Made by a program: the position numbers and the translations under genes. The notes under the pieces are model-generated. The model did not search any database, was not told where the DNA came from, and was given only the letters and a program-made list of their open reading frames with translations. A DNA stretch of 29,598 nucleotides from Elainellaceae cyanobacterium (GTDB taxonomy: Bacteria; Cyanobacteriota; Cyanobacteriia; CAZCXK01). Shown one piece after another: positions 1 to 29,598 of this stretch; positions within the stretch are counted from its first letter, which is position 1, and each line of letters starts with the position of its first letter. The stretch is from NCBI GenBank assembly GCA_051117555.1, contig JBNPEG010000242.1, positions 1-29,598 on the forward strand, given 5' to 3'.

Positions 1-222
1 AGCGATTCTCGAAACGCAAGAAGCACTCTCAAGCATCTGCTTGAATGCGCAACACTTCATTCTTCCCGCCTTGCCCAGCCTTCAAATTCGGGCCAGGCTT
101 ATTTCTGTTTAGTCTAAACTCCAGTTAGGAGTGACGCTGCTCTCCTGGGTCGAGCTTTTGCTATTGTTTGTGCTGGGAATCGAAACATTTATCTACACTG
201 AACTGTCGAAGGGCAACGTGCA

Positions 223-588
223 ATGGCAATGAACTGGGATATTCTGAAGGCGCATTATCTTCAAGGGAATCGGGCTACCCAGTTGGACAGCCTGGCCCTT
301 AACTTGGCGCGGATACAACTGCTGGCCCGGAGTGGGACGAATGAGTCTGTCGCCCAACATCTCGTCAGGGAGAGCCAGTTTTTCATCGAGTGGACGGTGC
401 CCAGTACAAACCTGGAGACGGATATGCCCTTCGCGACCGAGTTGCTGGATCTCCAGCGGTTGCTCAGTCGCTGGAAGCTGAGCTGGTCAGATTTGTGGAC
501 AAACAAGAAGAACCGTCAGGAGATCGCAGCTCTGGCTCAGCAGTGGTGCGATCGCATCTATGTCCAGTGCGAGTTGTTGGCTGGATGA
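223..588 (+). CDS. Hypothetical helical protein (121 aa), island cargo
   Basis: Clean ATG ORF; resembles a small uncharacterised cyanobacterial family from memory (LALNLARI...SQFFIEWT); function unknown. Confidence 0.7.
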   Translation: MAMNWDILKAHYLQGNRATQLDSLALNLARIQLLARSGTNESVAQHLVRESQFFIEWTVPSTNLETDMPFATELLDLQRLLSRWKLSWSDLWTNKKNRQEIAALAQQWCDRIYVQCELLAG

Positions 589-623
589 AGATGGATAGGT
601 TGGAGTAAAGGGGGACGATCGCC

Positions 624-1442
624 TCACTCCATCTCCAGCCGAGACTGAGATCGCTCCTGTTGCATCGGGCTCAGCGACTGAATCTCCTGCACCTGGGCGA
701 TTGTGCCCCTGGCATACTGCTCAATCGTGTCTGCACTCACCTGCTTGACGTCTTGCTGAAAGCGGGCGTAAGGTCCCTGCTGCAATAGCGCAGCGATCGC
801 GTCTGGGGAATCTCCCGCTTGCAGAGCGGCAGCAGTCACCTTCTGGTCAAGCTGAATTGCGGTGAGGTCGCTACCAATATGTTCTCGATACAAGTCAGGA
901 TAGCTCCAGGATTTGCCCGTCACTGCGTTGGCATATTCGACAAATCGCTGTCGCTGGATTGCCTCAACGGTGGACTGAGCGTAGTGCAGCAGTTTCGGGA
1001 TAGCCAACCTCTTTTCTTCAGGAGACAAGTTCTGCGTCTGATGCTGGGTAAAGGGTCCCTGTGCCAAGAGTTGAATTACCTGCCGGGGATGGGTACCAGA
1101 CTTCAGCGCTAGAGTGGCGATCGCCTGGTCGAGAGCTTGAGCTGATTGCTGCACATGAGATTGATCGCTGGCGTAGCGCTGATACAAATCAGCATAGGTC
1201 AGCCTTGTATCCCGTAAAACCATCTGAGCATAGGCGAGATACTGGTCTCGCACTTGTCGCCCCTTCTCGGTTTCGGGCGATCGCGGTGTGCTGCCAGATG
1301 CTGGGGGTGCTGCGGAGGTTGCTCCTTCCTGATTGTCGGATTTGTTCAGGTTCGTATCATCTTCTCCCTGGAAAGACGAATCAGCGTGAGGACGGCGTTT
1401 GGATTGATTTGCCTTTGGATTTGATTGAGACGAATCTGCCAT
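624..1442 (-). CDS. Plasmid/ICE-type hypothetical protein with two tandem helical repeats
   Basis: ATG at 1442 preceded by GGAAGAGG; two internal repeats (LDQAIATLAL..LLAQGPF..YAQST and LDQKVTAAAL..LLQQGPY..YARGT); C-terminus QQERSQSRLEME. Confidence 0.7.
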   Translation of the reverse strand: MADSSQSNPKANQSKRRPHADSSFQGEDDTNLNKSDNQEGATSAAPPASGSTPRSPETEKGRQVRDQYLAYAQMVLRDTRLTYADLYQRYASDQSHVQQSAQALDQAIATLALKSGTHPRQVIQLLAQGPFTQHQTQNLSPEEKRLAIPKLLHYAQSTVEAIQRQRFVEYANAVTGKSWSYPDLYREHIGSDLTAIQLDQKVTAAALQAGDSPDAIAALLQQGPYARFQQDVKQVSADTIEQYARGTIAQVQEIQSLSPMQQERSQSRLEME

Positions 1443-1460
1443 CGTCACGACCTCTTCCAA

Positions 1461-1937
1461 CTACAGCGCTTCTGCAAAGTCATCCAGAATATCATCCTCA
1501 GCGGGACTTGTCAGACTTTTAGGAGCGTCTTCGACGAGGGAAGATAGGGCGATCGCATCCCCTGTCGGTGCATGGGGAGAAACCATCTTCTCTTGGAAAA
1601 CGGGACTGGCCACGGCAGAACGGGTGGGTATCTCCAGCCCAAAGGATTCGCGCAAATACTGGATTTGCTCTTCTAGACGCCAGATGGATTGCTGGGTCAA
1701 TTCTCGCAGTTCGTCCTCTGAATAGTTGCCGCTGGCGCGGTAGGCAAAGGGAAGCCAAAAGGCACGAGTCGCCGTTGCCGCCTTTTCTTTGCCATTATAA
1801 GCGTTGTGAACCAACCAAGAAAAAGTGATGCCATTGGGAGAACTGCGGTCAGGTTCAAAGATGAAGCGAACGCGAGATTTGTTCGCTGATTTTTGAGTCG
1901 TTGACTTGGATGCCTCAGCGCTTCGTTTGTTCGCCAT
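1461..1937 (-). CDS. Hypothetical protein, possibly ParR-like/DNA-binding plasmid protein
   Basis: 158-aa ORF directly upstream of the repeat protein; basic N-terminus, RVRFIFEP strand, RAFWLP motif, acidic tail; function is inference. Confidence 0.6.
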   Translation of the reverse strand: MANKRSAEASKSTTQKSANKSRVRFIFEPDRSSPNGITFSWLVHNAYNGKEKAATATRAFWLPFAYRASGNYSEDELRELTQQSIWRLEEQIQYLRESFGLEIPTRSAVASPVFQEKMVSPHAPTGDAIALSSLVEDAPKSLTSPAEDDILDDFAEAL

Positions 1938-2122
1938 ATAGTGAAGGAATTATCTTGCCTGCGATCGCCATTTTATCCGCTGAGCTTCTACACCCAGCCG
2001 ATTCTAGTCCAATGGTATCGCAGATGCTGACGACAATGCTGACTTTATGCTGTCGCAGCATGGTCTTGCTGTTAAACAGCGGATACAATGCTGGTCCAAG
2101 AGTAGGATATCTATTATTTTCC

Positions 2123-2272
2123 GGCGTTGCTGATTAGAGGTATGAATTGGGGAGGGACAGTTCGCGTTTGTCTGATCGACAGGCTGCGCCAACGTGTAGC
2201 GTCTCTGCCAGGAGAAACCGCCCGTACAGTCATAATGCGTGATCCAAAATCATCCCTGAATTCAGCAACGCC
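2123..2272. mobile_element. 150-bp MITE
   Basis: Terminal inverted repeats starting GGCGTTGCTGA (21/26 identical); flanked by near-identical 8-mers TATTTTCC (2115-2122) and TGTTTTCC (2273-2280). Confidence 0.8.
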
Positions 2273-2279
2273 TGTTTTC

Positions 2280-2858
2280 CTATTCGGGAGACTCAAACGA
2301 GATTCCGTCATACAACAAATCGATTGGACATTCGAAGTCGATGCTCCTCAGGTGGATAACATCGCCTTTAGTGTAGGGATAGTAGAGCCACATCCTGCCT
2401 TCGCCGCGACGGTAACACTCTACCGAAACCCGTTCGGACTCCACCAAAACATATTCTTGCAGGCTGGGTAGTGTTTGATAGTAGGAAAACTTTTCACCCC
2501 GGTCTTTTGCCTCAGTTCCAGGAGAAAGAACCTCCACGATGAGTTTGGGATATTGGATAAATTTACGGGCATTAAGGTCTTGCGGATCGCAACTGACCAC
2601 GACATCGGGATAGTGGTAGAGACTGTTAGCGCTGACTTGCACTTTGACATCGGAGACGTTAATCCGGCAGCCGCGAGATTTTAAGTGAGGACGTAAAGCG
2701 GTGTAAAGGTTGAGCGCAATGTCATTGTGGGGAATGGTTCCACCCGTCATTGCGGTAACTTGACCATGGGCAAACTCATAGCGAATGTCCTGCCGAGGTT
2801 CCCAGTCCAGGTACTCGTCAGCGGTCATAGTAGGAGGGTGTTGGGGTGAAGTGACCAT
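2280..2858 (-). CDS. Uma2 family endonuclease (DUF820)
   Basis: MTADEYLDWE, RYEF..G...AMTGGT..HN, YPDVVVSC, PKLIVEVLSPGTEAKDRGEKF motifs. Confidence 0.93.
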   Translation of the reverse strand: MVTSPQHPPTMTADEYLDWEPRQDIRYEFAHGQVTAMTGGTIPHNDIALNLYTALRPHLKSRGCRINVSDVKVQVSANSLYHYPDVVVSCDPQDLNARKFIQYPKLIVEVLSPGTEAKDRGEKFSYYQTLPSLQEYVLVESERVSVECYRRGEGRMWLYYPYTKGDVIHLRSIDFECPIDLLYDGISFESPE

Positions 2859-3201
2859 CGCTAACTCCTTGCCTCATTCTCTAGGTATCATGGCGCTTCA
2901 CACGGGAGAGCTATCCATGATTCTAGCGGCGGTGTTAGGATGTGGCATTTTGAGCGTTCCCTCAAAGGAACTTGATGGTTTTTAGCTTTTCCAGGTGCAA
3001 CTCCCCCATCTGCTGTATCTGCAAAACGGCGATCGCCCCTTCGTCTTTCCTTGAATCAGTTGGACGGCTAATTTCAAAGTTTGAACCGTCTTACCAAACA
3101 CCTAGAACGATACAAAATTTAACGAAATAGATCTATCATCGAATACGGTTTGAAAGTACTCAAAAACTGGTAAAAAGAGCTAAAATCAGCTAACTTTTTT
3201 G

Positions 3202-3230
3202 GATTGAGATAAAGATTGAGATAAAGACTG
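3202..3230 (+). repeat. Tandem 12-bp direct repeat, candidate integrase arm-type sites
   Basis: GATTGAGATAAA x2 plus partial GACTG, about 65 bp inside the tRNA fragment. Confidence 0.5.
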
Positions 3231-3295
3231 CAAAGGCATGAATGCCTGTCGCCTAGGATCCTTTGCCCTCAGTGGTTTCAGAAACGACGAGAATC

Positions 3296-3340
3296 CGATT
3301 CGTGATCGAGCGGTCGCGGGTTCAAATCCCGCCATCGGCT
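3296..3340 (+). pseudogene. 3' half of tRNA-Thr(CGT); attachment-site duplication
   Basis: CGA-TTCGTGA-TCG anticodon hairpin remnant, perfect T-arm GCGGG-TTCAAAT-CCCGC, acceptor 3' strand CATCGGC+T; no GCCGATG 5' strand upstream. Confidence 0.85.
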
Positions 3341-3418
3341 TTTAAGTTAAAACGGCCATAGTTCAATTACAATGAACAGCATCGATGGACCCAGTAATGG
3401 ATACTGTTAACGATACCG

Positions 3419-4570
3419 CTAGCCAGCTAACATCTTAGCTGCAGCAGAAATACCCACTCCTGGGCTAAAGCTGTCGTGTCCCAGGTCAGGCAATACCGCT
3501 TCTATTGCCGCAATCACTGTTAAGATGTCGCGATCGCTCACGAATCCTAAATGCCCAATACGGAATATTTTGCCTTTGAGATGGTCTTGTCCGCCCGCAA
3601 TCGAGATATCAAATCGCTTTTTCAGCGCGGTTCGAATTTGGTCGGCTTCGACATTGATAGGCATGACAGCTGTCACCGCAGGGCTGGCAACGTCCTCCGA
3701 AGCAAGTAAAGACAATCCTAATGCTTGCATCGCTGCATACGTTGCTGCCTGATGACGTCGATGACGAGAGAAAATGTTTTCCAACCCTTCAGCCTGCATC
3801 ATCCGTAATGCAGTTTGCAGTCCAAAAAATAGGTTAACGGGAGGAGTAAAGGGGGTGCTGTTTTTGGCGGCGTCTTTTCGATATTTGCCTAAATCTAAAT
3901 AAAATCGGGGAAGTTTAGCGACTTGATATGCGGCCCAGGCCTTGGTACTCATCGAGACGAATCCAAGTCCTGGAGGAATCATGTATCCCTTTTGAGAACC
4001 TGACGCAACAACATCGAGTCCCCATTCATCAATAGGAAGGTTCACGGCACCTAGGCTCGTGACCGCATCTACGATAATTAACGCCTCACCATGGCGTTTG
4101 ACATGGCGATTAATGGTTTCCAAATCATTGATGACACCAGTGGAGGTTTCACTATGAGTCACTACCACGGCTTTAATCTGTTTTTCAGTATCGGATTCCA
4201 GCAGAACACGAAACCGATCGGGATCTAACGGTTTACCCCACTCTGCGGAAATGCGCTCAACGTTGAGGCCATAGGCATCACAGATTTGAGCCCACCGATC
4301 GCCAAACTTACCGTTGCAGCCAACTAAGACGCGATCGCCCGGGCTCAATACATTAATCATTCCGGCTTCCATTGCCCCGGTTCCGCTTGCGGCTAAAATC
4401 AGCACATCATTTTGCGTCTGATGTAACCATTTCAATCCGTGAGTCACCTCTGCCATAATCTCGGTGAATTCACCGCTACGGTGACCAATGGGATGTTTTG
4501 CCATGGCCTGCAACACCCGTTCTGGAACAGGTGTCGGCCCAGGAATCATCAATAACAACTTGTCGTCCAT
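3419..4570 (-). CDS. Class V PLP-dependent aminotransferase (alanine-glyoxylate/serine-pyruvate family; cyanobacterial DHSS type)
   Basis: MIPGPTPVP, HSETSTG, VDAVTSLG, SGSQKG (PLP lysine), FRIGHLG; likely start at MDDK. Confidence 0.95.
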   Translation of the reverse strand: MDDKLLLMIPGPTPVPERVLQAMAKHPIGHRSGEFTEIMAEVTHGLKWLHQTQNDVLILAASGTGAMEAGMINVLSPGDRVLVGCNGKFGDRWAQICDAYGLNVERISAEWGKPLDPDRFRVLLESDTEKQIKAVVVTHSETSTGVINDLETINRHVKRHGEALIIVDAVTSLGAVNLPIDEWGLDVVASGSQKGYMIPPGLGFVSMSTKAWAAYQVAKLPRFYLDLGKYRKDAAKNSTPFTPPVNLFFGLQTALRMMQAEGLENIFSRHRRHQAATYAAMQALGLSLLASEDVASPAVTAVMPINVEADQIRTALKKRFDISIAGGQDHLKGKIFRIGHLGFVSDRDILTVIAAIEAVLPDLGHDSFSPGVGISAAAKMLAG

Positions 4571-4604
4571 CTGTCTGTCCTGTCCACACAAAAACAATTG
4601 AAGA

Positions 4605-4639
4605 AGTTAGCGTATAATACAGGATTTTATACGCTAACT
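4605..4639. promoter_or_regulatory. Perfect 13-bp inverted repeat upstream of the aminotransferase
   Basis: AGTTAGCGTATAA-N9-TTATACGCTAACT. Confidence 0.5.
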
Positions 4640-4713
4640 CTATCGGCTAGCTGCGATCGCCCACTCGGTATTTTATGATCGCACTACTTTTTACAGTGTC
4701 GAATTTTAATTAA

Positions 4714-5718
4714 TCAATGATTCTCGTGAGACTGAGGCCCACGGATGCGAGACGTTAAGCGACGCAGCAAAAATTCGGGTACATCAAGGGTTGCAAATTT
4801 CGGAGACGGGCTGAAGGATGCCAGACGTGAGTCTTCAGTTTCAGCCACTATGAGAAGCTGAATCATGGCTAAAAGCTCTAACAAAACCGGCTTGGCGACT
4901 GCTGCCTCCTGATCGGATTCTGATTGAGCGTTGAGCGATCGCTCGATGGCGCCTTTGAGCTGGGCAAGTCGTCGTTGATTTGCAAAATATCGGTCTTTCC
5001 AGTGTTGGATTGCAGCTTCAAATTCGCTGGCTTGACGAGCCTGAGCGAGAATCTGCTCTTGCATCTCTGCCTGATGCCGCTCTAAATCTTTGAGTCGAAC
5101 TTGGCAAATTTGGTGCTCCTCTTGCAATTCTTGATACCGATGTTGCCATCGAGCTTGCGATTTAAGCTGTCTTGCTAGTTCCGTTTCGAGTTCTTCCACC
5201 TTGTTCTGAGCCAAAGCAGCATCTTGCTGAAGCGTTACGATCGTTCGGCTCTGCTCAAAACTGACTCCTTGACTGCGATGGAGCGACATTTCTAAGCTTT
5301 GCTGCTCTTGGCGACGCTCATACAACTCTAGTTTCAAACGCTCAATCGCCTGATACTGAACATAGACACATTCTTCAGCAATCTCCAGCTTATCTTGAAG
5401 GATTATCTGATCGTGAACTCTAGATCGAACATCTTCTAGGCAAGCGAGTGCCTGATCGAGTGCCTGTTCTAACTGATGGATGCGTCTATCTTTTTGCTGA
5501 TTTGCATCATAAAGCTGTCGGATGTCTGCCTGAAATGGAGGTAAATGTTCATGCGGATGATAGGAGCGATCGCCATCCACACATTCACGAGGCTGAACGG
5601 AGGGCAAATCATCCGACGAATGCACACCACATGTAAGGTCTGGTTGTGACACTCGGAACCTCCCAATAGTTTTGCAGCCTTTCAATCCAGCAACAGCAAT
5701 ACACCCTATCCCAGGCAT
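4714..5718 (-). CDS. Coiled-coil hypothetical protein
   Basis: 334-aa ORF rich in Q/E/L heptads; start codon uncertain. Confidence 0.8.
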   Translation of the reverse strand: MPGIGCIAVAGLKGCKTIGRFRVSQPDLTCGVHSSDDLPSVQPRECVDGDRSYHPHEHLPPFQADIRQLYDANQQKDRRIHQLEQALDQALACLEDVRSRVHDQIILQDKLEIAEECVYVQYQAIERLKLELYERRQEQQSLEMSLHRSQGVSFEQSRTIVTLQQDAALAQNKVEELETELARQLKSQARWQHRYQELQEEHQICQVRLKDLERHQAEMQEQILAQARQASEFEAAIQHWKDRYFANQRRLAQLKGAIERSLNAQSESDQEAAVAKPVLLELLAMIQLLIVAETEDSRLASFSPSPKFATLDVPEFLLRRLTSRIRGPQSHENH

Positions 5719-6787
5719 TCTCTAATCAGTGCTAAACCCTAAATATTAAAGCTCTAACACTGAGTCAGCACCATAACTAAACCACAATTGGGGGAGCATC
5801 GTGTATTTAGTTTGCTCTAGTCTAGCAAGACGAACCTGTCAGTTAAAGCAACTCGATATCAACCAATGGCGATCAATGGCGATCGCTCGCAGCAGATCTC
5901 AAGAGTGTCAGGCAGTTCGAGGTCATAAATTAATTTCACCAGAATTTTTAATACTCGAAGTATTAAAAATTCTGGGCGAGTCACCAGCAAAATCCTGGAC
6001 AAATCATCCGCAAACTAGCGTCCTCACGTCTTGAAAAGAAAATTCATCAAATCATAACTACCTCGCACATCAATCTCTGCATATACCCTTACAGAATCAG
6101 ACTTATAGAAGTCATGGTTTGACAGCTAATCACTCAACAAGGACGGGAGAGTTCTTGGTGTGCCGAGTAAAACCGCTTCTTGAAAACGGTTTTACCGAAT
6201 CCTTATTAAATCACTTTAGAGCGATAATTAATTATTTATCTAAATTTTATCGACCGTACCACTGCCAAAACCGGCTGTATATCGCCTGATTGAGCCATAT
6301 AAATTCGACGGCAAATAATTTTTTAGCCCAAATTTCTCAATTTTTCAAGCTTGAACACTTGATGGAAATTAAACAATTCATTATAATAAAGCCAGCAATA
6401 AAGCTTTTGAAAAGCCATTCGGGAGTGGACTGCTGACGAGTTATTTCTCTACAGTATGTGATTCGATCCCCTTGTGGCCGCGCGTTAATTGCAGATTGTT
6501 CGTTGTGATGAACGATTTGTTAGGGAACCGCCAAGAGTTGCGAGTTGGCATTTAGTCAGCTTGCTTCTTGGATGGCATAGTTTCGACAATTTGGTCAATT
6601 GTGCTCTGAAGTCGGTTTGAATTTTACGACTTAATTGACATTGGTTAGGTTGCGAGAATCTAGCTCTGAACTTTAGTTGCCATTTATTGTCTTTGGCAAG
6701 CCTTCGGTTTGCATTCAGTTTCTGCTGAGTGATCAGCAGCTCATATCTTTTGTTGTCATCTCTCGATAAGTCAGTTGGAGTCCTTCG

Positions 6788-7219
6788 ATGCCACCCCGGT
6801 GCATTTTTACATTATTACTTACTCTCCTTATTGCTCTGCCAACCTCACTTGGTGTATTTGCAGGTTCTGCTCAAGCAGAGCTTCTTCATGAGAATCAAGT
6901 ATCACTAGATTTTATTGATACAGTATTGCCCCACGAACCTTTGACGATTCCTGACTCAGTTCCTATTTCACTTGCGGTTCAATCTATTCAAATATTCAGA
7001 CAGCCCACGATTGCTACGACATCTAAGCTGGAGCGATCGCTAATTAATTTATGGACAACTGCGCGCCCCGCGTTTCAGTGGATTAGGCAGCTACTCTGGA
7101 TGTTTACTCGCCAGTGGTATGCGCTCATGGTGACGGGTAGCGCGTTTCACATGGAAAAGCTGTCTGTAGACCATCAAGATGATGATGGATCGGTAACGGA
7201 TATGGTTGCTATTCAATAG
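6788..7219 (+). CDS. Hypothetical protein with Sec-type signal peptide
   Basis: GGAG before ATG; hydrophobic core IFTLLLTLLIAL followed by AQA cleavage motif. Confidence 0.55.
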   Translation: MPPRCIFTLLLTLLIALPTSLGVFAGSAQAELLHENQVSLDFIDTVLPHEPLTIPDSVPISLAVQSIQIFRQPTIATTSKLERSLINLWTTARPAFQWIRQLLWMFTRQWYALMVTGSAFHMEKLSVDHQDDDGSVTDMVAIQ

Positions 7220-7263
7220 ATAAGCCCGTACGGGTTAAGCTGCAAGGTTTAGCTCGACGCATG

Positions 7264-8784
7264 TTAGCTCGCCTCAATTTGTCGGACTGTTGTTAATGCA
7301 GAATAGCTCACGCCCGCTGTTCCTTCTCCCGGATGAGTGCAGTCACCAACGAGCCACAGTCGATCGATAGGCGTGCGATTTGCAAAGCCAAAGGGACCGA
7401 AGGTAGAAGTCCGTTGCCCTAAGCCGCCCACTGCTCCGCGATCGCGCGCAGTGAATCGGGCGAAAGTTCGAGGTGTAGCTGATTCCTGATGAATGATATA
7501 GTCACTTGATAGGTTAAAGAATGTGCCTAATCGAGCGATCGCTTCTTGAGTGTATTTCTGCTTAAGCAGGTGGTACTCGTGCTTATCACGCGCCCACCAT
7601 ATGCCGGGATCAGTGAATGAAGAGGCGATGAGGGTGGCTTTTCCACTAGGAGCCCGTCCATCTCCTGGATGGCTGACCGACACAAAGAGTGAGTTGTTTT
7701 CAGCAATAGCACCTTCATAGTCGTATAGAAATTGCAGATGGGGCGGGCAGCCGTCTGGTATAGCGTTTCGATCGACACCCAGATAAATTACGAATGCACC
7801 TGACGGGGTGGGCAATTTGTCCACTCTACGCTTATATCCTGACGGAGTTTGATTCCCTAAGAGTTTGGCTAAGTTCTGAACCGTGACATTTGAAATGATA
7901 TAGTCAGCGGGTTCGATCCAAACCTTGCCCGTTTTTTGATTGTGAATTTCAACCGCTCTGGCCCGATGATCCTCGGCATAGATACGCTTGACGGAGTGTC
8001 GCATCAGTAATTGGCCTCCATCTCGCTCTAGCGATTGAACGAGGCGATCGCTCAAGACTTGCATACTGCCCTGCAAATGATAAAGACCTTGCGGAGCTTG
8101 GGAAACTCCAAGTGCAGTAGCCGCATAAAGAAGAGCCGTTTCATCGGCATCAACCTGAGAATAAAGCTTAAGCTGAAGATCCAAAAACGTTTTCAACCGC
8201 TGGTCATGGTACACCCCATACGCTCGTAATACTTGTCCAACCGTCGAAAATGTGTGAGGCAGCGTTAATAGAGTATTAGGTCTAACGGCTTTAGCAAGCT
8301 GCCACACATCCCAAGCGTTGCGAGGAGGCAACACAGGATTGCGCGACTGAAACTCCCAGCTATAGCGAAACAAATCAGTCATTAATTGCCAAAACGGTTC
8401 GCTCCCCGGAAATTGATGCTGACGTTCGGCTTGCCACATCTGGGGATCACGCCAGACTCGAATCGGCTGAACCTCACCTGGCAAGTAAACTGCACATGCT
8501 GGATCGCAGGGTACGGCAGCCGGTAACTCGATATCTAATTCCGAAAATATTTGATGATGAATTCCACCGGGCTCCAGCCCTGCAACCTGAGTTGCGCCGA
8601 CATCAAACGTAAATCCTTGCCGCTTGAATGTTGAAGCGCACCCACCCGGCACAATAGCTTGGTCAAAAACCATAACCTGATAACCTCGACGAGCCAATAG
8701 TGCAGCCGCCGTTAATCCGCCGATACCTGCACCAATCACAATGACTCGGTTTGGCTTATTTGAGAGTTGGGAGTGACCAGACAT
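7264..8784 (-). CDS. crtD: C-3',4' carotenoid desaturase CrtD
   Basis: GAGIGG FAD motif, FDVGATQVAGLEPGGIH, LDLQLKLYSQV, GDCTHPGEGTAGVSYSA typical of cyanobacterial CrtD. Confidence 0.9.
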   Translation of the reverse strand: MSGHSQLSNKPNRVIVIGAGIGGLTAAALLARRGYQVMVFDQAIVPGGCASTFKRQGFTFDVGATQVAGLEPGGIHHQIFSELDIELPAAVPCDPACAVYLPGEVQPIRVWRDPQMWQAERQHQFPGSEPFWQLMTDLFRYSWEFQSRNPVLPPRNAWDVWQLAKAVRPNTLLTLPHTFSTVGQVLRAYGVYHDQRLKTFLDLQLKLYSQVDADETALLYAATALGVSQAPQGLYHLQGSMQVLSDRLVQSLERDGGQLLMRHSVKRIYAEDHRARAVEIHNQKTGKVWIEPADYIISNVTVQNLAKLLGNQTPSGYKRRVDKLPTPSGAFVIYLGVDRNAIPDGCPPHLQFLYDYEGAIAENNSLFVSVSHPGDGRAPSGKATLIASSFTDPGIWWARDKHEYHLLKQKYTQEAIARLGTFFNLSSDYIIHQESATPRTFARFTARDRGAVGGLGQRTSTFGPFGFANRTPIDRLWLVGDCTHPGEGTAGVSYSALTTVRQIEAS

Positions 8785-8841
8785 TCTCAAGGGATGCAGA
8801 CCTGTATCTCAACAAAACTTTATGAAGTCTCTCATTTATTA

Positions 8842-8933
8842 TATAGCCCTACGGGCTTAGGTTTGTGTGGTGAGCCCTGGAGCCCGGGAGCTCACCCACA
8901 TTCAACGCCCTAACGCCTGGGCGTATGGCTATA
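8842..8933. repeat. MITE-like element with TATAGC termini and internal hairpin
   Basis: TATAGCCCTACG ... CGTATGGCTATA (11/12 inverted match); internal GGTGAGC/GCTCACC stem; overlaps palindrome 8914-8943. Confidence 0.55.
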
Positions 8934-9085
8934 CGCCCAGGCGATTTTTGCCTCGATATGAGTTTGCCCAACATGGGCTAATCCGCTACAAACATGCAAC
9001 ACCGGGGATCACGTTTGGGCGATCGCATGTCCGGGATAACTGAAGAATAGAGATTCATCGATTCTGACTTATCCTGAAGACGACA

Positions 9086-9817
9086 ATGACTTACAGCCTG
9101 AGAATGGCAGATTTGCCTTCGAGCGAGCGTCCACGCGAGAGATTGCTCAACCACGGAGCTAAAACTCTCTCGACTGCCGAATTACTAGCGATTCTCATCG
9201 GCACCGGACAGGGGGCAGGAAAGCTTTCTGCCGTGGGATTGGGACAATATATTTTGCAAAAGATTGGAGAGCATCAGCGCGATCCGCTTGCCGTACTGCG
9301 AGACATCACGCCCTATGAACTCATGCAAATACCCGGAATTGGAGAAGCTAAAGCGACCAGTATTTTGGCGGCAATTGAGCTCGGCAAGCGCGTGCTTCAT
9401 ACTCGACCGCTCGATCCGATCACGATCGATGATCCGTCGGTAGCCGCGGCTATTCTCAGTACCGAATTGATGTGGCAATCTCAGGAACGCTTCGCCGTCC
9501 TATTTCTAGATATTAAGCATCGTGTTCTAGGACGGCAAATTATTACCATTGGCACCGCCACAGAAACATTGGCTCATCCTCGCGATATTTTTCGAGAAGT
9601 CATTCGCCAAGGAGCAACTCGCTTTATCGTGGCGCACAATCATCCATCTGGAAATGTTGAACCGAGCACCGAGGATCTCACCCTAACTCGCCAACTCCTG
9701 ACAGGATCTCAATTTCTCGGTATTCCCTTGCTCGATCACCTCATATTAGGAGATGGAAATCATTCGAGTTTGCGTCAACTGACGTCCCTCTGGGATGAAT
9801 TTTCTCACGCGGAATAG
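9086..9817 (+). CDS. radC: RadC family protein (JAB domain)
   Basis: [21 protein letters not shown], Hh[30 protein letters not shown]. Confidence 0.95.
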
Positions 9818-9938
9818 CTCTGACCTGTTTCTAGATTAAGTAGGTCGGCACATTAAAGTATCAACTGGTGGCTGTTAGCAAGTAGCGTTCAGCTAAAAGC
9901 AGTCAGCAATTAGCGATTAATTTTGACCTTATAGATGG

Positions 9939-9967
9939 TTGCAGAGCGCCTCATCCTGACTTATACT
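9939..9967 (+). promoter_or_regulatory. Sigma70-type promoter for the STAS gene
   Basis: TTGCAG (9939-9944), 17-bp spacer, TATACT (9962-9967). Confidence 0.6.
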
Positions 9968-10015
9968 GTAGCCTCCACTGACATATGGCACATTTTAGTT
10001 TTGGAGGAGGGGGCT

Positions 10016-10378
10016 ATTCCTGAGCCACTAACCCTGACCGTTAGCTTGAGGGGCACTCGCGAAGTCAGGGAAAAATATCAGCTATTTCGCCTTGCCGGAT
10101 TGTTGGATGCCTTTTCTGAGCCCACATTTCGCAAGGTACTCGACAAACTCATTGATGAAGGTCCATCAAATATCATTTTGGATCTCTCTCAAATTGATTT
10201 TGTCGACAGTTCTGGATTAGGTGCCCTAGTTCAGCTTGTCAAAAAAGCTCAAAATTCTGGAGGGACGCTACAAGTCGTCACAAATCCTCGAGTCACTCAA
10301 ACTGTCAAATTAGTTCGGCTAGAGAAATTTTTGTCGATGCAAACCTCGGTCGAAGACGCAATCAATAATGTCAAATAG
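10016..10378 (+). CDS. STAS-domain anti-sigma factor antagonist (probable ATT start)
   Basis: ILDLSQIDFVDSSGLGALV STAS motif; GGAGGAGG at 10003-10010 precedes in-frame ATT at 10016. Confidence 0.88.
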   Translation: MPEPLTLTVSLRGTREVREKYQLFRLAGLLDAFSEPTFRKVLDKLIDEGPSNIILDLSQIDFVDSSGLGALVQLVKKAQNSGGTLQVVTNPRVTQTVKLVRLEKFLSMQTSVEDAINNVK

Positions 10379-10740
10379 ACCTTAGGTGTGGCGGATTTCT
10401 GCGGAATCTACGGAAGATTGTCTCCCTGAGCATCTGTCGGCTTGGGGGCGACATTTTTATGTATATCAATTAATATTGAGTGAGTGTCTAAGACGCAACC
10501 CTCATGCGAGTTCTTAGAGGCCGTAAAGAAACAACTTCGCGGTTTGATTGAGCCGTAGGGTGCTGTATAGCCTTTCAGGCATGGCTACGCTAAAGCGTTG
10601 GCATAACGCACCACCATGAGGTTATTTTTTAACAAGCCCTTAGGTTAGACCGTCCGATGAGGTCTATGCTGTTATAATTTCCATTTGCTAGATTTCGGAA
10701 ATCAGATTGCAAGTTTGGTAAATGTTTGATTCGTTAATTA

Positions 10741-11199
10741 TTGCCCAATCCATTGTTATTTGCAGATCATTGGCTGCTTTCTATTAAATCCTCGTTAGAG
10801 CCCGGAGACGTTCGATGCCTTTCCCCGTCAGCTCTTGCTTATGTTGGAGATGCGGTATACGAACTATATGTTCGGACGCATTATTTATTTCCGCCAAAGC
10901 GTTCTCAGTCGTATCACAATCAGGTCGTCACTCATGTTCGCGCTGAAAGTCAGGCTCAGCAACTGAGAGTCCTTGAGCCCTATTTAAACAATCATGAGCG
11001 AGAATTACTCAAGAAAGGGCGGAATGCGACCCTGAAGCGTCCTAAGCGTCTGAGCTTAGGAATTTACCAGCAAGCATCGAGTTTAGAAACATTGATTGGA
11101 TACTTGTTTTTAACTGATCCCAGTCGATTAGCTGAGTTGTTCTCCAGGTTGGAGCTTGATGAAATCCCACCCACAACTGACACCTCATCGAACGAGTAA
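10741..11199 (+). CDS. mrnC: Mini-ribonuclease III
   Basis: ALAYVGDAVYELYVR, VRAESQA, KGRNA, YQQASSLETLIGYL; upstream of rlmB; start uncertain. Confidence 0.9.
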   Translation: MPNPLLFADHWLLSIKSSLEPGDVRCLSPSALAYVGDAVYELYVRTHYLFPPKRSQSYHNQVVTHVRAESQAQQLRVLEPYLNNHERELLKKGRNATLKRPKRLSLGIYQQASSLETLIGYLFLTDPSRLAELFSRLELDEIPPTTDTSSNE

Positions 11200-11329
11200 G
11201 CTCAGTAATCTCTGACCAATATCTGACAAATCTCTGACAAATAATTGATGAAATGCCTAGGCGATCGCGTATGGGATGTGAGCATGCGTGTGAGCTAGTC
11301 AATGATTATGTATCCCGAGGTGCCACATC

Positions 11330-12346
11330 ATGGCTACAAGAAAATATCAATCTAACTCAAACGATTCGTCTCCAAACAATCCATCATCTCGAAAGCCCTC
11401 TCGCCGTGACGGGTCTAATGACCGTAAGCCAAAGTTAAAGCGCAAGATCAAGACATCTCGACCTGCTTCACTGTCTCCTGACAAGTCTCAGCGGATGAAT
11501 CGCAACGCGCCTGTCAACGCGCCTGTCAAAGACCGCGAGCGAGACAGCACGCATCAGGCTCCATCAGTTTCGGAAGCGGTAGATAATGATTTAATCTACG
11601 GTCGCCATTCGGTTTTGGCAGCGCTTCAAGGCCAGCGTCCGCTTAATCGAATCTGGATTCTTAGCAAGCTTCGCTATGATCCCCGATTTCATGCTCTCGT
11701 GAACCAGGCGAAGGCAGATGGAACGGTCGTGGATGAGGTAGATTATCGGCGGTTAGATCAACTCACTCAAGCTGCTATTCATCAGGGAGTGGTCGCTCAA
11801 GTCACACCATATGCATACACCGAATTAGGAGATCTGATTGATCGAGCTAAAGCGATCGCAGAGCAGCCTGTTCTAATCGCAGCAGACAGCATCACCGATC
11901 CACATAATTTAGGCGCTATCATTCGCACGGCAGAAGCCCTGGGTGCTCAAGGGCTGGTGATCCCGCAGCGCCGAGCGGTGGGGATCACCTCAACCGTGGC
12001 TAAAGTTGCAGCGGGGGCGCTAGAAACATTTCCTGTAGCGCGGGTTGTCAATCTTAGTCAAGCCTTGGAAGAGTTAAAAAAGGCTGGATTTTGGATTTAC
12101 GGTGCAGCAGCAAATGGGAGTAGCCCAATTCATAGTGTTCAGTTTGATGGCCCCGTCGTTATCGTCATCGGGTCTGAAGGAGACGGGTTGAGCTTATTGA
12201 CTCAACGGTCCTGCGATGCCTTGGTTTCAGTACCTCTCAAAGGGCATACTCCCAGTCTCAATGCTTCGGTAGCAGCAGGAATGGTCTTATATGAGGTATA
12301 TCGTCAACGGTGGACAAACACTCTTCATCTGGACGGTTTACAATAA
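11330..12346 (+). CDS. rlmB: 23S rRNA (Gm2251) 2'-O-methyltransferase RlmB
   Basis: [44 protein letters not shown] motifs. Confidence 0.95.
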
Positions 12347-12457
12347 ATGAGCAAAACAGTATAAAGAAACTTGAATCTTCCCAAACGTAATTTAAGAACT
12401 AGTAGTTGATAGCTATCAGCGTCGGCAAAACGTTAGCAGGGACATTTAGCAGGGATC

Positions 12458-12742
12458 ATGAAAGAACTTTGGATCAATTTACTAGAAACCCTTGGCTTGG
12501 CATGGTGGATCGAGATCGTTACGGAATCCCCAAACTGCACATACTATTTTGGACCGTTTGCTAGTAGCCAGGATGCCGAATCAGCAAAGGCTGGCTATAT
12601 CCAAGATTTGGAAGGTGAGGGGGCTCAGGGAATTAGAGTGTCTATTGATCGGCACAACCCTGATGATTTGACTATCTATGAGGACGGTGGGGAATCAGGA
12701 GGGCAAAGCCGCCCTTTTCCGGCCTTTAGCGGACAGCTATAG
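12458..12742 (+). CDS. DUF1816 family protein
   Basis: AWWIEIVTESPNCTYYFGPF...GYIQDLEGEGA; usual position after cyanobacterial rlmB. Confidence 0.9.
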   Translation: MKELWINLLETLGLAWWIEIVTESPNCTYYFGPFASSQDAESAKAGYIQDLEGEGAQGIRVSIDRHNPDDLTIYEDGGESGGQSRPFPAFSGQL

Positions 12743-12820
12743 TTTGCTCGCCTGATTGAGTGGTTTGATGGGCTTGGTGAGAGGGATTGATTGAGGTTCC
12801 TCTGCTAGGCTTTGAGTTCT

Positions 12821-13696
12821 TCAATCGGTAGCGATCGCCCTAACGTGCCCGTCTAATGTCCAGTGGGTTTCAAGCCAGTCATCGATGTCGGTCAAGACGC
12901 GATGCGGGATTTCCCACGGAAATAAGTGAGCAGTGTTGGGATAGCAATGCCACTGGGCGTTGAGATATTGGGCTGTTTCTAAACTTGCCTCAGCAGTGAT
13001 GTGGCGATCGCGCTCTCCCATTAGCATTAGGCATGGACACTGAATCGCAGCTAAATCAGGCAGGCGGTTATATCCTTGCTGAATAGCGATCCGCAGAGCC
13101 TGGGATGCCGCCTGAGATGTTTGAAGATAGGCGGGCAAACCCTCATGAGCGAGGCGTTGATAGACAAACGGGGTGTGTTGCTGGATGAGATATCGATAGA
13201 GCGATCGCTTGCCGAATGCATCAATATTCCATTGCCAACCGGGGTTTAGCCTATTCAAGATTGAAGAAATTCCTGTGTACACATTGTCTTGCCAACTGAC
13301 AGGTGGATGATTGCTTCGAGGGCGCGCCGCAGTCGCAATCAGAATTAATCCACTCACCCGATGCGGGTATCTCAGTGCCAATTCGATTGCCAGGATGCCG
13401 CCTAGAGACCATCCCAAAACGAGACAGCGATCGAGATGTTGAGCTTTGCAGAGTGCATCTAGATCGTCGAGGTGATCATCCATTGAAAAGGGGTGACGGG
13501 CGCGACTTTTTCCATATCCTCTCAGGTCTGGAGCAATCGTCTTAAATCGCTGACTTAGATGTTGAGTAAACACAGACATACTTGCCCCTGAGCCAGGATG
13601 ACCATGGAGACAAAGCATGGGAATTCCATTCCCTTGAATCTCAGCTACAAGAGGAACACTATTGGAAGTCAAGTCTGGGAGACAGGATTGAGTCAT
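12821..13696 (-). CDS. Alpha/beta fold hydrolase
   Basis: LHGHPG, PDLRGYG, GWSLGG nucleophile elbow, GERD, AHLFPWE. Confidence 0.93.
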   Translation of the reverse strand: MTQSCLPDLTSNSVPLVAEIQGNGIPMLCLHGHPGSGASMSVFTQHLSQRFKTIAPDLRGYGKSRARHPFSMDDHLDDLDALCKAQHLDRCLVLGWSLGGILAIELALRYPHRVSGLILIATAARPRSNHPPVSWQDNVYTGISSILNRLNPGWQWNIDAFGKRSLYRYLIQQHTPFVYQRLAHEGLPAYLQTSQAASQALRIAIQQGYNRLPDLAAIQCPCLMLMGERDRHITAEASLETAQYLNAQWHCYPNTAHLFPWEIPHRVLTDIDDWLETHWTLDGHVRAIATD

Positions 13697-13871
13697 TCAA
13701 ACGGAATCACAAAAAGACAGCTAACGCTCACTATAGCTTCGAATCAGGACATGTTGATTGGTTGACTTGCTGGCTGACTCATCTCTCATCGGCACAACCT
13801 ATGAGTACAACAAATTTTTCCATCTGTGTAGCTACAGACTTTAACCTGTCAATGTGGAGCAGTGCATTAAT

Positions 13872-16079
13872 TTATTCTTCGAGGACTTCGAGGGAGGAGA
13901 ATTCGGGAGCAGAGAGCACAAACATCGTCGTTGGTAGTCCGTCTGTCCACGCTTGGAGCTTGTCGTAGTATTCTGCAAAGTTTTCGTCTGGTGTTGCCAT
14001 ACCTAGAAAAATGATATCTGCATCCTGCGACGACTCGTGCAAAATCTCCTTAAAGGATCGTTCATGGGCGATTAAAACCTGCGGAATCGCTCCAATGCGC
14101 AATGACTGGTTCATTCGATCGAGATTGGTCTGGGCTTGTTGAGCCGCTAATTCGTCTGAAACAACTAGCTTTAAATAAATTTCGGCACGTCGCCAGTTGA
14201 TATTAGAACGGAGCAAATATGCCAAAATCAGCATCAAGCCGCCGTTAGCATGTAAGCCTCCCCACCACACGTCAATTTGACGACGTTGATCATCCCCTTT
14301 CAGAGGATTCTCACGGAGGATTAACACATTGCGCTGGGCCCGATGCAGTTGGGTAATTAGCTGACAGTAGCGATCGCGACTCTCGGGATTTTCTGTATTA
14401 CCCAGCAAGATTGTGTCGGGCATCATTGGCCCCAAACCATAAATTTCAACGAGCCGTCGCGCCCCTTCAAATGGGTCTGGTGCAGTGAGCAGCCGTACCA
14501 ACGCTTGGATGCCTCGCCGTTTCAGATAGGTTTGAATGGTTTCTTCCATATCCCCTTGACGGGTCATATTTCGAGAACCGCTCGGAAGGATACTGGCTAT
14601 TGTGAATAATCCCCGATTTTGTGTCAGCGCGTCTGCAAGTTCAATCAATAGCCAGCGACGAGTTGGAGTTCCAGAGAGAACGAGCATATGAGGGCGCCAG
14701 TGCTTGGAATCTTCCTGATGCCCCAACTGAAAAAGGCTGGTGCGCATCATCATCATCCAGACTCCTCGTCGCACATCTCCCCATGTAGTCTGCAATTCTC
14801 GACGCTGAAGCCAGAAATAAATCGCCAGCACGATAATGCCTGCTGCGATTGTGGCGATTGGATTGATGAGAAACATCACTGCTAGACACCCGATTGCCCC
14901 AAGCAGCGCTAATGACCAGTGCACTCGAAACAGGGGACGAAATGATGGGCTTTGCAAAAAGCCTTCAATCCCGGCTGAAACGTTTAAGACGAGATATGTG
15001 GTCAGAAAAAACATCGTCAGCACGGGGGCGATCAGATTTAAGTCTCCGATGTATACGGCTGCAATGACAATACCCAGCGTAACCGCGGTGCCAATGCGGG
15101 GTTCATCATTTGCTCCGCTGCCTTTTCCTAAAAATGACAGCCAAGAGGGTAAGACTCCATCTCGTGCCAAGGCTTGCAAGACACGGGGCGCACCTAAAAT
15201 GCTGCCTAAGGCGCTAGAGAGAGTCGATCCCCAAACTCCTAGAAGAATAGCGGGTCCCCAAAGCGCAATTTGCTGCATGACTAGTGGTTCTTCGATCAGG
15301 GTTGTTGCATCGGCTCGATTTGCCAAAATAATAGGCAACACCATATATACGACATAGCCCGTACCTACCGCCGCTAGGGTTCCTGTAGGAATAGCACGAA
15401 TCGGGTCACGCAAATCTCCAGACATATTGACCCCTGCCATGATCCCGGTCACGGCTGGAAAGAAAACCGCAAATACTTGCCAAAATGATTCGCCGCTCGG
15501 AGCCCCCCAAGGTTCAATCTGGGTGCCTTCAATGGGGCTGCCAAACGCGAGCGAAATCAATGAAAGAACGATCGCCGCTATGATGAAATACTGGGCGCGA
15601 ATTGCAATTTTTGCAGAGGTGATTGCCAAAATAGCGACACCAATCGTGGTAATGAGGGCGACGTAGAGCTGGTTTAGACCTCCAAATGCTTCGACTACGC
15701 TTTCTGCAAACCCAATCGTATATAGCGCAACCGAAAGCGCCTGAGCAAAATAGAGTGGAATGCCGACGGCCCCACCCGTTTCGATGCCCAAGGATCGACT
15801 AATCATGTAATAAGCGCCGCCAATGCGAACAACTCGATCAGTGGCGATCGCAGAAATGGAAAGAGCCGTCAATAGAGTGATGAGTGTGGAAAGCGTCACA
15901 ATCATCAAGGTGCCAAACAATCCGACGTTTCCAACCACCCATCCAAATCGCAGATACATGATCACGCCTAGGATGGTCAGAATCGAAGGGGTGAAGACTC
16001 CACCAAAGGTTCCTAATCCTGACGCTTCGGCTGGCGTAACGGGGTTTTGTGGCGGGGATGACTGTCCAAAAAATTTCAT
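13872..16079 (-). CDS. Cation-chloride cotransporter (SLC12/NKCC-like, APC superfamily)
   Basis: LGTFGGVFTPSILTILGVIMYLRFGWVVG, GGAYYMISRSLG, FAVFFPAVTGIMAG, WRPHMLV, IDVWW. Confidence 0.9.
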   Translation of the reverse strand: MKFFGQSSPPQNPVTPAEASGLGTFGGVFTPSILTILGVIMYLRFGWVVGNVGLFGTLMIVTLSTLITLLTALSISAIATDRVVRIGGAYYMISRSLGIETGGAVGIPLYFAQALSVALYTIGFAESVVEAFGGLNQLYVALITTIGVAILAITSAKIAIRAQYFIIAAIVLSLISLAFGSPIEGTQIEPWGAPSGESFWQVFAVFFPAVTGIMAGVNMSGDLRDPIRAIPTGTLAAVGTGYVVYMVLPIILANRADATTLIEEPLVMQQIALWGPAILLGVWGSTLSSALGSILGAPRVLQALARDGVLPSWLSFLGKGSGANDEPRIGTAVTLGIVIAAVYIGDLNLIAPVLTMFFLTTYLVLNVSAGIEGFLQSPSFRPLFRVHWSLALLGAIGCLAVMFLINPIATIAAGIIVLAIYFWLQRRELQTTWGDVRRGVWMMMMRTSLFQLGHQEDSKHWRPHMLVLSGTPTRRWLLIELADALTQNRGLFTIASILPSGSRNMTRQGDMEETIQTYLKRRGIQALVRLLTAPDPFEGARRLVEIYGLGPMMPDTILLGNTENPESRDRYCQLITQLHRAQRNVLILRENPLKGDDQRRQIDVWWGGLHANGGLMLILAYLLRSNINWRRAEIYLKLVVSDELAAQQAQTNLDRMNQSLRIGAIPQVLIAHERSFKEILHESSQDADIIFLGMATPDENFAEYYDKLQAWTDGLPTTMFVLSAPEFSSLEVLEE

Positions 16080-16309
16080 AGTGACTCGCGATTAGATGCC
16101 TCATTAGGCCGTGTTAAAGCAGTCGGTCAACTCAATGACAAGGGCTATTAAGGCACAATAATCCTTTCAGAGACATCCATTCATCCAATCTCAAATCCAT
16201 GGTGTCTCACGAATAGTCAAAAGCTGCGCTCTATCCCTATCACAATTGCATCAAAGCATGTATCCACTTGCAGGATGATTCTAGTGCGAATTCCATCTCA
16301 TGAGTGTTA

Positions 16310-18331
16310 TCATTGAAATTCTTTGCTCCAGGCAGGGAGAATCTTGCCCTGCTTGCGCCCAAACAGCTTCACTCGGCTGACGTTAGGTAGATTGACCAAG
16401 TTTAATTCGCTGCGGACTAAAAGAGTCATCATTTCTATATCCGGTATGGCGTCTGCCTCAAATACAATTTGCAAACAATCCTTGTTTTGGGAGACTGATG
16501 CATATACGCCCATCAGGCGCAAGGCTCGATTAATGCGAGCGTTTAGTCGATTGGCTGCCATATCGTTGGGTCGCGCGTCGGCCTTAACTGAGGTTCTTGC
16601 TGATGGGGTTAGAAACACACTGTACCGGTTAGGGTTTTGAGGCGTGGTGACCGAAACAGGCATGGGAGATAGGGGTTTGCGCGAGGCAGATCTGTTGGAA
16701 TTGGAGCAGTCCGATCGCGGTCGGTCGGGCGAGTCAGCTTGGCTGGGTAGCGACGATTCCACTGATTGGGTGATGGGTGTCATGGGTGCTGCTGTTGGTG
16801 CATCCCGCTGAGGCGATCGCCCGTAGTAGTCGTCAATCACGTTGTTGACATCGTCAGGAAGAATCATCGTCAGTTTTTCATCCGTTAGCGTTGCAACAGC
16901 CGCCAATCGGTTTGCCTGCTTTTCGACGATCCTTTCAAAAATATTACGGACTAATCGACCGTTGCCAAAGGTGCGATCGCGCTCATGATAAAGATGCGTT
17001 AGCAACTGGTGAAGTATTGCGCTGGCCTCATCCGTCATGCGGAAATGGCTATCCTGGCAGAACTTGGCAAAAATTAGCAGCAAGTCATCTGGGGTGTAGT
17101 CATCGAAATAAATATATCGATTGAAGCGCGATTTTAAGCCAGGGTTTGATTCGATAAAACTCTGCATTTCATCGGTGTAGCCGGCTACGATGACGACGAC
17201 GCGATCGCGATGGTCTTCCATTCGCTTCAGCAAAACATTGATCGCCTCCTGCCCAAAATCATGACTAAGTGCCCCGTGCGGCTTGAGTGCATATGCTTCG
17301 TCAATAAACAGCACGCCATCCAAGGCCGATTTCACCAACTCATCGACTTTTTCTGATGTCTGTCCCACATATCCGGCAACCATCCCGACGCGATCGGTTT
17401 CAACCAAATGCCCCTTCTGAAGAAATCCCAGCATTTTGTAAATCTTGCCGACCAAGCGCGCCACGGTCGTCTTTCCCGTTCCCGGTGGGCCACAAAATAC
17501 CGAATGGAGCGAAACTGGGGTTCGTGCCAGACCCCGTTGCGATCGCAACTGCTGCACCTTGAGAAAATTGGCTAGCGTTCTCACCTGTTCTTTGACATGA
17601 TCCATGCCGATGAGTTGATTTAACTCACTTAAGACGGCTTCTGCATTTTGAATATGTGATGACGTTGCGAAGGTAAACCGCTCTTCCATTGTATTGACGA
17701 CCTGGCAATCAGATATTCGGGATTGCTGATGGGTGTGTAGCATTTCCCAAACAAGCGCTAACGCTTCGATTTCGCCGGGAGTGACTCGATTGTCGATTTT
17801 GACGATGACCTGAGCAAATCGATAGAAGGCGTTAATGACTCGTTCAAATACGTTTGTCCCATACCGTTCATCGATTTGATTGAGAATGGAGGGCAATTCA
17901 AGATGCTGAAGTTCGTCGTCCGATTTGTTGTCAGTCAGCTTCAATAAAATAGCGAGAACTTGCTTTTCATAGGAGCATTGGGTTTTGGCAGAATTTCCCC
18001 ATTGATTAACGACGGTGTTCCAGGTATTCGAATCGTCTTTAACTAGGGTGTAGACGATGAGATAGGCGAGGAGTTGATTCGTTCCTAGCTGACTGTTTGC
18101 GCGCCCACACAGCCTGACAATAGTTGCTAGATCGCTGAGCACCCAATCCTCAAATTCTCGACCTCGCGATAGCAACGGAGCGACAGAGTCATAGAGTAAG
18201 TTGGCTTCTCGCTTAATCTCCTTACTATTCACGGCGTTTTCTCCAAGGACTCGCTCATTAACATAGGAATAGACGGATTCAAAAAGCACCCCCATTGCGT
18301 TTAGTGGCGACGCCCAATCCAGCCAAGCCAT
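16310..18331 (-). CDS. AAA ATPase, CbbX/SpoVK family, with N- and C-terminal extra domains
   Basis: Walker [15 protein letters not shown], Walker [26 protein letters not shown]. Confidence 0.9.
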
Positions 18332-18651
18332 CGGGCTAGAAACATGGAGAGCATTCCGAATGAGTCATTCAGAAATTGCTTCACTGCATTCGCTATGCCT
18401 AAATAGGTGAGCCGAATTGAAAAAATAAGACCTATACAAGTTGAGTTGAGGTGCGTATAGCCCAAGGGGCATTCAAGAAAGGCGCAGCCTTGCCGAAGGC
18501 AATAACCTAACGCCTAGAGGGGTTACGCGATCGCTAATCCATCAATCCTTTTATAACTGCCGTTCAACTATTCATCACAATTTCCCACTCATCTGGGTGA
18601 TAACAGAGCCCTTTATTTGACAATTTAGAAAATGCCTTTGAAGAAACGCTT

Positions 18652-19476
18652 ATGACATCTTCCAGTTCTCGGTTTGATCAAAATTTTGCCCGACAGATTG
18701 TGACCCTAGCGTCCATCATCAGCACGTTTGCTGTAAATGCGCTATCTAATGTCGTCCCTATCAATGGGCTCACCATTGGTGAAATATCCAACTCAGAATT
18801 TGGCGGGGTGATGATCATTCCTGCCAATTATGCGTTTGCAATTTGGGGCCTGATTTATCTCGGTCTGTTTGCGTTTGGAGCCTATCAAGTGAGCCCTGCA
18901 CAGCGAGAAAATCCGCGATTGCAGCGAGGCGGATATTGGCTGGCGATCGCCTGTTTGGTTCAGATTGTGTGGGTTTTTCTGTTTCTCAATCGACTATTTT
19001 GGCTATCCGTTGTAGCGATGATAGGCATCTTGCTGTCACTGATTCGCTATTATATGCGGCTCGGGATTGGTGCCGAAAAAGTGTCTCGTCGCGATCGCGG
19101 GCTGATTGATGTGCCGATTAGCATCTATCTCGGCTGGATCTCCGTTGCCACAGTCGTCAATGTTGCGAGTGCGCTCTACAGCGTGAACTGGGCAGGATGG
19201 GGAATAAGCGAGACGGCATGGACGATGATTATGCTGCTAGTGACAACGGCGATCGCCGCTGTGATCGCCATTCGACGCGTGGACATTCCGTACATATGCG
19301 TGATCATCTGGGCATTTGTGGCGATCGCGGTGCGTCAATCCGACACGATTCCGATTGCGGTAACGGCGATCGCCACCTCTGTCATCCTCGCGCTTATCGT
19401 TTTGATTCGTCGGTTTATGACCAATCAAACTACTAAAACGAGGCAAATGAGCGCCAATAGACCCGAAATCAAATAA
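18652..19476 (+). CDS. TspO/MBR-related tryptophan-rich sensory membrane protein
   Basis: PANYAFAIWGLIY and SIYLGWISVATVVN motifs; many hydrophobic helices. Confidence 0.82.
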   Translation: MTSSSSRFDQNFARQIVTLASIISTFAVNALSNVVPINGLTIGEISNSEFGGVMIIPANYAFAIWGLIYLGLFAFGAYQVSPAQRENPRLQRGGYWLAIACLVQIVWVFLFLNRLFWLSVVAMIGILLSLIRYYMRLGIGAEKVSRRDRGLIDVPISIYLGWISVATVVNVASALYSVNWAGWGISETAWTMIMLLVTTAIAAVIAIRRVDIPYICVIIWAFVAIAVRQSDTIPIAVTAIATSVILALIVLIRRFMTNQTTKTRQMSANRPEIK

Positions 19477-20522
19477 AAGATGCCCACCACTTTGATTTCT
19501 GACCACCCCGACAGCTCAAGGTGATGGTGAAGCGGTGCCATCTTAAAGAGGCGCTTTCCAATGCCATTTTCGTCTTTGGTGGATTTGTAGTAGCTAACTT
19601 GAGCCATCACAGACAGCGACTCTGCTAAAAAAATGCCGCTCAAGATTAGCAACCCGAATAGGCTATTGGTGAGCAGCGCAACAGCAGCCATGCAGCCGCC
19701 GATTGCCATTGAACCGGTATCTCCCATAAACACACGCGCCGGATTGTGGTTATGAGCTAAGAACCCTAGACACGCGCCACTCATACAAGCACAAACAATC
19801 ATTAGATCTGTGGACGCGGGCGCCGCCAGCGCCGCTAGCCCCAAGAATGCGATCGCCCCTGTTCCACTGGCGAGCCCATCCAAGCCATCGGTCAGATTGG
19901 TTGCATTGCTCTGAGCAACCGGCACAAACGCGGCTAGACCCCAAAATAAGAACCCCAGCGGCAGCGACGCACCGAAGGGAAATGCGATCGTGGTAATGTC
20001 GGTAGGTTTGCTGACAAACAGCCATCCACAAAATGCGATCGCCACAGCAATTTGCAGCATTAGCTTCATGCGTGGCGAAATGCCTTTATTAGATTGACGG
20101 CGAATTACCTGCCAGTCATCAACCCAACCAATGCCAGCATAGGCAAGCGTTAGAGCTGATACCGCCACCACATCGGGAGAAAATCTTGACCAAAGTAGGG
20201 CAATACAGACCGCAGGAAGGACAAAAAATATCCCTCCCATCGTCGGAGTTCCTGCCTTAGCTAAATGGGCTTGAGGACCATCTTCTCGAATGAATTGACC
20301 CGTTTTGAGTGCCCGTAGCAATGGAACGACCCAATACCCTAGCCCCACCGTAATCGCGAAGCACACCCACAGAGGGATAAGCAAAGACCCTTGTATTCTC
20401 AAGACATCGTGAATCACCCAATCTAGACTCAGGGCAACGATGCTCAGAGAGGTTGCGATGGTAAAGAACAGGGTTCGACCCGAGATAGTTAGACCATTAT
20501 TCGGATGAAATTTTGCATCCAC
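19425..20522 (-). CDS. mraY: Phospho-N-acetylmuramoyl-pentapeptide transferase
   Basis: KAGTPTMGG, GWVDD, NATNLTDGLDGLA, VFMGDTGS, MAPLHHHLEL. Confidence 0.97.
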   Translation of the reverse strand: MDAKFHPNNGLTISGRTLFFTIATSLSIVALSLDWVIHDVLRIQGSLLIPLWVCFAITVGLGYWVVPLLRALKTGQFIREDGPQAHLAKAGTPTMGGIFFVLPAVCIALLWSRFSPDVVAVSALTLAYAGIGWVDDWQVIRRQSNKGISPRMKLMLQIAVAIAFCGWLFVSKPTDITTIAFPFGASLPLGFLFWGLAAFVPVAQSNATNLTDGLDGLASGTGAIAFLGLAALAAPASTDLMIVCACMSGACLGFLAHNHNPARVFMGDTGSMAIGGCMAAVALLTNSLFGLLILSGIFLAESLSVMAQVSYYKSTKDENGIGKRLFKMAPLHHHLELSGWSEIKVVGIFYLISGLLALICLVLVV

Positions 20523-20592
20523 AACACAATTAACTCACTCACACCACACGTAATTAAGCAAAGCTTGACATAAATCCAGATAATTCTGGAAT

Positions 20593-20679
20593 TATAGCAA
20601 TCCCAGATGGGTTTTGCGCGGTGGGGCGGGCGCCGCCCACCGCTCACACACAATTCACCAGCGATTTAGGATCGCTACA
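20593..20679. repeat. MITE-like element, copy 1
   Basis: TATAGCAATCCCAGAT...ATTTAGGATCGCTACA terminal inverted repeats, GC-rich internal hairpin; similar to 21164-21251. Confidence 0.75.
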
Positions 20680-20688
20680 TGCCGTATT

Positions 20689-20934
20689 TTAGTTTTCTAA
20701 CTCTAGTGAATCATCATCATCGTCATCGCTGTCGTCTTCATATCCGGCATTATTTTCACCAGACATCAATTCGTTGATTTCGGCTTCATCATCTGAGTAG
20801 TCGAAATCACTTTCTTCACGAGCTAGCAGACGATTTGAGGCTTCGAGCCAGTCTAGTATGGAGGTTTCTGTCGGCTGAGGAATGATTGGGGATGGCTTTC
20901 GCCGAGGATATTCATGCAGTGCAGGATTTTGCAT
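20689..20934 (-). CDS. DUF3134 family protein
   Basis: NPALHEYPR...SILDWLEASNRL with acidic tail; usual position upstream of cyanobacterial mraY. Confidence 0.88.
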   Translation of the reverse strand: MQNPALHEYPRRKPSPIIPQPTETSILDWLEASNRLLAREESDFDYSDDEAEINELMSGENNAGYEDDSDDDDDDSLELEN

Positions 20935-21163
20935 AGGTATTGAATGACGTTGAGTCGGTTGTAAGGATTCTTTAAATCGAGATTAGAGGAGTAGCCCGGC
21001 TGTTTACCGTAGGTATTATACGACTCTAGTAGAGGGTATTGACTCAGGAAAACAGACTGTTCCAAATTTATTCACTGAACCGTTGTTAGCGCAAACTTTT
21101 GGATTTGTCAAGATGACCCGTCGAGAGATGTCTGAAGCATCCCTCGTGGTTTATTCATCTACA

Positions 21164-21251
21164 TATAGCAATCCCAAATGGGTTGTGAGCGGTGGGGCGG
21201 GCGGGTCCTACCCCACTACTCACAATTCACCAGCGATTTAGGATCGCTATA
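21164..21251. repeat. MITE-like element, copy 2
   Basis: TATAGCAATCCCAAAT...ATTTAGGATCGCTATA; same orientation as copy 1. Confidence 0.78.
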
Positions 21252-21283
21252 TCTGCATATAGTGTATTAGAGGAGGCATAGGA

Positions 21284-21868
21284 ATGGCTGACAAGTCTAC
21301 CTTATTAGAAGCGATCGCTGGCAGTAATCGAGGATTGCTAGCATCTGATGTTGACCATCAGGCAATTTTAACGGCGATCGCCGAATTAGAAGCTCAAAAC
21401 CCAACCCCTAGTCCGATCAATGCGGTCGATATGCTGAATGGCAATTGGAGACTGCTTTACACCACGAGCGACGATCTGTTGAGACTCGATCAAATTCCTC
21501 TGCTTAAATTAGGGCAAGTCTACCAATGTATTCGCGCCCGTGATGCCAAACTCTACAACATTGCAGAAATCGTAGGTATTCCATTTTCGGCAGGAATTTT
21601 TAGCGTCGCCGCAAGCTTTAAACCCGTTTCAGAGAAACGAGTTGATGTCAATTTTGAGCGGACCATCATTGGCTTCCAAGGATTGATGAACTATCGGAGC
21701 CCCGATGAGTTTATTCATCGTCTCGAATCTGGCGAGAAATTTACAGCGATTGACGTTGCTATTAACAATCGCGATCGCCAGGGATGGCTAGATATTACGT
21801 ATTTAGATTCCAATCTTCGAATCGGACGCGGCAACGTCGGCAGCATATTTGTTTTGACGAAGGTTTAG
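21284..21868 (+). CDS. PAP/fibrillin family protein
   Basis: NRGLLA, LEAQNPTP, LNGNWRLLYTT, GWLDITYLD..LRIGRGN. Confidence 0.93.
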   Translation: MADKSTLLEAIAGSNRGLLASDVDHQAILTAIAELEAQNPTPSPINAVDMLNGNWRLLYTTSDDLLRLDQIPLLKLGQVYQCIRARDAKLYNIAEIVGIPFSAGIFSVAASFKPVSEKRVDVNFERTIIGFQGLMNYRSPDEFIHRLESGEKFTAIDVAINNRDRQGWLDITYLDSNLRIGRGNVGSIFVLTKV

Positions 21869-21873
21869 TATCT

Positions 21874-22665
21874 ATGCGAATGCGACTTTCTCAGGGCCAT
21901 TTAGCAACCCTGGATTTGTGTCCTCGAAAGTTCCAATATACGTATCTTGACCAATACGGAACGCCCATTTCGCCCGATCAGCAATCACGATTTGAATGGG
22001 GCAACCAATTCCACGTGTTGATGCAGCAGCGAGAGCTAGAGTTGCCCATTGGCTATGCTATTTCACACGACGATCGGCACCTTCTTCAACACGTTGGCGC
22101 GTTAGTGAACTGTGCGCCCAATCTCTTTCAGGTGAAGCCTGGAAGAATTCGTCAAAGTGAGCATCGTCGTAGCCTTTTTGTTCAAGACTATTTGCTCACC
22201 GTTATTTATGATCTTGTTGTTTTAGACGATCAGCAGGCTCAAATTGTCGATTGGAAGACCTATCCTAAACCCCAAAATCGTCATCACCTCGAACAAAGCT
22301 GGCAAACCAAGCTCTATCCGTTTGTGCTAGCAGAAACCAGCAACTATGCTCCCGCCCAGATTTCTATGACGTATTGGTTTGTGCAAGCAGGTCAAGATCC
22401 AACTCCGCGTCCTCAACAGCTTCGATTTGACTACAGCACCGCTCAACACGAACAGATTCGACGTGAACTAACCGCTACACTAAATCAGCTTACAGAATGG
22501 CTAGGGAGCTATCACCACAACACATCGTTTCAAAAAATTGATGAAGCGCTCGGAGTCTGTGAACGGTGCCCTTTTGCGATCCGATGCCAACGAGGCGAGT
22601 TTAGTCACTCTGAGCGTGACGAGCACCTTCCGAGTGTGTCTGATATTCAAGAAGTAGTTCTCTAA
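21874..22665 (+). CDS. PD-(D/E)XK nuclease (AddB/Cas4-like fold)
   Basis: CPRKF, WGNQFH, YDL..IVDWKT, QTKLY, C-terminal CERCPFAIRC; start 5 bp after the fibrillin stop. Confidence 0.88.
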   Translation: MRMRLSQGHLATLDLCPRKFQYTYLDQYGTPISPDQQSRFEWGNQFHVLMQQRELELPIGYAISHDDRHLLQHVGALVNCAPNLFQVKPGRIRQSEHRRSLFVQDYLLTVIYDLVVLDDQQAQIVDWKTYPKPQNRHHLEQSWQTKLYPFVLAETSNYAPAQISMTYWFVQAGQDPTPRPQQLRFDYSTAQHEQIRRELTATLNQLTEWLGSYHHNTSFQKIDEALGVCERCPFAIRCQRGEFSHSERDEHLPSVSDIQEVVL

Positions 22666-22837
22666 TAAAAAATACGCCTCTATTACGAGGGGGGCGATCG
22701 CGGCTCTGATCCAGACGATCTGCCCTCCCTGTTCTAATTATTTCGCCGCAAACGTTTTCAAGCGTTAACAATTCGCGTTGCAACTCTTAAGAAATATTGC
22801 TACATTTCAGATACGAATCAATTTTGTGGTAATGAGC

Positions 22838-23215
22838 ATGAACAGGTTTTTCGGTATGATTCCAACGCCTCCTCCGATGCAGGCTCAGTCTCGTGTATAT
22901 GATTTAAAAGCTCGTTTAGACTGGGGCGAACCTGCTTTGACCATCGTTGATGTCCGTGATCATAGCCAATTTAATGATCGCCACATTGTTGGCGCAATTT
23001 CGATGCCTGTGGACGAGGTGGTTGAGCGATCGCTAGATTGCCTCGAGCTTGACCGCGACTTATATGTCTATGGCGAAACAGATGATGAAACCGCAGAGGC
23101 CGCTGCCAAGCTTCGAAACGCCGGATTTATGAACGTTTCCGAAATCCGGGGTGGACTTGCCGCCTGGAAGGCAGTGGGTTATCCAATCGAATCGCTCAGC
23201 GCAAATGCTGCCTAG
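22838..23215 (+). CDS. Rhodanese-like domain protein
   Basis: LKARLDWGEPALTIVDVR, HIVGA, GGLAAWKAVG; no catalytic Cys in the active-site loop. Confidence 0.9.
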   Translation: MNRFFGMIPTPPPMQAQSRVYDLKARLDWGEPALTIVDVRDHSQFNDRHIVGAISMPVDEVVERSLDCLELDRDLYVYGETDDETAEAAAKLRNAGFMNVSEIRGGLAAWKAVGYPIESLSANAA

Positions 23216-23287
23216 CGATCGCTGTGTAACTAAGTATTGTCGCTGTCTCTAATGATCAGCATCAACCCTAACACGGTTACATTAATG

Positions 23288-23315
23288 AGCCCCATTCATA
23301 GCGAATGGGGCTTTT
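23288..23315 (+). terminator. Rho-independent terminator
   Basis: AGCCCCATTC-N5-GAATGGGGCT followed by TTT, between convergent genes. Confidence 0.7.
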
Positions 23316-23364
23316 GCTATTCTGATTCAGGTCTGAAGGCTTCAATTCGAAGACCCGGCGATGA

Positions 23365-23643
23365 CTATACGCTCCCTAGACCCAGCATCGGGAAATAGCA
23401 GTATCGCCGCCCTCGCAAATATACGCTGATAGAGCTGCATTCTTTCCAGAGTGCACGAATATGCTCGACCAACTCGCCGCCTAATAAACCCACCGCATAC
23501 GCGGTATAGCGATCTGGAGCCTCAATAAAGCACTGAGGAGGCTGACCCTCGATGCGGCAGATGCAAATTTTACAGGTTTCAAGTAGCGCTCTAAGCTCGG
23601 GACTGACATCCTTCAAAAATTCTTCTAGCACTATCATCCCCAC
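23365..23643 (-). CDS. Small hypothetical protein
   Basis: 92-aa ORF, GTG start with AAGGGGG upstream; no recognised family. Confidence 0.55.
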   Translation of the reverse strand: MGMIVLEEFLKDVSPELRALLETCKICICRIEGQPPQCFIEAPDRYTAYAVGLLGGELVEHIRALWKECSSISVYLRGRRYCYFPMLGLGSV

Positions 23644-23690
23644 TGTTGCCCCCCTTAGACGAGTGAGTGTATGCAGACTCTGGCATCAGA

Positions 23691-23718
23691 TATAGCGATC
23701 CTAAATCGCTTGTGAATT
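23691..23718 (-). repeat. Solo end of the same MITE family
   Basis: TATAGCGATCCTAAATCGCTTGTGAATT is the reverse complement (1 mismatch) of the right end of 21164-21251. Confidence 0.7.
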
Positions 23719-24089
23719 AGAAAAATCGCCTCACTGTATCGCCCCATTGTTACGTTTGCGAGCTTGATCTGCAAACTTATATCGCAGCACACCAGAGTGT
23801 AATGAGACTTCAAGCTATGATCAATATATAGGTGGATTACGACTCTAAATCAAACCAGATAGGATACTCAGGGTTCTCGTAGTTGAGTTGGTCTCGATTA
23901 GTCAAGTCACATCCAGCTTACCAATAAGTCGTTTCCAACGCGATCGCGTTGGGGCCAGACATGCTTTAGTTCGTTAAATAATATCTGTCGCACCGTCCCC
24001 TTCTCTTCATCTTCTTGTCTAGGCGTGACTGACAACTCTATCAGAACCCTCAAATAGGTTTTATCAACGCCATTAAGGAAATCTAGATT

Positions 24090-26492
24090 ATGAACTATAA
24101 ACAACCGACCAGCAATGCCTATGTACGCTGGTTTGAGCAACTTGGCGTTCACAATGTTGAAGACGTGGGTGGCAAAAACGCCTCTCTTGGCGAGATGATT
24201 CGTGCTCTCAAAGATGAAGGTGTTAGGGTTCCCGATGGTTTTGCAACGACGGCAGATGCCTATTGGAAGTATATCGAAACCCATGATGTCAAGGCTCAAA
24301 TTAAATCCCATTTAGACCAGTTAGAATCTGGGGAAAAATCCCTAGCGCAGGTTGGAAAGGCGATTCGGCGCTTGTTTTTGCAAACTCCATTCCCCGATGA
24401 GCTATCCCAATCTATTTGTGATGCATATCGAGAGTTAAGCCACCGATATGGCGTCAAGGAAGTGGATGTTGCTGTGAGAAGTAGCGCGACTGCTGAGGAT
24501 TTGCCCGAAGCGAGTTTTGCTGGACAGCAAGAAACCTTTCTAAATATTTCGGGTGAAAAAGAGCTATTGGATGCGTGCCGTCGATGCTATTCGTCCCTGT
24601 TTACCAATCGAGCGATCAGCTATCGCCAAGAGAAAAACTTTGATCACATGCAGGTTGCCCTGTCGATTGGGGTTCAAAAAATGGTGCGATCTGATAAAGC
24701 AAGTTCGGGCGTCATGTTCTCAATCGATACTGAGACAGGCTTTCCTGACGTCGCGCTGATTAGTGCCGCATGGGGATTGGGTGAAACCGTCGTGCAGGGC
24801 AGCGTGAACCCTGATCAATACACGGTTTTTAAGCCATTGCTGGCTAATTCTAGTCTGTGTCCGATGGTGGATAAGGTCAAGGGCAGTAAAGAAAAGAAAA
24901 TGGTCTATGCGACTGAGGGGAGTAAGACAACTGAAACCATCGAGACATCCGGGAAAGAGCGGCAAGCATTTGTTTTGAATGATGATGAGATTTTGCAACT
25001 GGCGCGCTGGGCTGCTGTAATCGAGGCGCACTATGGAAAACCGATGGATATGGAATGGGCTAAAGATGGTGACACAGGCGAACTCTTCATCGTTCAAGCT
25101 CGTCCTGAAACAGTCCAGTCTCAGCGATCGGCGGGTACGCTCAAAACGTATAAGCTAAAGGAACAGGGAGAGAAACTGCTGACTGGGCTGAGTATCGGAG
25201 ATGCGATCGCCACGGGTAAGATCTGTAGAGTTCTCAGCGTCGAAGACATTGATAAGGTTAAAGACGGCAGCATCCTAGTTACAGAAATGACTGACCCCGA
25301 CTGGGTTCCGGTGATGAAACGAGTAGCCGGGATCGTGACCGATTATGGGGGACGTACCTGTCATGCGGCGATCGTGAGCCGAGAATTGGGCATTCCGGCT
25401 ATCGTTGGCACGGGGGACGCCACCCGCACGTTGAAAGATGGTCATGAGGTCACTGTGTCATGTGCAGAAGGTGACCAAGGCAACATCTATGACGGACTGC
25501 TAGAGTTTGAAGCGGTTGATGTCAGCCTCGAAGACATCCCTGACACACGCACCCAACTCATGATGAATATTGCCAGCCCGTCGGCAGCATTTCAGTGGTG
25601 GCGGCTTCCCACCCAAGGCATCGGGCTTGCAAGGATGGAATTTATCATCAACAACATCGTCAAGATTCATCCGATGGCGCTGGTGCATTATGACGAGCTA
25701 AGCGATCGCTCAGCCTGGAAGCAAATCCGCGATATCACCAAAGGCTACACAGACAAGCGAGCCTATTTTGTCGATCGCCTCGCGTTAGGAATTTCTAAAA
25801 TTGCAGCATCCCAATATCCCGACCCGGTTATTGTTCGCATGAGCGACTTTAAGACCAATGAATATGCAAATTTGATTGGAGGTTCAGAGTTTGAACCGAA
25901 GGAAGAAAATCCGATGCTGGGGTTTCGGGGGGCATCTCGCTATTACAGCGATCGCTACCGCGAGGGATTTGCTTTAGAGTGTCAGGCCATTAAACGGGTT
26001 CGGGAAGTCATGGGGTTTGACAATGTCATCATCATGATTCCCTTCTGCCGAACGCTTGAAGAAGCAGACAAGGTTAACGAAGTACTGGCAGAAAACGGCT
26101 TAAGGCGTGGCGAGAATGGGCTGCAAGTCTATATGATGTGCGAAATTCCGTCGAATGTCGAGCTTGCGGATGAGTTCTCCAAGCGCTTTGACGGCTTTTC
26201 GATTGGCAGCAATGACCTGACCCAACTCGTGCTGGGTGTTGATCGCGATTCTGGGGAGCTGTCTCATTTATTTGACGAACGTAATCCTGCTGTCGAGCGG
26301 ATGATTCAGCGACTCATCAAAACGGCTCATGAAGCCGGACGAAAGGTCGGCATTTGTGGGCAAGGGCCGAGTGACTATCCTGAATTTGCTGAATTTTTGG
26401 TGGAGCAAGGCATCGACTCGATGTCGCTGAATCCAGATAGCGTTATTCAGGTCAAACATCACGTGGCCGAGATAGAGAGTCGTTTGACGTAG
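24090..26492 (+). CDS. ppsA: Phosphoenolpyruvate synthase
   Basis: VGGKNASLGEM, VAVRSSATAEDLP, GGRTCHAAIVSRE (phospho-His), DGFSIGSNDLTQ. Confidence 0.97.
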   Translation: MNYKQPTSNAYVRWFEQLGVHNVEDVGGKNASLGEMIRALKDEGVRVPDGFATTADAYWKYIETHDVKAQIKSHLDQLESGEKSLAQVGKAIRRLFLQTPFPDELSQSICDAYRELSHRYGVKEVDVAVRSSATAEDLPEASFAGQQETFLNISGEKELLDACRRCYSSLFTNRAISYRQEKNFDHMQVALSIGVQKMVRSDKASSGVMFSIDTETGFPDVALISAAWGLGETVVQGSVNPDQYTVFKPLLANSSLCPMVDKVKGSKEKKMVYATEGSKTTETIETSGKERQAFVLNDDEILQLARWAAVIEAHYGKPMDMEWAKDGDTGELFIVQARPETVQSQRSAGTLKTYKLKEQGEKLLTGLSIGDAIATGKICRVLSVEDIDKVKDGSILVTEMTDPDWVPVMKRVAGIVTDYGGRTCHAAIVSRELGIPAIVGTGDATRTLKDGHEVTVSCAEGDQGNIYDGLLEFEAVDVSLEDIPDTRTQLMMNIASPSAAFQWWRLPTQGIGLARMEFIINNIVKIHPMALVHYDELSDRSAWKQIRDITKGYTDKRAYFVDRLALGISKIAASQYPDPVIVRMSDFKTNEYANLIGGSEFEPKEENPMLGFRGASRYYSDRYREGFALECQAIKRVREVMGFDNVIIMIPFCRTLEEADKVNEVLAENGLRRGENGLQVYMMCEIPSNVELADEFSKRFDGFSIGSNDLTQLVLGVDRDSGELSHLFDERNPAVERMIQRLIKTAHEAGRKVGICGQGPSDYPEFAEFLVEQGIDSMSLNPDSVIQVKHHVAEIESRLT

Positions 26493-26557
26493 TGGCATTC
26501 AGCCGTTGTCAAGCGCGATCGCCCATGTCTTGATAATGGCGATCGCCCAAGTTCTGA

Positions 26558-26645
26558 GAATAACGGTGTCCATCCCCCGCCGCAGATAACCTCTAAATCA
26601 TACCGATTAACTTTCGGCGGTCGGTGTGCGTAGGCGTTGTTAGCT
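26558..26645 (-). other. attC-like site 1 (degenerate)
   Basis: Minus strand AGCTAAC ... GTTATTC, 88 bp, inner CCG-A-CCGC / GCGG-CGG stem. Confidence 0.6.
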
Positions 26646-26654
26646 TGCGTCTGC

Positions 26655-26725
26655 TACTTTTGAGTAGGTTTTTTTAGTACTGGCTAAAGCTTATGGATGG
26701 TGGGTTTCGTGCCTCAACCCAATCT
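26655..26725 (+). repeat. About 70-bp dispersed repeat with REP-like hairpin
   Basis: TGGGTTTCGTGCCTCAACCCA hairpin; similar to 29429-29498. Confidence 0.7.
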
Positions 26726-26740
26726 ATGTGGTCAGCTCAA

Positions 26741-26826
26741 CACCAACGGCTCAAATCAGCGGCAGCAGGAAAACTTGAACTCAGTACCAGATCTCTCAAA
26801 TGTCCGCTGCATTTGAATAGTTAGGC
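26741..26826 (-). other. attC site 2 (well formed)
   Basis: Minus strand GCCTAAC-TATTC-AAAT(G)CAGCGG(A)CA...TGCCGCTGATTTG-AGCC-GTT; two unpaired bases; starts 1 bp after the DUF1993 stop. Confidence 0.88.
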
Positions 26827-27404
26827 TTCACCCCTGTTTAAGGAACGGAACTAGATGCATCATATAATCTCGCTTTCCAATAGGTACACCAGCCATGCGA
26901 AGAATGTCGTAAGCAGTAACCATATGAAAGTAGAAGTTTGGCATCAAGAAATCATTCACATATGCGCTACCAGACATCTCGATGTAGAGTTCCTGACCAA
27001 GATCGATGCGCGTAGTCTCACTCAACTTTTCGTCTTCGGTGTCAACATCCGAGAGCAGTTCCCTAGTATTCGTTATATGTTCGTATGCCAGCACCAGAGA
27101 CGGCACTTCCGGATCTAAATTGTCCATTGGCTTGCCGTCACACCACAAAGCAAAGTTGCGTGGTTGATTGCAAGTAAAAGCGACTTGTGTACCCAACGGA
27201 AACATATCAGCCGCAATGCGCTCCTGCAGGAAAGATTCACTCCCATTGAAATGTGTCTGGGCTGAATTTAAGAGATGCTCAAGCGTTGTTAGGCGGCCTT
27301 TGAAGATAGTTTTGATCGATTCTATATTCTGACTTGACATCTTAGTGTTCTCCCGATACCTGTTTCAAAGAGTCTGGCCATGTTTAGAACTATTTTCAGC
27401 CTAA
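26747..27404 (-). mobile_element. Integron gene cassette carrying DUF1993
   Basis: Begins G|TTAGGC (27405-27399), the exact complement of its own R'' box GCCTAAC. Confidence 0.85.
26828..27340 (-). CDS. DUF1993 family protein
   Basis: RIAADMFPLGTQV, MPNFYFHMVTAYDILRMAGVPIGKRDY. Confidence 0.92.
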   Translation of the reverse strand: MSSQNIESIKTIFKGRLTTLEHLLNSAQTHFNGSESFLQERIAADMFPLGTQVAFTCNQPRNFALWCDGKPMDNLDPEVPSLVLAYEHITNTRELLSDVDTEDEKLSETTRIDLGQELYIEMSGSAYVNDFLMPNFYFHMVTAYDILRMAGVPIGKRDYMMHLVPFLKQG

Positions 27405-27552
27405 CTATTAATAGGCTGAAAATGTCAGCCTAAGATCCCAATTTGGGTGGATAGGCAGAATGATTCGGCATAACACCCCAAATTTCCTGCTTATGCAGAT
27501 GATTTCTGCATAGTACGCCGCTCAAGCTGAATAGCCAGAATCTTTCCGCATA
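27399..27552 (-). other. Putative attI region with four 21-bp palindromes at 40-bp period
   Basis: Core GTTAGGC without an attC hairpin upstream; palindromes at 27412, 27452, 27492 and 27532. Confidence 0.65.
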
Positions 27553-27591
27553 TCTTTAAATTCGTTACGGAGGTGAGCGAATGGTACTGTT

Positions 27592-27665
27592 AGTGCGATT
27601 CTCCGATGGAGAGGCTATATAGCCATTTCAGGCATGGCTGCGCTAGCGCCAACGCCTCTCAACCA
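27592..27665 (+). repeat. About 73-bp dispersed repeat, copy 1
   Basis: AGTGCGATTCTCCGATGGAGAGGCTATA...GGCATGGCT(G/A)CGCTAGCGCCAACGCC; near-identical to 29301-29372, partial copy at 10566-10592. Confidence 0.85.
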
Positions 27666-27681
27666 TCCAACCTTTCCATTA

Positions 27682-28171
27682 TCAGCTCCACGAACCCTGT
27701 CGTATGTGATTAAAGTTTTCAGCTTCTAGTCCAGAGTTACTCACATGTAAGTACAAAGGTAAATCGGCAGTCAAAACAAACGCAGGTAATCTTGAGGCTA
27801 CTGCTATTGCTATATCGGTTAATCCAAACCTATTGAACTCTGGCTCAGACACCAAGACCACAGAACTATCAGTATGCTCAGTGCACTTTCAGAGAAATTC
27901 AGCCATAGCTTCTCTTCCAAGCCGCCGTATATCATCACGCTCTTTGCCAAGTAAATTAGATATCTCAGTCATAATATATATGCGGTGTCGTAACGAGGCT
28001 GTTAAATGAATTGTTGTTTATAACATCTCCAAGTAAGTCATAATCATCTTCTACAAACGTCGAAAGAGTCTTGGCTTTTTGAATCAGTAATGAATCTTTG
28101 CCGCCAATAAACAGGAGGAGTAGCAGATTAGTATCCAGAAGAAGGATTTTGGAACGCGTCGATACCTTCAT
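27682..28171 (-). pseudogene. PIN-domain toxin pseudogene
   Basis: LLLDTNLLLL..TTPHI, then a frameshift at an ATAT duplication (about 27972-27981); continues MTEISNL..FL*..FGLTDIAI..VLTADLPLY with an internal TGA near 27889-27891. Confidence 0.85.
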
Positions 28172-28283
28172 TGTATTCAAGCATCAAGTCCTGCAGGTTG
28201 CTGTTTGCGTATAAATCCCTGACGTAATCGATTGCTGTTTCAACAGCACTCTTGACACTTATGTGATCTTCTCGATTTTTCAT
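28128..28283 (-). pseudogene. Truncated partner (probable antitoxin) of the PIN gene
   Basis: 51-aa ORF MKNREDHISVKSAVETAIDYVRDLY..LQDLMLE running out of frame into the PIN start. Confidence 0.5.
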
Positions 28284-28359
28284 AAATCAGGTTGAAACAC
28301 TGTATTCAGGTTAGCAAGGATTAAATAGCAAGAACTAGTACAGCGATCGCACTCAGGAT

Positions 28360-28445
28360 GTCTAGCAACCAGGATAAGCGGCTGTAAGCCACCTGTGCAA
28401 TCCCACTAGAGGCTTTCAACAGTCCACTTCATTGACTTGTTAGCT
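28360..28445 (-). other. attC-like site 3 (R' box mutated GTT to GCT)
   Basis: Minus strand AGCTAAC-AAGTC-AAT(G)AAGTGG(A)CTGT...ACAGCCGCTTATCC-TGGTT-GCTAGAC, 86 bp. Confidence 0.72.
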
Positions 28446-28569
28446 GACTCTTGCCACCGATCGCCCCTCAATCACTCCGCATCTATCACTCAGCGATCGC
28501 CAAAATGGAGTTTGATCTTGAACACCGACAGATAACGTTTCGGCATGTCATCATTGAGATACGGAAGCC

Positions 28570-28655
28570 GTATAACGTTCTGGCTAAGCGGCTGCAAGTA
28601 ACCTTTGCGACACCGACAAGTTCTAGCAACAGCCACTCCAGCCAGATTGTTGTGC
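28570..28655 (-). other. attC-like site 4
   Basis: Minus strand GCACAAC-AATCT-GGCTGGAGTGGCTG...CAGCCGCTTAGCC-AGAAC-GTTATAC, 86 bp, 19 bp after the toxin stop. Confidence 0.72.
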
Positions 28656-28674
28656 TGCGCCGCTTACGCAATTA

Positions 28675-29001
28675 TTAGGAGCCTCCCACTTCGATTACTT
28701 CCCCTGGCGAAATAGTACTCAGCACACTGCAAACATCAGGTATCAGAGGCACTAAATCTGGCAACCTATTACTGCGTGCTACAAGAACAACAACTGCTAC
28801 TCCAGCTTGCTCTAAGTTCTGCTGATACCGCAAATTTTGATCTGTTGTAAGTAGAATTGTGAAGCCCTCTTGATTCATGAACCGCAACAACTCACCATTC
28901 TTTTTTCCTGACCATTCCATCTCAACAACTGTGCGTATCTTGTAATCAGTCAGTTCTCGCTTAAGGGGACGTGGGACCCATTCATCAAGCAGGATTCGCA
29001 T
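28675..29001 (-). CDS. DUF5615 family PIN-like toxin
   Basis: MRILLDE, WSGKKNGELL, LLTTDQNLRYQQNL; overlaps the DUF433 gene. Confidence 0.88.
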   Translation of the reverse strand: MRILLDEWVPRPLKRELTDYKIRTVVEMEWSGKKNGELLRFMNQEGFTILLTTDQNLRYQQNLEQAGVAVVVLVARSNRLPDLVPLIPDVCSVLSTISPGEVIEVGGS

Positions 29002-29209
29002 AGGCTGTTAGCATTTCCTTTGCTAACTCAAGAGCTGCGATTGCTTGCTCACGCCGAACACTTGGAAAATGATCTAAGAATTCATCGAGCGGATCACCGG
29101 CTTTGAGATAATCGAGTAACGTTTTCACTGGCACACGAGTTCCAACAAAAACAGGGGTTCCTCCCAGGATGTCAGGGTCACTATGAATAACACGCGCTGC
29201 GGTTGTCAT
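28985..29209 (-). CDS. DUF433 family antitoxin
   Basis: DPDILGGTPVFVGTRVPV..LDEFLDHFPSV. Confidence 0.93.
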   Translation of the reverse strand: MTTAARVIHSDPDILGGTPVFVGTRVPVKTLLDYLKAGDPLDEFLDHFPSVRREQAIAALELAKEMLTAYANPA

Positions 29210-29300
29210 ATCAGCTATCCAATAGCAGGAATCTCTTTGATCTTAGCCTACAACTCCTACTCAAAACGCCTATCAGAAGCGATCGCCCACATACGTTCCC

Positions 29301-29372
29301 AGTGCGATTCTCCGATGGAGAGGCTATAGCCCTTTAGGGCATGGCTACGCTAGCGCCAACGCCCCTCAACCA
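29301..29372 (+). repeat. About 72-bp dispersed repeat, copy 2
   Basis: Direct repeat of 27592-27665. Confidence 0.85.
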
Positions 29373-29428
29373 CTCAACATCTCTTATTCAGTGGGGTGGG
29401 CACTGCCAGCCTTACCGCTATCCTCTAT

Positions 29429-29498
29429 TACTTGTGAGTAGGGATTGCCTAGTTGGCTAAAGCCTATAGAGGTTGGGTTTCGTGCCTCAACCCAACCT
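29429..29498 (+). repeat. About 70-bp dispersed repeat with REP-like hairpin, copy 2
   Basis: AGGTTGGGTTTCGTGCCTCAACCCAACCT; similar to 26655-26725. Confidence 0.7.
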
Positions 29499-29598
29499 TG
29501 TATATAAGCGGTACGCCCCTCGGATTTATCCTAAAAGCATATCGCTGAGGGGAGGACTCCGAACCCAACCTCAAGCCTCCAAGCTTGCTGTGTAGATT

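Follow-up and report, generated by a model that had tools for sequence, protein, structure and literature searches.

The locus downstream of ppsA in this cyanobacterium is a true array of integron gene cassettes of an ordinary kind, and most probably a CALIN built around a degenerate integron platform. The window, i.e., the whole stretch of 29,598 nucleotides that was analyzed (contig C182 of genome G000), carries four attC sites of the cyanobacterial type, canonical G|TT crossovers form the cassette boundaries, and the cassette content at such loci varies between the genomes of close relatives. CALINs, integrons of cyanobacteria, and a Cyanobacteria attC model have already been published, and the locus is a further example. 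The cassette top strand is the minus strand of the window; on this strand, the DUF433/DUF5615-like cassette with its site W_D is followed by an empty cassette with the degenerate W_C and by a decayed two-gene module, then by an 85-nt repeat, an orphan attI-type site, the DUF1993 cassette with W_B, an empty cassette with W_A, and a 50-nt tail that reaches the 3' end of ppsA. The initial annotation had proposed a decaying chromosomal integron or CALIN downstream of ppsA, and a decaying array of attC-bounded cassettes, a toxin-antitoxin-like pair among them, is supported here. The individual features are:

24090..26492, plus strand: ppsA, phosphoenolpyruvate synthase-like, 800 aa, chromosomal flank converging on the array
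26509..26557, minus strand: array-terminal tail, about 50 nt long and containing two GCGATCGC (HIP1) palindromes, directly behind the R' box of W_A
26558..26645, minus strand: attC W_A, last of the array; R'' AGCTAAC, R' GTTATTC; 78.1 bits with model R1
26646..26740, minus strand: gene-less cassette remnant, 95 nt, no ORF of at least 60 aa; holds the dispersed hairpin repeat 26655-26725
26741..26826, minus strand: attC W_B of the DUF1993 cassette; R'' GCCTAAC, R' GTTGGTG; R1 78.0 bits
26828..27340, minus strand: DUF1993 gene, 170 aa (Pfam PF09351, E = 1.3e-39); the cassette spans 27404 down to 26747
27405..27599, minus strand: orphan attI-type site E with four imperfect boxes TATGCGGAAA..TTCTG..TAT; G|TT crossover between 27405 and 27404; no intI behind it
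27592..27676, unstranded: 85-nt dispersed structured repeat, joined to site E where intI is expected; no R1 match
27682..28283, minus strand: decayed two-gene module; four ORF fragments of 51, 71, 43, and 59 aa with stops and frame breaks
28360..28445, minus strand: attC W_C, degenerate; R'' AGCTAAC; R1 59.2 bits
28446..28569, minus strand: gene-less cassette remnant, 124 nt, no credible ORF
28570..28655, minus strand: attC W_D behind the toxin-antitoxin-like pair; R'' GCACAAC, R' GTTATAC; R1 64.5 bits
28675-29001, minus strand: DUF5615/PIN_10-like gene, 108 aa (Pfam DUF5615, 23.6 bits, cut-off 23.8)
28985-29209, minus strand: DUF433 gene, 74 aa (Pfam E = 1.3e-19)
29481..29598, unstranded: high-copy repeat ending the contig

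Four attC Sites and Their Family

The covariance model R1 was scanned over the whole window with filters off, together with a profile built from the sites. Four co-oriented sites of 86-88 nt had been annotated initially; the profile returned identical coordinates on the minus strand, and R1 retrieved the same four, the next-best R1 match in the window reaching 17.5 bits and thus lying far under the sites (59.2-78.1 bits). AAC and GTT boxes could be read in all four, the attC consensus being RYYYAAC for the inverse core R'' and GTTRRRY for the core R'. The single GCT reported among them is the aligned R' position of W_C, whose true GTT lies 3 nt further inward and which has lost most of its lower stem. 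Two of the sites were correctly said to follow stop codons directly, W_B starting 1 nt past that of DUF1993 and W_D 19 nt past that of the DUF5615-like gene. With an unpaired spacer of 3 nt and a loop of about 35 nt, the sites, including their length of 86-88 nt, are within the limits of attC, the total length of which is about 57-141 nt. An unpaired central spacer and a variable terminal loop of 20-100 nt are given for attC sites by Cury et al. (PMC4889954). W_A resembles the attC next to intI on C211 (about 80%), and W_B the one following hicA on C168 (82%). Rfam revealed no family at E ≤ 1 within 26400-29598.

Folded singly (top strand), the four sites displayed z values against shuffles of +0.67, -0.95, -1.34, and -1.79, W_A being no better and the others weakly better than the shuffled sequences. 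Since lone hairpins are therefore not clearly more stable than shuffled sequence, it is the family-level evidence that carries the significance. In this genome, the family comprises 22 sites on 16 contigs according to nhmmer, while R1 counts 24 sites at E ≤ 1, namely the 19 seed sites and 5 weaker ones. The full structure was written by hand and then tested; RNAalifold on the raw MAFFT alignment gave only 6 inner pairs. Across the 19 full sites, 84.0% of the cells in the R''/R' plus L''/L' structure are paired as opposed to 67.0% after shuffling, none of 500 shuffles reaching the observed value, and pairing drops to 30-48% when the partners are slid; compensatory changes occur in 11 of the 19 pairs. 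The L stem, which in attC sites is kept by structure and not by sequence, shows both-side changes in 11 of 16 pairs and a covariation score of 0.409, compared with 0.147 in shuffles and 0.06-0.13 in slid alignments. In the AAC/GTT columns, 94.7% of the cells across the 19 sites are paired.

Two unpaired bases had been noticed at attC-like positions. They are real, consist of two single-base bulges on the R''/L'' arm (alignment columns 18 and 26), and fall in the model alignment where the attC sites of aadA2, gcuF, and dfrA12 (class 1) are bulged as well. In attC sites, extrahelical bases on this arm mark the bottom strand as the recombining one. When R1 was applied to a Klebsiella class 1 integron (dfrA12, gcuF, aadA2), its top three minus-strand matches were the three cassette junctions, with 29.6, 15.0, and 8.4 bits. 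Class 1 attC sites (Klebsiella plasmid NZ_CP079685.1) have in common with our family the R''/R' boxes, a short unpaired spacer, the L stems, and the two bulges at the same model positions; they differ in their length of 60-90 nt as compared to 86-88 nt here, in the conserved loop of about 35 nt found here, and in the first bulged base of the top strand, which is C in class 1 attC and G in the window family, the second being A in both. As for gene ends, 13 of the 24 sites have an ORF of 70 aa or more in the same orientation within 50 nt upstream, compared with 334 of 5000 random positions (6.7%). The initial annotation would have been abandoned for sites that fail an attC covariance model and occur genome-wide with no gene-end association; instead, they fit an attC-type model that also finds class 1 attC, and they are associated with gene ends. 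The attC architecture that had been claimed is present with its boxes, covarying L stem, bulges, and gene-end placement.

Small dispersed hairpin repeats abound in the genomes of cyanobacteria, two families of them lie within the locus, and the sites could in principle be palindromic repeats of this kind (REP- or terminator-like) that stand after genes by chance and belong to no integron, which would also agree with their weak single folds. We consider this highly improbable: R1 is strand specific (W_B 78 bits on the minus strand versus 8.1 bits on the plus strand), the AAC/GTT boxes come with bulges at class 1 attC positions, in at least six loci the sites are consistently found upstream of intI and in opposite orientation, and homology breakpoints fall exactly at G|TT. 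The two repeat families themselves, 85 nt (27592-27676) and 70 nt (26655-26725), were considered as divergent attC and rejected, as they display no R1 signal, many copies elsewhere, and no AAC...GTT frame. Further copies of the 85-nt repeat were found at 29301-29383 and on C251, C48, C194, C196, C71, and C42, and those of the small hairpin repeat at 29429-29498 and on C251, C48, and C192. A single joint from 26668 to 29456 in the public run X2 lies between two copies of the small dispersed repeat, the organism being less than 95% alike. In public sequencing runs, at most 0.18 of the sampled words were present in any run, and four runs (all contigs) gave fragments. No joint of an excised cassette turned up in them, although a rare one would not have shown in contigs.

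An Orphan attI-Type Site Inside the Locus

The attI-type site E was absent from the initial annotation. DNA homologous to it stands directly upstream of intI in five copies from three genomes, i.e., at three loci of G014 and at G002:C13 and G031:C328, and in 15 aligned copies, conservation stops at ...AATAGTTA (GTT) with divergent sequence beyond. The copy in the window is 93% identical to G000:C7:4241-4437. Judging from G014 and G002:C13, the plus-strand start of intI should lie near 27640; the 85-nt repeat and the decayed module are found there instead. A promoter and terminator scan, attI-type element included, gave nothing above chance (6 promoter-like sites versus 5.0 expected over 26500-29598). 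Because the attI-type site lies inside the locus, its proximal part is regarded as a degenerate integron platform and not as a bare array.

Six integrase-less copies of the attI-type site are known, namely those of the window, of G000:C7, and of G002 on C81, C31, C56, and C20. All six have a common left border, ...CGC|ACTAA, which falls within a GCGATCGC palindrome in five of them, the window being the exception, and each carries a different first cassette right after G|TT, at non-orthologous places in two congeneric genomes. The common border argues for a single ancestral loss of intI, and if it does reflect common descent, the cassettes were inserted at attI sites already without an integrase. 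On these sequence grounds, the orphan attI-type sites might be working landing pads that are served in trans by one integrase, amounting to a "distributed integron" with several chromosomal capture sites; we put this forward as a tentative and rather doubtful proposal.

Cassettes and Cargo

DUF1993 was correctly named as cargo, and its cassette is inserted exactly at the G|TT of the attI-type site. The first bases of this cassette, TTAGGCT, are perfectly complementary to AGCCTAA within the R'' of the attC that belongs to it. Complementarity of R' and R'' is perfect for this cassette only, the other three cassettes of the window showing 5/8, 5/8, and 5/7; on C211, GTTGTGC matches GCACAAC at 7/7 positions. 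A cyanobacterium of another family, G013, has the DUF1993 unit at 97% identity (G013:C7, 521/539 plus 46/49 identities), which points to a recent transfer. Homology runs from GTTAGGCTG at 27405 to AGCCTAAC ending at 26820, its start being the G of G|TTAGGCTG, and the unit is preceded by an attC in G013 and by the attI-type site in the window.

The DUF433 and DUF5615-like genes overlap by 17 nt and span 28675..29209. They had been called a toxin-antitoxin pair of DUF433 and DUF5615; DUF433 stands, the DUF5615 match falls just below its cut-off, and the pair is toxin-antitoxin-like. The 5' boundary of its cassette is likely at GTTGTAGGC, 29254. Over 28647-29252, the pair shares 87% identity with G005:C121 and 83% with G014:C58, the homology ending at AACAA of R''. 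For both this pair and the DUF1993 cassette, cross-genome homology breaks at the AAC of R'' and does not include the attC core, as the canonical cassette model would not predict. In four genomes, the BrnT cassette of C248 begins at an identical G|TT on its 5' side, and in two of these it also ends at the G of R'.

The two remnants described initially as gene-less are indeed the spacers of 95 and 124 nt; a 75-aa plus-strand ORF in the latter had no Pfam match. Only half of the designation "decayed PIN module" could be retained for 27682-28283. Decay is evident from the stops and frame breaks, and an intact counterpart, a pair of 97 and 166 aa, exists in G085; the 71-aa piece was matched in 14 of 200 other genomes of the class sample. 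Pfam revealed no PIN domain in the four fragments or in the intact homologue (best match DUF188, E = 0.042), NCBIfam gave nothing for the module, and a plasmid DNA search with it found no match; a PIN-like nature is no more than a language-model lead from a protein atlas.

Integrases and the State of the Array

The absence of an integrase, as stated initially, is true for the contig: a whole-genome search with TIGR02249 at E ≤ 10 gave no match on C182, whose end lies 943 nt past the outermost attC, W_D (28655), and the arrangement of a complete integron, with intI adjacent and divergent to attI and array, is not seen at the locus. It is not true for the genome. The genome search for intI that had been suggested revealed one intact copy at G000:C211:1230-2198 (TIGR02249 466 bits, cut-off 265 bits) and a second, decayed one on C168. 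The C211 IntI, a tyrosine recombinase, can be aligned from end to end with VchIntIA (PDB 2a3v, E = 2.6e-87; residues 6-318), gapless through the IntI-specific extra domain, and is 53.5% identical to IntI1 of class 1 integrons. Beside it, an attC of our family (86 bits) stands behind the first, divergently oriented cassette, a geometry also found at the intI loci of G017, G002 (two loci), G014, and plasmid pB of Kovacikia minuta (5 sites).

The window could be the distal end of a complete integron whose intI lies on C211, split by assembly breaks at repeats. Both pieces leave their contigs in compatible orientation, with intI of C211 on the plus strand and its cassettes exiting at base 1 on the minus strand, and with the window cassettes on the minus strand and the array reaching to 29598. 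The two share attC types, further attC sites lie less than 2 kb from the ends of C100, C121, C190, C53, and C204, and the window ends in a high-copy repeat that recurs with 98-100% identity on C10, C12, C238, C193, C84, C211 (far end), and C27, each time at a contig end or no more than about 15 nt from it. C174 matches the repeat at 98% from 29472; at least eight contig ends share it. However, exact overlaps between contig ends were not found, the ends of the window and C211 contigs included, and the window has its own attI-type site in mid-array, which is unexpected in a single canonical integron. Moreover, G002 has several attI-headed arrays away from its two intI genes, suggesting that separate clusters are the norm in this lineage. 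A joined integron is accordingly an unlikely explanation.

For the CALIN with its degenerate platform, it is plausible that the array would be serviced in trans by the C211 IntI. The plus (bottom) strand of each site would fold, the intact integrase would bind this fold and excise cassettes by recombining one attC with another, and the excised cassettes might then be reinserted at an attI site, either the integrase's own or possibly the orphan one. Judged by sequence, W_A and W_B look intact and W_C looks dead; the chances that any of the four sites is still in use seem evenly balanced. Somewhat short of this, yet to be taken seriously, is the possibility that the array is a fossil, with true attC sites by descent that are no longer recombined by any integrase and decay in place. 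Such a state would fit the two gene-less cassettes, the frameshifted two-gene module, the inserted dispersed repeats, the degenerate W_C, the missing intI, and the weak R'/R'' complementarity in three of the four cassettes. Against it, W_A and W_B score 78 bits with R1, as high as sites beside intact integrases (70-86 bits), the genome has an intact IntI, the DUF1993 cassette is nearly unchanged in another family, and congeners carry different first cassettes at orthologous attI sites.

Turnover of this kind was seen between related genomes. The orthologous attI regions G000:C168 and G002:C66 part right after GTTAG, and the locus on C69 and its ortholog G002:C81 contain different cassettes. 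At both of these, the array-terminal tail of the window also adjoins the last attC (G000:C69 and G002:C81:123337-123391, 93% identity). The ppsA ortholog of G002, a genome of the same genus, is 92% identical, homology ending at window position 26508, 16 nt past the stop codon, and no array follows ppsA in G002.

Relation to Known Systems

Sedentary chromosomal integrons of Vibrio have homogeneous attC sites of species type, numerous cassettes whose function is unknown, and a cargo that includes toxin-antitoxin pairs. This genome shares these traits, its pairs including HicA, BrnT, PIN, and DUF433/DUF5615; it differs in having no single long intI-linked array, but many short clusters and single sites spread over at least 16 contigs. 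Plasmid pB of Kovacikia minuta CCNUW1 (NZ_CP083584.1) carries an integron with an annotated integrase that is 69.9% identical and with five attC sites of the same family on the strand opposite intI, upstream of the intI start; this integron is complete and plasmid-borne, while the window locus is chromosomal, beside ppsA, and without integrase.

CALINs, as introduced by Cury et al. in 2016 (PMC4889954), are clusters of attC sites lacking an integron integrase, and their origins include intI loss and rearrangement; the same source reports integrons in Cyanobacteria and describes attI as unknown for most integrons. By spacing (at least two attC sites, at most 4 kb apart), the window qualifies with four sites separated by 95, 1533, and 124 nt. 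As far as the definition in PMC4889954 goes, the locus resembles a CALIN in having two or more attC sites with less than 4 kb between them, no intI as far as the contig extends, intI elsewhere in the genome, and non-resistance cargo. It differs in keeping an attI-type site, so that part of it represents a platform minus the integrase gene only, and its upstream side is cut by the contig end. Taxon-specific attC sites of Cyanobacteria have been captured in a covariance model by Ghaly et al. 2021 (PMC8352920), and our family, found at E ≤ 1e-6 in 38 of the 41 genomes sampled from the class, with the loop conserved as well as the stems, is alike by that description.

The locus is best annotated as a cluster of integron cassettes that includes an orphan attI, and the genome as integron-positive, its intI genes being an intact and a decayed copy. 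The integron concept is unchanged by it, and the attI-type element offers a sequence handle for cyanobacterial attI sites. Across the class, intI scored above cut-off in 18 of the 41 sampled genomes versus the 38 with the attC family, and attC sites were present in 18 of 20 genomes with no intI match at E ≤ 1e-30, which suggests that cassette clusters outlive or outnumber integrases in filamentous cyanobacteria.

The cassette cluster and its attC family

The window represents the complete contig C182 of an assembly of 6.06 Mb in 256 contigs. Four sites of 86-88 nt lie on its minus strand just past the convergent 3' end of ppsA, and the positions proposed in the initial annotation were recovered exactly. 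The main features of this region are as follows:

24090-26492, plus strand: ppsA, whose 3' end converges on the array, which begins just beyond
26558-26645, minus strand: attC site W_A
26741-26826, minus strand: attC site W_B
27405-27599: orphan attI-type site
28360-28445, minus strand: attC site W_C
28570-28655, minus strand: attC site W_D

Each site has the boxes of the initial annotation, one of R'' type closing with AAC and one of R' type opening with GTT; the box described there as mutated belongs to W_C, where GCT occupies the aligned position and a GTT occurs 3 nt towards the interior. Two sites directly follow stop codons, W_B being located 1 nt past that of the DUF1993 gene and W_D 19 nt past that of the DUF5615-like gene. 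Single-strand folds of the individual sites revealed no convincing gain over shuffles (z = +0.67 to -1.79), and any one site taken alone is proof of nothing.

As a group, the four sites are a real attC cassette cluster. A profile search of the same genome (G000) uncovered 22 related sites across 16 contigs, and over an alignment of the 19 full copies the classical attC structure was written by hand, i.e., an R box, a 3-nt unpaired spacer and an L stem whose 5' arm on the top strand has two single-base bulges. Under this structure, 84.0% of cells were paired, compared with 67.0% in column shuffles, none of 500 shuffles reaching the observed value; sliding the partners by one to three columns dropped pairing to 30-48%, and compensatory changes were present in 11 of the 19 pairs. 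The covariance model built from these copies (R1) detected 24 sites in the genome, the 19 seeds and five weaker ones, and within the window only the four sites, with a strong strand preference. A weak attC-model match far from the array (2007-2077, plus strand; 17.5 bits, E=0.03) is probably due to chance.

R1 was benchmarked on a textbook class 1 integron, the Klebsiella plasmid carrying dfrA12-gcuF-aadA2, where the three cassette junctions were its three best minus-strand matches (29.6, 15.0 and 8.4 bits). In the model alignment, the bulges of the class 1 attC sites occupy the two positions that they occupy in the G000 family; the second bulged base of the top strand is A in both, whereas the first is G in the G000 family and C in class 1. 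Of the 24 sites, 13 stand within 50 nt downstream of a co-oriented ORF of 70 aa or longer, compared with 334 of 5000 positions drawn at random from the same contigs.

Cassette cargo and boundaries

Of the predicted cargo families, DUF1993 and DUF433 were confirmed. The DUF1993 gene is intact, as is the DUF433/DUF5615-like pair, whose genes overlap and whose second member falls slightly below the Pfam cut-off. The region 27682-28283, originally described as a decayed PIN module, is indeed decayed, being broken into four fragments, but neither Pfam nor NCBIfam called a PIN domain in it; a PIN-like nature is a lead only, taken from language-model search neighbours in clusters named PIN-domain proteins. 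An intact version of this module, with proteins of 97 aa and 166 aa, was found in another sampled genome (G085), and the 71-aa fragment of the window module was matched in 14 of 200 other sampled genomes. A second DUF433/DUF5615 pair of G000 (C100:320-1100; DUF5615 with 58 bits) adjoins an attC on the opposite strand and is an inverted toxin-antitoxin cassette.

Comparison with G013, a genome of another family, placed the start of the DUF1993 cassette precisely. Both copies show 97% identity (521/539 + 46/49), and the first homologous base is the G of G|TTAGGCTG (27405), ahead of which lies an attC in G013 and the attI-type site in the window. At its start the cassette has TTAGGCT, which is perfectly complementary to AGCCTAA in the R'' box of the same cassette's attC, as expected if cassettes pass through a circular intermediate; for the first cassette of contig C211 the match is likewise complete (7/7), while the other three cassettes of the window reach just 5/8, 5/8 and 5/7. 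On contig C248, a BrnT cassette starts at G|TT behind an attI-like remnant in four genomes, and its other end coincides with the R' G in two of these.

On the other side, the cross-genome homology of the DUF1993 cassette (26820) and of the DUF433 pair (28647) stops at the R'' AAC and does not extend into the attC core, which is not what the canonical cassette model predicts; for the DUF433 pair, the core types of G000 differ from those of the sampled genomes G005 and G014. Some copies of the C248 cassettes display a similar stop at R''. As guesses, these stops might reflect an exchange of attC cores, or an R'' box serving as a secondary target.

The orphan attI-type site

The initial annotation missed an orphan attI-type site in the window (27405-27599), which is 93% identical to G000:C7:4241-4437. 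Its homologues lie directly upstream of intI at three loci in G014, on C13 of the same-genus genome G002, and on C328 of G031. Aligned over 15 copies, the element is conserved up to and including ...AATAGTTA, and past the GTT each copy differs, the junction being GTTRRRY-like. The element contains four imperfect boxes, all of a single type; the attI regions of G000:C168 and G002:C66 share this architecture, and there the orthologous sequences part right after GTTAG. Flanking DNA was sufficient for judging 14 copies: 11 of these have a family attC within 4.3 kb on the expected side and strand; of the remaining three, the C7 copy has a weak attC match only (E=0.04) and two have none.

From the intI-linked copies, a plus-strand integrase would be expected to begin near 27640. 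What the window carries there is an 85-nt dispersed repeat followed by the decayed two-gene module, which points to the proximal part of the locus as an integron platform that has, judging from its sequence, lost its integrase. The repeat (27592-27676 and 29301-29383) is structured and contains the palindrome GCGCTAGCGC; a shorter core of it occurs on many contigs, and a short shared stretch joins one copy to the attI-type element. The attI-like remnant of C248 (6700-6760, ...CCGTCTAATCATTG|TTGGCC) heads the BrnT toxin-antitoxin cassette with no intI nearby; this cassette is shared, from precisely that G|TT onwards, by four other genomes.

Integrases elsewhere in the genome

The absence of an integrase holds for the contig, but not for the genome, as an intact intI is located on C211. 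It matches TIGR02249, the integron integrase family, with 466 bits (cut-off 265) at C211:1230-2198, can be aligned along its entire length, IntI-specific insertion included, with the Vibrio IntI structure 2a3v (E=2.6e-87), and shares 53.5% identity with IntI1. Upstream of it, in divergent orientation, a 141-aa OB-fold cassette is followed by a family attC (86 bits), beyond which the array leaves the contig through base 1. A second intI, on C168, is present only as fragments, with an internal deletion of about 720 bp relative to G002:C66, and still stands at the head of an array with hicA among its cassettes.

Immediately after the intI stop on C211 and C168, as well as on C13 and C66 of G002, there is a block of about 530 bp, which likewise borders the orphan attI-type element in places that lack intI. 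At least 13 copies exist in G000, among them:

G000:C211:2436-2744: copy of the block
G000:C7:4674-4976: copy of the block

It encodes a small hypothetical protein (78 aa in database members) with no Pfam or NCBIfam match, whose homologues, some from Elainellaceae, are all named 'hypothetical protein'.

Turnover of the locus

The ppsA gene of G002 is 92% identical, and the homology ends 16 nt past the stop codon; no attC follows ppsA there, and the neighbouring sequence corresponds to contig C214 of G000. W_A, together with a 50-nt tail containing two GCGATCGC palindromes, is found again at the terminus of a small array on G000:C69, the ortholog of which (G002:C81) is an attI-headed array with other cassettes. 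The end of the contig (29481-29598) is a high-copy repeat that probably marks the border of a collapsed multicopy element. Copies of 98-100% identity are located at, or close to, the ends of C10, C12, C238, C193, C84, C211 (far end) and C27; the match to C174 runs from 29472.

Distribution in the class

In a class sample of 41 genomes including G000, 18 revealed an integrase above the cut-off and 38 carried attC sites of the same family (E<=1e-6). Among the 20 genomes with no intI match at E<=1e-30, 18 have such sites. At loci of G017, G002 (two loci) and G014 and on plasmid pB of Kovacikia minuta, the attC sites precede the intI start and occupy the other strand. At E<=1e-6, the number of sites varies widely among relatives, with 85 in G015, 43 in G014, 34 each in G002 and G003, and 19 in G000. 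The closed genome G027, with no intI at E<=1e-30, displays several attI-type elements within its arrays. Plasmid pB (NZ_CP083584.1:24018-40983) has an annotated integron integrase and five family attC sites within 8 kb upstream of its start, one cassette encoding a DNA cytosine methyltransferase; its PLSDB feature table, as shown, contains CDS only.

Passages of Cury et al. 2016 (PMC4889954) deal with integrons in Cyanobacteria and with the CALIN class, passages of Nemergut et al. 2008 (PMC2426708) with intI in Cyanobacteria, and passages of Ghaly et al. 2021 (PMC8352920) with a Cyanobacteria-specific attC covariance model; the supplements of the latter may already list such sites. Among the papers listed by full-text literature searches, none was devoted to cyanobacterial attI or orphan attI sites. 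Taken as a whole, the locus is a genuine cluster of integron cassettes with an orphan attI-type site, integrase-less on its own contig, in a genome that has an intact IntI elsewhere.
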